Of a DNA stretch of 64,000 nt, positions 1 through 64,000 are shown in pieces; position 1 is the first letter of the stretch; the number at the start of each line of letters is the position of its first letter. A program made the position numbers and the translations under genes. The DNA comes from an uncultured candidate division Zixibacteria bacterium (GTDB lineage Bacteria; Zixibacteria; MSB-5A5; RBG-16-43-9): positions 1,600,001-1,664,000 of the forward strand of contig OY970208.1 of the NCBI GenBank assembly GCA_963713865.1. The letters are read 5' to 3'. The notes below the pieces were generated by a model. The model searched no databases, was not told the origin of the DNA, and was given only the letters and a program-made list of their open reading frames with translations.

Positions 1-297
1 ATAGGGGATGAGTATGGTATGGCACAAAGATATCGTAATCTGGGTAATGTTTATCAGCTTAAAGATGAATGGGACAAGGCAATAAAGTTTTATAATAAGA
101 GTTTAAAGATAGATGAAAAGATAGGGGATGAGCATGGGATAGCACAGACAAAAGTAAATATAGGGATTTTGTATAAAATACAGGGCAAGAAAAAGGAGGC
201 GAAGAAATTATTAGAGGAGAGTTTGAAAGTATTTGAGAAAATTGGTGATAGACCTACTGCGGAGATTGCGAGGAGTTATTTGGAGGATTTGAAATAA
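1..297 (+). CDS. Tetratricopeptide repeat protein, C-terminal part (5' truncated by the window)
   Basis: Frame is open from base 1 (IGDEYGMAQ...). 40-aa TPR units: ataggggatgag recurs at 1 and 121. Confidence 0.8.
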   Translation: MGDEYGMAQRYRNLGNVYQLKDEWDKAIKFYNKSLKIDEKIGDEHGIAQTKVNIGILYKIQGKKKEAKKLLEESLKVFEKIGDRPTAEIARSYLEDLK

Positions 298-447
298 AAT
301 TGTAGAGGCACGTTGCTACGTGTCCCTACGGTTCTAACGGGATTTTCCTGACTTTGGAGACGCATTCAATGCGTCTCTACGTAATTACATCAGGTCAGGG
401 TCGAACAAGCGAGGTTAAAAGCCTCGCACTACGAAAGAAATAAAATC

Positions 448-1467
448 ATGAATAACATCTTAGTCAAAGTATATCGAGGAGATACCGTTGAGAGCATCCA
501 CTGCGGCTCAGTGGCGGTGGTTGATTCTAAGGGTAAGCTGATCTATTCTTTTGGAGACCCTTATTTTGTTACCTATCTCCGCTCTTCTGCTAAGCCCTTT
601 CAAACTATTTCTTTGATAACTTCCGGTGCAGCAAAAGAGTTTGGATTGACCCGGAAAGAGATTGCCATAATCTCAGGCTCGCATAATGGTCAGAAGATTC
701 ATACGGATACGGTAAAAAGTATTCTCAAAAAGATAGGTCTTTCGGAGAAGAATCTACAATGCGGTGTTCATATTCCTCATTATTATACAGCAAATAATAT
801 CACTCCTCCACTGGGTAAAAGATTTACTCCGGTTCATCACAACTGCTCAGGAAAGCATTCCGGGATTTTAGCCCTGTGCGTTTATTTCGGATGGGATATA
901 AAAAGCTATTTAGATAAAAATCATCCTGCACAAAAGATGATTTTAAAGGCAATCTCTGAGATATGCCGGTATCCGAGGAAAAAGATTGGAATAGGAATAG
1001 ATGGATGCGGGGTGCCGGTTCACGCGATGCCTATTTATAATATGGCATTGGGATTTTCCAATCTTGTGAATTTCAACTCCAAAGATGATGAAACCGCTGA
1101 AGCTTATAAGTTGATAGTTGAATCCATGAAAAAATATCCGGAAATGGTATCAGGTGAAGGGAGATTGGATTTAAGCTTGGCTTTGGCTTCAAAAAATAAT
1201 ATATTAACCAAAGCCGGAGGGGAAGCTTTGAGCTGTTCCGGGATACTGGATAAGGGTTGGGGAATGACAGTTAAAATTGCGGATGGAACCCAGAGAGCGA
1301 TTGGCCCAGCAGTGATTGAGTCTCTTAAGCAGATGGGATTATTAAATGAAAAACAGATTGGTAAGATTAAAAAATTCTCCCATCCACTAATTAAAAATTT
1401 CAGAGGAGATCAGGTAGGATTTATACAGGCGGAGTTCAGGTTAAAAAAAGAGAGAAGGGATATGTAA
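448..1467 (+). CDS. L-asparaginase II family (Rhizobium-type, class 3) protein
   Basis: RSSAKPFQ, NCSGKH, DGCG and KIADG motifs. Confidence 0.85.
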   Translation: MNNILVKVYRGDTVESIHCGSVAVVDSKGKLIYSFGDPYFVTYLRSSAKPFQTISLITSGAAKEFGLTRKEIAIISGSHNGQKIHTDTVKSILKKIGLSEKNLQCGVHIPHYYTANNITPPLGKRFTPVHHNCSGKHSGILALCVYFGWDIKSYLDKNHPAQKMILKAISEICRYPRKKIGIGIDGCGVPVHAMPIYNMALGFSNLVNFNSKDDETAEAYKLIVESMKKYPEMVSGEGRLDLSLALASKNNILTKAGGEALSCSGILDKGWGMTVKIADGTQRAIGPAVIESLKQMGLLNEKQIGKIKKFSHPLIKNFRGDQVGFIQAEFRLKKERRDM

Positions 1468-1477
1468 GACGTTAAAA

Positions 1478-1538
1478 GTAGCGTCGGGCTTTATGCCTGA
1501 CGAAATAAAATGACGTCGGGGATTAACCCCGACGCTAC
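1478..1538. repeat. GTAG-REP family A (GTAGCGTCGGGCTTTATGCCCGACG)
   Basis: Identical 25-mers at 2250-2274 and 40263-40287; variants at 1478, 45140 and 45927. Confidence 0.85.
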
Positions 1539-1559
1539 AAAAACAAAAAAAATAATTAA

Positions 1560-1636
1560 GTGCTTGCCAGGTCCCCTGACCTGGCAAGGTTACCGTCGTC
1601 GGGTCAGTCCGCCTGAGGTGGACGACGGACACAGAA
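1560..1636 (+). repeat. Composite palindromic repeat D (GCTTGCCAGGTC..GACCTGGCAAG + CGTCGGGTCAGTCCGCCTGAGGTGGACGAC)
   Basis: Inverted near-copy at ~40474-40558 between selC and selD; partial copy at 45271-45299. Confidence 0.8.
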
Positions 1637-1666
1637 AACATAAAATAAATCTAACCCAAAATTATT

Positions 1667-2206
1667 ATGAAAAAAGAAATCCTAAGAATTTTACCGGAGA
1701 TCAGAAAGATTAAAAACAAGGAGCTCAGGGAAAAGGTTATTTTAACCTGGGAAGAGGGGATAAAAATTGGCGGGTGGAAGACAGAAGATCTGAAAAAGAT
1801 TCCTTTTACCCTGCTTATTCCGGATTGCAAAGTGAATTTGATAGAGCATACTCGTGCAGTTACCAATACTGCATTGAGAGTGGCAGAGACACTTTCCAGA
1901 GCTTATAAGAGTCTGGTTAAAATCGACAAAGATATACTGATCGCTGGCGGGATTCTGCATGATGTTGGGAAGGTCTTGGAATATGCTAAAACAGGTGGGA
2001 AGATTTTCAAAAGCCCTAAAGGTAAATTCTTAAGGCATCCTTTTTCCGGGTCAGCTTTAGCTTATAAGTATGGGGTTCCCGAGGAGGTCGTTCATCTGAT
2101 AGCAGTTCATTCTCACGAAGGGGATCAGGGTTATCGTTCAATCGAAGCTATTATCATCCATCATTCGGATTTTGTAAATTTTGAAGTCCTGGGAGGAAAA
2201 ACCTAG
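1667..2206 (+). CDS. HD-domain metal-dependent phosphohydrolase
   Basis: EHT...LHDVGK...RHP...HSH...SD pattern. Confidence 0.8.
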   Translation: MKKEILRILPEIRKIKNKELREKVILTWEEGIKIGGWKTEDLKKIPFTLLIPDCKVNLIEHTRAVTNTALRVAETLSRAYKSLVKIDKDILIAGGILHDVGKVLEYAKTGGKIFKSPKGKFLRHPFSGSALAYKYGVPEEVVHLIAVHSHEGDQGYRSIEAIIIHHSDFVNFEVLGGKT

Positions 2207-2386
2207 TTCAAAAGTTTAAAGGTTCAAAAGCTCAAAGGTTAAATGCAACGTAGCGTCGGGCTTTATGCCCGACGAAAAAATGCGGGAAATCCAATTTCAG
2301 TACAATCAAGTGATAGGAAATGGTTGCAAAAGCAAGGCTGAAGCCTTGCCCTACAATCTTAGGTGGGAAGGTTAAATAAGTAGGAT

Positions 2387-4228
2387 GTGAAACGTAAGAT
2401 GGAAGAAGGGAAAAGTAAGAATCTTCTACCTATCCTGATTTTTATTTTAGCCTTCGGGATAAGATTTGTCTACCTTTTGGGAATAAAAAGGCTTCCTCTT
2501 TTTGAATTCCCCCTCGCAGATGCACTTTATAATTTAGACTGGGCAAAAGAGATCGTTTCAGGCAGCCTGTGGGCAAAAGCTCCTTTTTTTAGAGCTCCAC
2601 TTTATCCTTTCTTCTTATCTTTACTGATAAAAATCTTTGGGAAAGACCTTTTTGTTTTAAGGATTATTCAGATTTTCATAGGCTCTTTAAGTTGTGTTTT
2701 GATTTATCTATTAGCCTGGAGGTTGTTTAACTCAAAAGTTGCCATTCTTTCAGCCATCTTTGCTTGCTTTTATGCACCCTTGATATTTTTTGACGTAGAG
2801 TTTCTAGATACTTTCTTTATAATCTTTTTTGGTCTTCTTTCTGTTTACATCTTGATTTGTGCTCAGAAAAGACCTTCAATTTACAGATTCTTCCTGGGTG
2901 GTATTTTTATCGGTATTTCTGCCATAGCTCGTCCCAATATCCTTCTTTTTGCAGTTTTTATCCCTTTCTGGGTCTTTTTTTATTTCCGGAAAAATTTAAA
3001 TCTAAAGAAGATATTTAGCTTCATACTCTTTTTCATCCTAGGTCTTTTTTTGATCGTTTTACCGGCGATTTTAGTTAACTATTTTGCAGGCAAGGATTTT
3101 GTTTTAATTGCCTGGCAGGGGGGGATAAATTTTTATCTGGGTAATAATATCAATGCCTCTGGCTATAAGGCAGTTGCCTCTGGTATAAGGACGACCTGGT
3201 ATGGCATTTATTACGACAGTGTCAATCTGGCTGATAAAGTTTCTGGAAGAACGCTTAAATTCTCAGAGACCTCTGATTTCTGGTTTAAGCAGGGGTATCA
3301 TTTTATTTTGACGCAGCCTTTATTTGCATTAAAACTTTATTTGAAAAAGATTGCCCTTTTTTTGAGTGGATATGAGATTTCGGAGAATCCGAATATCTAT
3401 TTTTTCTGGTCACATCCCCAAAACATTCTCAAACCTTTACTCTGGAGAAAACTCATCTCGTTTCCCAGCGGGATACTTCTGCCTTTAGCCTGGCTGGGGA
3501 TTTTCTTAGCCTTTAGAGAGTGGAAAAGGTTATCTTTAATCCTGGGATTTATCTTTACCAATATGTTCTCGGTGATACTATTCTTTGTGAATACCAGATT
3601 TCGTATACCGGTAATTCCATTTCTTCTGATCTTCTCAGCTTTTGCTATTTTCAAGATAATCGAGAGCGAGAAAGTCAGGACAAAACTCTTATTGATATTT
3701 TTTAGTGTCATACTAATCATTTTGGCAAATATCGACCTGACCAGGCAGATGGATCCGGTTTATGAGGCGCAATTTCATTATATCTTAGGGAATGCCTATC
3801 TGAAAGAGAAGTCTTTTCAAAATGCAGAAGATGAGTTCACTCAGGCTATCCAGATCTCGGAAGAGCAGGCACGGGCTTTTACCGGACTGGGTGTGATTCG
3901 ATATGTCCAGGGGGATTACGTTCAGGCGGAAAGTTTGTTAAATAAAGCTCTACGGGTTGATTCAACTGAAGTCTATGCCTATCGCTATTTAGGTGATATC
4001 TATGCTAAGAAAAGAGAATATTCAAAAGCCTTACAGGAATATCAAATGGCTTTGGCTTTAAATCCTGAATATGGAGAGGCATATTTTGGGGCTGGTTATG
4101 TTTATGCAAATTTTGGGGATTTAAAAAAAGCTATTGAAATGTGGGAGAAAAGTTTAGTATATTCTCCTGATTTGCCTGGAACCAGGAAGAACCTGGAAAG
4201 AGCAAGAAGGCTGTTACAAAAACAGTGA
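2387..4228 (+). CDS. GT-C (family 39/PMT-like) membrane glycosyltransferase with C-terminal TPRs
   Basis: Multi-TM N-terminus with FFRAPLYP, ARPN and RFRIP motifs; TPR tail. Start could be ATG 2399. Confidence 0.75.
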   Translation: MKRKMEEGKSKNLLPILIFILAFGIRFVYLLGIKRLPLFEFPLADALYNLDWAKEIVSGSLWAKAPFFRAPLYPFFLSLLIKIFGKDLFVLRIIQIFIGSLSCVLIYLLAWRLFNSKVAILSAIFACFYAPLIFFDVEFLDTFFIIFFGLLSVYILICAQKRPSIYRFFLGGIFIGISAIARPNILLFAVFIPFWVFFYFRKNLNLKKIFSFILFFILGLFLIVLPAILVNYFAGKDFVLIAWQGGINFYLGNNINASGYKAVASGIRTTWYGIYYDSVNLADKVSGRTLKFSETSDFWFKQGYHFILTQPLFALKLYLKKIALFLSGYEISENPNIYFFWSHPQNILKPLLWRKLISFPSGILLPLAWLGIFLAFREWKRLSLILGFIFTNMFSVILFFVNTRFRIPVIPFLLIFSAFAIFKIIESEKVRTKLLLIFFSVILIILANIDLTRQMDPVYEAQFHYILGNAYLKEKSFQNAEDEFTQAIQISEEQARAFTGLGVIRYVQGDYVQAESLLNKALRVDSTEVYAYRYLGDIYAKKREYSKALQEYQMALALNPEYGEAYFGAGYVYANFGDLKKAIEMWEKSLVYSPDLPGTRKNLERARRLLQKQ

Positions 4229-4252
4229 GACGTAAGAAGTAAGACGGGAGAC
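4225..4252 (+). repeat. Heptamer tandem repeat GTRAGAH
   Basis: Also at 5673-5700, 7258-7285 and 8695-8729; reverse-complemented at 46045-46065 and 48322-48342. Confidence 0.85.
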
Positions 4253-4330
4253 GATCAAAAGCAGGTAGCTTGTAGCAAAAATCGAATAGCAAATAGCGAA
4301 TACCTAAACCCATAATTACAGGAGGAACTG

Positions 4331-5632
4331 ATGAGTTCAAAGAGAAGACAGATTTTACTGACCACGGATGAGATGCCTAAAAGATGGTATAATATTCAAC
4401 CTGATCTTCCAGAGCCTTTGCCGCCGCCCAAGGATCCGGAAAATGGTGAGTCGCGCATAAAAACGCTGCCGGATATACTCTTAGCGGAGTGCTTGAAACA
4501 GGAGTTCTCACAGGAAAGATGGATCGATATACCGGACGAGCTTTTGAGCATTTATCAGCAGGCGGGAAGACCCAAACCTTTGTTCAGAGCATTGAATTTA
4601 GAGAAAAGATTGGGTACTCCTGCCAGGATGTATTATAAAAGCGAATTTTATTCACCTACCGGAAGCCATAAGGTCAACACTGCCTTAGCGCAAGCTTTTT
4701 ATGCAAGGGAACAAGGGTTTGAAAGGTTGACTACTGAGACTGGAGCGGGTCAATGGGGAACTGCTTTAGCTTATGCCGCCAGTTTATCTAACCTGAAATG
4801 CACTGTTTATTGGGTCAGAGCAGTGCATGACTGGAAAAACGACCGCAGGGGGTTTATGCAGTTATTCGGAGCAGAGGTTTATGCTTCGCCCAGCAGTAAA
4901 ACTGAAATGGGAAGAAAGCTCTGGGAGAAAGACCATAATCATCCCGGTTCTTTGGGAATTGCCATATCTGAAGGTATGGAGGATGCCAGGAAAGATAAAA
5001 AGGCGATCTATTGTCTGGGTTCGGTTTTAAATCACGTATTAATGCATCAAACCATTATTGGTCTGGAAACCCAGGCTCAATTTGAGAAGATCGGAGAATA
5101 TCCGAATCTGGTTATTTCCTGTTTAGGCGGGGGCAGTAATTTCGGTGGGTTTGCATTGCCCTTTGTGAGTGATGTTCTGACCAAGGGCAAGAAGATAAAA
5201 TTCATTGCGGCTCAAAGCCAGTCTGCCCCCAATTTACAGGGTGAATATAAATATGATTTCGCAGACCACGGGGAATTGACGCCACTTTTGAAAATGTACA
5301 CGCTCGGTCACCTGACGAATATGGCTCCGATCAAGGGGGATGGTTTAAGATACCACGGCTGTTCCCCGATTATCAGTCTGCTCCGGGACAAAGGATATAT
5401 CGATACTATCGCCTATCCCCAGGATGAAAAATACGTTTTTGAAAAAGCCAGGATTTTCATCCGGGCAGAAGGGTTTTTACCTGCACCAGAATCAGCTTAC
5501 AGTGTCGCCTGTGCTATAGATGAGGCTATGAAATGCAAGAAGACTGGTGAAGAAAAGGTTATCGCTTTCAATATCAGTGGACACGGGTTTATGGATATTC
5601 CGGGGTATAGAGAAGTTCTAAATTTAAAATAA
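4331..5632 (+). CDS. trpB2: TrpB-like PLP-dependent enzyme (TrpB2), stand-alone
   Basis: SPTGSHKVN, TETGAGQWG, GGGSNF, APES and SGHG motifs. Confidence 0.9.
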   Translation: MSSKRRQILLTTDEMPKRWYNIQPDLPEPLPPPKDPENGESRIKTLPDILLAECLKQEFSQERWIDIPDELLSIYQQAGRPKPLFRALNLEKRLGTPARMYYKSEFYSPTGSHKVNTALAQAFYAREQGFERLTTETGAGQWGTALAYAASLSNLKCTVYWVRAVHDWKNDRRGFMQLFGAEVYASPSSKTEMGRKLWEKDHNHPGSLGIAISEGMEDARKDKKAIYCLGSVLNHVLMHQTIIGLETQAQFEKIGEYPNLVISCLGGGSNFGGFALPFVSDVLTKGKKIKFIAAQSQSAPNLQGEYKYDFADHGELTPLLKMYTLGHLTNMAPIKGDGLRYHGCSPIISLLRDKGYIDTIAYPQDEKYVFEKARIFIRAEGFLPAPESAYSVACAIDEAMKCKKTGEEKVIAFNISGHGFMDIPGYREVLNLK

Positions 5633-5800
5633 GGTTTAAAGGTTCAATGGTTCAAAAGTTCAAAGGGTTAAAGTAAGAAGTGAGAAGTAAGATGTAAGAT
5701 GAAAAAAAGCGTAACGTCTCTACGAGTCGTAAAGCTTTTATCGACCGACAGTTCTATCCTAATTACGGATCCGTAGGATCGGACGTTACGAATTTAAAAT

Positions 5801-5876
5801 GTAGCGGAGGTCTTTAGACCTCCATATAAAGATATATGGAAGGCTGAAATCTCAAGACCTTGAGACCTTCCGCTAC
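5801..5876. repeat. GTAG-REP doublet family B (GTAGCGGAGGTC..GACCTCC...CTTCCGCTAC)
   Basis: Copies at 5801-5876, 9485-9579, 21318-21341 (half), 30062-30159 and 59253-59295 (inverted half). Confidence 0.85.
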
Positions 5877-5978
5877 AAAACAATGATAAAATACGATAAA
5901 GGTAATTTAAAAGAGGTCAAGGGATTAAGGGTTGTAGTTTGAAGGATAAGTTTAAAGGAGTAAACGTTCAAAATATCA

Positions 5979-7229
5979 ATGGGGAATAAGATGGTCAAAA
6001 AAATAATTTTAGTAATTTTAACTGGTTTATTGTTACTTAATATCTACCAGGGATTAGTTCTGGCTCAAGAGAAGGTGGATATCACAACTCAATCTCAAAT
6101 CCAGGATGAACAGCAGAAAAAAGAAAGGTTAGACCAGGCCATAAAATATCAGAAAGCTAAGAATATTCACTTTTTCTTAGATCAGGGTTATACGATTATT
6201 TTTCTAATCTTATTTCTTTTCTTGGGATTATCAGCTTTCTTAAGACGCCAGATTGAAAAATTGACTAAAAAAAGGTTCTGGTTAGTTTTTTTCTATGCTC
6301 TGATTTTCATCATCTTAGCCTTTATCGTGGGTTTGCCCTCAAGCTATTATGGTTTTCAGCTAGAGCAAAAATACCAGCTTTCCAATCAGAATTTCTCCCA
6401 GTGGTTCGGGGAACAATTGAAAGGACTCCTGGTTTTGTTCATTATAGGGGTGATTGCGATTGAGGGGATATATTTAGCTTTAAAGAAAGCTCCCAGGAGC
6501 TGGTGGATTTACGTTTCCATCGTGTTTGTTTTCTTCACGGTTATTCTGATAAATTTAGCTCCGATTCTAATTATGCCACTTTTCAATGTCTACACACCTC
6601 TACCTCAGGGAGAGATTAGAGATAAATTGATTGCTCTTTCAGAGAAAGCTGGCGTCAGGATTGAGAATATCTACCAGATGGATATGAGCAAGCAGACCAA
6701 AAAGGCGAATGCCATGTTCACCGGGATTGGGAATACTAAAAGGATTGTTTTAGGAGATAATCTTGTCAAGGAATATACTCCAGATGAGATCGAGGTAGTG
6801 ATTGCGCATGAAATGGGGCATAATATATTGCATCATATCTGGAAATTGATTGCCTTTATGTCTTTTATCTCTGCAATTGGATTTTTGATTATTCATTTAA
6901 CAATGGGGAGGATTATCGATAGATATAGAGCCCGACTTAAAATCGAGGGGATGGCAGATATTGCGAGTTTGCCTTTGTTTATGCTGATATTTGTCGTATT
7001 TAGTCTGATAACTTTGCCAGTTTCTCCTACCTATTCACGTTATTTAGAACGTCAAGCAGATAAATTCGCTCTGGATTTAACTGGTAAACCGGATGCTTTT
7101 ATTACAGCGATGGATAAGCTGGCTTATCAAAATCTTTCGGACCCGAATCCAAGTCCGGTAATTGAATTTTTACTGTATGACCATCCACCTTCTTCTAAAA
7201 GGATTAAGTTTGCGGAGACGTATAAATAA
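5979..7229 (+). CDS. M48 family (Ste24-like) membrane zinc metalloprotease
   Basis: NAMFTG, AHEMGH, ERQADKFA and HPP motifs. Confidence 0.9.
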   Translation: MGNKMVKKIILVILTGLLLLNIYQGLVLAQEKVDITTQSQIQDEQQKKERLDQAIKYQKAKNIHFFLDQGYTIIFLILFLFLGLSAFLRRQIEKLTKKRFWLVFFYALIFIILAFIVGLPSSYYGFQLEQKYQLSNQNFSQWFGEQLKGLLVLFIIGVIAIEGIYLALKKAPRSWWIYVSIVFVFFTVILINLAPILIMPLFNVYTPLPQGEIRDKLIALSEKAGVRIENIYQMDMSKQTKKANAMFTGIGNTKRIVLGDNLVKEYTPDEIEVVIAHEMGHNILHHIWKLIAFMSFISAIGFLIIHLTMGRIIDRYRARLKIEGMADIASLPLFMLIFVVFSLITLPVSPTYSRYLERQADKFALDLTGKPDAFITAMDKLAYQNLSDPNPSPVIEFLLYDHPPSSKRIKFAETYK

Positions 7230-7381
7230 TAAAATAAAAAGTTCAAAGGGAAAAAAAGTAAGAAGTGAGACGTAAGACGTGAGATGAAAATCATAGGGCG
7301 ACCCTTTCGGGGTCGCAATGCGAGGCTAAAAGCTTCGCACTACGAACTATATTGGGATTCCGCACGAACGGAGAGAAATAT

Positions 7382-8644
7382 ATGCCAGGCAAAACCATAA
7401 TTGAAAAGATATTATCCAGAGCTTCGGGCAAGGATGTTCAAACGAATGACCGGATCTGGTCAGAGGTGGATTTGGCGGTGGTGCGGGATTTTGGTGGCCC
7501 AAATGTGGTCTTAGAATTTGATGAGTTCACCAATAAGGGGAAGGTGAAAGACCCGGATAAGATAGCTATGACCTTTGATTACCAGGCACCGGCTAAGGAT
7601 TTGAAAGTTGCCCAGAATCAGGCTTTGTGCCGGGATTTTGCTAAAAGGCAGGGGATTAAAAATCTTTTTGATGTGAACTGGGGGATCGGCCAGCATGTTC
7701 TATTAGAGCAGGGTATGATTAAGCCTGGCTCAGTTATTGTGGGAACTGATAGCCATATGAATCTTTTAGGCGCAGTAGGTTCTTTTTCATCAGGTGTTGG
7801 CACGACTGATGTTGTGGCTACCTGGTATTCGGGAAAGCTCTGGTTCAGGGTACCGGAAACGATTAAGGTAATCTTTAAAGGAAGATACAAAGAGCCAACT
7901 TCAGCTAAAGATTTAACTTTGAAATTTGTGAAAACCATCGGGATGGATAAGCCGAATTATAAATCTTTAGAGTTTACTGGTGAACCGATAGAGAATCTTT
8001 CCTTAGCAGGGAGATTAACTTTAGGGAGTATGGTGACTGAGGTTAATGGGAAAGTCTGCTTTATCGAACCTTCAGGCGAAACTCTTTTATTCTTAAAGCA
8101 AAGGATAAAAGATAGATTTGATATGGTTAAAAGTGACAAAGATGCAAAATACTTAGAAGAAGTTGAGGTTGATGTAGAAAACTTAATTTCGCAGATTGCC
8201 TGTCCTCATTCTCCGGATAATGTCGTGCCAGTTGAAGAAATTGAAGGGAAACCTTTTAATGAAGGTTTTATCGGCTCCTGTACTAATGGCAGATTTGAGG
8301 ATTTTGAAGCTGCAGCAAAAATTTTAAAAAAGGCAGGGAAGATTCATCCGGAGGTAAGATTGGTTATAGTTCCAGCTACCAGAGAAGTTGCCAGGGAGAT
8401 GTTGAAATCAGGTTTTTATGAGGTTTTTATGGAGGTGGGAGCAATGATTGCCAATCCGGGTTGCAGTCTGTGCACAGCCGGGCATCATGGGGTGTTGGGA
8501 AAAGGGGATGTATTACTTTCAACATCCAATAGGAATTTCTTAGGTAAATTAGGGAAAGGGGCTGAGGTTTATCTATGCAGTCCGGCAACAGTTGCGGCAT
8601 CAGCAATAAATGGAAAAATTACTGACCCGAGAAATTACTGGTAA
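7382..8644 (+). CDS. leuC: Aconitase-family 3-isopropylmalate dehydratase/homoaconitase large subunit
   Basis: GTDSH, IGSCTNGR, PGCSLC and STSNRNF motifs. ATG 7382 follows GGAGAG. Substrate specificity is uncertain. Confidence 0.8.
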   Translation: MPGKTIIEKILSRASGKDVQTNDRIWSEVDLAVVRDFGGPNVVLEFDEFTNKGKVKDPDKIAMTFDYQAPAKDLKVAQNQALCRDFAKRQGIKNLFDVNWGIGQHVLLEQGMIKPGSVIVGTDSHMNLLGAVGSFSSGVGTTDVVATWYSGKLWFRVPETIKVIFKGRYKEPTSAKDLTLKFVKTIGMDKPNYKSLEFTGEPIENLSLAGRLTLGSMVTEVNGKVCFIEPSGETLLFLKQRIKDRFDMVKSDKDAKYLEEVEVDVENLISQIACPHSPDNVVPVEEIEGKPFNEGFIGSCTNGRFEDFEAAAKILKKAGKIHPEVRLVIVPATREVAREMLKSGFYEVFMEVGAMIANPGCSLCTAGHHGVLGKGDVLLSTSNRNFLGKLGKGAEVYLCSPATVAASAINGKITDPRNYW

Positions 8645-8795
8645 AACGGAATGGTTCAACGGTTTAATCGTTTAAAAGTTCAAAGGAGAAAAAAGTAAGA
8701 AGTAAGAAGTAAAACGTGAGACGTGAGACGAAAATCGTAAAGCGACCCTTTTAGGGCCACCTAAGCCCTACGGGCACTACGAAAAAGAAAAAAAC

Positions 8796-9473
8796 ATGAA
8801 AGGAACATTAGTTAATACTGCGACTGTGATCATTGGCAGTCTAATCGGTCTGGCTGTTGGGAGCAGGTTCACGGAAAAGATTAAAACGATTGTCCTGCAG
8901 GCTCTGGGTCTGTGTACTTTTTTAATTGGGATTAAGATGGCTTTTAAAACAGATAATATATTATTGGTTATTTGCAGCTTAGCCCTAGGTGGGATAACGG
9001 GTGAGCTTTTAAAAATCGAAGATGGTCTGGAGAAAATCGGAGAAATTATAAAAAGCAAAGTTAAATCTGGGTCTGGAACTTTTGTCTTAGGTTTTGTAAC
9101 TGCCAGTCTGGTTTTCTGCGTGGGACCTATGACCATTGTAGGCTCAATCCAGGATGGAATCTCCGGTAATGCTGACACCCTGTATGCCAAGTCTATGCTG
9201 GATGGTTTTGCTTCGATCGCTTTTGCTTCGAGTTTAGGTGTGGGTGTGTTTTTTTCTTTCTTAACTGTATTAATATTTCAAGGGGCCTTAACCATTCTGG
9301 GAAGTCAATTGACATTTTTAGTTGAGCCTTCCATATTAAATGAATTGACTGCTACTGGTGGATTGATGATTTTGGGAATCGGGTTTTATCTGTTGGATAT
9401 AAAAAGAATCAAAGTAGGTAATTTTCTTCCAGCTTTAGTTTTTGTGGTGATCTTAGCTTTAATTTTTAAGTAG
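8796..9473 (+). CDS. DUF554 family membrane protein
   Basis: MKGTLVN start; FCVGPMTIVGS, KSMLDG and NFLPAL motifs. Confidence 0.85.
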   Translation: MKGTLVNTATVIIGSLIGLAVGSRFTEKIKTIVLQALGLCTFLIGIKMAFKTDNILLVICSLALGGITGELLKIEDGLEKIGEIIKSKVKSGSGTFVLGFVTASLVFCVGPMTIVGSIQDGISGNADTLYAKSMLDGFASIAFASSLGVGVFFSFLTVLIFQGALTILGSQLTFLVEPSILNELTATGGLMILGIGFYLLDIKRIKVGNFLPALVFVVILALIFK

Positions 9474-9667
9474 TTCTTTAAAACGTAGCGGAGGTCTCTA
9501 AACCTCCATAGATTGAGACAATGATTCAGAGAAAGCTATGGAAGGCTGAAGTCTCAAGACCTTGACGGTCTTCCGCTACAAAAAACAAAACTCTTTTACA
9601 TTAATGATAGAGTATTTTTATCCGATGTAAAAGTTAGATAAACCCAGGAAAACAAGAGAGGTGAAAT

Positions 9668-10756
9668 ATGGCAGTAACAGCTGAAGTTAAGCTTTTAGAT
9701 TTAAGGCCGGATTATATCAAGGAGAAATTAGGGAGTAAGAGCAAAGCCTGTTTACTTAATTCGCATGATATTTTCAATGCAATCAAAGATGAAAAGGTCA
9801 TCGTGATGGCGTGTAATACCAGGATAAAGCATGTAATTCCGGGCATAATGAGAGCGGCTGAGAAGTTAGATTCGATAGTGGCATTCGAACTGGCAAAATC
9901 TGAAGGAAACTTAGATGGCGGATATACCGGGATGACCCCTGAGATCTTTTTCGATACGGTAATCGGATATGCGGAGAAGGCTGGTTTTTCAAAACCATTT
10001 TTCATTCATGGTGACCATATCACTACTAAAAATACCTCTAAGGAAGAGATCGAATCCTCCAAAAAGCTTATTGCAGCAGAATTGAAAGCTGGTTATACTT
10101 CCTTTGCTATCGATTCCTCCTTTAACGAGTTAGAAGATAATATCTGGATAACATCTGAACTTGCTAAGCCGATTGTAGAATCAGGTCTGGGTTTAGAAGT
10201 TGAGGTAGGCGAGGTAAAATCTGCCGGGCAGGAAGCGGTGATTACTACAGTGGGAGAAGCAGCAACCTTTATAAATGGACTCTCGAAAAATAATATCAAA
10301 CCGGATCTTTTAGCTATCAATAATGGCTCCAAGCATGGAAATTATTTAGAAGGAGAGAAGGTTTTCATTGATCTGAGCAGGACCAAAGAAATTTATGAAG
10401 TGATAAAAGATAATGGAGCCTGCATTGCCCAGCACGGGATCACCGGCACTCCTTTGCATTTAGTTGGTAAATTTGCAGATTGTGGTATTCGCAAGGGGAA
10501 TGTAGGGACTGAATGGCAGAATATCGCTCATAAAGGTCTGCCAAAGGATTTAATGGAGCAGATGAAAAACTGGTCTAAGGATAATAAGAAAGATATAAAG
10601 TTCGCTACCAAAGTTTTCATAAAAGAGATAAATTCTATTCCGGAAAAGAACCAGAACGCTATTGAGGAAAAGGCATACCAGGAAGCCTGTGAGTTTATTC
10701 ACGCCTTTAGAGCAGAGAAGTTAGCTTCCAAGTTAAAGGATAGGCTATTCAAGTAA
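9668..10756 (+). CDS. fba: Class II fructose-bisphosphate aldolase family protein
   Basis: HGDH, EVEVG, GSKHG, HGITG and KGNVGT motifs. Confidence 0.8.
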   Translation: MAVTAEVKLLDLRPDYIKEKLGSKSKACLLNSHDIFNAIKDEKVIVMACNTRIKHVIPGIMRAAEKLDSIVAFELAKSEGNLDGGYTGMTPEIFFDTVIGYAEKAGFSKPFFIHGDHITTKNTSKEEIESSKKLIAAELKAGYTSFAIDSSFNELEDNIWITSELAKPIVESGLGLEVEVGEVKSAGQEAVITTVGEAATFINGLSKNNIKPDLLAINNGSKHGNYLEGEKVFIDLSRTKEIYEVIKDNGACIAQHGITGTPLHLVGKFADCGIRKGNVGTEWQNIAHKGLPKDLMEQMKNWSKDNKKDIKFATKVFIKEINSIPEKNQNAIEEKAYQEACEFIHAFRAEKLASKLKDRLFK

Positions 10757-10949
10757 AATCCTTAGAAAAATATTGAAAAGGTCTGGCAGGGTGCCTGACC
10801 TACGAGGGATTGAATCTGAATTGTAAAGCTTTAGCTTTACCTTTAATTCATTAACAACCTGTGGTACAAATGCTGGCAAACCTAAAGGTTTACACTTCAC
10901 GAAGTCTGGTAAATATTTGAACAATATAAAATTATCCTCAAAAAAAGGC

Positions 10950-10977
10950 TTGACAAATTTCGTTTATTAGTTATAAT
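10950..10977 (+). promoter_or_regulatory. Sigma70-type promoter upstream of the porU operon
   Basis: TTGACA, 16-nt spacer, TATAAT. Confidence 0.7.
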
Positions 10978-11170
10978 GTTGGCAAGAAAAGAAAGGATTT
11001 GCCTATAGATTATAGTTAAAGGGTATTTTGTGTTTTTGAAAGACAAATTTTGGTTCTAAAAGAGGAGTATCCCTTTAACTATGAGGCATCTTATCTTCCG
11101 AGCAGAAAACCCACTAAGGCGGATTAAAACTTCTCGGTTTTTTATTTGTTCAGATTTGAATCCATTAGAT

Positions 11171-14100
11171 ATGACTAAAAGGATAGTATTACCTCTTATC
11201 CTCCTCTGCCTGATTCTGCCGCTTTACGTTTACGCTTCAAATGAGTATAGCGATATCCAGATTTTAAGGTCAGACGAAAAGGGGATAGTTTTCAGATATA
11301 AGGTTCCTGAATTGACTTCGTCAAAATATAACAAGGGTGATACTCTTTTCGATATCTTGAGTATTGATAAATGTCCCCTTTCCAAGGATCCGGGATACCC
11401 TCAGGGTGCCAGCAAGAATTGTGGTGATCGGGATTCCACTGGGAAGTCAGATAGATGTTAGAATTTTAGAAGGGAATAGTCTGGAGAAAGGAAAGCTCAA
11501 TTTACCACGTTTTGAAGAAAGGCTTATAAACGAAGAAGGGCAGGAGTCAAGGAAATTACCAGAAAATATATATAATAAAGATATATTTTATCCTGAGAAG
11601 ATTGTGAGTTTTGACTATCCTACTTTTATGCGGAACCAGAGGATTTTGAGGCTGAAAATATTCCCGGTTCAATATAATCCTCTGAGAAAAGCGATAAAAT
11701 ACTATTCCGATATCACCATAGCAGTCGATTTTGCTGGAGGTGAAAAGAACGAGGGTAAAATAGAAAAAGATTTATTTGAAAACGTATTCAGAGAAACCAT
11801 TTTGAATTATGAGGTAGCGAAAATCTGGAGGAAAACCAAGGAGACAGGTTTAAAGAAAGTTTTACAGGTTAATCCTTTCAGTTACTCGGACACCTGGTAC
11901 AAAATTACTCTCAGGGATAATAGCATCTATAAATTAGATGGTAACTATCTGGCTAATGCCGGGATAAACCTGTCTTCTATTAATCCGCAGAAGATAAGAA
12001 TCTTTAATGGGGGAGGGAAAGTCCTTCCACTGTTGAATAAAGATCCTCGTCCAGAGTTGAAAGAGGTTGCTATATTTGTTTCAGATGGAGGGGATAATAA
12101 ATTCGACTCATCTGATTTTATCTTATTTTATGGCTGGTCTGTGAATAACTGGGAATATGATTCTACTTATGGGGGATACAAATATTATCTAAACCCTTAT
12201 ACCAGGGAAAATGTTTTCTGGCTTACTTTTACAGGAGACTTTCCGGATTCTGCTAAAAGGATGGAGATAAAAGATGGGAGTTTGCTTGATCCACATCCCT
12301 TTATCTTCACAAAATCTAAGGAAAGAATTCATATGGAGAGTGATGTAATGCTCCATGAAGTTGATGGGACCCCTTATGATTATTTTCAATGGTACTGGAA
12401 AGACGGCACTTCTTTTACCTTATACCAACCTTTATCCAATGTCCTTCCGGGAGATACTGCTGTTATTAAGGTCAGGCATACATCCAGTAGTATCTCTTCT
12501 ATTGTTCTTAACTCCACTCCTTCAATGATAGACTCAACCAAAAGAGACAAACTGTTTAATTATATCACCACAGCACGTTCTATAGACTTAGATAGCGGAT
12601 TAAACACCCTTCAAATCAGTTTTCCCTCTTGGATATATTTAGATTACTATGAAATCGAATACTGGAAAAAACTTATCTGTTCTGATAATCAGCTCTGGTT
12701 TGAAAATCAGGATACATCTGATATAATAGAGTATAGGATCACTGGTTTCAATGGAATCGCTCCCTATCTTTTTGAGATAGACGATAGATTTGAAGTAAAG
12801 AAATTTGAGAATCTAACCAGAAGTGTTGATACGATAAGATTTCAGGATCAGGTTACAGGAGGAGAGAAAAAGCAGTTTTACTTAGCGGATCAGTCTAAAT
12901 TCAAGACTCCGATTTCACTGACTTTAAACCAGATGGCTGATTTGAGAGATGTTTCAAATCAGGCTGACCTTTTGGTGATTACCCATTCTGATTTTTATGA
13001 CCAGCTGCAGGAATATAAAAGTCTTAGAGAAAACCTGAATCTTAGAGTCAAGTTAGTTGAAGTTCAAGACATATATGATGAGTTCTCCTGGGGGCTTTTC
13101 GATCCGGTAGCGATTAGAGATTTTATTAAATTCGCTTATGAAAACTGGGATGGTCAGGCACCAGCTTATGTTCTTTTAGTAGGGGATGGAACCTATGATT
13201 ATAAAGACCTTTTAGGCACCCATTCACCTAACTGGATCCCTCCTTTTGTAGCTAATCCATCGATCGATATATCGGTCTCGGATGATAACTACGCTTATTT
13301 CGGCAACTATGGCTATCTGGATGAGGATAGTAACGGGGTGGTGGATATGTTCATAGGGAGATGGCCTGTTAAAACTAATCAGGACGTGCAAATTATAATA
13401 AATAAAATCAAAGATTATGAAACTTCTCCAGAATTGAATACCTGGAGAAATTTGATAACCTTAGTGGCAGATGATGAGTTCGGACCACCGGGGATTAATG
13501 ACGAATGGGAACACACCGTTTATACAGAAAGTTTATCTAAAGAGCATATTCAAAAGAGTTTTAATCTGAACAAAATTTATCTAATGGAATATCCCAAAGA
13601 TGTCAACGGGAAAAAGCCTGAGGCAGAAGAGGCTATTGTAAATGCCTTTAATAACGGAACAGTAATTATCAATTATATGGGACACGGGAATCCCAATGTC
13701 TGGGCACATGAATATGTTTTTAAAAGGGAACAGGATATCCCACGGTTGAAGAATAAAAAAAGATTACCCTTAGTTTATGTAGCATCCTGTAGTATAGGAA
13801 ATTTCTATAATCCTTATGCTGAAGGGATGGGCGAGGAGTTTTTGAGAGCAGAGGAAAAAGGCGCAATCTCTGTAATCTCTGCTACCTGGCTGGTCTATGC
13901 CACGGAAAATGCCATGTTAAATTACAAAGTTTATGACCTGCTTTTAAGATCTAACTCACTATACTCCATATCCGAAGCATTATATATCGCCAAACTTTTA
14001 AGGGGCTATAATAGTAATGATCGCCAGTATATTATCATAGGAGACCCATTGACTTTTTTAGCTTCTCCTGAACTACAGGTCAGGTTGAAAGATTTGAATC

Positions 14101-15165
14101 CGGATACACTTTCAGCTCTGAGCCGGATCAATTTTAAAGGCGAAGTAACAGGCAGAGAAGGAAATATTAAAGCAGATTTTAATGGAACTGCTAATCTTTT
14201 AGCTTTTGATTCAGAAAGACAGAGGACTCATATGATCCGTAATCAGTCTGGTGAAATAGTGGATAGTGTGAAATATAATCTGCCGGGGAATGTGATGTTC
14301 AGAGGAATCGCCCTGGTTCAAAATGGAGAGTTTACAGGTAACTTTATAGTGCCTAAGGATATTGGTTACGGAGGTAAAAACGCAAAGATCAGTGCTTATG
14401 TGGTTAATTCTGATTCCAGCATTGATGGTGCAGGAGCTTTAGATTCCCTTATAGTAGCTGGGACTGATACCACGGTAAAAGACAATTTGGGTCCACAAAT
14501 ATCGATTTTATTTGAAGAGAATCTGAAATTTACAGATGGGGATACAGTTAAGCCAGAACCCTAACCTTATAGTTTATATAAATGATCCCCAGGGGATTAA
14601 TCTCACCGGTGAATTAGGACACGGGATCACGTTAATTATTGATGATGATTGGGAAAATATACAGGATTTGACTTCAAATTTCCAATACGATTTAAACAAT
14701 TACACACAGGGAAGTCTCAGACAAAAATTGAACTTAAAAGATGGGGAACATACGCTGAAAATAAAAGCCTGGGATAATGCCAATAACTCAACTCTTCAAA
14801 GTTTTCTGGTGAAGGTCTTGTCCGTAGATAAAGAATTATCAATTACCGAGGCGATGAACTATCCAAATCCTTTTTCCACAAAGAATCATGGTTCCACCCA
14901 ATTCACCTATGAGCTTTCAGTTCCTGCTGAAAAGGTGGAGGTAAAGATATTCACTATATCAGGCAGGTTAATCAAAATTATATCTGGAACTGGCTCCCCC
15001 GGGTTTAACTCCGGGGTAATCTGGGATGGAAGGGATGAAGATGAAGATAGGGTAGCTAATGGAGTGTATATTTATAAAATCATAGCAGAAACAAAATATA
15101 ATTCTGGAGGAAAGGAAACAACCAAAAAGGCTGAAGCCATAGGAAAAGCAGTGGTTATGAACTGA
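11171..15165 (+). CDS. porU: Type IX secretion sortase PorU (peptidase C25), split by two +1 frameshifts (~11405 and ~14557)
   Basis: Signal peptide from ATG 11171 and C25 propeptide. YVLLVGDG, GRWP, ADD, GHG and ASC catalytic motifs. GHGI, KAWDNANN and NYPNPF CTD lie in the third frame. Confidence 0.85.
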
Positions 15166-15238
15166 AACTGTTTCTTCTTGCTCAGCTTAAAGCAAAATTA
15201 TATATTAAATTGATAACAAACTCAAGGAGGTAGCATTT

Positions 15239-17929
15239 ATGCGACGTTTTCTTCTTACTGGCTGGCTTTTCATAGTAGTGCTTTTTCTGGCAGTAGAATC
15301 TTTTGCGCAGGTAAGTCTATCCACTGTTCTTTTCTTAAGGATTGCGGCTGGCGCAAGAGCTGCAGGTATGGGTGAATCTTTCGTAGCTATAGCGGATGAT
15401 GCCACAGCCACTCACTGGAATCCGGCTGGTTTAGGGCTTTATCCTTTAGCCAGTACCTGGTTAGATTATAAGGGAAAAGCTGAGTATAGATTCAAATCCT
15501 TAGCCCTTTTAGGCAATGACAATCCAGAGAGCAATTATAAAAGACATGATCTCTGGGCTATCTCCGGGACTGAGCTTTATACCTGGACCGGTCAAGAATG
15601 GCAGAGTTTTCTTTCTTACCCGGTTTCTTCTGGAGAGACGGCTGAAAGTATTGTGAGGAAATATACTCAGGAAAAAGATGAAAATAGATTGAAGAAGATG
15701 TTAGCACAGGTGGGCTGGCAGAATTGCGGAATAAGCAAAGATTCACTGGAAAATCTAAAAGGAACAGTTTTATCTTTTATGCCACAGGACTCCTCCCGTC
15801 TGGCAGACTTAGAAAAAGGTTTGGGTGATCTTATTACTGCCCTGGAAAATTCTCTTTTAGAGCGTCAAGCTCTTAAAGAGTTTTTAAACCTTACTGGAAA
15901 TGCAGTTAAAGATAGTTCCATTACCGTCCAGGAAGAAGAGTTGATTTTAAATTCAGCCAGAAAGACCATCCTAAAGTCACTTCCAGTGGTTCTTGAGCTC
16001 CCTTATAGTATTATATTTTTAGATTCTCTCAACTCTCTATCTTCAGACGATAAAACTCTCTGGGTAGGTGCTAATAGTGGATTATATAAATTCGATGGTA
16101 AAGAGTGGAGAAGATTTACCTCAGTAGATGGTCTTCCTACAGATGGGGTTTATTCCCTGGCTTTCAGTCCTGCTGGCACAATCTGGATCGGAACAGACAG
16201 CGGAGTAGTCAAGTTCGATGGCAAAGTATTTAACAGAATCTATTTAGCCCCGGAGGTCAGGGATTACAGGGTAACACATATTGCAGCCAGAAGTGATAAA
16301 GAGGTCTGGGCCGCCACTTCCAAGGAGCTTATGAAGTTCGATGGAGCTCTTTTTATTCCCTATTATATCTTTAATGTTAAATCCTTTGAAGAACTAAGCC
16401 AGGGGGTAAAGAAGTTTTTAGACCGAGAGGACGAGGAGAATCTGAACTTGGTATTGAAAAGGGTCGAGGCTCTAAATTATGTAGTGAATGAGCAGGTTTA
16501 TCCAAACCAGCCTATAAAGATAGAGTATGGTTTAGCTTTAGAGGGAAAGGTAACCTGCCTGACTTTTGACCGGAAAGGGAGCCTGTTGGTCGGGACTGAA
16601 ACCGGTTTCCTAAAATTTGAAGATGGAAAGTGGAAAAGATATGGATACAGAAAATATGAAGTAAAAAATGAGAAAACAGTTGAAGAGGTAGCAGAAAAGT
16701 TTTTACCTTACAAAGATAAAGAGAGGGTCGAGGATATCGCTGGGAAGATTATGGAGTACAATCACCTGTCAACCAACGAGTTGAAACCAGGGCAAAAGCT
16801 TTATGTGTATGCCAATTCCTTGGGCAGTCAGATACTTTCTATAACTATGGCAGGTGAGGATAATCTTTTCGTGGGAACTGAATTCGGAACTTTGAGATTT
16901 GACGGAGAGAACTGGGGAAAATATTATCATGCAGACTTAGAGAGAGCAAAGGCCCATACTGTTATCTATAAAGATAAAGATATTTTCTTTGGCACAGATA
17001 ATAAAGCGGTGATCTATGCTCATGCCAAAAGGGAGCTTACTTTTATGCACGCTAACCTTTTGCCAGAGCTAGCTGAGGACGTTTATTATGAATACCTGTC
17101 CTATGTTCAGAACACTGAGAACTGGGGAACTCTTGGCGGCAACATTACTTTCATATCCTATGGTTCAATCCCCCGGACAGAATCCAGTCCAGAAGTGGTA
17201 GGTGAACTAAATCCATATGAAGCTGCGATAACTCTCTCCTACGGTACAAGTATGGGAAAGAGATTATCCTTAGGTCTGGGTGCAAAGTTTATCTATAGTC
17301 ATCTTTCTGACCAGGGAGCTGGTAAGGAGCGGGGAAGTGGCACTGGTTCCTCTTTTGCCATTGATGCGGGGATCATTAATAAGGAAGCTCCTTCATGGGC
17401 CAAGTATCTAATTTCTACTGGGTCTCTTGGTGCGCTTATTACGGATTTTAAAGTATTTAGCAAGTATCCGATGGTTTATCTTTCACCTCTATCCGCAATC
17501 CTTAGCAAAAGACTAACTTTAGGTGCGGCGGTTACCAATTTAGGACCGGATGTTTCCTATATTGACGTGGATCAAGCTGATCCTTTACCCCGGAACTTAG
17601 CTTTAGGGTTTGCCGCTAAGATTTTCGATACACCTTATAACAAACTCACTGCAGTTGGTGAGGTCAATAAGGAGTTAGTGGATGTGAGTGGAGATGTAAA
17701 GAAGATGATGGAGCAGGCAGTCAAAAATGTGGGATTAGAATATTGGTATGCTAATTATATAGCTCTGAGAGCAGGTTACATCTATGACAAGGTTGGAGAT
17801 ATAAAGACTTACACCTTCGGCTTTGGGTTGAGGATTAACCTTTTGAGAATAGATTTTGCCTATGTTCCAGCCAATCAGAATGTGGCTCTGGCTAATACTA
17901 CCAGGGTCTCAGGAACAATGAGATTTTAA
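15239..17929 (+). CDS. porV: PorV-family outer membrane protein with a large beta-propeller/LysM-like insertion
   Basis: FLRIAAGARAAGMGE...WNPAGL N-terminus. Barrel resumes at FMHANLLP...YYEYL, with DPLPRNL and LRAGY. Lies directly after porU. Confidence 0.75.
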   Translation: MRRFLLTGWLFIVVLFLAVESFAQVSLSTVLFLRIAAGARAAGMGESFVAIADDATATHWNPAGLGLYPLASTWLDYKGKAEYRFKSLALLGNDNPESNYKRHDLWAISGTELYTWTGQEWQSFLSYPVSSGETAESIVRKYTQEKDENRLKKMLAQVGWQNCGISKDSLENLKGTVLSFMPQDSSRLADLEKGLGDLITALENSLLERQALKEFLNLTGNAVKDSSITVQEEELILNSARKTILKSLPVVLELPYSIIFLDSLNSLSSDDKTLWVGANSGLYKFDGKEWRRFTSVDGLPTDGVYSLAFSPAGTIWIGTDSGVVKFDGKVFNRIYLAPEVRDYRVTHIAARSDKEVWAATSKELMKFDGALFIPYYIFNVKSFEELSQGVKKFLDREDEENLNLVLKRVEALNYVVNEQVYPNQPIKIEYGLALEGKVTCLTFDRKGSLLVGTETGFLKFEDGKWKRYGYRKYEVKNEKTVEEVAEKFLPYKDKERVEDIAGKIMEYNHLSTNELKPGQKLYVYANSLGSQILSITMAGEDNLFVGTEFGTLRFDGENWGKYYHADLERAKAHTVIYKDKDIFFGTDNKAVIYAHAKRELTFMHANLLPELAEDVYYEYLSYVQNTENWGTLGGNITFISYGSIPRTESSPEVVGELNPYEAAITLSYGTSMGKRLSLGLGAKFIYSHLSDQGAGKERGSGTGSSFAIDAGIINKEAPSWAKYLISTGSLGALITDFKVFSKYPMVYLSPLSAILSKRLTLGAAVTNLGPDVSYIDVDQADPLPRNLALGFAAKIFDTPYNKLTAVGEVNKELVDVSGDVKKMMEQAVKNVGLEYWYANYIALRAGYIYDKVGDIKTYTFGFGLRINLLRIDFAYVPANQNVALANTTRVSGTMRF

Positions 17930-17945
17930 GTCAACAAGGGATTAA

Positions 17946-20900
17946 ATGGATAAAAATCATAGCTTGAATAAACGAACGAATACTGTTATGTTGAGTCCGC
18001 CACAGGCGGACGAAGCATCTAAATCCCAGGCAGAAGATAGATTCTTCTCCTGCCTTTGGCGGGATCAGAATGACAGGTCTGTTTTTATTTTATTTTTTCT
18101 TTTTCTCTTTTCCCTGATAGCTTATCCCTCTTTTGCTGACGAGAGCAGGATTTTTGAAATCAAAGGGTTAAAGAAAACTGAAAAACAATTGCAGGAAGCA
18201 AAACCCGAATTTATAAGCCGGATCTCCCAGAAAAACCTGTTGGGATTGAAAAGAAAAGGGAAATTTGCACTGCCAGTTTTAGGAGAAGAATATTATGCAC
18301 AAGCAGAGACATTAAAGGTTCTGGGAATCAGGGTTGAATTCGAAGAAGAAATTCCCGATGATCCCAAAACTACGGGAGATGGACTGTTCGACCGCAGAAC
18401 CTACCAACAGCATTATGCAGATGAAGGGTATATTATCGATCCTCCGCCTCACTATAGAAAGTATTTTTTAGCTCACCTGAGAGCTCTTAACAATTACTGG
18501 AATACGGTCTCTAATGGAAAATTAGTTTTAAAATATGAAGTCTATCCATTAGATGAAACCTTAACTTATCAACTGCCTCATACTATCTCTTATTATGGAG
18601 ATCCTGCATCCCCTTATTATCCTTTTGAAGGGTTAAGGCAGTTCTTTCATGATTCTTTTCATTTAGCGGATTCGGCCTCCTCCCCGAAAATAGATTTCTC
18701 AGAGTATGATTGTTTTATAATCTTTCACGCTGGCTCAGATAAACAGAGCGATCTGGGGAGTTTCTCACCTACTTATACCCCGAATGACCTTTTTACCGGT
18801 TTTATCGTTACCGGAGATACAGTTCTGGTAGATGGTGGCAGTTTTGGGATCACCGAGGGAGTACTAATGCCCGAAACCAGGTCCCAGGATAGCCGTATCG
18901 GGGCTTTGAATGCGGTTTTTGCCCATGAGTTCGGGCATCAATTGGGACTGCCGGATTTCTACAATACTAATACCTTTACCACCCAGATAGGGGATTTCTC
19001 CCTAATGGATAATAATGGGTTGGATGTGGGGATCGATCTGGACAGCTGTAGAAGTCCAGTTAACGGTCTTTTACCGGTTTATCCGGATGCCTGGGGAAAA
19101 GCTTATTTAGGTTATATACAACCAGTTGAGATTTTGAACCAGAATGATGTTCAGCTTTATGCATCTGAGTTGTTAAGTGCAGGAGACACACAAACAGTTA
19201 AGGTGCCTATCAATTCAGAAGAATATTTTCTTATTGAGAATCGGCAGACTGATATTGATAATTCAGTTACTAATCTTTTAGCAGACAGTACTACTGGTGT
19301 AGTTTTAGGTCCGGTAAACAACTCAAAACAGCCTAATCGCGAATACGATTTTCTTCTGCCCGGCTCAGGGATTTTGATCTGGCACATTGACGAAGGGGTG
19401 GCTTATTCTGATTTTGATAACGATGGGATAAATAACTTTGATGAGAATGAATTACAAAATAACAAGGACCGGAGATTTATAACCCTGGAAGAGGCGGATG
19501 GAATCATCGATTTCGGCGGGAATTATTATACCGGTTATGGATCGCAGGAAGATATGTATTATCTGGGGAACAACTCCAATTTCACTCCTTACACTTTCCC
19601 CTCCAGCCGGTCTAATAATCGATCTGAAACCCATATATATGTAACCAATATCGGGAGACAAGATACAGTGATGAGCTTTAATGTAAAAAACGATATTTTC
19701 CTTTCAGGCTGGCCTCAGAGGATTATCCCTGGTTCTGATAACAGCTCTTTAGTCTATGGGGATTTAGACGGGGATGGAAAAGAGGAGATAGTCACCGCTT
19801 CAGGAAGACTGATTTATGCTTGGAGAAAGGACGGCTCTAAATTTATTCCAAATTCGGATTCAATCGGAATTTTGGGACTGGATGAGGAATATCATTATTA
19901 TCCTCTGGCTGTTTTTGCAGAAGCGGATACCACCGTTGTTGGCACGCCTTCTTTAGGAGATTTAGATGGAGATGGGATATTAGAGGTAGTCGTGGGAACT
20001 ATGAGTGGTGAGCTTTGTATCTGGCATGCTGAGGACTCAGATTCAAATGGAAGAGCGGATCATTTTATGAATTATAAAGTAGGCAATAAAATCTCAATGA
20101 CAGCTGTCATTGCAGATTTTAATTCTGACGATCCTGGTCCTGAGGTATTTGTCGGAGCGGAGGATGGTAAATGGGTAATGCTGGCTTTTGGTGAATATGT
20201 CATAGCTATCACTGAGGGGAATTATAATGAAAAAATTATCGGGCTGGCTACTACAGATATTGATAGTATAAGTTTTGTTTTAACTGAGAATGATCAATCA
20301 GGTCATTTAAGAAGAACAGATGATTCAGCGGGCTGGATAAAAGATATTCCCTCCAAAAATAATTTCCCTCCAGTGGTTGGGGATATAAACCGGGATAATA
20401 AATTAGAGGTGATAGTTCTTTCTGGAGATGGAAAAATCTATGCCTGGGATATTGATGGTAACCTGTTATCAGGTTTTCCGGTTATAGTAGGGGATATAAG
20501 ATCAGGTCCGGCCTTAGGGGATATTGATGCAGATGGGTATTTAGAGATTATATTTGGCGGTGATAATAAAGTTTATGCTTATAATTATAATGGAGCAATG
20601 GTTACTAATTTCCCGTTTATCATAAATAAAGTGGAGCCAGCCGGGGCAATTTCTTCAACGCCTGTTTTGGGAGATTTGAACGGAGATGGAAATGTTGAAA
20701 TAATTTTCGGACTAAAAGATGGTCAGGTTTTTGCCTTACAGGGTGATGGTTCCAGGTTTACCAGTTTTCCTTTAGCTCTGAGCGGAGAGATTACTTCTTC
20801 CGGTATAGTTTTGAATGATTCGATAGAGATTTACAATGAGGTCATAATTTATATGAGAAGAGACCTTTTCTTTAAAACTGGAGATGGCCTGGTCTATGGT

Positions 20901-21305
20901 TTCTCCCTGGATTTTCATAATACTGATGGAAATGAAAAGACTCCCTGGTTGATGTATGGCTATAATGCAGGACATACTAATTGTCTGCCAACGACTTTTC
21001 TTCCAGAGATACCGGTATATGCTGATCTTATGCCTGAGAAATCGGTCTATAATTATCCTAATCCAGCTAAGGATGAGACTACTATTCGATATTTTCTGAG
21101 CAGAGATGCTTCAGTTGATATAAAGATTTATGACCTTTCAGGAGATCTGGTTGCAGAAACAACCCAGATGGGCAGGAGTAATACTGAGAATGAATATAAA
21201 TGGGATTGCTCTAAATATGCCAGCGGAGTCTATCTCTGCCGGGTAGAAGTAAAATCTTCTGAAGGGAAGAAAGTAGCTTTCTGTAAGATAGCTCTGATAA
21301 AATAG
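17946..21305 (+). CDS. M6 (immune inhibitor A-like) metalloprotease with FG-GAP repeats and T9SS CTD
   Basis: HAG, HEFGHQLGLPD, EYFLIENR and GILIWHID motifs; GDLDGDG repeats; YNYPNP...SGVY CTD. Confidence 0.85.
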   Translation: MDKNHSLNKRTNTVMLSPPQADEASKSQAEDRFFSCLWRDQNDRSVFILFFLFLFSLIAYPSFADESRIFEIKGLKKTEKQLQEAKPEFISRISQKNLLGLKRKGKFALPVLGEEYYAQAETLKVLGIRVEFEEEIPDDPKTTGDGLFDRRTYQQHYADEGYIIDPPPHYRKYFLAHLRALNNYWNTVSNGKLVLKYEVYPLDETLTYQLPHTISYYGDPASPYYPFEGLRQFFHDSFHLADSASSPKIDFSEYDCFIIFHAGSDKQSDLGSFSPTYTPNDLFTGFIVTGDTVLVDGGSFGITEGVLMPETRSQDSRIGALNAVFAHEFGHQLGLPDFYNTNTFTTQIGDFSLMDNNGLDVGIDLDSCRSPVNGLLPVYPDAWGKAYLGYIQPVEILNQNDVQLYASELLSAGDTQTVKVPINSEEYFLIENRQTDIDNSVTNLLADSTTGVVLGPVNNSKQPNREYDFLLPGSGILIWHIDEGVAYSDFDNDGINNFDENELQNNKDRRFITLEEADGIIDFGGNYYTGYGSQEDMYYLGNNSNFTPYTFPSSRSNNRSETHIYVTNIGRQDTVMSFNVKNDIFLSGWPQRIIPGSDNSSLVYGDLDGDGKEEIVTASGRLIYAWRKDGSKFIPNSDSIGILGLDEEYHYYPLAVFAEADTTVVGTPSLGDLDGDGILEVVVGTMSGELCIWHAEDSDSNGRADHFMNYKVGNKISMTAVIADFNSDDPGPEVFVGAEDGKWVMLAFGEYVIAITEGNYNEKIIGLATTDIDSISFVLTENDQSGHLRRTDDSAGWIKDIPSKNNFPPVVGDINRDNKLEVIVLSGDGKIYAWDIDGNLLSGFPVIVGDIRSGPALGDIDADGYLEIIFGGDNKVYAYNYNGAMVTNFPFIINKVEPAGAISSTPVLGDLNGDGNVEIIFGLKDGQVFALQGDGSRFTSFPLALSGEITSSGIVLNDSIEIYNEVIIYMRRDLFFKTGDGLVYGFSLDFHNTDGNEKTPWLMYGYNAGHTNCLPTTFLPEIPVYADLMPEKSVYNYPNPAKDETTIRYFLSRDASVDIKIYDLSGDLVAETTQMGRSNTENEYKWDCSKYASGVYLCRVEVKSSEGKKVAFCKIALIK

Positions 21306-21396
21306 TAGAATAATAATGTAGCGGAGGTCTTCGGACCTCCATTGAAAATCAAAAATAAAAAGCAAATAGCGAACAGCAAATTACAAAGGAGGAAAG

Positions 21397-22275
21397 GTGA
21401 ATTACAAAAGATTTAAAATCGCAGGATTGGCTGTAATGATTTTGATTTTATTCTTTTGCTGGTCAAGAGCTGAGTCTTTAGATACTAACGAGGAAAATAC
21501 TCCTTCGATTAATGGCTATTTCGATCAGATAGATTATCAGAGCTCAAAACAGCTCTATAGTTTAACTCAATCTGATTCAGCAAGTAAGCCAAAGCCAAAC
21601 ATAGACGTTTATCATTTTAAAGGGAAATCCACCAAGAGAGGGTTTCTCTACTCTTTGATTTTACCCGGTGCGGGTGAATTTTATGCGGGGTCCAAAATCA
21701 AAGCTGCATTATTTGTTGGTTTAGAAACAGCTTTCTGGACTGGATATTTTACAAATCATAAAAAAGGGAAAGATAAAGAGGATCAGTACATAGATTTTGC
21801 AAATACTCACTGGAGTGAAGAGGCTTATAAAGACTCTTTGTTAAATCGTTATTTAGTAAATATTGATACGATAAAATCCGGCACCAGAATTGGTAATCCC
21901 TACGATAATACAGATTCGATTGATATCATCGAAACACTGCCTTCATCCAAGACCCAGCAGTATTATGAGATGATCGGAAAATATGACCAGTTCAGGTTCG
22001 GCTGGGACGATTATAATGGAGTCGCTTTCGAGACTGCTCACCGGATTTTTTATCTGGACTTGCGACATGATTCCAATGATCTGTTGAATAAAGCTAACCG
22101 TTATGTGATGATTTCATTGGCTAATCATTTATTGTCTGCTTTTGATGCGGCTCTGGCGGTTCGTTCCCATAATCGAAAAGGTGAGAAGTTTTCCACGATC
22201 GACGTAAAGCTGAGGCTGGCAGAATATAACAAGAATGAGATTATACCCAAACTTACGGTTAGTACAAAATTTTAA
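21397..22275 (+). CDS. Exported/membrane protein, DUF5683-like
   Basis: SLILPGAGEFY, QQYYEMIGKY and SAFDA motifs; paralog of the next gene. Confidence 0.6.
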   Translation: MNYKRFKIAGLAVMILILFFCWSRAESLDTNEENTPSINGYFDQIDYQSSKQLYSLTQSDSASKPKPNIDVYHFKGKSTKRGFLYSLILPGAGEFYAGSKIKAALFVGLETAFWTGYFTNHKKGKDKEDQYIDFANTHWSEEAYKDSLLNRYLVNIDTIKSGTRIGNPYDNTDSIDIIETLPSSKTQQYYEMIGKYDQFRFGWDDYNGVAFETAHRIFYLDLRHDSNDLLNKANRYVMISLANHLLSAFDAALAVRSHNRKGEKFSTIDVKLRLAEYNKNEIIPKLTVSTKF

Positions 22276-22290
22276 ACTGAATAAGAGAAG

Positions 22291-23187
22291 ATGAATAAAA
22301 GGTTTTTAAATTATATATGGGTAATAGTCATTTCTCTCCTCTTTGATCTGGTTTTTATAAATCTGGCTTTTGGTGAGGGAAAAAGGTTAGTCAGAACAGA
22401 ACACTATTCTGTCCCTGCACGGTTGAATCAGGGATTGTCGTCAATACCTTTTTCCAGGGAAGTCACTAACCACCTAAAGCTTGTACAGTCCGGGGAAGAA
22501 GGGCAATTCCTATATGGACAGAACTTGCAAAACGAGAAAGAAAAAGGCTCACTCTGGGAGGATGAGTTTCAGAAGACCAGCGGAAGAAAGTCTACCAAGA
22601 AAGCTATGCTCCTTTCGTTACTCTTACCAGGAGCGGGGGAGCTATATGCAGGTAACAAAACCCACTCAAGGATATTTTTAGGGATAGAAGGGTCTATCTG
22701 GGGCAGCTTTTTTGCTTTCAGGACTTATGGTTCCTGGAAGAAAAGAGATTATAAAGGTTTTGCGGCTTTGCACGCTGGGGTGAGTTTAAGTGGAAAAAAT
22801 GACGATTTTTTCGAGGATATAACCTATTATAGTAACCGGGATGAATATAATCAATTTGCCAGATTATATAATGGGGATCAAGCGATAATCTATCCGGAGA
22901 ATGATTTCTGGAACTGGGAATGGGATTCTCAGGATTCCAAGGGGCACTATCGGGAATTACGTAATCAGAGTAAATCAGCTTATAGAAGAGCCTTATATAT
23001 GGTAGGCTTAGCAGCTTTAAATCGAGTAGTGAGTGTCCTGGATGCAGTTCGGAGTGTGAAGAAATTCAATCGTATGCTCGGCTCAGAATTTTCATCTGCC
23101 GATCAAACCGGTTTAAAATTAAGCCTGGATGCTAATTTATTTGGCAAAAATCCTCATTTCAGCTTCAGTTTAAGTAAAAGCTTTTAG
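22291..23187 (+). CDS. Exported/membrane protein, DUF5683-like
   Basis: SLLLPGAGELY, WNWEWDS and SVLDA motifs. Confidence 0.6.
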   Translation: MNKRFLNYIWVIVISLLFDLVFINLAFGEGKRLVRTEHYSVPARLNQGLSSIPFSREVTNHLKLVQSGEEGQFLYGQNLQNEKEKGSLWEDEFQKTSGRKSTKKAMLLSLLLPGAGELYAGNKTHSRIFLGIEGSIWGSFFAFRTYGSWKKRDYKGFAALHAGVSLSGKNDDFFEDITYYSNRDEYNQFARLYNGDQAIIYPENDFWNWEWDSQDSKGHYRELRNQSKSAYRRALYMVGLAALNRVVSVLDAVRSVKKFNRMLGSEFSSADQTGLKLSLDANLFGKNPHFSFSLSKSF

Positions 23188-23220
23188 CTTTTTTATAAAA
23201 TATCCGCCCAAGGCGGGAAA

Positions 23221-24192
23221 ATGAAAATCGATATTGTGAATAACTCCTTTCAAAAGTTAATGTTTTTCTGCCTTTTTATTTCGATGGGTGGTTGTGCTTC
23301 GGTCCCTTCCTGGCAGGTAGATAAAGATACCACATATTCATCTCCTAAAGGGGTTATACCCGTAAAGGTCATAGGAGAAGGCGAGTTAGGCTCGACTGAG
23401 CTCAATCAGCCTCAAGGAGTGGTTATCGATCCAGCCGGGAATCTTTATATAGTTGATTCTGGAAACAATCGAATAGTAAAGTGCAGTCAGGAGGGAGATT
23501 TTCTTAAAGAGATCGGTGGGTTTGGATGGGATAATGGGGAATTCAATCTTCCCAGCTACATCACTATGGATAATGGTCTCTCTCTTTATGTTACTGACAC
23601 CCAGAATAAAAGGGTCCAGAGGTTAGATAACTATTTGAATTTTATTCAGTCGATAAGTTCAAATAATCAGGAGAAGCCTTTTGAAAATAGTCAGCTAAAA
23701 GGGGTAGCTTTATCCAGAAGCGGTGAGCTTTTTTTAGCAGATGCGGAAAACGATTGCATAATTAAACTGGATAATCAATTTGCTTTTCAACAAAAATTTG
23801 GTGGTTTTGAATCTGGTTATGGAGCCCTTAACGATCCACAAGGGATATCAGTTGATACTCGAGGGAATCTCTATGTGGCTGATTCAGGTAACGATCGGAT
23901 TGCCGTATATGATTCTTTTGGGAATTTTCTCAAAGAGCTTGGCAGAGGGCATCTAAACAGACCATATGGTGTAGAGGTAAGTAGAAATGGGGTAGTATAC
24001 GTGGCTAATACTTTTGGGGATAATCTGGTAGCCCTGGATGAAAACGGTAAAATCCTTTTTAAGTTCGGGAAGAGTGGGAGAGGAGAGGGGGAGTTTTCCA
24101 AACCAAAAGATTTAAAAATCTATGAAGGTAAAAAAATCTGTATCGTAGATAGTGGGAATAACCGGATTCAAATATTAGAATTAGTTGAGTAA
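23221..24192 (+). CDS. NHL-repeat beta-propeller, probable lipoprotein
   Basis: Repeated P.G...D..GNLYV.DSGN.RI; GGC lipobox-like site. Confidence 0.8.
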   Translation: MKIDIVNNSFQKLMFFCLFISMGGCASVPSWQVDKDTTYSSPKGVIPVKVIGEGELGSTELNQPQGVVIDPAGNLYIVDSGNNRIVKCSQEGDFLKEIGGFGWDNGEFNLPSYITMDNGLSLYVTDTQNKRVQRLDNYLNFIQSISSNNQEKPFENSQLKGVALSRSGELFLADAENDCIIKLDNQFAFQQKFGGFESGYGALNDPQGISVDTRGNLYVADSGNDRIAVYDSFGNFLKELGRGHLNRPYGVEVSRNGVVYVANTFGDNLVALDENGKILFKFGKSGRGEGEFSKPKDLKIYEGKKICIVDSGNNRIQILELVE

Positions 24193-24201
24193 AAAAGGCA
24201 G

Positions 24202-27200
24202 ATGATACTCTTTTTGGACAGATATTCTGGAATAGCTCTTATCGGTATATTTATCTGTCTGACTACTTCTGATCTTCAGGGACAGCTTTTAGTAAAGAAA
24301 ACTGAAATCAAGTTAAAAGGGGAGGAGACTGCTGGTCCATTTTTTCTCTCAAAAAATTATATCCTTATACATACAGAAAAAGTTTTGAAGGATAGTATTA
24401 TTCTGGAAAGAGAAAAAGATTATATTATCGATTATAATAAAGGGCTCCTCTGGCTTTTTATGCCATTAGAAAAAGACGACACTCTAACAGTAAGTATTGA
24501 GGAGTTTTCATCCGGGATTAAGAAAAGATATTTTCACCGGGAACTTTCCTTTGACCAGGAATCTTTTAATTCAAATGGAGGTCTGATCTACCTCGGGCGG
24601 ACTTCTACATATCCTCTGGATCTTTCTGGTGAAAATTTATCCAGCAGAAAATCTGGTTATAATTTTAAAAAGTCGATTTCGCAAATACCACGGGATAAGG
24701 CTTTTTCCTCCAGTCTTCAGATCTCGGGAAGCAAGAGTTTCTCCCTGGGTTTAGGTAACTCTGATGATTTTTCATTATCTCAGGGGTTAAATCTTACAGT
24801 TTCTGGAAATTTGACCAAGGAGGTTAAGGTCTTAGCCTTGATCTCAGATCAAGGTAAAGGAGGAACCCCGGCTGGTACTACTAAAAGGCTGGAAGAATTA
24901 GATAAGATCTTGATGCAGGTTACCTCTCCCAATTTTAATGGGTTCTTAGGTGATCAGTATCTTACCCTGGAGGGGAATCTTGCTGGCAGATATGAGAAGA
25001 AATTGCAGGGAGCTTCATCTGAGGTAAAATTCAAAGAAAATAGTTTATCTGTTTCCTATGCTTCCTCCAGAGGGAAATATTTTCATAACATCTTCTCAGG
25101 AATGGAAGGGAAGCAAGGTCCCTATTATCTTAAAGGAGAAAATGGAGAAAGGGGAATTCAGATTCTTCCAGGAACAGAGAAGGTTTATCTGGATGGCGAT
25201 CTTCTGGAAACAGGTTCGGATAACGATTATACCATGGATTACCTTAGAGGTGCGATTTATTTTTCATCTACCCGGCTGGTAACAGGTGATTCAAGAATCA
25301 GGGTAGAATTCGAATATTCTGACCAGAGCTATGAGAAAAGTTTCTATAACAGCAAAGCAGAGTTTAATCTGTTTCAAGGTAAGCTGAAGCTTAAAGGTCT
25401 TTTTATAGATGAAAGGGATGATAAGGATAATCCATTATCATTGGCTTTTTCTTCGGAGGACAAAAATATCTTAAAGAATTCAGGCGAGGATAAAAGCAAA
25501 GCTTTTAAAGATGGAGCTCAGTTCGCAGGAGAAGGGAAAGGAGATTATATCCTTTTAGCTGATTCTTCAGGGAATCCATATTATCAATATGCTGGAAAAG
25601 ATAGCGGAACTTATCTGGTTTCCTTTAGCTGGGTAGGTGCTTCAAAGGGGAGTTATGTCTATAAGGGTGGAGGGATTTACAGTTATGTATATCCGGGCAA
25701 TGGTGATTATCTGCCGGTGATATTTCTGCCTTTACCTTCAACTCATTCCCTTCTGGATTTGAGTCTGGATATTAACCTATTTCCGGGGTTTTCATCCGAG
25801 ATAGGCTGGGGCTTGAGCAGAAAAGACCTCAATTCATTTTCGGATTCGGGAGATGAGGATAATTCAGGAAATGCCTTTCTTTTTAGAACAGGACTGGATA
25901 AACAAAACCTATCCGTTTTCGGTCATAACCTCTCCAAACTGAAGTTTGAGGGATTGTATAGAAATCTTGGCGAAAACTACCAACCTCTGGGAAGACTGGA
26001 TGAAATAGAAAAGGAGAGGGTCTGGGGTTTTTCGGATGATTCCACAAAAGGTTCGGAAAAAGTAATAAGATTTAAAAGCGATTTTTCACCAGTTGAAAAT
26101 CTAAGCCTAAACACAGATCTGGGGGTTCTTAAAAAAGGTGATTATTTTGAATCCAGGCGCAGAAGGTTTGAGATTGCCCTTCGCCCTTTCAAAAACTTAG
26201 AAACTAAAGGTTCAACTGAAAATATAAAAAGTAATCAAAAAGATGAACTAATTGACCGGGCTGGAAGTTGGCAGAGAAGGAATTTTTATCTGGAACACAG
26301 ATGGAAAAAGCTCAATACTCAACTTGGCTGGCAGAAAGAGATGCAAACGTTTACTCCACAGGATTCAGCTTTTATAAATAAAAAATATGATGAGCTGAAA
26401 GGGAAGATGAGTTTAGAATCGAGCAGATTATGGGGTGTATCCAGCCAGTTAGTTTATCGAGACGAAAAAAGAAAAGATATTTCCTGGAGAAAAGAGTCGA
26501 ATTCCTATACCTGGCAAAATCGATTAGCTTTAAGAGATTTTAAAGAGGTATTTTCTTCTAATCTTGAACATATATACCGGGAAAAAAATCTTAAATCCGG
26601 AGATAAGACCAGGGGTAATCTGGGGGTTTTGAAATTAGATTATTATCCGATTAATCAATCTATGATTTTGAATCTTTATTATTCAGTCAACCAGTTGGGC
26701 TCGGAGAAAAGAGTAGATAATTACCTGGAGGTAGGGGAAGATAGAGGGGAATACCGGCTTGAGAATGGGGAATATGTTCCTGATCCAGATGGGAATTTTA
26801 TATTACAAAGGGAGATTTTAGATGAATATCTACCCGGGGTAAAATTAGATAAAAGCTGGAGATTGGTTTTTAAACCGGGTAAACTTTTTACCAGAGGTAA
26901 ATTTTTAAAGGAATTTTATACTGATACTTTTATCAGGTCCTCTAATCAGATCTCTGGCAGAGTAAACTGGAGTAGTTTTCTTTTAAACCCTTTCAGCGGA
27001 GGTTCTGCTAAAGAAACAATCCTTAAGGATTGTTTCTGTAGTCAGGACCTTTACCTTTTCCCTTCTGCCCCTTTGAATCTCAGGTTAAGATGGACTCAGG
27101 ATAAAAAAGAAAATCTACTTCTGCTCTCCGGAAAAGACAGAGATTATAAAACCGCTCTGTCCGCTCTTTTTCGTTACAGAGTATCTTTCAAAAATCTTTT

Positions 27201-27657
27201 AGAATCGGAAATCTCTCAGGAGAGAAGAGAAAGGGAGAAATATTATTCTGATTATCTTATAATCGAGGGGAGAAGCCTGAAACTTAACTTTACGCGAAGA
27301 GAAAAGAACTCCCTGGAGATAACTTTAGCCACTAAATTGAAGAGGGAAGTTGAAAAAGAGCTTGGGCTTCAAGTTTACCTATTTGAATTTTCACCCAAGC
27401 TTTCCCTTTCCTTTCTTGGACAGGGAAAAGTTCGCTCTGAGTTTGGTTGGTCAAAGGTTAGCTTTTCACCTGCAGATGAAATATTACCCTGGGAAATGGC
27501 AGAAGGGAAAAAAGAGGGTAATAACTATTCCTGGATTTTAGGTTTTGATTTTAAACTAAATCAAGGTTTTTCAGCTAATTTTAATTATTCGGGGTTAAAA
27601 GAACCGAAAAGAGAGATGAAACACAATGGTAAATTTGAGGTCAAAGCTTATTTTTAA
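24202..27657 (+). CDS. Large probable outer-membrane beta-barrel protein of unknown function
   Basis: ISGSKSF, EGKQGPY, GTEKVYLDG and DYTMDY motifs; amphipathic strands; C-terminal aromatic residue (KAYF). Confidence 0.6.
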   Translation: MILFLDRYSGIALIGIFICLTTSDLQGQLLVKKTEIKLKGEETAGPFFLSKNYILIHTEKVLKDSIILEREKDYIIDYNKGLLWLFMPLEKDDTLTVSIEEFSSGIKKRYFHRELSFDQESFNSNGGLIYLGRTSTYPLDLSGENLSSRKSGYNFKKSISQIPRDKAFSSSLQISGSKSFSLGLGNSDDFSLSQGLNLTVSGNLTKEVKVLALISDQGKGGTPAGTTKRLEELDKILMQVTSPNFNGFLGDQYLTLEGNLAGRYEKKLQGASSEVKFKENSLSVSYASSRGKYFHNIFSGMEGKQGPYYLKGENGERGIQILPGTEKVYLDGDLLETGSDNDYTMDYLRGAIYFSSTRLVTGDSRIRVEFEYSDQSYEKSFYNSKAEFNLFQGKLKLKGLFIDERDDKDNPLSLAFSSEDKNILKNSGEDKSKAFKDGAQFAGEGKGDYILLADSSGNPYYQYAGKDSGTYLVSFSWVGASKGSYVYKGGGIYSYVYPGNGDYLPVIFLPLPSTHSLLDLSLDINLFPGFSSEIGWGLSRKDLNSFSDSGDEDNSGNAFLFRTGLDKQNLSVFGHNLSKLKFEGLYRNLGENYQPLGRLDEIEKERVWGFSDDSTKGSEKVIRFKSDFSPVENLSLNTDLGVLKKGDYFESRRRRFEIALRPFKNLETKGSTENIKSNQKDELIDRAGSWQRRNFYLEHRWKKLNTQLGWQKEMQTFTPQDSAFINKKYDELKGKMSLESSRLWGVSSQLVYRDEKRKDISWRKESNSYTWQNRLALRDFKEVFSSNLEHIYREKNLKSGDKTRGNLGVLKLDYYPINQSMILNLYYSVNQLGSEKRVDNYLEVGEDRGEYRLENGEYVPDPDGNFILQREILDEYLPGVKLDKSWRLVFKPGKLFTRGKFLKEFYTDTFIRSSNQISGRVNWSSFLLNPFSGGSAKETILKDCFCSQDLYLFPSAPLNLRLRWTQDKKENLLLLSGKDRDYKTALSALFRYRVSFKNLLESEISQERREREKYYSDYLIIEGRSLKLNFTRREKNSLEITLATKLKREVEKELGLQVYLFEFSPKLSLSFLGQGKVRSEFGWSKVSFSPADEILPWEMAEGKKEGNNYSWILGFDFKLNQGFSANFNYSGLKEPKREMKHNGKFEVKAYF

Positions 27658-27658
27658 A

Positions 27659-29200
27659 ATGAAAAAGATTAATTTTTCTTTTATTCTGGGGATGCTCTTT
27701 ACGTTTTGCTTTTTTAATACTGGATATTCTTCTGAAGTGAAGGACAGGATTAAAGAGATCCAGATCAGCGGGAACCAATTTTATGACTTAAATAAACTTC
27801 GTTCCTGTATGAAGCTTAAGCCAGGCGATTCTTATTCAGATAAGCTTTTAGAGAAAAGCACGGAAGCTATTTTAAAGCTATATGATGATAACGGATTTCC
27901 ATACTGCCAGATCGATTTTGGGGATTTTAATTCGAGGGTAAATCCAGATGATGCTTCTCCCTGGCTTTCTTTTAAACTGAAGATAACTGAAGGTCCCCGG
28001 GTGAGAATACGTAAAACGGAGTTTGAAGGGAATAGATATACCAAAGAAGAAGTTTTAGAAAGGACGATAGCCATTGATAGCCTGGACTATTTTTCTCAGA
28101 AGAGACTGGAGGCAGGATTATTCAGGCTTCGCCGGCTTTATTTTATAAAGGAAGTTAAAAGCGCAGAGCTTATGCCAGAACCTGATCCCTCCTGGGCTGT
28201 TCTGAGCATAGAAGTGGAGGAGAAAAGACAGAACAGCGTCTTTGGCGTTTTAGGTTATGTCCCCTCGGTCCAGAATCGCAAAGGCTATTTCAGCGGAAAA
28301 CTGAATTTTGTTTTTGACAACATCTTCGGAACCGGGAAAAGAGCTGAGATCGACTGGAGCAAAAAAGACCCGTATTCTTCTGACCTTTTATTCTCTTACC
28401 GTGAACCATACCTCTTCCAGCTGCCTTTAGGCTGGGAATTGAACTTACGGCAAATAGATTATGATTCGAGTTATTTAAAGTTAGAGTTGAACACTTCTCT
28501 TAGTTATTTTCCAAAAGAAAAAATTATCTTAGGAATCTCTACGGGCTGGGAGAGGACAACTGCGGATGAAAGGTTGAAAAACAGTTTCCCTTCCAGCCGG
28601 AAGTATAAAGCCGGTGTTAAATTTTGTTTAGATTTATTAGACTTTCCGGTTAATCCAGGCAAAGGATTCTATTACCAGACCGAGATAATCTATGGAAGGA
28701 AAAATTACTTATCCACACCGGAGTCTAAGCCAGCAGAACTTTTAGCTTATGAGGCCAGAGTATTGATGGATTTAGATAACTTCATTCCGGTTTATAAGGA
28801 CCAGGTATTAGCTTTATCTTTTCATTTGCGGGAGATCAAAAGCTCAGAGGAAAAAATCTCTATACCGGACTTATTCTATTTAGGAGGTCTTAATTCGCTG
28901 AGAGGATACCGGGAGGAGGAATTTTCAGGTGATAAGCTTTTCTGGTCAAATTTAGAATACAGATTAATCTTAAGCTCAAACTCGCGAGCATATCTTTTCT
29001 GGGACTATGGATATTTCAGTCGCAAGTTAGAAAATCCTTTAACGAAAACTCTGTATGAGGTTTCAGGGAGTAAATCCGGATTCGGGTTAGGCTTGAAAGT
29101 TGATACCAGACTGGGAGTATATGAAGTGGATTACGCCTTAGGGGAGAAAGACAGGTTCTCAGAAGGGAAGATTCATTTCGGGATTTCTAATCGTTTTTAA
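27659..29200 (+). CDS. BamA/TamA (Omp85) family outer membrane protein with POTRA domains
   Basis: POTRA-like ISGN, Y..NGFP and EGN motifs; LGGLNSLRGY; C-terminal F. Confidence 0.85.
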   Translation: MKKINFSFILGMLFTFCFFNTGYSSEVKDRIKEIQISGNQFYDLNKLRSCMKLKPGDSYSDKLLEKSTEAILKLYDDNGFPYCQIDFGDFNSRVNPDDASPWLSFKLKITEGPRVRIRKTEFEGNRYTKEEVLERTIAIDSLDYFSQKRLEAGLFRLRRLYFIKEVKSAELMPEPDPSWAVLSIEVEEKRQNSVFGVLGYVPSVQNRKGYFSGKLNFVFDNIFGTGKRAEIDWSKKDPYSSDLLFSYREPYLFQLPLGWELNLRQIDYDSSYLKLELNTSLSYFPKEKIILGISTGWERTTADERLKNSFPSSRKYKAGVKFCLDLLDFPVNPGKGFYYQTEIIYGRKNYLSTPESKPAELLAYEARVLMDLDNFIPVYKDQVLALSFHLREIKSSEEKISIPDLFYLGGLNSLRGYREEEFSGDKLFWSNLEYRLILSSNSRAYLFWDYGYFSRKLENPLTKTLYEVSGSKSGFGLGLKVDTRLGVYEVDYALGEKDRFSEGKIHFGISNRF

Positions 29201-29225
29201 CATATAAATCATTACTGTCTTCGAG

Positions 29226-30059
29226 ATGGAAAGAATTAAAAGCTATTTTAGTTTAGTCCGTATTCAGAACAACTTTATCACCTTGGTCTCGGTATTATTA
29301 GGTGGTTTTGTAGGTGATGTATCTTCCTGGTTAAAATTGATTTTAGCAGCAAGCTCAGCCTTTTTTATTTCTGCTGGAGGTTATGCTCTAAACGACTATT
29401 TCGATTTAGAAATTGATAGAATCAATCGTCCACGACGGGTCTTGCCAGAAGGGCTTATCTCTCCAGAGAGGGCACTTTTATTCTCTATTTCTCTTTTTGT
29501 TTCAGGTTTTATTTTAAGTCTTCTTCTTAAACCTATTTCTGTGGTCATGTCAGTTGTAGCCATAATATTTCTCTCACTTTACAGTGCCAGATTCAAACGT
29601 GAGCTTCTGATTGGGAATATAACTGTCAGCCTTATATGTGCTCTGACTTTTATCTATGGTGGAGTTTTTTCTTATAATCCTGAAGTCTCTTTTATCCCGG
29701 CAATTTTTGCTTTTCTTTTTCATATGGGCAGGGAATTGGTTAAAGATATGGAGGACCTGGAAGGGGATAAAGCTTTAAAATCCGAGACTTTTCCAATTGC
29801 CTACGGGATAAAAAATTCACAATTGTTAGTTATTGCCATTTTTCTGATTTTAATCATCTTGACTGTTTTCCCATATAGACTGAACATCTTTTCCATATAT
29901 TATCTGATACTAGTTTTGGTTATGGATTTGATTCTGTTCTATATTATACTCTCCTTGTGGAACAATCCTTCAAGAGAAAATTTAAGTTCTTTAAGCCGGC
30001 TTTTAAAATTTGAGATGCTCTTAGGGCTTCTGGCGATTTTTACCGGTAAATTGATTTAA
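29226..30059 (+). CDS. UbiA prenyltransferase, DGGGP synthase-like
   Basis: NDYFDLEIDRINRPRR and RELVKDMEDLEGD motifs. Confidence 0.75.
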   Translation: MERIKSYFSLVRIQNNFITLVSVLLGGFVGDVSSWLKLILAASSAFFISAGGYALNDYFDLEIDRINRPRRVLPEGLISPERALLFSISLFVSGFILSLLLKPISVVMSVVAIIFLSLYSARFKRELLIGNITVSLICALTFIYGGVFSYNPEVSFIPAIFAFLFHMGRELVKDMEDLEGDKALKSETFPIAYGIKNSQLLVIAIFLILIILTVFPYRLNIFSIYYLILVLVMDLILFYIILSLWNNPSRENLSSLSRLLKFEMLLGLLAIFTGKLI

Positions 30060-30432
30060 ATGTAGTGGAGGTCTTCAGACCTCCATTGTAAAAATAAAGT
30101 TTGAGGAAAGAGAAGAAATGGATGACTAAAGTCTCAAGGCCTTGATAGCCTTCCTCTACATTTTTTTCGCAGTTTTTCATAATGCTCGGTAAATTTCTGC
30201 GAGAAGGTAACTTAATATAAAATAAAGAGTTAAAAATTAGTTTCTTATTTTGAAAAGCAAAACCCTGCATCTTTTTAAAGTTAAGTTTTAAGTTCTACCC
30301 CTAATACGTTGCATTGTAAATAGATAGCCCTCATTCAATATTTTAAATATTGTTCTTTTCCTGGCACATTTTTTTATTATATTTACAATATAACTAATTA
30401 GTGTTTAGTGAACATTTTTCAAGGGGTGAAAA

Positions 30433-33400
30433 ATGAAAAAAGCGATACTACTTTTGGGTGTCTTCTTGTTTGCTTTTAATCTGACAACTGGGAAGGACTT
30501 AAAAAGTGTAAATCTATCTCTGGAATCTCAAAAGAATATATACGTCCCATCTGGAGATGTTTGTGTTCAACAATTGGTTCACAAAGAATCTAATCTTTGG
30601 CTAACTATTACAAACTGGGGTCTTCTGGGTAGTCTGGCTGGTTCGCTTAACGATTCAGAAACAGGTCTACCCGCACCTTCTGCAGAGTTTCCTGGTGGAT
30701 CTGATCTGGACTATCTTTATCAGGGGGCTATCTGGGTTGGAGGAGTGGTGGAAGGGGAGACTTTAGTTTCGGTAGGAACTGATGGCTGGCTTATGGATTA
30801 TGAGATGTCTCCGGATGTCTGTCCTGAAGGAGGGATAAAGAAACTCGATGAGTTTGGAGACCAAGAATTTTTAGCAGTCTATGTTGATACACTGCCTCCT
30901 TCTGCCTGGGATCACTGGGAACCTTATGAATATAGATACCACAAGCCTTTAAATGTTGAAATCAGCCAGCACAGCTATTCCTGGATAAGTCCACCTTATG
31001 ACGATTTTGTTCTCCTGGATTATACGATTAGAAATTTCGGGGACAAGTTCATATCTAAGGCTTATATCGGGTTTTATATGGATACGGATATATATCACTT
31101 ATCAAATGCTGATTCAGGTTATAGAGATGACATTACTGGTTATGTTGAAAAAACAATTGGATTGCCTGAAGGAGTAAAAAAGATAGATATGGCCTGGGCG
31201 GCTGATAATAATGGGGATTTAGATAAAGGTCAAATCACTCAAAGAAGTCCAATCGGAGTTTTCGGGTTCAAGCTTTTAGGTTCTTCCAGCCTAGAGCCTA
31301 CAATATCTTTTAATTGGTGGGTATGTAATGGTGAGGATCCAGATAGCTTAGATTTTGGACCCTGGGAAAAATCTAATTGGGATTTATGGAATAATACTTA
31401 TGGTATCTGGTGCGAAGGTGGTAAAGGAACTCCCTGTGGTGATCGGGCGAAGTATTTCTTGATGTCCAATGGAGAATTCGATTACGACCAGATCTATGCC
31501 TGTATCGATCAGAGCGATTCCGGCTGGTTGCCACCACCAGCCATCTGTGCAGATTTAGCCGATGGGTATGATACCAGATTTCTTTATTCATTTGGACCTT
31601 TTGATATTCCAGCCAAGGATAGTATTAATTTCGCAGTCGGGATAATAATGGGGGATAGTCTTCACATAGGGGAAACTCCTTTTGATAATCAAAATCCGCA
31701 AGATTTTTACTCCAAACTAAATTTCGATGACTTGATTTTTAATGTTATTATGGCTCAAAGAGTTTTTGAGTCAGGTTATACTCTGCCACCGCCGGGTCCA
31801 CCAAGAGATTTAAAAGCTCTGAATTTGTCTGATTCAACCTTGCTTTTGTCCTGGTCTCCCAAAAAACATCATGATTTAAAAGGGTATAATATTTACAGAA
31901 GCTCGATTTCAGGTGAATATTCAGATATTCCAATTAATTCTGAGGTAATTAAAGATACTTTCTATCTTGATAATGGATTGGTTGAAGGTGATACCTACTA
32001 TTATACCATTGTAAGCATGGATGAGATTGGCAAATCCGGGATAGGATCCAGAGAGCTTGAAGTCTTAGCTGGAAAGCCTGTGCCTCCAACTGGTCTGGTA
32101 GCTGTTTCTGATAATAAAGAAATTTGTTTAACCTGGAAACCTCATCCTGAAAAAGACATTATAGGATATAAAATTTATCGAAAAGAGGAAAGAAAAGGAT
32201 ATGAGTTTATCAAGGGGACAGGTTTATCAGGTCTGGATACTAATTTCTGTGATAAGAATATAGAAGATGGAGTAGTCTATTATTATGCCGTTTCAGCAAT
32301 GGATAGAGAGGGCTTGGAAAGTTTTCTTTCAAATAGTGTTAGTGCCTATATAATGGCTTTTGACCAGGGTATTCTCTTAGTGGATATGACTAATCCGGGT
32401 GGTAGTATATTTGTTCAGGATGATAGCGTTAATGCTTTTTACAATCGCGCATTACAGGGCTACCCTTTTATTTACTCAAAGCATGATCGATTTTCGATTC
32501 AGTATATCCCTCTTAAAGAATTAAGTCCTTATCCTGTTTGTATTATCCATTCAGAAGGGAGATTTGGACCATTTTACAGTAACTTTGATAGTACTCTGGT
32601 AAATTTAAGACTCTATTTGAATGCAGGAGGTAAATTAGTTTTAATCGGTAGGAATATAATCATATATCCTTATTCTGAGTGGGTAATCACTAATTCGTTT
32701 AGCAAAGGTGATTTTGCTTACGATATTTTGCATCTAAAAAAAATAATTCTACCATTCTGGGCCTGCGGATTGGAGGAATTTATTGGGACTCATTCCACTT
32801 TAATATCTGAATTTTCTGATTTAGAGGTTGATACAGCCAGAGTAAACCGGAGTTATCCAAAGAGTTCGTGTGATTTGCAGGGGGAACTTCCTGTGATAGG
32901 TTATTTTGTTCCCCTGTATCCGGAAGAAGTGATTTATAGCTTTAATTCAGCTTACGATACATCTGATTTTGAGGGAAAAGCAATAGGGATGAGGTATATC
33001 GGGGACGATTATCAAGTTTATTTCTTTGATTTTCCTTTGTATTATATCAAGGAGGAGCAGTCAATTCCATTATTACACAAGATATTAGAGAAGTTCGGGT
33101 TTTCTCCCACTGAGGTTGGAGAGGAATTTGTAAGTATTCCTGAAGGTTTTTCTCTGGAGCGAAACTACCCCAATCCCTTTAACCCCACCACCACCATACC
33201 CTTCACCGTTTATGGTTCGCAGTTCATAGTTCATAGTCCCGTCCGCACCACCCTCACTATATATAATATACTGGGGCAGAGAGTGAGGACACTGGTAGAT
33301 GAGGATAAATTACCGGGGAGATATGATATCGTCTGGGATGGAAAAGATAATTCAGGGAAAGAAGTAGGAAGCGGGATATATTTCTATCAGTTGAGAACCA

Positions 33401-33441
33401 AGGAGTATAATACTTCCAGAAAAATGGTTTTGTTGAGATAA
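30433..33441 (+). CDS. Secreted protein with FN3 domains and T9SS CTD
   Basis: Signal peptide, two FN3 repeats, NYPNPFNPTT...SGIYFY CTD. Confidence 0.8.
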   Translation: MKKAILLLGVFLFAFNLTTGKDLKSVNLSLESQKNIYVPSGDVCVQQLVHKESNLWLTITNWGLLGSLAGSLNDSETGLPAPSAEFPGGSDLDYLYQGAIWVGGVVEGETLVSVGTDGWLMDYEMSPDVCPEGGIKKLDEFGDQEFLAVYVDTLPPSAWDHWEPYEYRYHKPLNVEISQHSYSWISPPYDDFVLLDYTIRNFGDKFISKAYIGFYMDTDIYHLSNADSGYRDDITGYVEKTIGLPEGVKKIDMAWAADNNGDLDKGQITQRSPIGVFGFKLLGSSSLEPTISFNWWVCNGEDPDSLDFGPWEKSNWDLWNNTYGIWCEGGKGTPCGDRAKYFLMSNGEFDYDQIYACIDQSDSGWLPPPAICADLADGYDTRFLYSFGPFDIPAKDSINFAVGIIMGDSLHIGETPFDNQNPQDFYSKLNFDDLIFNVIMAQRVFESGYTLPPPGPPRDLKALNLSDSTLLLSWSPKKHHDLKGYNIYRSSISGEYSDIPINSEVIKDTFYLDNGLVEGDTYYYTIVSMDEIGKSGIGSRELEVLAGKPVPPTGLVAVSDNKEICLTWKPHPEKDIIGYKIYRKEERKGYEFIKGTGLSGLDTNFCDKNIEDGVVYYYAVSAMDREGLESFLSNSVSAYIMAFDQGILLVDMTNPGGSIFVQDDSVNAFYNRALQGYPFIYSKHDRFSIQYIPLKELSPYPVCIIHSEGRFGPFYSNFDSTLVNLRLYLNAGGKLVLIGRNIIIYPYSEWVITNSFSKGDFAYDILHLKKIILPFWACGLEEFIGTHSTLISEFSDLEVDTARVNRSYPKSSCDLQGELPVIGYFVPLYPEEVIYSFNSAYDTSDFEGKAIGMRYIGDDYQVYFFDFPLYYIKEEQSIPLLHKILEKFGFSPTEVGEEFVSIPEGFSLERNYPNPFNPTTTIPFTVYGSQFIVHSPVRTTLTIYNILGQRVRTLVDEDKLPGRYDIVWDGKDNSGKEVGSGIYFYQLRTKEYNTSRKMVLLR

Positions 33442-33623
33442 GATCTCTTCCAAGCTTCTCCCTAAAAGAAGAGGAGAAAACTTAGTCTTTCGATTTATCG
33501 AACCCGGATTGAATATTTTGTTTGGATTTTGGAAGGTTTTAGCGTATAATAGTGAGTGGAAAAATATTAATTCTGGCTTAATTATTCTAAGAGTTGGATT
33601 AAATAAATTTTAAGGAGGAAAAA

Positions 33624-33824
33624 ATGCTTGGAGGAATTGGAGCCCAGGAACTTTTATTAATCCTTTTGGTCCTTTTGCTTCTCTTCGGTGCGAAAAAGAT
33701 ACCGGAGATCGCCAGGGGTTTGGGGAAAAGCGTAAGCGAATTTAAAAAAGGGATGAGAGACCTCGAAAACGAGGTTAAAAAAGAAGAGGAAAATCCAGAG
33801 GAAAAGAAAAAGCTGGCCGGCTAA
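33624..33824 (+). CDS. tatA: Twin-arginine translocase TatA/E
   Basis: ELLLIL...[16 protein letters not shown]...EFKKG. Confidence 0.92.
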
Positions 33825-34052
33825 AGAGAGTTTTTGGTGATATTTATTTTTATTGAGCAAGTATCTGATTAGCCTGTTGTTAAAGAGTGACCCACGTTTA
33901 GGGCAACGTGGGTTTATTATTTAGAGCCAATTCGACGGCATGACAGGAATGTCTGACTTGTCATTTTCTCGTAACTTTCTACGTTTCTATCGGACTCTAC
34001 AAATATATAAAGAAGGGCAATTCATGAATTACCCCTACTTCCAACAAAAAAA

Positions 34053-34081
34053 TTGACAACTGCCTTTTATTATAATATAAT
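34053..34081 (+). promoter_or_regulatory. Sigma70-type promoter of the fetAB-nth-bsh run
   Basis: TTGACA, 17-nt spacer, TATAAT (34076-34081). Confidence 0.75.
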
Positions 34082-34104
34082 CCAAAAAACTAACCTGCTC
34101 AGTT

Positions 34105-34858
34105 ATGTTAAAATTAGAACTTAAAAAGGTTACCAGAAAAAGGGTAATAAAAAACGGCAACACGCTCAAAGATATGGAAGTACTAAAAGGAATAGACTTG
34201 TCTATTGAGCCAGAGGAGATCTGTACCATTCTGGGACCTTCAGGGAGTGGGAAAAGTACCCTGCTCCGCCTTATAAACCGGCTGGAGGAGGCTTCATCTG
34301 GTTCTATTCTTTTGGACGGCATAGATATAAGGGAGCTTAAGGTTCTTGATTTACGTCGAAGGGTTAGTTTGGTGTTTCAAGTGCCGGTTATGTTTGAAGG
34401 GGATGTTAAAAATAATCTTTTATTCGGACTGAAGATTAAAAATGAAAGTGAAACTGTGGAGTTAGAGAAATGCCTTGAGTTAGTTGGTTCTGGAATCAAA
34501 TTTTCTAAAAAGGGACTCAGCCGAGCTGTCAAGCGGGGAAAAACAGAGAGTATCCTTAGCCCGGACTTTGATCCACAACCCCGAAGTCTTACTTTTAGAT
34601 GAGCCAACTTCAGCCTTAGACCCTACTGCCACGCTTCAGATTGAAAAGCTGATTAAAGATCTAAACCATGTATTGAAACTAACAGTAGTTTTTGTAACTC
34701 ACAATTTAAGCCAGGCTTTAAGATTAGGACACAAATGTGCCATTATAGTAAATGGAGAGAAAATAGAGGAGGGAAAAGCAGAGGTAGTTTTAAATAATCC
34801 AGAAAATTTGCTGACTCAGAAATTTATAAAAGGGGAGCTTGTAAAGGAGGAAAATTGA
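34105..34858 (+). CDS. fetA: ABC transporter ATP-binding protein (FetA/YbbL-like), +1 frameshift at ~34488
   Basis: Walker A GPSGSGKS in the first frame; LSSGEKQR and LLLDEPT in the second frame. Confidence 0.75.
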
Positions 34859-35610
34859 CAGGGAATATCGGCGAACTTTTTTTAGCCTTAATCCTGGTAG
34901 GTATCTCCATAGGAATATCTTATTATAAAAAAATCAATTTAGAGAAAGATCTCCTTATCGGAACGATTCGCTCTTTTGTCCAACTCATAGCCATAGGGTA
35001 TGCCTTAGAATTAGTTTTTAATCTTAATAAGCTCTGGTTGATCTTGTTAGTTATCCTGATTATGGTTTTAGTAGGTGGACAGACTGCCGGGTCAAGATCC
35101 AAGGGTAGCTTAAAGGGATTCAGCATCTCCACTTTTTCTATCGGAATTGGAGCTTTCTTTACCTTAGGATTACTGCTCATCTTAGGAATTATAACTACCG
35201 ATCCAAAATATGTTATACCTTTGGCTGGTATGACCATAGGAAATTCGATGAATGCTTCAGCTTTGGCTTTGGAAAGAATTCATTCAGAGATGAAAAATAA
35301 AAAAGACCAGATAGAACAAGCTCTATCTTTAGGTGTTACCTCCACTCAGGCAGTAGAGGGTTCGTTTAAAGCTACAGTCAAGGCGGCGATGATACCGACT
35401 TTGAACTTAATGAAGGTTGTAGGCTTGGTTCAGCTACCGGGAGCGATGACCGGGATGATCTTAGCAGGTGCCAGCCCGCTTGAAGCGGTAAAGCTTCAGA
35501 TCATAGTGGTCTATATGCTTATCTGTGCAGTAAGCATAACCGCAGTAATTACTGCCAGATTATCTCAGAATACTTATTTTACCAAATATCATCAACTGGT
35601 CGTTTCATAG
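34855..35610 (+). CDS. fetB: Iron export ABC permease FetB (UPF0014)
   Basis: RSFVQL, IPLAGMTIGN and LPGAMTGMILAG motifs. Confidence 0.88.
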   Translation: MTGNIGELFLALILVGISIGISYYKKINLEKDLLIGTIRSFVQLIAIGYALELVFNLNKLWLILLVILIMVLVGGQTAGSRSKGSLKGFSISTFSIGIGAFFTLGLLLILGIITTDPKYVIPLAGMTIGNSMNASALALERIHSEMKNKKDQIEQALSLGVTSTQAVEGSFKATVKAAMIPTLNLMKVVGLVQLPGAMTGMILAGASPLEAVKLQIIVVYMLICAVSITAVITARLSQNTYFTKYHQLVVS

Positions 35611-35617
35611 GGTAAGA

Positions 35618-36334
35618 ATGTTAAATAAATCAAACAACATAAAAATCTTATCAAATCTCTTAGAGAAAGAGTATGGCAGAAAATATTTAAGACCATCATT
35701 TGACCCTTTGTCAGAGCTTATTGCGACTATCCTTTCTCAGAACACCTCAGATCATAACAGCCACAGGGCTTTTAGAAATTTAAAGAGTAGCTTCAAAAAC
35801 TGGGAAGAGCTTAAGGATGCCCCTTTAAAAAAGGTTGTGCAGAGTATAAAAACCGGAGGGCTGGAAAAAATCAAAGCGATAAGGATAAAAAAGATTCTGG
35901 TTCAAATCTATAAAGAAAGAGGGAATTTTGACCTTTCTTTTCTAAAGGAATGGAGGACTGAGGAGATAAGGAAATATCTGAATAAATTCAAAGGAGTCGG
36001 AGACAAGACGGCTGCCTGTGTATTGCTCTTCTCCTTAGGACGGCCAGTCTTGCCAGTTGATACTCACATCTTGAGGGTGAGCAAAAGGCTTGGCTTGCTC
36101 CCTCCAAAAAGCGATTCGAAAAAAGCACACCAGATTTTGCAGAAACTAATTCCTCCGAATCTGGTTTATCCTTTTCATCTGAATCTGATAGAACATGGTA
36201 GAAAAATCTGCAAAGCCAGAATTCCTTTATGCGGTGATTGTGTTCTTTTAAAGATATGTAAATTCAAAGAAAAACCTAAATATATCCAAAAAAGGAGTCA
36301 AGATGCCAAAAGTGAACCTTTTAAAAGAGGGTAA
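35618..36334 (+). CDS. nth: Endonuclease III-like HhH-GPD DNA glycosylase
   Basis: LSQNT, GVGDKTA, VDTH and the Cx6Cx2Cx5C Fe-S motif. Confidence 0.85.
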   Translation: MLNKSNNIKILSNLLEKEYGRKYLRPSFDPLSELIATILSQNTSDHNSHRAFRNLKSSFKNWEELKDAPLKKVVQSIKTGGLEKIKAIRIKKILVQIYKERGNFDLSFLKEWRTEEIRKYLNKFKGVGDKTAACVLLFSLGRPVLPVDTHILRVSKRLGLLPPKSDSKKAHQILQKLIPPNLVYPFHLNLIEHGRKICKARIPLCGDCVLLKICKFKEKPKYIQKRSQDAKSEPFKRG

Positions 36335-36623
36335 AAAGGTGAAGGACCCTTTTAAGCCGGTGCCAATAAGCCGGGTGGGAGATGCTAATATCTTACTCTC
36401 AGTAATCAAGGGTGAATATAAAAAGCACAACCATCCCTATGACGAGTTCTTTTATGTTTTAGACGGAAAAATCGAGCTGGAGTTTGATAAGGATAAACTG
36501 GTTTTGAAAAAAGGGGAAGGGATACTGGTGAAAAAAGGACAATGGCATAAATCCAGGTCCAGAGGGAGATCGATAGTAATGCTCTTCGAGAGAAGCGGTA
36601 TGGAAAGTCAGTTTGTGGATTGA
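36303..36623 (+). CDS. Cupin domain protein
   Basis: HNHPYDEFFYVLDG...KGQWH. Confidence 0.8.
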   Translation: MPKVNLLKEGKKVKDPFKPVPISRVGDANILLSVIKGEYKKHNHPYDEFFYVLDGKIELEFDKDKLVLKKGEGILVKKGQWHKSRSRGRSIVMLFERSGMESQFVD

Positions 36624-36627
36624 AGAT

Positions 36628-38253
36628 ATGCAAGTAGATTTCAGAAAAATACCTGGTACTTACAAGCTCTTCTCTGATTTTCTCTACGATTTTCAAAAAG
36701 TAGAGAAATTCTATGCGGGTGATTTTCGTAAAGACAAGAATTATTTAAGGATTTTCAAATCGATAAAAGATAGAAAACATCAGAGAGAATATCTATCTTC
36801 CATCCTCAGGAAGCAGAATCAAATATTTGGTTCGGGGAGTGAAGCTTTTAAGAATATTGAGCTTCTCCAGAAACCAGATTCGCTGGTAGTATTTACCGGT
36901 CAGCAGGTAGGACTTTTTGGCGGTCCTTTATATACTATTTATAAGGCAATCACCACTCTTAAATTAGCTCAAGCATTATCTTTCAGGTTCTCCAGACCCT
37001 TTGTGCCTCTTTTCTGGTTAGATTCGGAAGATCACGATTTTGAAGAGGTCAGGTCAACTTGTATCGTAGATAAAGAGAATCAGATTCAGGAGATCAAATA
37101 TTCTCCAGCAAAAGTTTCTTCGGGTAGTCCAATGTATCAGGTTGTTTTGGAGGAGGAGATCACTTCTTGTGTAGAGTTACTCAAATCTTCTCTTTATCCT
37201 AGCGAATTTAAGGATAAAGTAACCCAGAAACTTGATGAATTCTATGTCAAAGGAGAAACAATCTCAAATTCTTTTGCAAAATGGATAGCTACTCTTTTAG
37301 GTAAATACGGGCTGGTTATAGTTGATCCCGGGGATAAAGAGCTTAAAGAGTTGGCTGTAGAATTATTCTTGAAAGAAATTAAAAATCCCAGTAAGTCTAT
37401 TAAGCTGGTAAAAGAAACTGGAGAAAAATTAGAATCTTCAGGGTATCATCAGCAGGTGATTAAACCCGGGGAGATAATAAACCTTTTCTTAGAGGTGGAG
37501 GGAAGAAGGTCTTCCTTGAAATGGAGTGGTGACCTGATAGAGGTAGAAGGGTCTGATAGAAAAATAACCATAGAAGAGTTTATGCATATAATAGAAAATG
37601 AACCTCAAAGGCTCAGCCCGAATGTTCTTCTATTACCTCTGGTGAGGAGTCATCTTTTTCCTACCGCAGTATATATCGGTGGTCCAGGTGAGATCAGCTA
37701 TTATGCTCAGCTGAAATCTGTTTTTGAATTTTACGATATTCCGATGCCTGTGGTTTATCCTCGAGCCAGTTTGAGTTTAATAGAGGATAAAGTTAAACAG
37801 GTATTTCAAAAATATTCTTTTTCTTTTATCGATTTATTCCAGGATCCAGAGATATTGATAAGTTCCATATTGAAAGAGAAATTTCCAAATCCTTTGGATA
37901 AAAAATTGGAAGAGAAAATAACGAAAATAAAAGATCTCTTGAATAGCTTAGAGGAAGAGCTTATAGTTGACGAGCCGGATTTAAAATCCAACATCGAGAA
38001 TACCCGAGGAAAAATAGATTATGAGCTGAAAAGATTAGGAGAAAAACTTTTTCAAATACACCGGCAGAAAAACCAGCTCTTAAAAGGGCAGATTTATAAA
38101 GCCAAGAATAATCTTTTACCGGGGAATAAGCTTCAGGAAAGGGTTTTAAACCTTCTGCCTTTCTTGGTAAAATATGGATTTGAATTCGTAGATATTTTAT
38201 ATCAAAAAACGGAGATCGAAAAGATCGATCATCAACTCTTGGAGGTAGGGTAG
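36628..38253 (+). CDS. bshC: Bacillithiol biosynthesis cysteine-adding enzyme BshC
   Basis: TGQQVGLFGGPLY, EDHDFEE, SPNV, GGPGEISY and LQER motifs. Confidence 0.92.
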   Translation: MQVDFRKIPGTYKLFSDFLYDFQKVEKFYAGDFRKDKNYLRIFKSIKDRKHQREYLSSILRKQNQIFGSGSEAFKNIELLQKPDSLVVFTGQQVGLFGGPLYTIYKAITTLKLAQALSFRFSRPFVPLFWLDSEDHDFEEVRSTCIVDKENQIQEIKYSPAKVSSGSPMYQVVLEEEITSCVELLKSSLYPSEFKDKVTQKLDEFYVKGETISNSFAKWIATLLGKYGLVIVDPGDKELKELAVELFLKEIKNPSKSIKLVKETGEKLESSGYHQQVIKPGEIINLFLEVEGRRSSLKWSGDLIEVEGSDRKITIEEFMHIIENEPQRLSPNVLLLPLVRSHLFPTAVYIGGPGEISYYAQLKSVFEFYDIPMPVVYPRASLSLIEDKVKQVFQKYSFSFIDLFQDPEILISSILKEKFPNPLDKKLEEKITKIKDLLNSLEEELIVDEPDLKSNIENTRGKIDYELKRLGEKLFQIHRQKNQLLKGQIYKAKNNLLPGNKLQERVLNLLPFLVKYGFEFVDILYQKTEIEKIDHQLLEVG

Positions 38254-38257
38254 CTTA

Positions 38258-39382
38258 ATGAGAATAGGCGTTACCTGTTATCCGGTACCAGGCGGTAGCG
38301 GAGTGGTTGCCACTGAATTAGGGATAGAAATGGCGAAAAGGGGACATCAGGTCCATTTCATCACCTATTCCCCACCTTTCAGATTGCAGAGATTCATCGA
38401 AAACCTTTTCTATCATCAGGTAGAGGTTACGAATTATCCTCTTTTCAAATTCCCTCCCTATACCCTGAGCTTAGCCTGTAAAATGGCAGAAATTGCCGAA
38501 CTCTGGTCCTTAGACCTCTTGCACGTGCATTACGCTATACCTCACGCAACCGCAGCCTACTTAGCCAAAAGCATTCTGAAAGAGCATAGTCCAAAAGTAA
38601 TAACTACTCTGCATGGCACAGACATAACTTTAGTTGGCACGGACAAATCTTTTTGCGGAATCACCAGGTTCAGCATCGAGGAAAGTGACGGAATTACTGC
38701 GGTTTCTGATTTCTTGAAAAAAAGAACCGAGCAAGAATTCGGTCTAAAAAAAGAAATTGAGATGATTCCAAACTTTGTGGATACAGAAAGGTTCGCTCAG
38801 AAAAAAGATAGGTCTCAAAGAAGACACTTTGCTGAAGATAATGAAAAAATCCTGATGCATATTTCTAATTTCCGACCGGTGAAAAGGGTTGAGGATATCA
38901 TTAAGATATTTCATAGAATTAATAAGAAGATTCCCTCTAAACTGGTATTGATAGGTGATGGTCCTGATTTGAGCAAAGCTTTGCTCCTGGCAAAAGAATT
39001 TGGAATAGAGGATCGAGTTATCTCCTTAGGAGGGCAGAATTTTGTAGAAAATCTTTTACCTGTAGCTGACCTTTTCCTTCTGCCCAGCGACCAGGAGAGC
39101 TTTGGTCTTGTGGCTTTAGAAGCAATGAGCTGTGGCGTTCCGGTTATCGGTACCAGGAGTGGAGGTTTACCAGAAGTAGTCCTGGATGGAGAGAATGGTT
39201 TTTTAGGATCCTTAGGCAATGTTGATGTTATGGCAGAAAAAGGGATTGAATTGCTATCAGATGAAAATAGATTGAATAAATTTAGAGAAAACTGCAGAAA
39301 AAGAGCAGTAGAGAAATTCGATTCAAAGTTGATTGTACCGAGGTATGAGAAATACTATGAAAAAATAGTAAACAGTAAGTAG
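38258..39382 (+). CDS. bshA: N-acetyl-alpha-D-glucosaminyl L-malate synthase BshA
   Basis: GGSGVVATELG, HVHYAIPHA, TLHGTD and SNFRPVKR motifs. Confidence 0.93.
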   Translation: MRIGVTCYPVPGGSGVVATELGIEMAKRGHQVHFITYSPPFRLQRFIENLFYHQVEVTNYPLFKFPPYTLSLACKMAEIAELWSLDLLHVHYAIPHATAAYLAKSILKEHSPKVITTLHGTDITLVGTDKSFCGITRFSIEESDGITAVSDFLKKRTEQEFGLKKEIEMIPNFVDTERFAQKKDRSQRRHFAEDNEKILMHISNFRPVKRVEDIIKIFHRINKKIPSKLVLIGDGPDLSKALLLAKEFGIEDRVISLGGQNFVENLLPVADLFLLPSDQESFGLVALEAMSCGVPVIGTRSGGLPEVVLDGENGFLGSLGNVDVMAEKGIELLSDENRLNKFRENCRKRAVEKFDSKLIVPRYEKYYEKIVNSK

Positions 39383-39459
39383 TAGATAGTAGACAGGGGA
39401 AAAGATTTTTCCTGTATGCTGTCTACTGTTTACTATCTACTTTTGAAAAGGAGGTTGGA

Positions 39460-40173
39460 TTGAAATTAGATGTTTTAGCGATTTTCGCTCATAGGGATGA
39501 TGCGGAGATCACCTGCGGAGGGACTCTTATTAAATTAGTCGAGTTCGGATATAATGTTGGAATTGTTGACCTGACTCAAGGGGAGATGGGAACCAGGGGC
39601 TCAGCCAGGTTGAGAGGGATTGAAGCTAAATGTGCGGCTAAACTGATGGGAGTGAAAATCAGAGAAAATCTTAAAATTCCTGATTCCAAAGTTGAGCCAA
39701 CCTGGGAAAATAAACTAAAACTTGTTCGGGTAATAAGAAAATATAAACCTCATATAGTTATTTTGCCCTACTGGGAACAAAGACATCCTGACCATGCTAA
39801 CTGCTCTAAATTAGGTTATGATGCCTGTTATCTTTCAGGCTTAGCAAAACTAAAAGTCCCTGGAGAGCCTCACCGGCCTTATAAGATAATCTACTCGACT
39901 TCCTTTAGAGAGAAACTTGAACATTCCTTCATTGTAGACATAACCAACCAGCTTGAAAAGAAAATCGAAGCGGTAAAATGTTACCGTTCGCAATTTAAGG
40001 GTATGAAGAAGCGAAAAGATGTTTTTGTGCCAGGGATTGACGTCTTCGATTTTATGAGAATTAAAGCGGCTCATTATGGCACCCTGATTGGTAAAAGATA
40101 TGGCGAAGCATTTATGATTAAGGAGATTTTTGTAGTCGAAGACCCAATGAAGCTTCTGGGAAGATCGATTTAG
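39460..40173 (+). CDS. bshB1: Bacillithiol deacetylase BshB1
   Basis: AHRDDAE, LTQGEMGTRG and RHPDH motifs; TTG start after GGAGG. Confidence 0.9.
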   Translation: MKLDVLAIFAHRDDAEITCGGTLIKLVEFGYNVGIVDLTQGEMGTRGSARLRGIEAKCAAKLMGVKIRENLKIPDSKVEPTWENKLKLVRVIRKYKPHIVILPYWEQRHPDHANCSKLGYDACYLSGLAKLKVPGEPHRPYKIIYSTSFREKLEHSFIVDITNQLEKKIEAVKCYRSQFKGMKKRKDVFVPGIDVFDFMRIKAAHYGTLIGKRYGEAFMIKEIFVVEDPMKLLGRSI

Positions 40174-40317
40174 TTTTTTTTGTAGGGACAGAACATTGTT
40201 CTGTCCTCCATAACCGAGAACCTCTCCCTGATCCCTCATTGGAAGGGAGAGGTAATAAAATTGTAGCGTCGGGCTTTATGCCCGACGTTTCTGTCTTCTT
40301 GTTTAGCCATAATTTTC

Positions 40318-40346
40318 TTGCAAATATAATCTGAAAATTTTATATT
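40318..40346 (+). promoter_or_regulatory. Putative promoter of selC
   Basis: TTGCAA, 17-nt spacer, TATATT, ending 11 nt before the tRNA. Confidence 0.55.
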
Positions 40347-40357
40347 GATTTCAGATC

Positions 40358-40453
40358 GGAAGAGGATGGGATCTGGTGGTCCTCGCGGACTTCAAATCCG
40401 TCGTTCCTGACCAAAAATCGGGTTGGTGGGTTCGATTCCCACCCCTTCCGCCA
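40358..40453 (+). tRNA. selC: tRNA-Sec (anticodon UCA)
   Basis: 6-bp D stem with 4-nt loop, CTTCAAA anticodon loop, long variable arm, GTGGG-TTCGATT-CCCAC T arm, G73-CCA end. Confidence 0.95.
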
Positions 40454-40573
40454 ATTTTGAAGTAAGAAATTTATTCTGTGATCGTCGTCCACCTCAGGCG
40501 GACTGACCCGACGGGAAGATTGCCAGGTCAGTCCCTCCCTTGGCGGGATGGCAAGCACAAACTTCTTGAGGAT

Positions 40574-41626
40574 ATGGAGCAAAAACAAAAAATAAGACTG
40601 ACGACACTGGCTTCAAGTTCTGGCTGAGCGGCAAAGTGTAGTCCTCAGGACTTGACGCAGGTTCTGCGTCACTTGCCAAAGATAAAAAACAATAGAGTGC
40701 TGGTTGGTTATAACAGCGTGGATGATGCTGGAGTGTATAAACTGAGTAAAGATTTAGCTCTGGTGCAGACTGTAGATTTTTTCCCTCCCGTAGTAGATGA
40801 TCCTTATGACTATGGTGCTATATCCGCAGCCAATGCCTTGAGCGACATTTATGCTATGGGCGGAAAACCAATCTCAGCTTTAAATATCGTAGGATATCCA
40901 AAAGAACTAATGCCTTTGTCTGCCTTAGAAGAAGTCTTGAGAGGAGGGGCAGATAAAGCTAAAGAAGCCGGGATACCTATTATCGGAGGACATACTCTAA
41001 AAACTAAGGAGCCTATGTATGGGCTTTCGGTAAATGGGATAATTCATCCAGATAAAATTGTTACCAATGCCGGAGCAAAACCTGGTGATATGCTCATCCT
41101 GACTAAACCCTTAGGAATCGGGATTATTACCACCGCTATTAAAAAGGGCATTGCTCCGCCAAAAGTGGAAAAAGAAGCTGTGAAGATAATGAGCCAACTG
41201 AATAAAACCGCTTCTGAGGTAATGCTTGAATTCAGAGTAAAAGCCTGCACCGATATAACCGGCTACGGATTTTTAGGTCATCTCTGCGAGATAACATCTG
41301 CTTCTGGAAACGGGGCAAAAGTTTATTTATCCAAAATACCCGTACTTGAGTATGCCTGGAAGTTGGTTGAACAAAATATAATTCCTGGAGGGACTCTCTC
41401 TAACCGTAATTTTATGGAAGATAAAGTTCTCTGGGGGAAAGATATCTGCGAAGAGGCAAAACTTGTTCTGTGCGATGCACAAACCTCTGGAGGCCTACTG
41501 ATTAGCATTTCAAAGAATAAAGTTTCTAAACTTTTAAACTCTTTGAGAAAAAAAGGGGTTAAAAATTCCTCCATCGTGGGTGAAATTATCAAAGATAGAA
41601 AATGCAAGATAAAAGTAGAGTGGTAA
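40574..41626 (+). CDS. selD: Selenophosphate synthetase SelD, selenoprotein (Sec18 at TGA 40625-40627)
   Basis: MEQKQKIRLTTLASSSG-U-AAK is in frame with the 40652 ORF. DDAG, TVDFF, TDITGYG and QTSGGLL motifs. Confidence 0.93.
40630..40677 (+). promoter_or_regulatory. Putative bacterial SECIS element of selD
   Basis: Perfect hairpin TGACGCAG-GTT-CTGCGTCA (40653-40671) downstream of the UGA, enclosed by GGCAAAGTG/CACTTGCC. Confidence 0.65.
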
Positions 41627-42993
41627 ATAGTAAAAAGCTCAGACAGATTCCCAGCATTGAGGAGATTTTGCAATCCGAGAAACTGCAAAAGTACATCTCT
41701 TTTCTCTCCCGACCTTTTGTAACTCAAATCAGTAGAAAAATAGTGGATGAATTAAGAAAACAGGTAAAGAGAAAAGGATTGAATATTTCTAAAGAAGAGA
41801 TAATCACGAAAATTTCAGAAGAGCTTGAGAATTTAGTTTCTGCTTCTTTGAGACCGGTGATAAACGGAACCGGTGTAATAATCCATACCAACCTTGGGCG
41901 TGCTCCTATAGGCGAAAACGTATTAAAACATATCGCTGCAGTAAGTAAGGATTATTCTTCTTTAGAATATGATCTCGTAAAAGGAAAAAGAGGAGAGAGA
42001 ACCGTATTTCTGGAAAAACTGTTGATCGAGCTTTCAGGCGCAGAAGGTGCTCTGGTAGTAAATAACAATGCCGGTGCGGTTCTGCTTATCCTTTCAGGTT
42101 TAGCCAAAGGAAAAGAGGTTATCATATCCAGGGGTGAACTGGTTCAGATAGGCGGAGGTTTTAGAATTCCGGATATTTTGAATGAAAGCGGAGCGATAAT
42201 GAAAGAGGTTGGAACAACTAATCAAACCTCCATTTCCGATTATCAGAGAGCCATAAATAAAAACACCAAGATTCTCTTAAAGGTCCATAAAAGCAATTTC
42301 TGGATGTCCGGGTTTGTGGAAGAGGTTTCCATTGAAAAGTTAATTCCTCTGGGCAAAAAATATCACTTGATAACAGTTATGGATTTAGGAAGTGGAGCTG
42401 TTACTTATACTGAGAATTATGGGCTGGGACATGAGCCCAGGGTCTCAGAAACAATATATTCTGGCACTGATTTAGTCTGTTTTTCAGGTGATAAGCTTTT
42501 AGGTGGACCCCAGTCTGGGGTAATTGTTGGCAAGAAAAGATATATTGATCTTTTGCGAAAACATCCTCTTTATCGTGCTCTGCGAGTTGATAAGATGGTT
42601 ATTGCTGGTCTTGAACAGGTCATTCTTAGTTATCTTAAAAAAGAAGAGGAGAAGATTCCTATCTGGAGGTTTATTTCGACTCCTCTGGATGGCCTCAGAA
42701 AAAGAGGAGAAGAGATCTCAGGAAGATTAAAAGAGTTTGATATCTCTATTTCCTTAAAGGAGAGCAAAAGCACCGTAGGAGGCGGCTCCCTGCCGGGTGA
42801 GACTCTTCCAACAATCGTATTATCCCTAGAGTCACAAACTCCTCCTGAAAGTTTAGCTGAGAAATTCCGCAGTTTAGATTGCCCGATAATCGGGCGAGTC
42901 GAAAAAAATAGATTAGTTCTGGACTTAAAGACAATCTTACCAGAGCAGGATGAGATTGTCATTGAAGGCATAAAGAAAGTACTTAAATCGTAG
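41602..42993 (+). CDS. selA: L-seryl-tRNA(Sec) selenium transferase
   Basis: HTNLGRAP, NNNA, IGGGFRIP, EVGTTN and SGDKLLGGPQ motifs. Confidence 0.95.
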   Translation: MQDKSRVVNSKKLRQIPSIEEILQSEKLQKYISFLSRPFVTQISRKIVDELRKQVKRKGLNISKEEIITKISEELENLVSASLRPVINGTGVIIHTNLGRAPIGENVLKHIAAVSKDYSSLEYDLVKGKRGERTVFLEKLLIELSGAEGALVVNNNAGAVLLILSGLAKGKEVIISRGELVQIGGGFRIPDILNESGAIMKEVGTTNQTSISDYQRAINKNTKILLKVHKSNFWMSGFVEEVSIEKLIPLGKKYHLITVMDLGSGAVTYTENYGLGHEPRVSETIYSGTDLVCFSGDKLLGGPQSGVIVGKKRYIDLLRKHPLYRALRVDKMVIAGLEQVILSYLKKEEEKIPIWRFISTPLDGLRKRGEEISGRLKEFDISISLKESKSTVGGGSLPGETLPTIVLSLESQTPPESLAEKFRSLDCPIIGRVEKNRLVLDLKTILPEQDEIVIEGIKKVLKS

Positions 42994-43149
42994 GGCAACT
43001 CTTTTCTTTCAGGGTGTGTTGAAAAACATTAACCGGAGTGCACCAGCTTGCTGGTGCCGTTTTTTATCGAAATTCTGACAAATTGAAATCAAAAGAAATT
43101 AGCATTTCAGAAAAATAGCAAAAGCAAGCCTTTGCACTCCCAATTCTAT

Positions 43150-45042
43150 ATGTTTGTAATCGGAACCGCAGGTCATGTTGATCATGGTAAATCCTCTTTG
43201 ATTCTGGCATTAACCGGAATCGATCCGGATAGACTACCAGAGGAGAAATTAAGAGGGATGACTATCGATTTAGGGTTTGCCTGGCTACCCTTGCCGGATG
43301 GAACTGAAGTGGGGATAGTTGACGTGCCCGGACATGAAAGATTTGTCAAGAATATGATTGCAGGAGTTGGTGGAATTGATGCCGCACTCTTGATCATAGC
43401 AGCGGATGATGGCTGGATGCCACAGACTCAAGAGCATTTAGAGATTTTAGGACTCTTAGGAGTCAAAGCAGGGATTGTAGTTATTAACAAAATCGACTTA
43501 GTTAAAGAAGACTGGCTTAATTTAATTGAGGAGGACATTAAACAGAAACTTAAAGGGACATCCTTAGAAAATGCTGTTATAGTCAAAACTTCATCCACTC
43601 AAAAAACCGGAATTGACGAACTGAATAAGCAGATCCAGAAACTTGTAAGCAAACTCAAAGTTAGGAAAGATATAAATAAACCCAGACTTTATATCGACAG
43701 GGTTTTCACTATGACCGGAATGGGAACAGTTGTTACCGGAACTCTGATCGATGGCTCTTTCCAAGTTGGACAGGAGGTGGAAATTGCTCCTCAGGGGATA
43801 AAGACCAGGATAAAAAACCTTCAGAAGTACAAAAAACAGGTAGAGATTGCAGGTCCAGGAACAAGGATAGCTTTGAATCTTATCGGGGTAGAAAAAGAAA
43901 AGATTAAAAGAGGAGATGTGATAATAAATCCAGGAACAGCCATTCTGACCTCATTCTTAGATGTAAAAGTAAATATGATTCCGGATGCTCCCTATAATTT
44001 GAAACATGGCTCTGGTCTTCTTTTCATGCTGGGTACAAAAGAGATTATGGGCAGAGTAATTCTTTTAGATGCAGGGGTGCAAAAATTTGAACCCCTGCTT
44101 AAACCTGGTCAGACTGGTTTTGCCAGGATTAAACTAAAAGAGCCAGTCCTGGGAAGAATAGGAGATCATTTTATCTTAAGATTACCCACACCAGCAAAAA
44201 CCCTTGGGGGTGGTGTAGTACTGGATGTATTCCCTTCAAAGCTTAAAAGGAAAGATAAAGAACTAATAACTTTTTTAGCCCGAAGGGAGAATTTAGATAT
44301 AGTAGAGTTAATTCTATCCGAGCTTAAAAAAGTAGATTTTCTGCCCAGAAGGGAGATTCTCAGTGCCTCCATCTTTAGCTCAGAGGAGATCGAGTCAACC
44401 TTGATATCTCTGGAAAACAAAAAGGAGATAGTAGCTAAAAAGAATCTGGTAACAACTAAAGGAAAGTGGGAAAAACTTTTATCTCAGATTTTAGAAAGAG
44501 TGAATAAAGAGCATATAGATAAACCTTTTACTTACGGGTTACGCATTTCAGACCTTGTATCAAAGATCGACTTCAAAGAGAGGCTAATCGCAGAAGGAGT
44601 AGAACATCTTCTGTCAACTGGCAATTTAATTCAGAAAGATAACTTTTTAGCTATGCCAGATTACCAGCCTAAACTGAGCGATAAACAATCAGCTTTAGCA
44701 CAAAACATTATAAAGAGATTTGAAGAGGACCGGTTTTCAACTCCTACCAGAGGTGAGCTGTTAGAGGAGAATCCAGATTATCAGAAGATCCTTCTTTTCC
44801 TGCTTCAACAAGGAAAACTTATAGAATTAAAAGAGGGGATACTTTATATAACAGAAGATTTCGAAATGATTACTAAAAGGATAAAAGACTTCATTAACAG
44901 AAATGGACCATCTACGGTTAGTCAGATAAGAGAATATCTGAATATAAGCCGCAAATATGCAGTTCCGATTTTAGAAAAATTAGATGAATCAGGAATTACA
45001 CTGAGGGAAGAGGATAAGAGGGTTCTGTTTAAAAAGAAGTAG
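43150..45042 (+). CDS. selB: Selenocysteine-specific elongation factor
   Basis: GHVDHGKS, RGMTIDLGFA and DVPGHE motifs; C-terminal winged helix with SRKYAVP. Confidence 0.95.
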   Translation: MFVIGTAGHVDHGKSSLILALTGIDPDRLPEEKLRGMTIDLGFAWLPLPDGTEVGIVDVPGHERFVKNMIAGVGGIDAALLIIAADDGWMPQTQEHLEILGLLGVKAGIVVINKIDLVKEDWLNLIEEDIKQKLKGTSLENAVIVKTSSTQKTGIDELNKQIQKLVSKLKVRKDINKPRLYIDRVFTMTGMGTVVTGTLIDGSFQVGQEVEIAPQGIKTRIKNLQKYKKQVEIAGPGTRIALNLIGVEKEKIKRGDVIINPGTAILTSFLDVKVNMIPDAPYNLKHGSGLLFMLGTKEIMGRVILLDAGVQKFEPLLKPGQTGFARIKLKEPVLGRIGDHFILRLPTPAKTLGGGVVLDVFPSKLKRKDKELITFLARRENLDIVELILSELKKVDFLPRREILSASIFSSEEIESTLISLENKKEIVAKKNLVTTKGKWEKLLSQILERVNKEHIDKPFTYGLRISDLVSKIDFKERLIAEGVEHLLSTGNLIQKDNFLAMPDYQPKLSDKQSALAQNIIKRFEEDRFSTPTRGELLEENPDYQKILLFLLQQGKLIELKEGILYITEDFEMITKRIKDFINRNGPSTVSQIREYLNISRKYAVPILEKLDESGITLREEDKRVLFKKK

Positions 45043-45152
45043 AGACGCATTGCTATGCGTTTCATTTTTTATAAATTAAGTTATGAGAGTAATAGATTAA
45101 CCTCACCCAGAACCCTCTCCTTAAAAAGGAGAGGGGAAAGTAGCGTCGAGTT

Positions 45153-45905
45153 TTACACCCGACGTTTATTTTTAATTTGCTCCCAGCATACCCGAATGCA
45201 GATTCCGCAAACTTCATTTTCCAGCCCCACGTTTTTCAATCGTATAAGACAATTCTGTCGGTAATCATCATGCTTACCAGGTTTACTGACCTGGCAAGCT
45301 AACTCTTTAAGGAAAGGACAAATCTTCAAACAAGCTTGGCAATCTCTGCAACCTTCAATATTTCTCTTTACAGATTTTATCTTATAAGGGATAAAAATAG
45401 TTGATAGTCTTAAAGCCGGTCCCTGTTCAGGGGTAATTATCAACCCGGATTTACCTCTCCAGCCTAATCCGGATGATTCTGCAAATACCCGATGGGAAAC
45501 ACATAGATCAAAATATTCCTCCACATAATTTATCATGCTGGTATAGCCCTCCAAGGTAGCCTGTTCTGAGATTCCGCCAAATTTCTCTGCGATGCTTCTG
45601 GTTAGGCTGTTAAGGATTCGGTTCAATTCACCGCAAGCCCGGGCATAGATGTTCCAGTCAACTTCCTTAGAACCTTTTCCAATCCATCTGTCTGGAATTG
45701 ATAATACTTCATCTGGAGTATAAAAAACTCCAAGGGAGATTGCAGTTATTGGTTTAGTTAAATCGAAAGAAGATAGTTTTCTTTCAAGATAATTTCTCTG
45801 AACAGGAAGAAGTTTTGTCTCCTTAAAAGAGGAATATCCGATAATTCCCTTTCTCTTATGAATGTCACAGAGCTTTTGAAATTCTTTTTCAATTTTTTCT
45901 TTCAT
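45153..45905 (-). CDS. QueG-like (epoxyqueuosine reductase family) Fe-S protein
   Basis: SHR..A..SGLGWRGKSGL..TPEQGP.LRL, CxxCxxCxxxCP and CGICIRVC motifs. Confidence 0.65.
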   Translation of the reverse strand: MKEKIEKEFQKLCDIHKRKGIIGYSSFKETKLLPVQRNYLERKLSSFDLTKPITAISLGVFYTPDEVLSIPDRWIGKGSKEVDWNIYARACGELNRILNSLTRSIAEKFGGISEQATLEGYTSMINYVEEYFDLCVSHRVFAESSGLGWRGKSGLIITPEQGPALRLSTIFIPYKIKSVKRNIEGCRDCQACLKICPFLKELACQVSKPGKHDDYRQNCLIRLKNVGLENEVCGICIRVCWEQIKNKRRV

Positions 45906-46107
45906 AACGAATCAGGTGGTTGTACTGTAGCGTCCAAATGGATGAAAAAACGTCCGGGATAAACCCGGGCGCTACATTTTAAAGCTCGCCTAAATCGAAT
46001 TGAGGCAGTGGACCCAACGACCACACGAATCTATCTCTTTTATCGTCTCGCGTCTCACTTCTCACTTTTTTCATCTTTCATCTTCATTTTTCTTTATCCG
46101 TCATTCG

Positions 46108-47991
46108 TCATTTTACTAAAATCATCCTCTTCGTCTCTGAATAATCTCCTGCTTCTAATCGGTAGAAATATATACCTGAGCTAACTTTTTCACCTTTATC
46201 ATCTCTTCCATCCCAGACCACCTGATAATTTCCAGGCATTTTTTTCTCATCCATTAGAGTCCTCACTAAGTCCCCAAGTATATTATAAATCTTGAAGGTG
46301 GTATGGATGGGACTATGAACTATGAACTGCGAACCATATACTTGAAAAAGTATGGTGGTAGAAGGGTTAAAGGGATTTGGATAGTTCTGAGATAAAGTAA
46401 AAGAGTGGGGCGCTGCAACTGGTTGCTCTTCAACCTCAGTCAGAGTGCTGTCATAGATTCCCTGATAGGTATAGTTGAAAGAGCCGGAGGTTTTGGTAAC
46501 CACTGCCGGGATCATAACTATCCGGTAATAATCATTCCAGTTACTGATTTTTAGATTACCCCTCTGTTGACTATCTAAGGTAAATTCGGTAAAATATTTG
46601 GGATTAGTGGTAGAATATCCTATCGCCGAATTTTTCCACAAAGCCAAGTCTGAGCCGTCGAAATTTATGGACAGGCCACCAGAATTGCCATTCGGAACGA
46701 ACAGGACATAATTTGTTCCTAAGACCTCAGGCGGATGAAGCACCGCACTAACATCTACCGGGTAAAGATAATGGATCTGGCTCGGATCCACCTTTATCAC
46801 CGGATAAAGGTTCCCTTCGGAATAGTAATTGGCGGTATCTGCCCGATAATTGGTGAAATAGTTCCACACGGAAAACTCCCTGAACCCCTGATCAAAAGAG
46901 CTTCCCTTGGTTAAGAGGATATCGTCTGTGGCTGAAAGGACATTGTCACCTTGAACGTCAGCACATAGTATCCAGATATTCTTTATTACATCCGCTCCAA
47001 ATTTTTCGGATAAATAAAAAGCCCAAACGCAAGAAGCGTAAGCATGAAAATATCGGGCTGTATCAGCTGGAGTATTGTTAATAAGTGTGTCAGAAAAGGT
47101 TTTCAGCGAGAACCAGGGGTAATTATAAAAAAAACGCAGATAACTTATATAATCATTAATGTTATCATATACCACATCCTCCATCCAGGTTGCAGTAAGC
47201 TCCATCCAGTAAGGTCTGATAGGGGTTACCGGATCTGAAGGGACATATTCGTATTCATTTACATCATAAGCGAATTGAATTGCATGAAAAAACTCGTGTG
47301 CGGCGGTTACTCTGAGATAGTCATTATAATCCGGACGGAACCCGGCATAAAGGCTATAGTCACTCCTTAATACTATGTAACTGGTAGCGCCAATATAATC
47401 CGGTGGGAAATAATGTTCCGGCTGAGTATACCCTAAATAAAGAGTATCCAGCCATTCCAAATAAATGTCATACTTGGGATTCCCCCCATTATCCGTATAC
47501 CAGCCATCATTGGGTGGAGAAAGATAACCTAAGGTATCAACTTCTTTTCTCCACATAGAGTCCATAACCGCACCAACGAAATTGACATAATCCGGATAAC
47601 CATCTACTGGTGAAGTATCCACACTTGATTTATAAACTGAATCCACTGTAGAGGTAACGTAATGTATCCTGAAATGCCCGCCCGGAGTATCATAGATTTT
47701 TTTTGTAGTGGAATATGTTGGTCGATCAGGCATAAGCGCTGAAAGCTCTTTTTGAGCTTCGGGGCTTAATTCGTTTCTATGCGCAGGGAGCCAGACAAAA
47801 GCCGGGGTAGCGCAGACTGGATGAAAATCTGCTGGATAGCCTTTTGGAGCTGAAGTTGTTGGAGTTAAAACTTCTTTAATTTTCTGAATAAGCTTCTCTT
47901 CAGCCGGAAGCTTTGCGTTAACATCAACTAAAAATGAATTCAATCCTAAAAGAGAGATAAGAAAAACAAAAATTATCTTCCTCATAACCAC
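46108..47991 (-). CDS. Secreted zinc metalloprotease (MXAN_6640-like) with T9SS CTD
   Basis: HFRIHY, AHEFFHAIQ and WMELTATWMED motifs; QNYPNPFNP CTD. Confidence 0.8.
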   Translation of the reverse strand: MVMRKIIFVFLISLLGLNSFLVDVNAKLPAEEKLIQKIKEVLTPTTSAPKGYPADFHPVCATPAFVWLPAHRNELSPEAQKELSALMPDRPTYSTTKKIYDTPGGHFRIHYVTSTVDSVYKSSVDTSPVDGYPDYVNFVGAVMDSMWRKEVDTLGYLSPPNDGWYTDNGGNPKYDIYLEWLDTLYLGYTQPEHYFPPDYIGATSYIVLRSDYSLYAGFRPDYNDYLRVTAAHEFFHAIQFAYDVNEYEYVPSDPVTPIRPYWMELTATWMEDVVYDNINDYISYLRFFYNYPWFSLKTFSDTLINNTPADTARYFHAYASCVWAFYLSEKFGADVIKNIWILCADVQGDNVLSATDDILLTKGSSFDQGFREFSVWNYFTNYRADTANYYSEGNLYPVIKVDPSQIHYLYPVDVSAVLHPPEVLGTNYVLFVPNGNSGGLSINFDGSDLALWKNSAIGYSTTNPKYFTEFTLDSQQRGNLKISNWNDYYRIVMIPAVVTKTSGSFNYTYQGIYDSTLTEVEEQPVAAPHSFTLSQNYPNPFNPSTTILFQVYGSQFIVHSPIHTTFKIYNILGDLVRTLMDEKKMPGNYQVVWDGRDDKGEKVSSGIYFYRLEAGDYSETKRMILVK

Positions 47992-48349
47992 TCCTTTTTT
48001 AAAGGTATTTTAGAATTGCTTAACAAAGGTTCAACCTGATCTAACTGTTTTCAGCTATTTGGTCTCCTTTATTTTTGTTTTTCGTAGGGGAGGGGCTTGT
48101 CCCCTCCCGTTTTTCTATCGGGAGCCCACAACGGACTCCCCTACTAATTCAACTCCGTCGGGTCAGGGGACCCGACGACCACATAAAGAATTAACCTTTC
48201 AGAATAGTTATAGGAAATCTGTGTCCTAAGTTATGTAAGCGACCCTGTCCTACGGATCCGAAAATAGGAAAAGAGTCACGCTACGAAAACTGTGGCAGGG
48301 CAATTGTCCTGCCACAGCTCCTTCTTACTTCTTACGTCTCACTAAAGAT

Positions 48350-49120
48350 TTACTCCTTTTTATCCGACCCCTCTTGTAACTTCTTTATAAAGGGAGTGAA
48401 AAGGTCAATTGGCACCGGAAAGATGATAGTGGAGTTTTTCTCGACTGCAACCTCAGTCAAAGTCTGCAGAAATCTCAACTGTATGCCAGCCGGAGTTTTG
48501 CCGATTATACCGGCTGCCAGGGCTAATTTCTCCGCGGCCTGGTATTCACCTTCAGCATGAATAATCTTAGCCCTTCTCTCCCTTTCCGCCTCTGCCTGTC
48601 TGGCAATTGCCCTCTGCATCTCCTGAGGCAGGTCAACATTCTTTACCTCTACCACTGAAACTTTAATCCCCCAGGGCTCGGTCTGGTCATCGATTATCTT
48701 CTGCAGTTGTTGATTAATCTTCTCCCGGCCAGATAAGAGGTCATCTAATTCCACCTGCCCTAAGACGCTTCTCAAAGTAGTCTGGGAGATCATCGAGGTT
48801 GCATAAAGGTAATCCTCTACTTGCACAATGGCTTTGCTGGCATCTATCACCCGAAAGTAGATTACTGCATTAACCTTAACGGTAACGTTATCCCGGGTGA
48901 TAACGTCCTGAGGTGGCACATCCATTGTCACTACCCTCAAGCTGACCTTAACCATCCGGTCAACTATGGGGATCAGTAAGATCAAACCTGGACCTTTGGT
49001 ACCGAGCAATCTCCCTAATCTGAAGATTATCCCTCTTTCGTACTCCCTTAAGATCCTGATCGCATTGGCTAAGATAAAAAGAGCGATGATGATTAGGGTT
49101 AAAATACCTGCACCTGCCAT
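48350..49120 (-). CDS. SPFH/stomatin-like (slipin) protein
   Basis: [19 protein letters not shown] and AEAERERRA motifs. Confidence 0.92.
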
Positions 49121-49160
49121 AACTCCTCCTCTTAAGTTTAGAAGTTTAGAAGTTTAAACT

Positions 49161-50468
49161 TCATATTTTGGTTACTTTCAGCATTAAATTTTCTATCCCG
49201 ATAACTTTCACCTTTTCACCTTTTTCTATCCCACCAGTTTGTGGGTCACACTCAGCCTTCCAGAGTTCACCATGAATGAAAACATAACCTTCGGGCTTAA
49301 TCTCTGTTCTTGTTACACCGATCATCCCGATCATTCCTTTATCTCCGGTGGTGACTTTTTTCATTTGCGCTTTTATCCCTAATCCAACCGCGAAGATAAA
49401 AAACAGAGCAGTCCCCATTACCACGGTGAGAACAACTACTAAAGAGACGCGCATATAAGGTTCAGGTGAATTTATAAGCATCAAAGACCCTAAGATCATA
49501 GAGATTATACCTCCTATAGTTAAAAGCCCGTGGCTAACCACCTTAACTTCGGCGATAAATAAAATCACAGCTAAAATCATTAGAAGTATACCGGCATAGT
49601 TAATCGGCAGGGTCTGAAAGGCAAAAAAGGCTAAGATCAAGCAGATCCCACCCACAACTCCGGGAAGAATTGAGCCTGGATTAGAAAGCTCAAAGAAAAG
49701 TCCCCACATCGCCAGAGTGAAAAGGATATAGGCGATTGTAGGATTGGAGATGGTCTCCAGGATTTTATCCTTCCAGCCGATCTCTACTCTTTTTACCTCT
49801 GCGCCCCTGGTATTTAGAATTTTCTCGCCTGAGGGTAAATTCACTTTTCTTCCATCTACCAGGTTTAATAGTTCCCTTAAATTGTTAGCCACCAAATCAA
49901 TGACACTATCTTTTAGAGCTTCATACTCAGTTACGGAAATACTTTGTCTGACCGCTTTTTCAGCCCATTCCGGATTTCTTCCTCTTTTATTAGCTATGGT
50001 TTTGATATAGGCTACTGCATCATTGGTAACTTTCTCTTTCATAATCGAATCTATCTGACCACCGATACTAACTGGATGGGCTGCGCCTATATTAGTCCCG
50101 GGAGCCATAGCCGCGATGTGAGCGCTTAAGGTGATGAAAACTCCGGCGGAGGCGGCTCTGGAGCCGGAGGGAGCCACGTAGACTATAACCGGTACTTCAG
50201 CATTCAAAATCTTTTTAGTTATCAATCGGGTGGATTCATCTAAACCTCCGGGGGTATTCAATTCCACCACTAATGCTTCTGCGCTATCTTCTACTGCTGA
50301 ATTTATTGCTTCTCCGATGATCCTGGCAGTAATCGGGCCAATGGCTCCATCTATAGTGATTAAATCTACTCTATTATCCGAGTCTGGATCCCTAGGACTG
50401 GCTGAAAAAAGTAAACCGGTAAAGGATAACAAGATTATGAAGATATATACAAAGATTCTTTTTTTCAT
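49161..50468 (-). CDS. nfeD: Long-form NfeD membrane serine protease
   Basis: TPGG, AASAG, TNIGAAHP and GELWKA motifs; paired with slipin. Start is probably MKKR at 50468. Confidence 0.9.
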   Translation of the reverse strand: MKKRIFVYIFIILLSFTGLLFSASPRDPDSDNRVDLITIDGAIGPITARIIGEAINSAVEDSAEALVVELNTPGGLDESTRLITKKILNAEVPVIVYVAPSGSRAASAGVFITLSAHIAAMAPGTNIGAAHPVSIGGQIDSIMKEKVTNDAVAYIKTIANKRGRNPEWAEKAVRQSISVTEYEALKDSVIDLVANNLRELLNLVDGRKVNLPSGEKILNTRGAEVKRVEIGWKDKILETISNPTIAYILFTLAMWGLFFELSNPGSILPGVVGGICLILAFFAFQTLPINYAGILLMILAVILFIAEVKVVSHGLLTIGGIISMILGSLMLINSPEPYMRVSLVVVLTVVMGTALFFIFAVGLGIKAQMKKVTTGDKGMIGMIGVTRTEIKPEGYVFIHGELWKAECDPQTGGIEKGEKVKVIGIENLMLKVTKI

Positions 50469-50649
50469 AAAAGCTCCTCGTAAATTTAATATCCTAATTA
50501 TAATATCTAAATCTTTTGAAAATAGCAATAAAAATTATTATTCCACTCTAGATAGAGAGAAGAAGGGTGTAAAGCAGTGTCGAGATGTCGCTTCTAATAG
50601 TTTTGTTCTGTTACAATAAATACAGGTTTTTGAGCTTACGCTTAAGTGG

Positions 50650-52380
50650 CTATGTCACCTGACTGACCTGTTTTTTAACTCCATGGTATTTATGTAAATA
50701 AACAATGAAAGCTGTTCCCTGACCCAATTTGCTTTTGCACTCTATTCGACCATTCAGGTTGTTGACTATCCTCTGGACAATAGCTAAACCCAAGCCAGTA
50801 CCACTCTTTTTGTTGGAATAAAAGGGAAGAAAAGCTTTTTGCATCTGTTCTCCGGTCATCCCTTTACCCTGGTCGACAATAGTCAGAGGGATATAAAAAT
50901 CTTCGCTTGAATTCTGGTGGTGATAATTAAAGACCATTTCCAGATCAGACTGCCGGGTAGTTATTAAAAGCTCGTTTCCCTTTTCCTCCATAGCTTCCAA
51001 GGCATTGACCAAAAGATTTATAAGGAGTTGTTTGAGCTGGTTTTCTTCGGCTAAGATGTAAATCGGGGAATCATCCAATCTCTTTCGTATGCTTATTCTT
51101 TCTTGATAGGAAGGATGTTTTTTTACGATCTCAATGACTTCATCTACAACTCTTTTTAATTCTACCCTCCCTAGGGAAGTCTCTCCTGATTTAGCGTATT
51201 GAAGAAATTCCTTTAAAATCGTATTTAACCGACTGCTTTCTTTGAGGATTAATTCCAGAAGCTTTTGATTTTCTCCTTCCAGCTTCATTTCGTTTTTCAA
51301 AACCTCTACCGAGCCAGATATAGAGGCCAGAGGGTTTCTGATCTCATGAGCAATACCAGCTGAGAGCTCTCCTACTGCGGCTAACCTATCCTGAAGCCGC
51401 ATTCTCTCCTCGATTTTTTTAGCTTCAGTCAAGTCCTGAAATACGGCGATAACCCCTCTTTTTTTTGTATTTTTATTCTGAAGCATAGAAGTGCTTATTC
51501 CCAAAGGGATTTTTTGTCCAAAACGGTTCTGGACTTCTAGTTCGCTCCGGGAGTCAATCTGTTCTGAACTTAAAGCCTGTTCTAATTTATCACATAGCTC
51601 CGGCATCCTTTTGTGGAAGATCTCATAAAAATTCCTGCCTTTTAGTTCTTTGGCCTGGTATCCTAATATCTCCTCAGCGGTCTTATTGTAATAGATTATC
51701 CTGCCCAGAGTATCTATGGTTATAAGTCCACTGTGCATATGCTGAAGGATATCGTGCGTGTCCATCTTCATGCGGTCCAATTCCAAAGACGCCAGGAAAA
51801 GCTCCTGCCCCTTCGTTTTCAGGCGCTGAGCAAGATATCCACTTAAAAAAGCTATTAAATAAAAAGAGCAAACGTATAGAAATATCTGGTAAAAATCTGA
51901 ATCACTCAGTAAATAGATATTTTTTAACCAGTTAATCGAGAAAAGAATTTTCACCGAAGAGGGATTCCCCATGATAAAAGTGGAAGCAAATCCAAAACTG
52001 GTTAATGTGGCTATTAGTAATACCCCTGCCAGATTGTAAACCAGGCTGGCGGAGACTATAGTCAATAGGAAGAGTATGGCAAAGGGACTTTCCACTTTGG
52101 CACTTGCAGCCATTATACCGGTCTCCACTAATACTTCAAAAATTAACTGAAGAGCGATGATACTTTTAAACAAAATCTCAGACTGAAGTCGTTCTTTGAA
52201 AAGTAAAAGGACGAGGAAAATAAAAGTTATCAGACTATAGCTAAAAAAGGGCAGGAAAAGTGCTTTGGAAACTTTAAAATATAAGATCACCACTAAAAGG
52301 ATGAAGATATAGATAAATAGACGAAAGAAAAGGGGAAGAGAAATCTTAGCCTGTTCCACTATTCTCTTTTTAGGGTTCAT
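50650..52380 (-). CDS. pilS: PilS-like PAS sensor histidine kinase
   Basis: TM region, PAS domain, AHEIRNPL, NLLVNA and GTGLGL motifs; follows pilC. Confidence 0.78.
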   Translation of the reverse strand: MNPKKRIVEQAKISLPLFFRLFIYIFILLVVILYFKVSKALFLPFFSYSLITFIFLVLLLFKERLQSEILFKSIIALQLIFEVLVETGIMAASAKVESPFAILFLLTIVSASLVYNLAGVLLIATLTSFGFASTFIMGNPSSVKILFSINWLKNIYLLSDSDFYQIFLYVCSFYLIAFLSGYLAQRLKTKGQELFLASLELDRMKMDTHDILQHMHSGLITIDTLGRIIYYNKTAEEILGYQAKELKGRNFYEIFHKRMPELCDKLEQALSSEQIDSRSELEVQNRFGQKIPLGISTSMLQNKNTKKRGVIAVFQDLTEAKKIEERMRLQDRLAAVGELSAGIAHEIRNPLASISGSVEVLKNEMKLEGENQKLLELILKESSRLNTILKEFLQYAKSGETSLGRVELKRVVDEVIEIVKKHPSYQERISIRKRLDDSPIYILAEENQLKQLLINLLVNALEAMEEKGNELLITTRQSDLEMVFNYHHQNSSEDFYIPLTIVDQGKGMTGEQMQKAFLPFYSNKKSGTGLGLAIVQRIVNNLNGRIECKSKLGQGTAFIVYLHKYHGVKKQVSQVT

Positions 52381-52463
52381 CTTAAGCTAAAAAAGTTATG
52401 ATTAAAAAACGCCCCGGCATTATCCGGGGCAGAAGGTAATTGATTATCCAACAGATTGTTTTT

Positions 52464-53666
52464 TTAACTAATCTTGCCAATAATGTCAAACATAGGTAGA
52501 TACATAGATATAAGAATGCCACCAACTATTACACCCATAAAGATGATCACAACTGGTTCAATTATGGAGGTAATAGCAGAAACAGCTGCATCCACTTCCT
52601 CCTCGTAGAAATCAGCAATCTTATTGAGCATATCGTCCAAGCCACCGGTTTTTTCACCCACGGAGATCATTTGGGTTACCATAGGCGGAAATACCCCGGT
52701 TTCTTTTAAAGGCTGGGTTATAGTTTCACCTTCTGCGATGGAGATAACTGATTTTTTAATAGCGTTCTGAATCACCTTGTTACCAGCGGTTTTGGCAGTG
52801 ATGTCCAGAGCTTCCAGTATCGAGACACCAGAAGAGATCAGGGTTCCAAGGGTGCGGGTAAATCTGGAGACTGCGCTTTTTCTGAGAAGCTCACCGATTA
52901 AGGGTAACTTCAAAAGGATTTTGTCAATCAGTAAACGGCCATGATCGGTACGGCTATAAAATTTAAAACCAATAGCTAACAAAACTAAAAATATCAGTCC
53001 AGTTATAAAGTTACTTCTCAGGAAATGACTTAATCCCAGGACAAATTTAGTTGGTCCAGGTAGTTCAGCCCCTAATCCGGAAAACAACTTGGCAAAAACG
53101 GGCACGATAAAAGTAAGCATTGCGGCGGTAACTCCAATGGCTACGATAAAAATAACAGAAGGGTAGATCAGAGCGCCTTTTACTTTTCTGACTAAAGCAT
53201 CAGCTTTCTCTCGATAGGCAGCTAACCTTATGAGGATAGTATCTAAGGCTCCTCCGATCTCGCCTGCATCTACCATATTGACATAGAGATCATCAAAGAT
53301 TTTCTTATGTTTGGACAGAGCTTCAGCCAGGGTTGTGCCGGCCTGGACACTTTCCTTAACCTGCCCGATCACTTTTCTTAATTCGGCTGATTCGCTTTGC
53401 TGAGATAAGATCTCCAGGCATTGAACCATAGGAAGTCCTGCCCCGATCATAGTGGCGAATTGTCGCGTGAATCTGGAGATTTGTACTTTTTTTACTCTTT
53501 TCATGCCAAAGCTGAGTTTGATGCTGGATGGTTTTTTTATGACCGAAGATACCAGGATCTTGTTACTACGCAAAAGTTTTTCCAGCTCATTCCGGTCTTT
53601 GGCTTTAAGCTCTCCAGAAACGGTTGTCCCCGCTAAGGTTTTCCCTTTGTATTCATAGATAGGCAA
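52464..53666 (-). CDS. pilC: Type IV pilus platform protein PilC
   Basis: FTRQFATMIGAG, AGEIGG, GEKTG and MYLPMF motifs. Confidence 0.92.
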   Translation of the reverse strand: MPIYEYKGKTLAGTTVSGELKAKDRNELEKLLRSNKILVSSVIKKPSSIKLSFGMKRVKKVQISRFTRQFATMIGAGLPMVQCLEILSQQSESAELRKVIGQVKESVQAGTTLAEALSKHKKIFDDLYVNMVDAGEIGGALDTILIRLAAYREKADALVRKVKGALIYPSVIFIVAIGVTAAMLTFIVPVFAKLFSGLGAELPGPTKFVLGLSHFLRSNFITGLIFLVLLAIGFKFYSRTDHGRLLIDKILLKLPLIGELLRKSAVSRFTRTLGTLISSGVSILEALDITAKTAGNKVIQNAIKKSVISIAEGETITQPLKETGVFPPMVTQMISVGEKTGGLDDMLNKIADFYEEEVDAAVSAITSIIEPVVIIFMGVIVGGILISMYLPMFDIIGKIS

Positions 53667-53692
53667 TTTAATCCTCCTTTATATCAGTAAAG

Positions 53693-54772
53693 TTATGCGA
53701 AAGTAGAGATCTCCTGTTTTTTGGATACGATCTCGTTTAGCTCCTGCGAATTAGAGCTTCTTCCCATTGCATCTCCAATGGTTATCTTATGGGTAAGATA
53801 AAGCTCAGCTAAGGATTGATTCATAGTTTTCATACCGTATTTCTGCCCAGCCTGCATCATCGAATAAATCTGATGGATTTTGTCATCCCGGATCAAAGCC
53901 CGGATAGCTGGAGTGCAGATCATTACCTCTAAAGCTAAGGCTCTGCCACCACCTATCTTAGGGATCAATTGCTGAGTTACTACTGCTTGCAAAACAAAAG
54001 AAATGGTTACCCTTACCTGTTCCTGTTGATTAGTAGGGAAAACGTCGATTATTCGGTTCATTGATTCAACACAGGAGTTGGTGTGTAAAGTGGCAAAGGC
54101 TAAATGTCCGGTCTCAGAGATATTTAATGCTGCCTCCATTGTTTCTAAATCTCTCATCTCGCCTATCAGGACAACATCCGGGTCTTCTCTTAAAGCGTAT
54201 TTTAAAGCAGAGGCAAAAGATGTGGTATCTGAATATACTTCCCTCTGATTTATCAGGGAACAGTTATGGCGATGTAGATATTCTATTGGGTCTTCAATAG
54301 TGATTATATGACAGTGTCTTTCTTTATTTATTTTGTCGATCAAAGCGGCTAAGGTGGTTGATTTACCCATACCGGTTGGGCCAGTGATCAAGACTAAGCC
54401 CCGAGGTAAATTAGCAAATTCCGTTATTACCTTTGGCAGCCCCAATTCCTCAAAACTTGGTATGTGGTGCGGGATCATACGTAGAGCCACTGCCACGTTT
54501 CCCCTTTGCATAAACACGTTACATCTGAACCGGCTGAGGTTTTCTATCCCGAAAGAAAGGTCTAACTCACTCTTTTCCTCGAATTTTTGTTTTTGTTTTT
54601 CACTCATTATAGAATAAGCAAGCTTTTTGGTATCTTCTGGGGTCAAAAGGTCATAATTGGTTTTAATTAGTTTGCCATCAATTCTCAATTGCGGCGGACT
54701 ACCTACAGTCAGATGAAGATCAGAGGCATTCTTTTTGACCATCGATTCTAAAAGTTCTCTTAACCCTACCAT
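53693..54772 (-). CDS. pilT: Type IV pilus retraction ATPase PilT
   Basis: ASDLHL, GPTGMGKSTT, EDPIE, LREDPD and AIRALIR motifs. Confidence 0.93.
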   Translation of the reverse strand: MVGLRELLESMVKKNASDLHLTVGSPPQLRIDGKLIKTNYDLLTPEDTKKLAYSIMSEKQKQKFEEKSELDLSFGIENLSRFRCNVFMQRGNVAVALRMIPHHIPSFEELGLPKVITEFANLPRGLVLITGPTGMGKSTTLAALIDKINKERHCHIITIEDPIEYLHRHNCSLINQREVYSDTTSFASALKYALREDPDVVLIGEMRDLETMEAALNISETGHLAFATLHTNSCVESMNRIIDVFPTNQQEQVRVTISFVLQAVVTQQLIPKIGGGRALALEVMICTPAIRALIRDDKIHQIYSMMQAGQKYGMKTMNQSLAELYLTHKITIGDAMGRSSNSQELNEIVSKKQEISTFA

Positions 54773-55071
54773 GTGTTCTCCAGGTTTTATTTGGGGATAA
54801 AAAGTACTAAATATATGCTCCAGGTTATTCTTTTACTATTATCGACTTTAAGGTAAAATTCTTTATTAAAACTGGAATAAAGCAGGGAAGTAATTTATTC
54901 CATCCTTACCTTGTCTCCTGACCAGGCAAATCGGCTTCGTCGGGTGAAGATACCAGATGGTAATAATCGGAGAGACAAAGGCAATTTTATAAATTGTCTT
55001 AATTTCCTCTTTTTTATTTACAAACTTGGCTCAAAAGATTAGATTTCAACAGGCTTTAACTTATAGTTGTT

Positions 55072-56352
55072 ATGAACCAGAGAAAATTTGCCCTGTTTAC
55101 AGTAGGATGTAAGCTAAATCAATACGAGACAGAATGGATGGGGGAATGCCTGGAAAAATCCGGGTTTAAGAGGGTAAATTTCTCCGATCAAGCAGACTTA
55201 TATATAATCAATACCTGTACAGTTACGGCTCAAAGCGATTATTCCTCCAGGCAGGCGATCTATCGAGTTTTCAGGAGGTCGCCCAACTCCAAGATCGCGG
55301 TGGTGGGGTGTTATTCAGAAATCGAGCCGGATTTTCTAAAAAAATTGCCGGGAGTCATTTTAGTTTTGGGAAATGAGAAGAAGAAAAGAATCGATGAGAT
55401 TATACTGGAAAAATTGTATAATCAGAAACCAGAGATTAGAGAAGAAAAAACTATAATCACCAGCAGGTTTAAACATACACGTGCTCTGGTGAAGATTCAG
55501 GATGGATGCAATCAAAGTTGTGCCTATTGCATTGTGCCTAAGGCCAGGGGTAAGGAAATATCCAGAGATGTAAATGAGGTGGTTCAAGAGATAAATGGTT
55601 TAAAGGATCAAGGGTTCAAAGAAGTGGTTCTAACCGGGGTACATATAGGGAAATACTGTGAGGAGGGATTAAATCTTTCAGGTCTTTTAAAGAAAATTTT
55701 AGTTGAAACTGAGGTAGAGAGGATCAGACTTAGTTCTGTAGAACCCCAAGAGTTAGATGAGGAATTAGTAAAACTTCTGGAAAAAGAGAAGAGAGTCTGC
55801 CGGCACCTGCATATCCCTTTGCAATCCGGGAATAATGAAGTACTCAAGAAGATGAAAAGAAATTATACGGTGGAGGAATACAGCAATTTGATTCAAACTG
55901 TTTATAAAAGAGTAAAGGGTATTACCTTAGGTGCAGATGTGATGGTTGGTTTTCCAGGAGAAAAAGAAGAGGATTTTGAAAAAACCTGTGAATTCATTTT
56001 ATCTTCACCCTTAGCCTATCTACATGTATTCAGTTATTCAGATAGAAAAGGGACTTTAGCCTCCGAGATGCAGGATAAAATTGAGCCTAAGGTAATTCAG
56101 AAGAGAAGTAAGCTTCTTCATCAGATAGGGAAGGAGATCTGGGAAAAACACTTAAACAATTTTATGGGTAAAAAACTGGAGATTTTGGTGGAAAGCAACA
56201 AAGATAAGAACTCTGGCAAATTGATCGGGTTAACCGATAACTATCTCCGTGTGCTGATAGCGGGTAATGAAAATTTGAAAAATCAGATATTACCGGTCAA
56301 GGCGATTGGAAGGGAAAGTAAATATCTGACAGGGGAAATCTTTAATGGATAG
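55072..56352 (+). CDS. mtaB: tRNA t6A37 methylthiotransferase MtaB
   Basis: GCKLNQYE, NTCTVT, QDGCNQSCAYC and HVFSYS motifs. Confidence 0.9.
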   Translation: MNQRKFALFTVGCKLNQYETEWMGECLEKSGFKRVNFSDQADLYIINTCTVTAQSDYSSRQAIYRVFRRSPNSKIAVVGCYSEIEPDFLKKLPGVILVLGNEKKKRIDEIILEKLYNQKPEIREEKTIITSRFKHTRALVKIQDGCNQSCAYCIVPKARGKEISRDVNEVVQEINGLKDQGFKEVVLTGVHIGKYCEEGLNLSGLLKKILVETEVERIRLSSVEPQELDEELVKLLEKEKRVCRHLHIPLQSGNNEVLKKMKRNYTVEEYSNLIQTVYKRVKGITLGADVMVGFPGEKEEDFEKTCEFILSSPLAYLHVFSYSDRKGTLASEMQDKIEPKVIQKRSKLLHQIGKEIWEKHLNNFMGKKLEILVESNKDKNSGKLIGLTDNYLRVLIAGNENLKNQILPVKAIGRESKYLTGEIFNG

Positions 56353-57220
56353 ATACTTTACTCAGATAAAGCTAACTCTTTCTCAATCTTTGTCTGAACT
56401 TTTCGGAAATTTTATGGTGGAAAATGGCTGCAGGGGTTATAGCATAGAGGAAGATAATAAGGACAGGGTTATATTGAAAGGGTATCTTAGAGAAAGGAGA
56501 AAGGCAAAGGTTTTAATTGAGAAAATTTACAGATATGCTGAAGCGTTGATTGGTTTTCATAAAGGAAATTTGGAGATTAGGGTTGAGCTAAAAAGAATAA
56601 AAGAAGAGGACTGGTCAAAAGGATGGAAAGAAACCTTTAAACCGATTGAAGTAACTGATAAGATTGTGGTGAAGCCAGGTTGGATCAAAAAAAGATTTCC
56701 ACATAAAATAGTGATTGAACTTGAGCCAAAGATGGCTTTTGGAACCGGAGAGCACTCTACTACTCAGATGTGTTTGAGGGCATTAGAGAAATATATTAAA
56801 CCTGAGGATAAAGTTTTAGATTTAGGAACCGGAAGCGGGATTCTATCTATTGCCTCTGCTAAAATAGGCGCATCTTACACCCTGGCTCTCGACATTGATC
56901 CTGAGGCTATAAATAATGCCAAAGAGAATATAATTAAGAACAAAGTGCAAAAAGTCGTGGATTTAAGATTGGGGACCTTAGAGGATTCTATTCCAGATGA
57001 CTATTTCAATCTAATCCTTGCTAATCTGACTAAAACTCAGATAATTGAGTTTTCTGATAGTATGAATCGGGTTTTGAAAAAAGAGGGAATTCTTATCTTA
57101 TCCGGGATTCAAATAGAAGAGAAAGGAGAGATGGAAGAGTACTTTTGCTCAAAAGATATTTTATTAAAGGAGACTCTTTCTGATAAGGAGTGGATTGGTT
57201 ATGTTATACAAAAGATATGA
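56345..57220 (+). CDS. prmA: Ribosomal protein L11 methyltransferase
   Basis: MAFGTGEHSTT and DLGTGSGIL motifs. Confidence 0.92.
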   Translation: MDRYFTQIKLTLSQSLSELFGNFMVENGCRGYSIEEDNKDRVILKGYLRERRKAKVLIEKIYRYAEALIGFHKGNLEIRVELKRIKEEDWSKGWKETFKPIEVTDKIVVKPGWIKKRFPHKIVIELEPKMAFGTGEHSTTQMCLRALEKYIKPEDKVLDLGTGSGILSIASAKIGASYTLALDIDPEAINNAKENIIKNKVQKVVDLRLGTLEDSIPDDYFNLILANLTKTQIIEFSDSMNRVLKKEGILILSGIQIEEKGEMEEYFCSKDILLKETLSDKEWIGYVIQKI

Positions 57221-57261
57221 TGATTCCAATTTTCAAAGGTAATAATCAAGAGAGGAGATAG

Positions 57262-58008
57262 ATGATTACTTATTTTTATGTAGAGCCAAAAAATGTAGAC
57301 AAAAATTTTCTAAAGATCGAAGGGGAGGAAGCTAAACATATCTGTCAGGTATTGAGAAAAGGTGAAGGGGAGGTTATTGAGGCAGTGGATGGCGAAGGGG
57401 TAAAATATCAGGTCCTGATTACCAACACCGGTAGAGATTGGGTGCAGGGTAAGATTCTTACTCAGATCAGAAAAGAGAATGAGCCTTTAACTCATCTGAC
57501 ATTAGCTCAGGGCTTGATCAAAGGGGTGAGAATGGATTTTTTAGTAGAAAAGATTACAGAGATTGGAGTCTTTTCTATCATACCTCTTATAACTGAAAAA
57601 AGTGTGGTTAAATTGGAAAAAGATAAAAGAGAGATTGCGAGGTTAAATCGGTGGAAGAGGATTGCCATCAGTGGGATGAAACAATCTTTACGTTCAAGAT
57701 TTACTGAGATTCAAAAACCGACTTTATTTCAAGAGCTTTTATCAAAAGTCAGGGGATATGATTTAGCTCTTATAGCCTGCCAGACAAAAAGATCACAATC
57801 TTTAAAGGGGATTATTGATGCAAAAAAAAGATTAAAGAATATCTTACTTTTAGTTGGTCCGGAAAGTGGATTTACCCAGGGAGAGTTAGACCTTGCTTTA
57901 AAATCTGGTGTTATCCCGGTCTCTTTAGGACCAAGAAGGCTTCGTTCTGAAACTGCCGGGATCGTGTTTTCCTCTCTGGTATTGTATGAATTAGAAGATT
58001 TAGGATGA
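57262..58008 (+). CDS. rsmE: 16S rRNA m3U1498 methyltransferase
   Basis: HICQVLR, EKITEIG, GPESG and LRSETA motifs. Confidence 0.92.
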   Translation: MITYFYVEPKNVDKNFLKIEGEEAKHICQVLRKGEGEVIEAVDGEGVKYQVLITNTGRDWVQGKILTQIRKENEPLTHLTLAQGLIKGVRMDFLVEKITEIGVFSIIPLITEKSVVKLEKDKREIARLNRWKRIAISGMKQSLRSRFTEIQKPTLFQELLSKVRGYDLALIACQTKRSQSLKGIIDAKKRLKNILLLVGPESGFTQGELDLALKSGVIPVSLGPRRLRSETAGIVFSSLVLYELEDLG

Positions 58009-58105
58009 TTTTTCTGGTAATATATCTGACAGACTTCCATTTTGTTAACCCCGCGTAGCCGAGCCTTTAGGGCTCGGCGGAGGTCTAAAACCTACGCTAC
58101 ATTTT

Positions 58106-58561
58106 CTACTTTGATATAAACCAGGTATAGAGATTCTTGCGGGCTAATATAAGCCATAAGACAAAGGGGATGCACCAGTTCAAAAAATAGAGGCACAAGG
58201 ATACGGTTAAGCCTGCTTTTGAGGGGTTTTCACTCAGTCCGTAGATTAAAAAAATGAGTTCAGCTATCAATATCTGCCATAAGAAGATTAGAAAAAGCCC
58301 CAGGAGAAGTTTTTTTACTATCTTTTGAGATTTTATCCCCGGGATGATTAAAAGAAGGGAGATAAAGGGCAAGTAATTGTAAAATAAAGAAGTTAAAAAA
58401 GGGAGAACGATCAGGTCTATGCCGAGGAGATTAAGAATTGGGGGAACTAGGTAGTCGAAGAAAAGAAAATAATAATATTCCCCTTTCCAGTACCAGAGGG
58501 CGAATAAAATCAAGGAAATTGCTGAAAATTTTAAGATAAAGGGGAGAAACTTCTCTTTCAT
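58106..58561 (-). CDS. Exosortase H-associated membrane protein
   Basis: Four-TM protein directly downstream of the exosortase, with P+VLW near the C-terminus. Start taken as MKEK because the ATG at 58585 lies in a repeat. Confidence 0.55.
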   Translation of the reverse strand: MKEKFLPFILKFSAISLILFALWYWKGEYYYFLFFDYLVPPILNLLGIDLIVLPFLTSLFYNYLPFISLLLIIPGIKSQKIVKKLLLGLFLIFLWQILIAELIFLIYGLSENPSKAGLTVSLCLYFLNWCIPFVLWLILARKNLYTWFISK

Positions 58562-58589
58562 AGAATCGTAGTGCGACCCTTTCAACCGC

Positions 58590-58617
58590 GTAGAGACGCA
58601 TAGCGATGCGTCTCTAC
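58590..58617. repeat. GTAG-REP family C (GTAGAGACGCAT..ATGCGTCTCTAC)
   Basis: Perfect palindrome here; variants at 302-329, 356-380 and 45039-45063. Confidence 0.8.
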
Positions 58618-58621
58618 ATCG

Positions 58622-59198
58622 CTAAAATCTTTCGGATTTTACTATCTTCTCTATCCATAGAATCCAGGTACAAAGAATGATTAATATCAAAGCTACCTGC
58701 CAGAAATATAGATGCAAAAACTCAAAGGCATCCGGTCGATAATTAGAGATAACTGCTATAAAAACCATCCTTATAATGTTGATCAAAAATATAAACGGAA
58801 TCCCAAAAAGAGTACCCCAGAGCTTCTTTTTAAGGCTGGATGGATAAGCTAACATACCTAATAAGAAGATGAACATCTCATATAACCCGGTGCACTCAAC
58901 CACAATTTCAACATTGAAATTTTTCATATTCAAAAATTGCCCGCTGACTTGGGTATCCATTCCAAAAAGATTTAAGACCAGAACCGACTACATAAGCAGT
59001 GGCAAACACTAATTTTTCACTAAAGGGATATAAAAGGTTATCCCGGGTCAGGGAGAACAAAATGGTGAAAGGGATTAATAGCCCAATGAATAAAAGCACA
59101 AACCTAAAAATTGGCTTATAAGCTTTTCCTTTCTTTTCATCTTTCTGAATGATTTCTTTTTTATGGTCTGAGGCAGAACCTTTGAGCTTTTTTTTCAT
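58622..59198 (-). CDS. xrtH: Exosortase H (archaeosortase/exosortase family), +1 frameshift at ~58982
   Basis: ECTG (Cys), NIIR (Arg) and LHLYFWQ (His) triad; adjacent IPTL-CTERM gene. Confidence 0.8.
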
Positions 59199-59317
59199 AC
59201 GGTATAAGATTCAAAGCATAACCTCGATTTGTCAATGTTATTTTTGTTTTATGTAGCGGAAGGACATCAAGCTCTTGACGCTTCAGCCTTTCCATCTCTT
59301 TCCTTCCACACATAATT

Positions 59318-59347
59318 TTAAGGGCTGGCCTTTCGACCAGCCCTTAA
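59318..59347. terminator. Stable hairpin between the IPTL-CTERM gene and xrtH
   Basis: TTAAGGGCTGG...CCAGCCCTTAA. A U-tract is present only on the + strand, so terminator polarity is unclear. Confidence 0.45.
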
Positions 59348-59365
59348 GTTTTTTGCCTACACCAC

Positions 59366-59836
59366 TTATGCAGTTACAGGTTTTCTCCTCATCAAAAGAT
59401 AGACCCCGGCTACAATAATCAAAGCAACCAGAATGATCATACCCCACTGGGTTAGGCTTGGAGTGGAATATTTTTTATTATATGCAGCATCACAGGCGCT
59501 GACTTTACGGCCTATGTCATCTACTAAGCAGGCAGTTACACTGACAGCACCACAGGGTCCTGTCCATGTCTTACTCCACTTTCCAGAGCCATTTGTTACG
59601 ACGACCTGCTTAGTTTCGATTAAACCGCCCTGGCTGTCTAAGTTCTCTAGATCAACGTGATAGTTATTTCCTACATTATTAGCTTTCCCGGATACCCTAT
59701 ACAAGCATTGATTATTTCCCAGATCTTTCTTAATAGCAATTGTGATAGAAACAGTGGGTGCTTGTGCCATGAGAGTTCCCCATGCTATTGCCACAAAAGC
59801 AAGTGCTATAAAAATGGCACACATTTTTCTAAACAT
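59366..59836 (-). CDS. Small exported protein with IPTL-CTERM sorting signal
   Basis: Signal peptide; C-terminal TPSLTQWGMIIL-TM-RRK; SD GGAGG before ATG 59836. Confidence 0.85.
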   Translation of the reverse strand: MFRKMCAIFIALAFVAIAWGTLMAQAPTVSITIAIKKDLGNNQCLYRVSGKANNVGNNYHVDLENLDSQGGLIETKQVVVTNGSGKWSKTWTGPCGAVSVTACLVDDIGRKVSACDAAYNKKYSTPSLTQWGMIILVALIIVAGVYLLMRRKPVTA

Positions 59837-59897
59837 AGCTTCCTCCATCTATGAATTGGCCTAAAGTTACTTTATTGAAAATAATCATCGGAAGAAA

Positions 59898-60617
59898 TCA
59901 AAAGGAAGATATAGGTGGTCCACGCAACTGGGGAATTAGGAAGAACTTTTGAGAGAAAAGCTTGTGGTTCTCGGCAAAACTCCAAAATATTTCTTTAGTG
60001 GTAAACTTTATTCCGGTAGCTTTAAAGATTTTAACAGCATGTTCAATTATTTTTACTAATAGTGAATTAAGAAGAACTACTATGAAAGAAATGACTCCAA
60101 AACCAAACAGGGTTACAAGTCTCAGGAAAAAAGGAGTTGAAGGTGTGGAGTGAGTAAGCAAGCCGCTGGTGTAACCAAGCTTAATGAGTCCTAATTCAAA
60201 GAAAACCCACAGGACAGATACAATAATCGGACTAAATCCAAAATACTGTTTCGTCAACCCTACTGTCCAGCCCCAGAGGGCAAAAAGGAGGGTTCCGCCT
60301 ATAATCATTAAGATGGCTGAGGCAGGAGTAACCAAAAGAGCATCCAGGCTCCAGAAGGTAAAGAAGGTAAGACCGAGTAGAAACCCCAAACGAAAAGCTT
60401 CTCTGGTAGAAGCCTTATTGATTCTCCAAAGAAAGGGAAACAGTGCAACGAAAGAGAAATACCAATAGCCGGGGAATAGATTGGCTACTAATAAAAGAAG
60501 GGCACTTGTGCCTGAATATAGAAAATCTTCTGCCAGCTTGGAAAAGGAGTGCCCAAGTTCTAAGGAACCGGACAGACAATTATTACCTCTATGGCACCTT
60601 TTTGGGGGTAAAAACAT
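59898..60617 (-). CDS. Membrane protein resembling the Lnt N-terminal TM domain, without nitrilase domain, ending in RGPP
   Basis: FSFVALFPFL..AF.LGFLLG and LFG..VISFIVVLLN resemble Lnt TM segments. SD AAGGGG precedes the ATG. Confidence 0.6.
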   Translation of the reverse strand: MFLPPKRCHRGNNCLSGSLELGHSFSKLAEDFLYSGTSALLLLVANLFPGYWYFSFVALFPFLWRINKASTREAFRLGFLLGLTFFTFWSLDALLVTPASAILMIIGGTLLFALWGWTVGLTKQYFGFSPIIVSVLWVFFELGLIKLGYTSGLLTHSTPSTPFFLRLVTLFGFGVISFIVVLLNSLLVKIIEHAVKIFKATGIKFTTKEIFWSFAENHKLFSQKFFLIPQLRGPPISSF

Positions 60618-60748
60618 CTGATCCCCTTCTAATTCCTTACAAATGGTTTTAACCTTTTACATTCAGATATCCTCAGGTAAATACCATAATAGGACTGCAT
60701 CAAATTCGTAAGAAAATAAATATATTAATCTAAATTTACTCTTTATAT

Positions 60749-60777
60749 ACTTTACATTTTCAGGGAGCTTTTGTCAA
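60749..60777 (-). promoter_or_regulatory. Putative promoter for the RGPP leader/IPTL-CTERM unit
   Basis: Minus strand TTGACA, 17-nt spacer, TAAAGT. Confidence 0.5.
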
Positions 60778-60958
60778 GTAAAATCTTTATTTTTTTCGTA
60801 TTTATCATAAAGAAAGAGTTAACTATATATTTTAGAAGGCGTTATCTATCTTAGAATTCATTTCAAAGAAAGATTTAATTATGAATGTATTAGATGGCTC
60901 TACTAACCGATTTACAGGCAACAGGTTAAAAAAATGGTGCGATGGGGCAAATTTTTAC

Positions 60959-60987
60959 TTGACATCAATAGTATGTTATTATATAAT
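60959..60987 (+). promoter_or_regulatory. Sigma70-type promoter of rpsU
   Basis: TTGACA, 17-nt spacer, TATAAT. Confidence 0.75.
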
Positions 60988-61060
60988 AAAAATTTAAAAA
61001 AGAAGATATGCAAGGATATGAAACAATTTATAGAAGAGATGAAAGGGGGTTAGAGATGAG

Positions 61061-61258
61061 ATGACCGTTGTTAAGATTCGAGAGGATGAGAGCTTCGAGA
61101 AAGCTTTACGGCGTTTTACCAAGTCCTGCGAAAGATCAGGGATCCTGGCAGATATAAGAAAGCATCAGCATTTCGAGAAGCCGTCCGAAAAGCGGAAAAG
61201 GAAAATGGCGGCAGCCAGGCGAAAAAGCCGGCGTAGATTTTATGAGGAACAGCTTTAA
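61061..61258 (+). CDS. rpsU: 30S ribosomal protein S21
   Basis: ESFEKALRRF...FEKPSEKRKRK. Confidence 0.95.
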   Translation: MTVVKIREDESFEKALRRFTKSCERSGILADIRKHQHFEKPSEKRKRKMAAARRKSRRRFYEEQL

Positions 61259-61707
61259 TGAGCCTCAGAGAACGAATTGATCAGGATATGAAAGTGGCGC
61301 AGAAGTCGGGTGACAGGCTTAAATTAAGCCTCACCCGACTTCTGAGATCTGATATCCGCTATAAGGAGATAGAAAAAGGGAAAGAGCTTTCGGATGAAGA
61401 AGTCCTCGAAGTCATTTCCTCTTCCGCAAAAAAACACCGGGATTCAATTGAGCAGTTTAGAAAAGGGGGAAGAGAAGACCTGGCAAAAAAAGAGGAAGAG
61501 GAGCTTAACCTGATTCTGGGATATATGCCAGCCCAGTTTAATTCTGAGGAACTGGAGAGATTGGTGGAAGAATCAATGACTGAAGTTGGTGCAGAGGGTG
61601 AGAAAGATATCGGCAAAGTGATGAAAGCTCTTATGCCCAAGGTAAAAGGGAGAGCGGATGGTAAATCGGTTAATCTTTTAGTTTCCTCTAAACTTAAAGC
61701 CGATTAA
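61258..61707 (+). CDS. yqeY: GatB/YqeY domain protein
   Basis: DSIEQF.KGGREDL and GKVM..LMPKVKGRADG motifs; TAATG coupling with rpsU. Confidence 0.9.
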   Translation: MSLRERIDQDMKVAQKSGDRLKLSLTRLLRSDIRYKEIEKGKELSDEEVLEVISSSAKKHRDSIEQFRKGGREDLAKKEEEELNLILGYMPAQFNSEELERLVEESMTEVGAEGEKDIGKVMKALMPKVKGRADGKSVNLLVSSKLKAD

Positions 61708-61742
61708 AGATGAAAAGCTGTCTTGAATACTTAGCTTAGATT

Positions 61743-61782
61743 AAAGCGTCACTCTAAAAAAAGAGTGACGCTTTTTCTTTTT
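61743..61782 (+). terminator. Intrinsic terminator after rpsU-yqeY
   Basis: AAAGCGTCACTCT/AGAGTGACGCTTT stem followed by a T-tract. Confidence 0.8.
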
Positions 61783-62064
61783 AAAGAGAAAAAATAACTT
61801 GCAAAGCTTTTTTTGAGGGTTAAATTATAGTGAAGATTGACCCATATTGAGGGCAACGTAGGATTACCGTTCTACCCAATATTTGGTAATCACGCCTTGC
61901 CCTCAAGGCGGGAAAGATGAATGCCAGAGTGTAGGGAGAGGGATTGTTGAGCTAAGCGAAATCCCGCTTATGCGGGATCCCTGTTTGATTCAGTCTCACA
62001 TAAAGGTGAGGAGGGTAGAATAATGATACATAAAAGGAAATTTTTAATATGAAAGGAGGGATTT

Positions 62065-62712
62065 ATGAATTGGATTGATTATGTTTTAATCGCTTTACTT
62101 CTGGTAGCGATTTTCATCGGTTCAAAACGCGGGCTTTTCAGCGGGATTATGGGACTGATCGGTCTTTTCCTGGGAGTGATCGTGTCAGTTAACTACATTG
62201 ACACAGTAACTTTAAGGGTTTTATCTCATATGAAAGTCTCGCCAGTGGTGGTTTCCTTTTTTAGTTTAATCTTTCTTTTTGCGATAGTCTATTTTGCAGT
62301 TAAGATAATAGCCTTTTTATTCTACAAGGTGGCTTCTCTAAATCCCTTAGGAAAGATAGATAAGTTCGGAGGGGCGATTTTTGGCCTTTTCCAGGGCTGG
62401 ATTGTTTTAGGGTTCATTCTGATACTTCTGGTTTTTCCTCCTCTCCCTTTGAGTTTAACCAATAAAATCGACACTTCTTTTCTTGGACCTCTGGTACGAG
62501 GCTCTGTTCCTCTGATTTATCAAGAATCCTCTTTTCTCCATCCTCAGAACACCTCTTTTGTAGAAAAGCTGAAGATTGCCTTAAAACAGGAGTCACCAGA
62601 AGAGGCAAAAAGTCCCTGGGAAGCTTTGGGAAGAACCCCGCCTAAAAGGACTAATCGGGCAGAGATTATCGCTCAGGATCTGGATGAATATTTTGGAAAA
62701 GAAATTAAATAA
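62065..62712 (+). CDS. cvpA: CvpA (colicin V production) family protein
   Basis: MNWIDY...G.KRG and DKFGGAIFG motifs. Confidence 0.85.
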   Translation: MNWIDYVLIALLLVAIFIGSKRGLFSGIMGLIGLFLGVIVSVNYIDTVTLRVLSHMKVSPVVVSFFSLIFLFAIVYFAVKIIAFLFYKVASLNPLGKIDKFGGAIFGLFQGWIVLGFILILLVFPPLPLSLTNKIDTSFLGPLVRGSVPLIYQESSFLHPQNTSFVEKLKIALKQESPEEAKSPWEALGRTPPKRTNRAEIIAQDLDEYFGKEIK

Positions 62713-62924
62713 GTTGTGCAGGGGTGGAGATTGTTGAGCGAAGCGAAATCCCCCGCCAAAGGCGGGGATCTCCACCCAAATTTATTCGGGCGGAGTTAGA
62801 CTCCCTACAGGGAGTGAAGTCTCCGCAGGATCGTAAAGTTTTATCGACCGCCTTACGTGAGTCTTGACCCCACGTTGAGGGCAACGTGGGTTGCCAGTTT
62901 AGAGTTTAATCCGCCGGGAGTGGA

Positions 62925-62960
62925 TTGAACCCTTGAACTCTTGAACCTTTGAACCCTTGA
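62925..62960 (-). repeat. Octamer tandem repeat RGTTYAAA
   Basis: TTGAACCC/TTGAACTC run here; + strand forms at ~2206-2243, 5633-5672 and 8653-8685. Confidence 0.75.
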
Positions 62961-62967
62961 TCTTTCT

Positions 62968-64000
62968 TTGGACGAACATACTCTTAAAGTAATAGAATTC
63001 GATAAGATAAAGAAGATCTTAGAATCGAGGTGCCTTTCAGAGCTAGGCAAGAAAAAGGTATTACATCTTTTTCCGGTTATGGAGAAGGAGCTTATCTCTA
63101 AATGGCAAAAAGATACAACTGAACTTAAGGAGATTTTACAGTTCGAGGAAAATTTTCCTTTATATTCGATCCCGGATCTATCAGATTCTTTAAGAAAAGC
63201 AGAGAGGATCGGGGGATATCTTGAGCCAAAGGAATTTCTGAGGCTTGAGGAGATGCTCAAGCTCTGTGGTTTGCTCCTCAAATTCATTCAGGGAAAAGAA
63301 AAGAAATATTCTCAGATAAGCTCTCTGGTCCTCAAGCTCAGAAGATTTGAAGATATCTCTAAAGCCATAAATAAAGCCATAGACCATTCAGGTGAGATCA
63401 AGGATAAAGCTTCCCAGACACTTTTTTCCATCAGGCAGGAAAAGAATACCAACCGCAATCGTATCTTAGATAAACTCCAAAATCTTCTGAAGCTGAAAAA
63501 AAAAGAGGCTCAAGAAGAGATTATCACTTTAAGAGAAGACAGGTATGTGGTCTCTATACCAACAGAAGAGTTTCAGAAAAGTAAAGGGATAGTGCATGAC
63601 CGTTCCAGTTCTGGCGCTACTCTTTTTGTGGAGCCTTTGCCAGTGGTTGAGCTGAATAATAGACAGAGAGAGTTGGAGGTAGAGGAAAAAAACGAGATAG
63701 AGAAAATCTTAAAGGGGATAACCTCACTGGTTAGAAAAGATCTGGATAATTTAAAGATATCTTTAGAGGTGATTGCCGAGCTTGATTTTATACATTCAAA
63801 GGCGCTTTTCTCCCTGGAATGTAAAGGGAATGAACCCCTATTTAACTCAGAAGGTTTCATATATCTTAATAATGCTCGTCATCCTCTGTTATATCTTTCA
63901 GGTTCAATTCCCAGAAAACAGGTTATGCCTCTTTCTTTAGAGCTGGGTAAAAAATTCACTGTTCTGGTTATAACCGGACCTAATACTGGAGGAAAAACTG
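62968..64000 (+). CDS. mutS2: Endonuclease MutS2 (3' truncated; absent from the ORF track)
   Basis: TTG start MDEHTLKVIEFDKI; GIVHDRSSSGATLFVEP, ARHPLL and ITGPNTGGKT motifs. Confidence 0.92.
   Translation, partial: MDEHTLKVIEFDKIKKILESRCLSELGKKKVLHLFPVMEKELISKWQKDTTELKEILQFEENFPLYSIPDLSDSLRKAERIGGYLEPKEFLRLEEMLKLCGLLLKFIQGKEKKYSQISSLVLKLRRFEDISKAINKAIDHSGEIKDKASQTLFSIRQEKNTNRNRILDKLQNLLKLKKKEAQEEIITLREDRYVVSIPTEEFQKSKGIVHDRSSSGATLFVEPLPVVELNNRQRELEVEEKNEIEKILKGITSLVRKDLDNLKISLEVIAELDFIHSKALFSLECKGNEPLFNSEGFIYLNNARHPLLYLSGSIPRKQVMPLSLELGKKFTVLVITGPNTGGKT

Follow-up and report, generated by a model that had tools for sequence, protein, structure and literature searches.

In the 64,000-nucleotide stretch of Zixibacteria DNA analysed here (the window), a gene for a membrane protein with an Arg-Gly-Pro-Pro motif near its C-terminus lies directly before the gene for a candidate surface protein. 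Because of its C-terminal RGPP motif and the constant position of the family directly before a surface-protein gene, the ORF probably belongs, by analogy, to a conserved family of leaders that act in cis and fall into the RAPP/RGPP translation-arrest class. The two genes are referred to as the leader and the cargo.

The leader and its relation to Lnt

The leader gene occupies positions 59898-60617 and, like all features of the window described here, lies on the minus strand. It encodes a 239-aa membrane protein in which an Lnt-type TM domain is followed by a linker predicted to be disordered, then by the RGPP motif and a four-residue tail before the stop. A promoter-like site, TTGACA-17-TAAAGT, is located upstream at 60749-60777; with 10 of 12 positions matching in a consensus scan, it is a consensus match only. 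In a Pfam search, residues 38-186 (60060-60506) matched the whole LNT_N profile (PF20154, 1-159 of 159, E 3.5e-11, 44 bits with a cut-off of 27.1) and no nitrilase (CN hydrolase) domain was found in the 239 residues, in agreement with the preliminary description, which had recognized only the TM half of Lnt in this ORF. Six TM helices are predicted in the protein. The last of these (TM6, about residues 163-193, 60039-60131) was placed by the AlphaFold helix of residues 163-202 and by the register of landmark residues. It is followed by the linker, residues 194-231 (59925-60038), which is kept in length and mostly variable in sequence and is predicted to be disordered from about residue 204 (AlphaFold pLDDT <50 at residues 204-228). 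The RGPP that had been reported at 59913-59924 (R232, G233, P234, P235) was verified in the sequence as the codons CGT GGA CCA CCT, read from 59924 to 59913, after which come the unconserved tail ISSF and the stop (59898-59912, with TGA at 59900-59898). The C-terminus lies 47 residues past TM6, and the tail is predicted to be cytoplasmic from the positive-inside rule as read from the sequence.

Structures of Lnt made up all of the top 24 PDB matches of the leader AlphaFold model in Foldseek (prob 0.96-1.00, TMq about 0.45, E 0.05-0.4), while a PDB sequence search with the family profile returned only a designed protein (E 0.0014) and no Lnt. BLASTP aligned the leader with the genome's own Lnt, a full-length ORF of 501 aa encoded elsewhere (L001), at E 4e-4 over residues 53-193, with 27% identity across 147 aligned positions. 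The membrane-domain fold and the Pfam LNT_N domain are common to Lnt (PDB 8b0l, 5n6h and others) and the leader, whose putative sensor module clearly derives from the membrane domain of this enzyme. Lnt also has a nitrilase domain and helices after TM6, both of which the leader lacks. The catalytic triad of Lnt is Glu-Lys-Cys, and it too is missing. Since it has neither the nitrilase domain, nor the catalytic triad, nor the helices that follow TM6, the leader cannot be an N-acyltransferase.

The presence of the N-terminal domain of Lnt alone would fit a truncated lnt pseudogene in which RGPP is accidental, a reading to which we assign practically no chance, as a full-length lnt exists elsewhere in the genome, the motif is retained in hundreds of homologs that stand alone at about 220-290 aa, and R[AG]PP is rare genome-wide. 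The separate lnt implies that the leader ORF is not its broken copy, and the homologs, when checked as either intact lnt genes or pseudogenes, were neither, forming a stand-alone family with the motif; pseudogene identity was rejected on these two grounds. Inheritance of RGPP from Lnt was also ruled out, as Lnt continues into a further TM helix and has no counterpart of RAPP. In the 2.72-Mb genome, R[AG]PP occurs four times in 2242 crude ORFs and only in the leader does it fall within the last 30 residues, making a chance origin of the leader motif unlikely. This rarity agrees with the proteome-wide avoidance of R[AG]PP reported in the main text of PMC12992588.

Conservation of the motif and its distance from the membrane

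A search for close homologs gave 153 hits, and among the 120 of these that were listed, 117 carry R[AG]PP (RAPP in 79, RGPP in 38), with RDPP, RSPP and HAPP found once each. The wider family of stand-alone Lnt membrane domains comprises 652 clusters at E<=1e-3, mostly from Zixibacteria, and the motif was scored in 149 representatives at the 50% cluster level. R[AG]PP was present in 125 of the 149 and RxPP in 136 (RAPP 75, RGPP 50, RSPP 8, RDPP 2, RCPP 1); the other 13 are 11 fragments that end short of the C-terminus and two proteins with LSPP. At the level of genomic loci, 30 of 33 have R[AG]PP, the exceptions being RVPP in L008, RDPP in L033 and a degenerate copy with broken frames in L034. 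Conservation of a C-terminal R[AG]PP, which the preliminary description had proposed to check, held in all three sets. The two prolines are invariant in alignment A1 and the arginine is at least 90% conserved. All four proline codons are used at both proline positions and all four CGN codons at the arginine, and this synonymous variation therefore points to selection on the peptide. Mutagenesis of ApdA and ApdP, as presented in PMC12992588, identified glycine in the second position as fully permissive, serine, aspartate and valine as partly permissive, and arginine as irreplaceable; S, D and V are the rare second-position residues of the family described here.

Past the PP, conservation drops abruptly. 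Column entropy rises there to about 3.8-4.0 bits, the tails of the 120 listed homologs (of 153) measure 0-47 residues with a median of 9, and in L024 and L027 the leader tail extends into the cargo gene. On the other side of the motif, the landmark residues of TM6 hold a single register with RxPP in 77-88% of 255 sequences, with the C-terminal end of TM6 about 41-43 residues before the P-site proline. Entropy at linker positions -40 to -21 is 3.2-3.8 bits, and proline is found at -3 in 79%. The TM-to-motif spacing, a second point that had been put forward for comparison, is thus conserved from the last TM helix to the motif, and the linker sequence is not. The six-helix domain is well conserved throughout, with 18 invariant columns in A1, which suggests a role beyond that of a spacer. 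A conserved family of mini-leaders was rejected, as the 58-aa ORF of L035 matched only itself.

We consider it quite improbable that RxPP instead has its function in the completed protein, which might be an exosortase accessory protein with a cytoplasmic site for binding or processing, and that stalling is incidental. The strongly conserved membrane domain, the predicted cytoplasmic location of the tail and the confinement of the family to XrtH-positive genomes among the 151 sampled would suit such a protein, but conservation stops exactly at PP with tail lengths that are random, TM6 keeps its distance from the motif although the linker between them is unconserved and predicted to be disordered, the allowed residues agree with the arrest mutagenesis data, and the copies are duplicated with each cargo gene, which would be needless for a protein acting in trans.

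Cargo genes, intergenic RNA and the exosortase

The cargo gene (59366-59836) begins with an ATG at 59836-59834, 61 nt past the leader stop, and encodes a 156-aa signal-peptide protein whose C-terminal part runs from TPSLTQWG through a TM helix to RRK (sorting signal about 59369-59464). A terminator-like 13-bp hairpin was identified 3' of the gene by consensus scan (59318-59347). The protein gave weak IPTL_CTERM and midcut_by_XrtH matches that lie below the curated cut-offs (14.2 vs 20.5 bits for TIGR04174 and 15.9 vs 20.8 for PF18203); its earlier designation as an IPTL-CTERM surface protein holds as a likeness and falls short by score. Comparison of downstream genes, also suggested in the preliminary description, returned an exosortase-type cargo in all 33 judgeable loci (the window and 32 others), the next gene in each encoding a signal-peptide protein with an IPTL-CTERM-like sorting signal; L005 was left out of this count because its contig ends there. 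Among 27 cargos at E<=0.1, midcut_by_XrtH was matched by 22 and IPTL_CTERM by 14. In the relatives, leader and cargo lie on the same strand and are separated by 36 to about 400 nt or overlap. Inspection by eye revealed TTGACA-like boxes in some of the long spacers, and the cargos of these loci may therefore have promoters of their own.

Several genomes have multiple leader matches, up to seven in G036 and six in G090, numbers that represent matches and not copy numbers. In four MAGs with two examined loci each, both copies precede their own cargo, and one of the eight copies (L034) is degenerate. Strains 95% identical to the window retain leader and sorting signal but carry a different cargo body and a different intergenic region; the similarity begins again exactly at 59900. 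The multiple copies, the pairing of each with its own cargo and the swapped cargo bodies are evidence for a leader that would act in cis. Since close strains exchange the cargo body and retain leader and sorting signal, the arrangement also suggests a portable cassette for the expression of variable surface proteins in this uncultured phylum. A second IPTL-CTERM cargo in the genome of the window has no leader.

The intergenic region (59837-59897) contains the second pyrimidine tract noted previously, UUUCUUCC (59897-59890), and the SD sequence GGAGGAAG (59846-59839). By eye, pyrimidine tracts also directly follow the leader stop in L003 and L004. The segment UAUAUCUUCCUUU (59913-59901) is complementary to GGAGGAAGCUAUG (59846-59834), and a ribosome stalled at the motif might cover this anti-SD tract by the PP codons, expose the cargo SD and so turn cargo translation on. 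The complementarity claimed in the preliminary description is present in the sequence and the MFE fold of 59930-59820 contains the pairing; the tests did not show it to exceed chance. The fold is weaker than shuffled sequences (-14 kcal/mol vs a shuffle mean of -18.9, z +1.38, 187 of 200 shuffles equal or stronger), the centroid structure lacks the pairing, and the pairing probability of the SD with the stall footprint, 0.33 vs 0.16 in shuffles, was reached by 20% of shuffles.

Sliding-duplex, partition-function and footprint-constraint tests on 28 loci found no general RNA switch. SD-footprint pairing was at least 0.3 in 8 of the 28, pairing beat at least 90% of shuffles in 8 of the 28, and by sliding duplex the footprint was among the top 10% of windows at 14 of 28 loci, a signal that is in part built in because CCN-CCN codons resemble an anti-SD. 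The nearest relative, L003, shows no such pairing (-3.6 kcal/mol, probability 0.03), and conservation of the anti-SD, which had been put forward as a check, fails as a general feature. Mean predicted SD accessibility was 0.33 vs 0.37 in shuffles. With a modelled stalled ribosome, accessibility of the SD increased by more than 0.2 in just 5 of 28 loci, and in the window the open footprint lowered it from 0.11 to 0.03, since the second pyrimidine tract takes over and the SD stays paired. The 95%-identical strains, moreover, have different intergenic regions. In these models, unmasking of the SD by the stall is not supported as a general feature, and we regard it as unlikely to be the way in which the cargo is controlled. 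An SD-sequestering hairpin is typical of secM-secA; among the leader loci it is not general.

That SD-masking structure is not general would leave more room for an arrest that works as a brake or a tether, with the cargo requiring release of the leader ribosome to the stop, or with the stalled ribosome holding the mRNA at the membrane so that the cargo would be made beside the Sec and exosortase machinery. This proposal, which we judge unlikely overall, would fit a leader that is always directly upstream on the same strand and whose tail overlaps the cargo start in L024 and L027, a cargo that requires Sec export and a membrane anchor, and the pyrimidine tracts just past the stop in the window, L003 and L004. 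Against this, with a terminating ribosome in the model the SD accessibility increased by more than 0.2 in no more than 4 of 28 loci, and at many loci coupling is improbable across spacers of 100-400 nt.

Downstream of the cargo, an XrtH/archaeosortase-B-like exosortase gene (58622-59198, NCBIfam matches to the 3' part) is interrupted by an extra T near 58982-58983 that divides it between two frames. It is followed, here and in L003, L004, L008 and L022, by a gene for a 159-aa membrane protein that has no Pfam or NCBIfam match (58106-58585 in the window). Alignment with L003 and L004 identified the frameshift as a 1-nt insertion, and contigs of related strains do not have the extra letter; the frameshifted gene is the sole XrtH-like gene of the assembly. 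Relative to the TIGR04177 cut-off of 86 bits, the exosortases scored 73.9 bits in the window (frameshifted), 75.7 in L003, 81.4 in L004, 104.8 in L008 and 101.8 in L022. In a sample of 151 genomes of the phylum, 54 exceeded this cut-off. Leaders were detected in 45 of the 151, related genomes among them not being independent, and all 45 were among the 67 genomes with an XrtH-like exosortase, of which 22 have no leader; none was detected in the 84 sampled genomes without an XrtH-like exosortase.

A more specific possibility, to which we give a low probability, is that the exosortase pathway itself is monitored, with the Lnt-derived domain as the monitoring substrate. The emerging last helix would share the topology of a sorting signal (outside-to-inside, then basic residues) and could be engaged by exosortase H or the lipid of the exosortase, and the length of the stall would match synthesis of the cargo, plus the exosortase where the operon continues, to the sorting capacity. 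A predicted complex of the L003 exosortase with leader residues 25-205 (score 0.11, mark 0.32) neither supports nor opposes binding. The leader helix as a mimic of the sorting signal was rejected, as the leader gave no IPTL-CTERM match even at E<=1. If the pathway were monitored in this manner, the leader would be the first sensor of the arrest-peptide type to serve a sorting transpeptidase, and a case of an enzyme membrane domain reused as a co-translational sensor.

Proposed mechanism and comparison with known arrest systems

The observed basis of the arrest-leader reading is that the motif is conserved and keeps its spacing, that conservation is lost right after PP, that a cargo follows in every judgeable locus and that the leader-carrying genomes all lie among the XrtH-positive ones; ribosome stalling, force release and changed translation of the cargo are what we infer by analogy. 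Weighing against it are the negative outcome of the search for a general RNA switch, the variable leader-cargo distances, the conservation of the whole membrane domain, the second cargo and the 22 XrtH-positive genomes that have no leader, and the frameshift in the sole XrtH-like gene of the assembly. Among 20 listed sequencing runs, none is recorded as RNA. The ribosome would synthesize the six-helix domain derived from the membrane half of Lnt and then the unstructured linker of roughly 40 residues, stalling most likely when Pro234 occupies the P site and Pro235 the A site, an assignment of the prolines taken by analogy from PMC12992588. At the stall, the linker would fill the exit tunnel and the end of TM6 would be about 41-43 residues from the peptidyl-transferase centre, roughly the point at which membrane integration of the helix would finish; the force on a TM helix is reported to end with its C-terminus about 45 residues from the PTC (PMC7886326). 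Given the linker in the tunnel and the distance of TM6, the duration of the stall could therefore report insertion or folding of the Lnt-like domain, and the stall would exert its effect in cis, on the neighbouring gene that encodes the exosortase-H-type (IPTL-CTERM-like) surface protein.

A real stall would extend RAPP/RGPP arrest control to exosortase-sorted surface proteins, and the large family with its strictly kept linker length lends itself naturally to testing whether a multi-pass membrane protein can sense force. The preliminary description knew of no such control for exosortase systems. This stands for the exosortase, as neither a link to arrest peptides nor a description of how exosortase-sorted surface proteins are regulated was found in the literature searched, and it does not stand for the principle, since a 2025 paper (Fujiwara et al., PMC12992588) described RAPP/RGPP leaders in front of genes with many different functions, some of these leaders having four TM segments. 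Because the general principle is already published, what is new here is a well-documented member and not a new kind of system. The main text of PMC12992588 does not mention Lnt, apolipoprotein, Zixi or exosortase, and that of PMC10987492 does not mention Zixibacteria, exosortase or apolipoprotein; the supplementary lists of downstream classes of both papers may contain the family.

Similar to the exosortase H/IPTL-CTERM system (TIGR04177, TIGR04174, NF033207), the neighbours of the leader are an XrtH-like exosortase and proteins that end in P-[ST]-L-T-x-W-G followed by a TM helix and then a basic cluster, with the cargo and exosortase of the window under the curated cut-offs of these models. 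None of the library models of this system matched here describes the leader or an arrest component. Like SecM, MifM, VemP, ApdA, ApdP and ApcA, as summarized in PMC10987492, the leader has a C-terminal arrest-type motif, which is RAPP in ApdA and ApdP and RAGP in SecM. In the Sec/YidC monitoring substrates covered by the same source, translocation or insertion of an N-terminal localisation element is thought to pull the chain free, and the next gene is controlled in cis. These substrates precede a gene for localisation machinery, whereas the leader precedes a secreted IPTL-CTERM-like protein and then an exosortase; unlike them, it is a large conserved multi-pass domain.

A further likeness is to the RAPP/RGPP class as presented in PMC12992588, whose members, similar to the leader, are shorter than 300 aa, have TM segments and R[AG]PP a few residues before the stop, stand before a same-strand gene that does not encode a Sec or YidC component, and have a conserved N-terminal domain that may serve as the sensor. 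The leader differs from that class in having a six-helix Lnt homolog as its candidate sensor, an exosortase cargo as its putative output and several leader-cargo pairs per genome.

A short Lnt-like membrane protein upstream of a cargo gene

The candidate leader, the cargo, the exosortase and a membrane protein form a compact minus-strand gene row. A promoter-like site (60777-60749) lies upstream of the 239-residue leader (60617-59898), whose RGPP codons (R232-G233-P234-P235, 59924-59913) are followed by ISSF and the stop codon. A 61-nt spacer, between 59898 and 59836, leads to the cargo (59836-59366), a 156-residue signal-peptide protein that ends with TPSLTQWG, a hydrophobic helix and RRK, with a terminator-like hairpin 3' of the gene (59347-59318). 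The row continues with the exosortase gene (59198-58622) and a 159-residue membrane protein of no known family (58585-58106). The exosortase gene, the only XrtH-like one in the source assembly, is split into two frames by one extra T at 58982-58983. This T is absent from L003, the nearest relative, which belongs to the same genus, from L004 and from related-strain contigs in sequencing runs X1, X2 and X4; it reflects an assembly error or else an inactivation specific to the strain.

Leader residues 38-186 cover the entire Pfam LNT_N profile (E 3.5e-11), the sole domain match. An AlphaFold model built from 49 family members (mean pLDDT 74) has membrane helices to residue 202 and disorder from about 204, and in a Foldseek search of the PDB its best 24 matches were all Lnt structures (probability 0.96-1.00, with weak E-values of 0.05-0.4). 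Together with the codons, these matches confirm the preliminary description of this ORF as the membrane half of Lnt ending in RGPP-ISSF-stop. That description also raised the possibility of a pseudogene. The same 2.72-Mb genome encodes a separate full Lnt of 501 residues, to which the leader aligns only over the membrane helices (27% identity, E 4e-4). This gene and the many short homologs rule out a broken lnt. Of 153 homologs from a word-indexed search, the 120 listed have 131-321 residues, carry the xxPP motif and, where a source is named, come mostly from Zixibacteria MAGs. In a HMMER scan against 1.84 billion cluster representatives, 652 leader-family clusters reached E<=1e-3 (108 at E<=1e-30), and the best 150 of the 652 were all short, at 96-291 residues. 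The strongly conserved six-helix domain probably acts as a sensor or serves a second function.

Conservation and spacing of the RxPP motif

A C-terminal xxPP is present in every one of the 120 listed homologs: 79 have RAPP, 38 have RGPP, and RDPP, RSPP and HAPP occur once each. Among 149 new, more distant representatives, RxPP was present in 136 (RAPP 75, RGPP 50, RSPP 8, RDPP 2, RCPP 1); the other 13 comprise 11 fragments, in which the match stops before the C-terminus, and two with LSPP. R[AG]PP is likewise found in 30 of 33 loci from species-representative genomes, the exceptions being L008 (RVPP), L033 (RDPP) and L034 (no motif). The expectation that homologs would conserve a C-terminal R[AG]PP was thus borne out, in 117 of the 120 listed homologs as in these 30 loci. 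The L034 leader copy has degenerated, its frames broken and RAPP lost, and still lies upstream of a cargo-like gene; the L029 leader is frameshifted with RAPP retained.

When 255 family sequences were aligned ungapped with the motif as anchor, conservation was lost abruptly directly after PP (entropy about 3.8-4.0 bits), and tail length varied from 0 to 47 residues. The 12 residues upstream of the motif are moderately conserved, with Pro at -3 in 79%; between -40 and -21 the linker is unconserved. In 77-88% of the sequences, the landmark residues of the final TM helix (-62 to -45) share a single register; with the helix in register and the linker drifting, the helix-to-motif distance is therefore kept, as had been anticipated. 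Both Pro positions use all four Pro codons, and the constraint therefore acts on the peptide.

In the window (59922-59924) and in 32 loci, 33 of 33 in all, the motif Arg is encoded by CGN; every third base occurs, and AGA and AGG are absent. Elsewhere in these leader genes 41% of Arg codons are AGR, in the source genome as a whole 67%, and a different conserved Arg of the family is AGG in 4 of 22 loci.

R[AG]PP occurs four times in 2242 crude ORFs of the source genome, and only the leader has it within the last 30 residues. Outside the window, at G000:C1:942199 and G000:C1:1516889, two of the four matches belong to a sequence repeat, KAGFRKAQRAPPL, and fall at position 24 of long open frames; the repeat is probably a non-coding element 5' of the true starts.

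Linkage to exosortase cargo and apparent exchange of cargo bodies

In the window and 32 loci, the leader is followed directly on its own strand by a gene for a signal-peptide protein whose C-terminal part comprises P-[ST]-L-T-x-W-G, a TM helix and a basic cluster (the L034 signal was judged by eye, and L005 stops at a contig edge), so that downstream-gene identity also held on comparison. The cargo bodies are unrelated to one another, at a mean column identity of 16%, and the L003 and window cargos share only 27%. At E<=0.1, NF033207 (midcut_by_XrtH) was matched by 22 of 27 cargos and TIGR04174 by 14 of 27, with the window cargo below the cut-offs of both. The flanking sequence fetched for 8 of the 33 loci includes an exosortase gene; the L008 and L022 genes pass the XrtH cut-off, and the L003 and L004 genes are slightly below it. 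Within the phylum, the leader was detected in 45 of 151 sampled Zixibacteria genomes (31 of 88 genera), with at most seven matching places per genome, and an XrtH-like gene in 67 of 151. All 45 leader genomes fall inside these 67, and none of the 84 others has a leader, a pattern rather than a statistic given the non-independence of related genomes.

A second, classic IPTL-CTERM cargo, ending DIPTLSEWG..., is encoded at G000:C1:1350667-1351500, outside the window; no RxPP leader was found upstream of it. In a Bacteroidota MAG, a 58-residue ORF (L035:5989-6165), a singleton in the protein database, fuses only the first two helices of the leader family directly to ERAPP and an eight-residue tail, 41 nt upstream of two IPTL-CTERM cargo genes. 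The helices of such a short chain would not yet have left the tunnel at a stall.

From each of four MAGs two loci were taken, and every leader copy in them is upstream of its own cargo gene. Strain contigs about 95% identical to the window retain the leader, the cargo sorting-signal end (59364-59446) and the exosortase. The cargo body and leader-cargo spacer (59447-59899) are replaced in them by 517 other letters, with similarity resuming exactly at the stop codon, 59900. One of two bridging contigs, from run X1, also has the cargo-exosortase spacer (59161-59363) replaced by 454 letters. This surface-protein replacement looks like cassette-like swapping. Because leader copies travel with each cargo, and cargo swaps behind a constant leader, these sequence patterns point to cis action of the leader.

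Output of a putative stall and relation to known arrest peptides

In the proposed mechanism, a ribosome would stall at the leader RGPP, force would release it, and the stall would alter cargo expression. The preliminary description had the stalled ribosome uncovering a cargo SD hidden by anti-SD pairing. The complementarity is present, but the RNA of 59930-59820 folds more weakly than its shuffled versions. In 14 of 28 loci the strongest duplex of the SD with the stalled ribosome's footprint is among the top 10% of windows; part of this enrichment is inherent, since Pro-Pro codons look like an anti-SD. In L003 this duplex reaches only -3.6 kcal/mol. Partition-function folding gave SD-footprint pairing of at least 0.3 in 8 of 28 loci, and SD accessibility rose by more than 0.2 in 5 of 28 with the footprint held open and in 4 of 28 under a terminating-ribosome model. 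In the window itself, holding the footprint open lowered accessibility from 0.11 to 0.03, because a second pyrimidine tract pairs instead. The anti-SD switch therefore does not stand as a general feature. A stall could reach the cargo gene by unmasking the SD in some lineages, by acting as a brake on coupled translation or by tethering the mRNA to the membrane. Several of the long leader-cargo spacers in L013, L014, L016, L018, L020, L021 and L030 contain, by eye, TTGAC(A)-like boxes and short hairpins, and some cargo genes may therefore have their own promoter.

Force-profile work (PMC7886326) places the end of the force on a helix at about 45 residues between its C-terminus and the PTC. TM6 of the leader ends about 41-43 residues from P234, a spacing compatible with, though no proof of, a stall timed to completed TM6 insertion. 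In the main-text literature searched, neither this leader family nor its link to exosortases was found. The arrest-leader class itself is already published. Fujiwara et al. (2025, PMC12992588) report that ribosomes stall at RAPP and RGPP in several peptide contexts and that both motifs are EF-P-resistant; they are avoided in proteomes and enriched close to the C-terminal ends of secretory and membrane proteins shorter than 300 residues, with downstream genes of many functions. Stalling was shown there for seven Streptomyces lividans proteins, four with four TM segments. The same source reports that the Arg is irreplaceable and that, at the Ala position, Gly is fully permissive and Ser, Asp, Pro, Val and Glu partly so. 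The leader family mirrors this permissive set: the second position is A or G and only occasionally S, D or V, and the Arg is hardly ever replaced. The motif is conserved in the way a functional arrest motif would be, and we consider it likely that the leader is an arrest leader.
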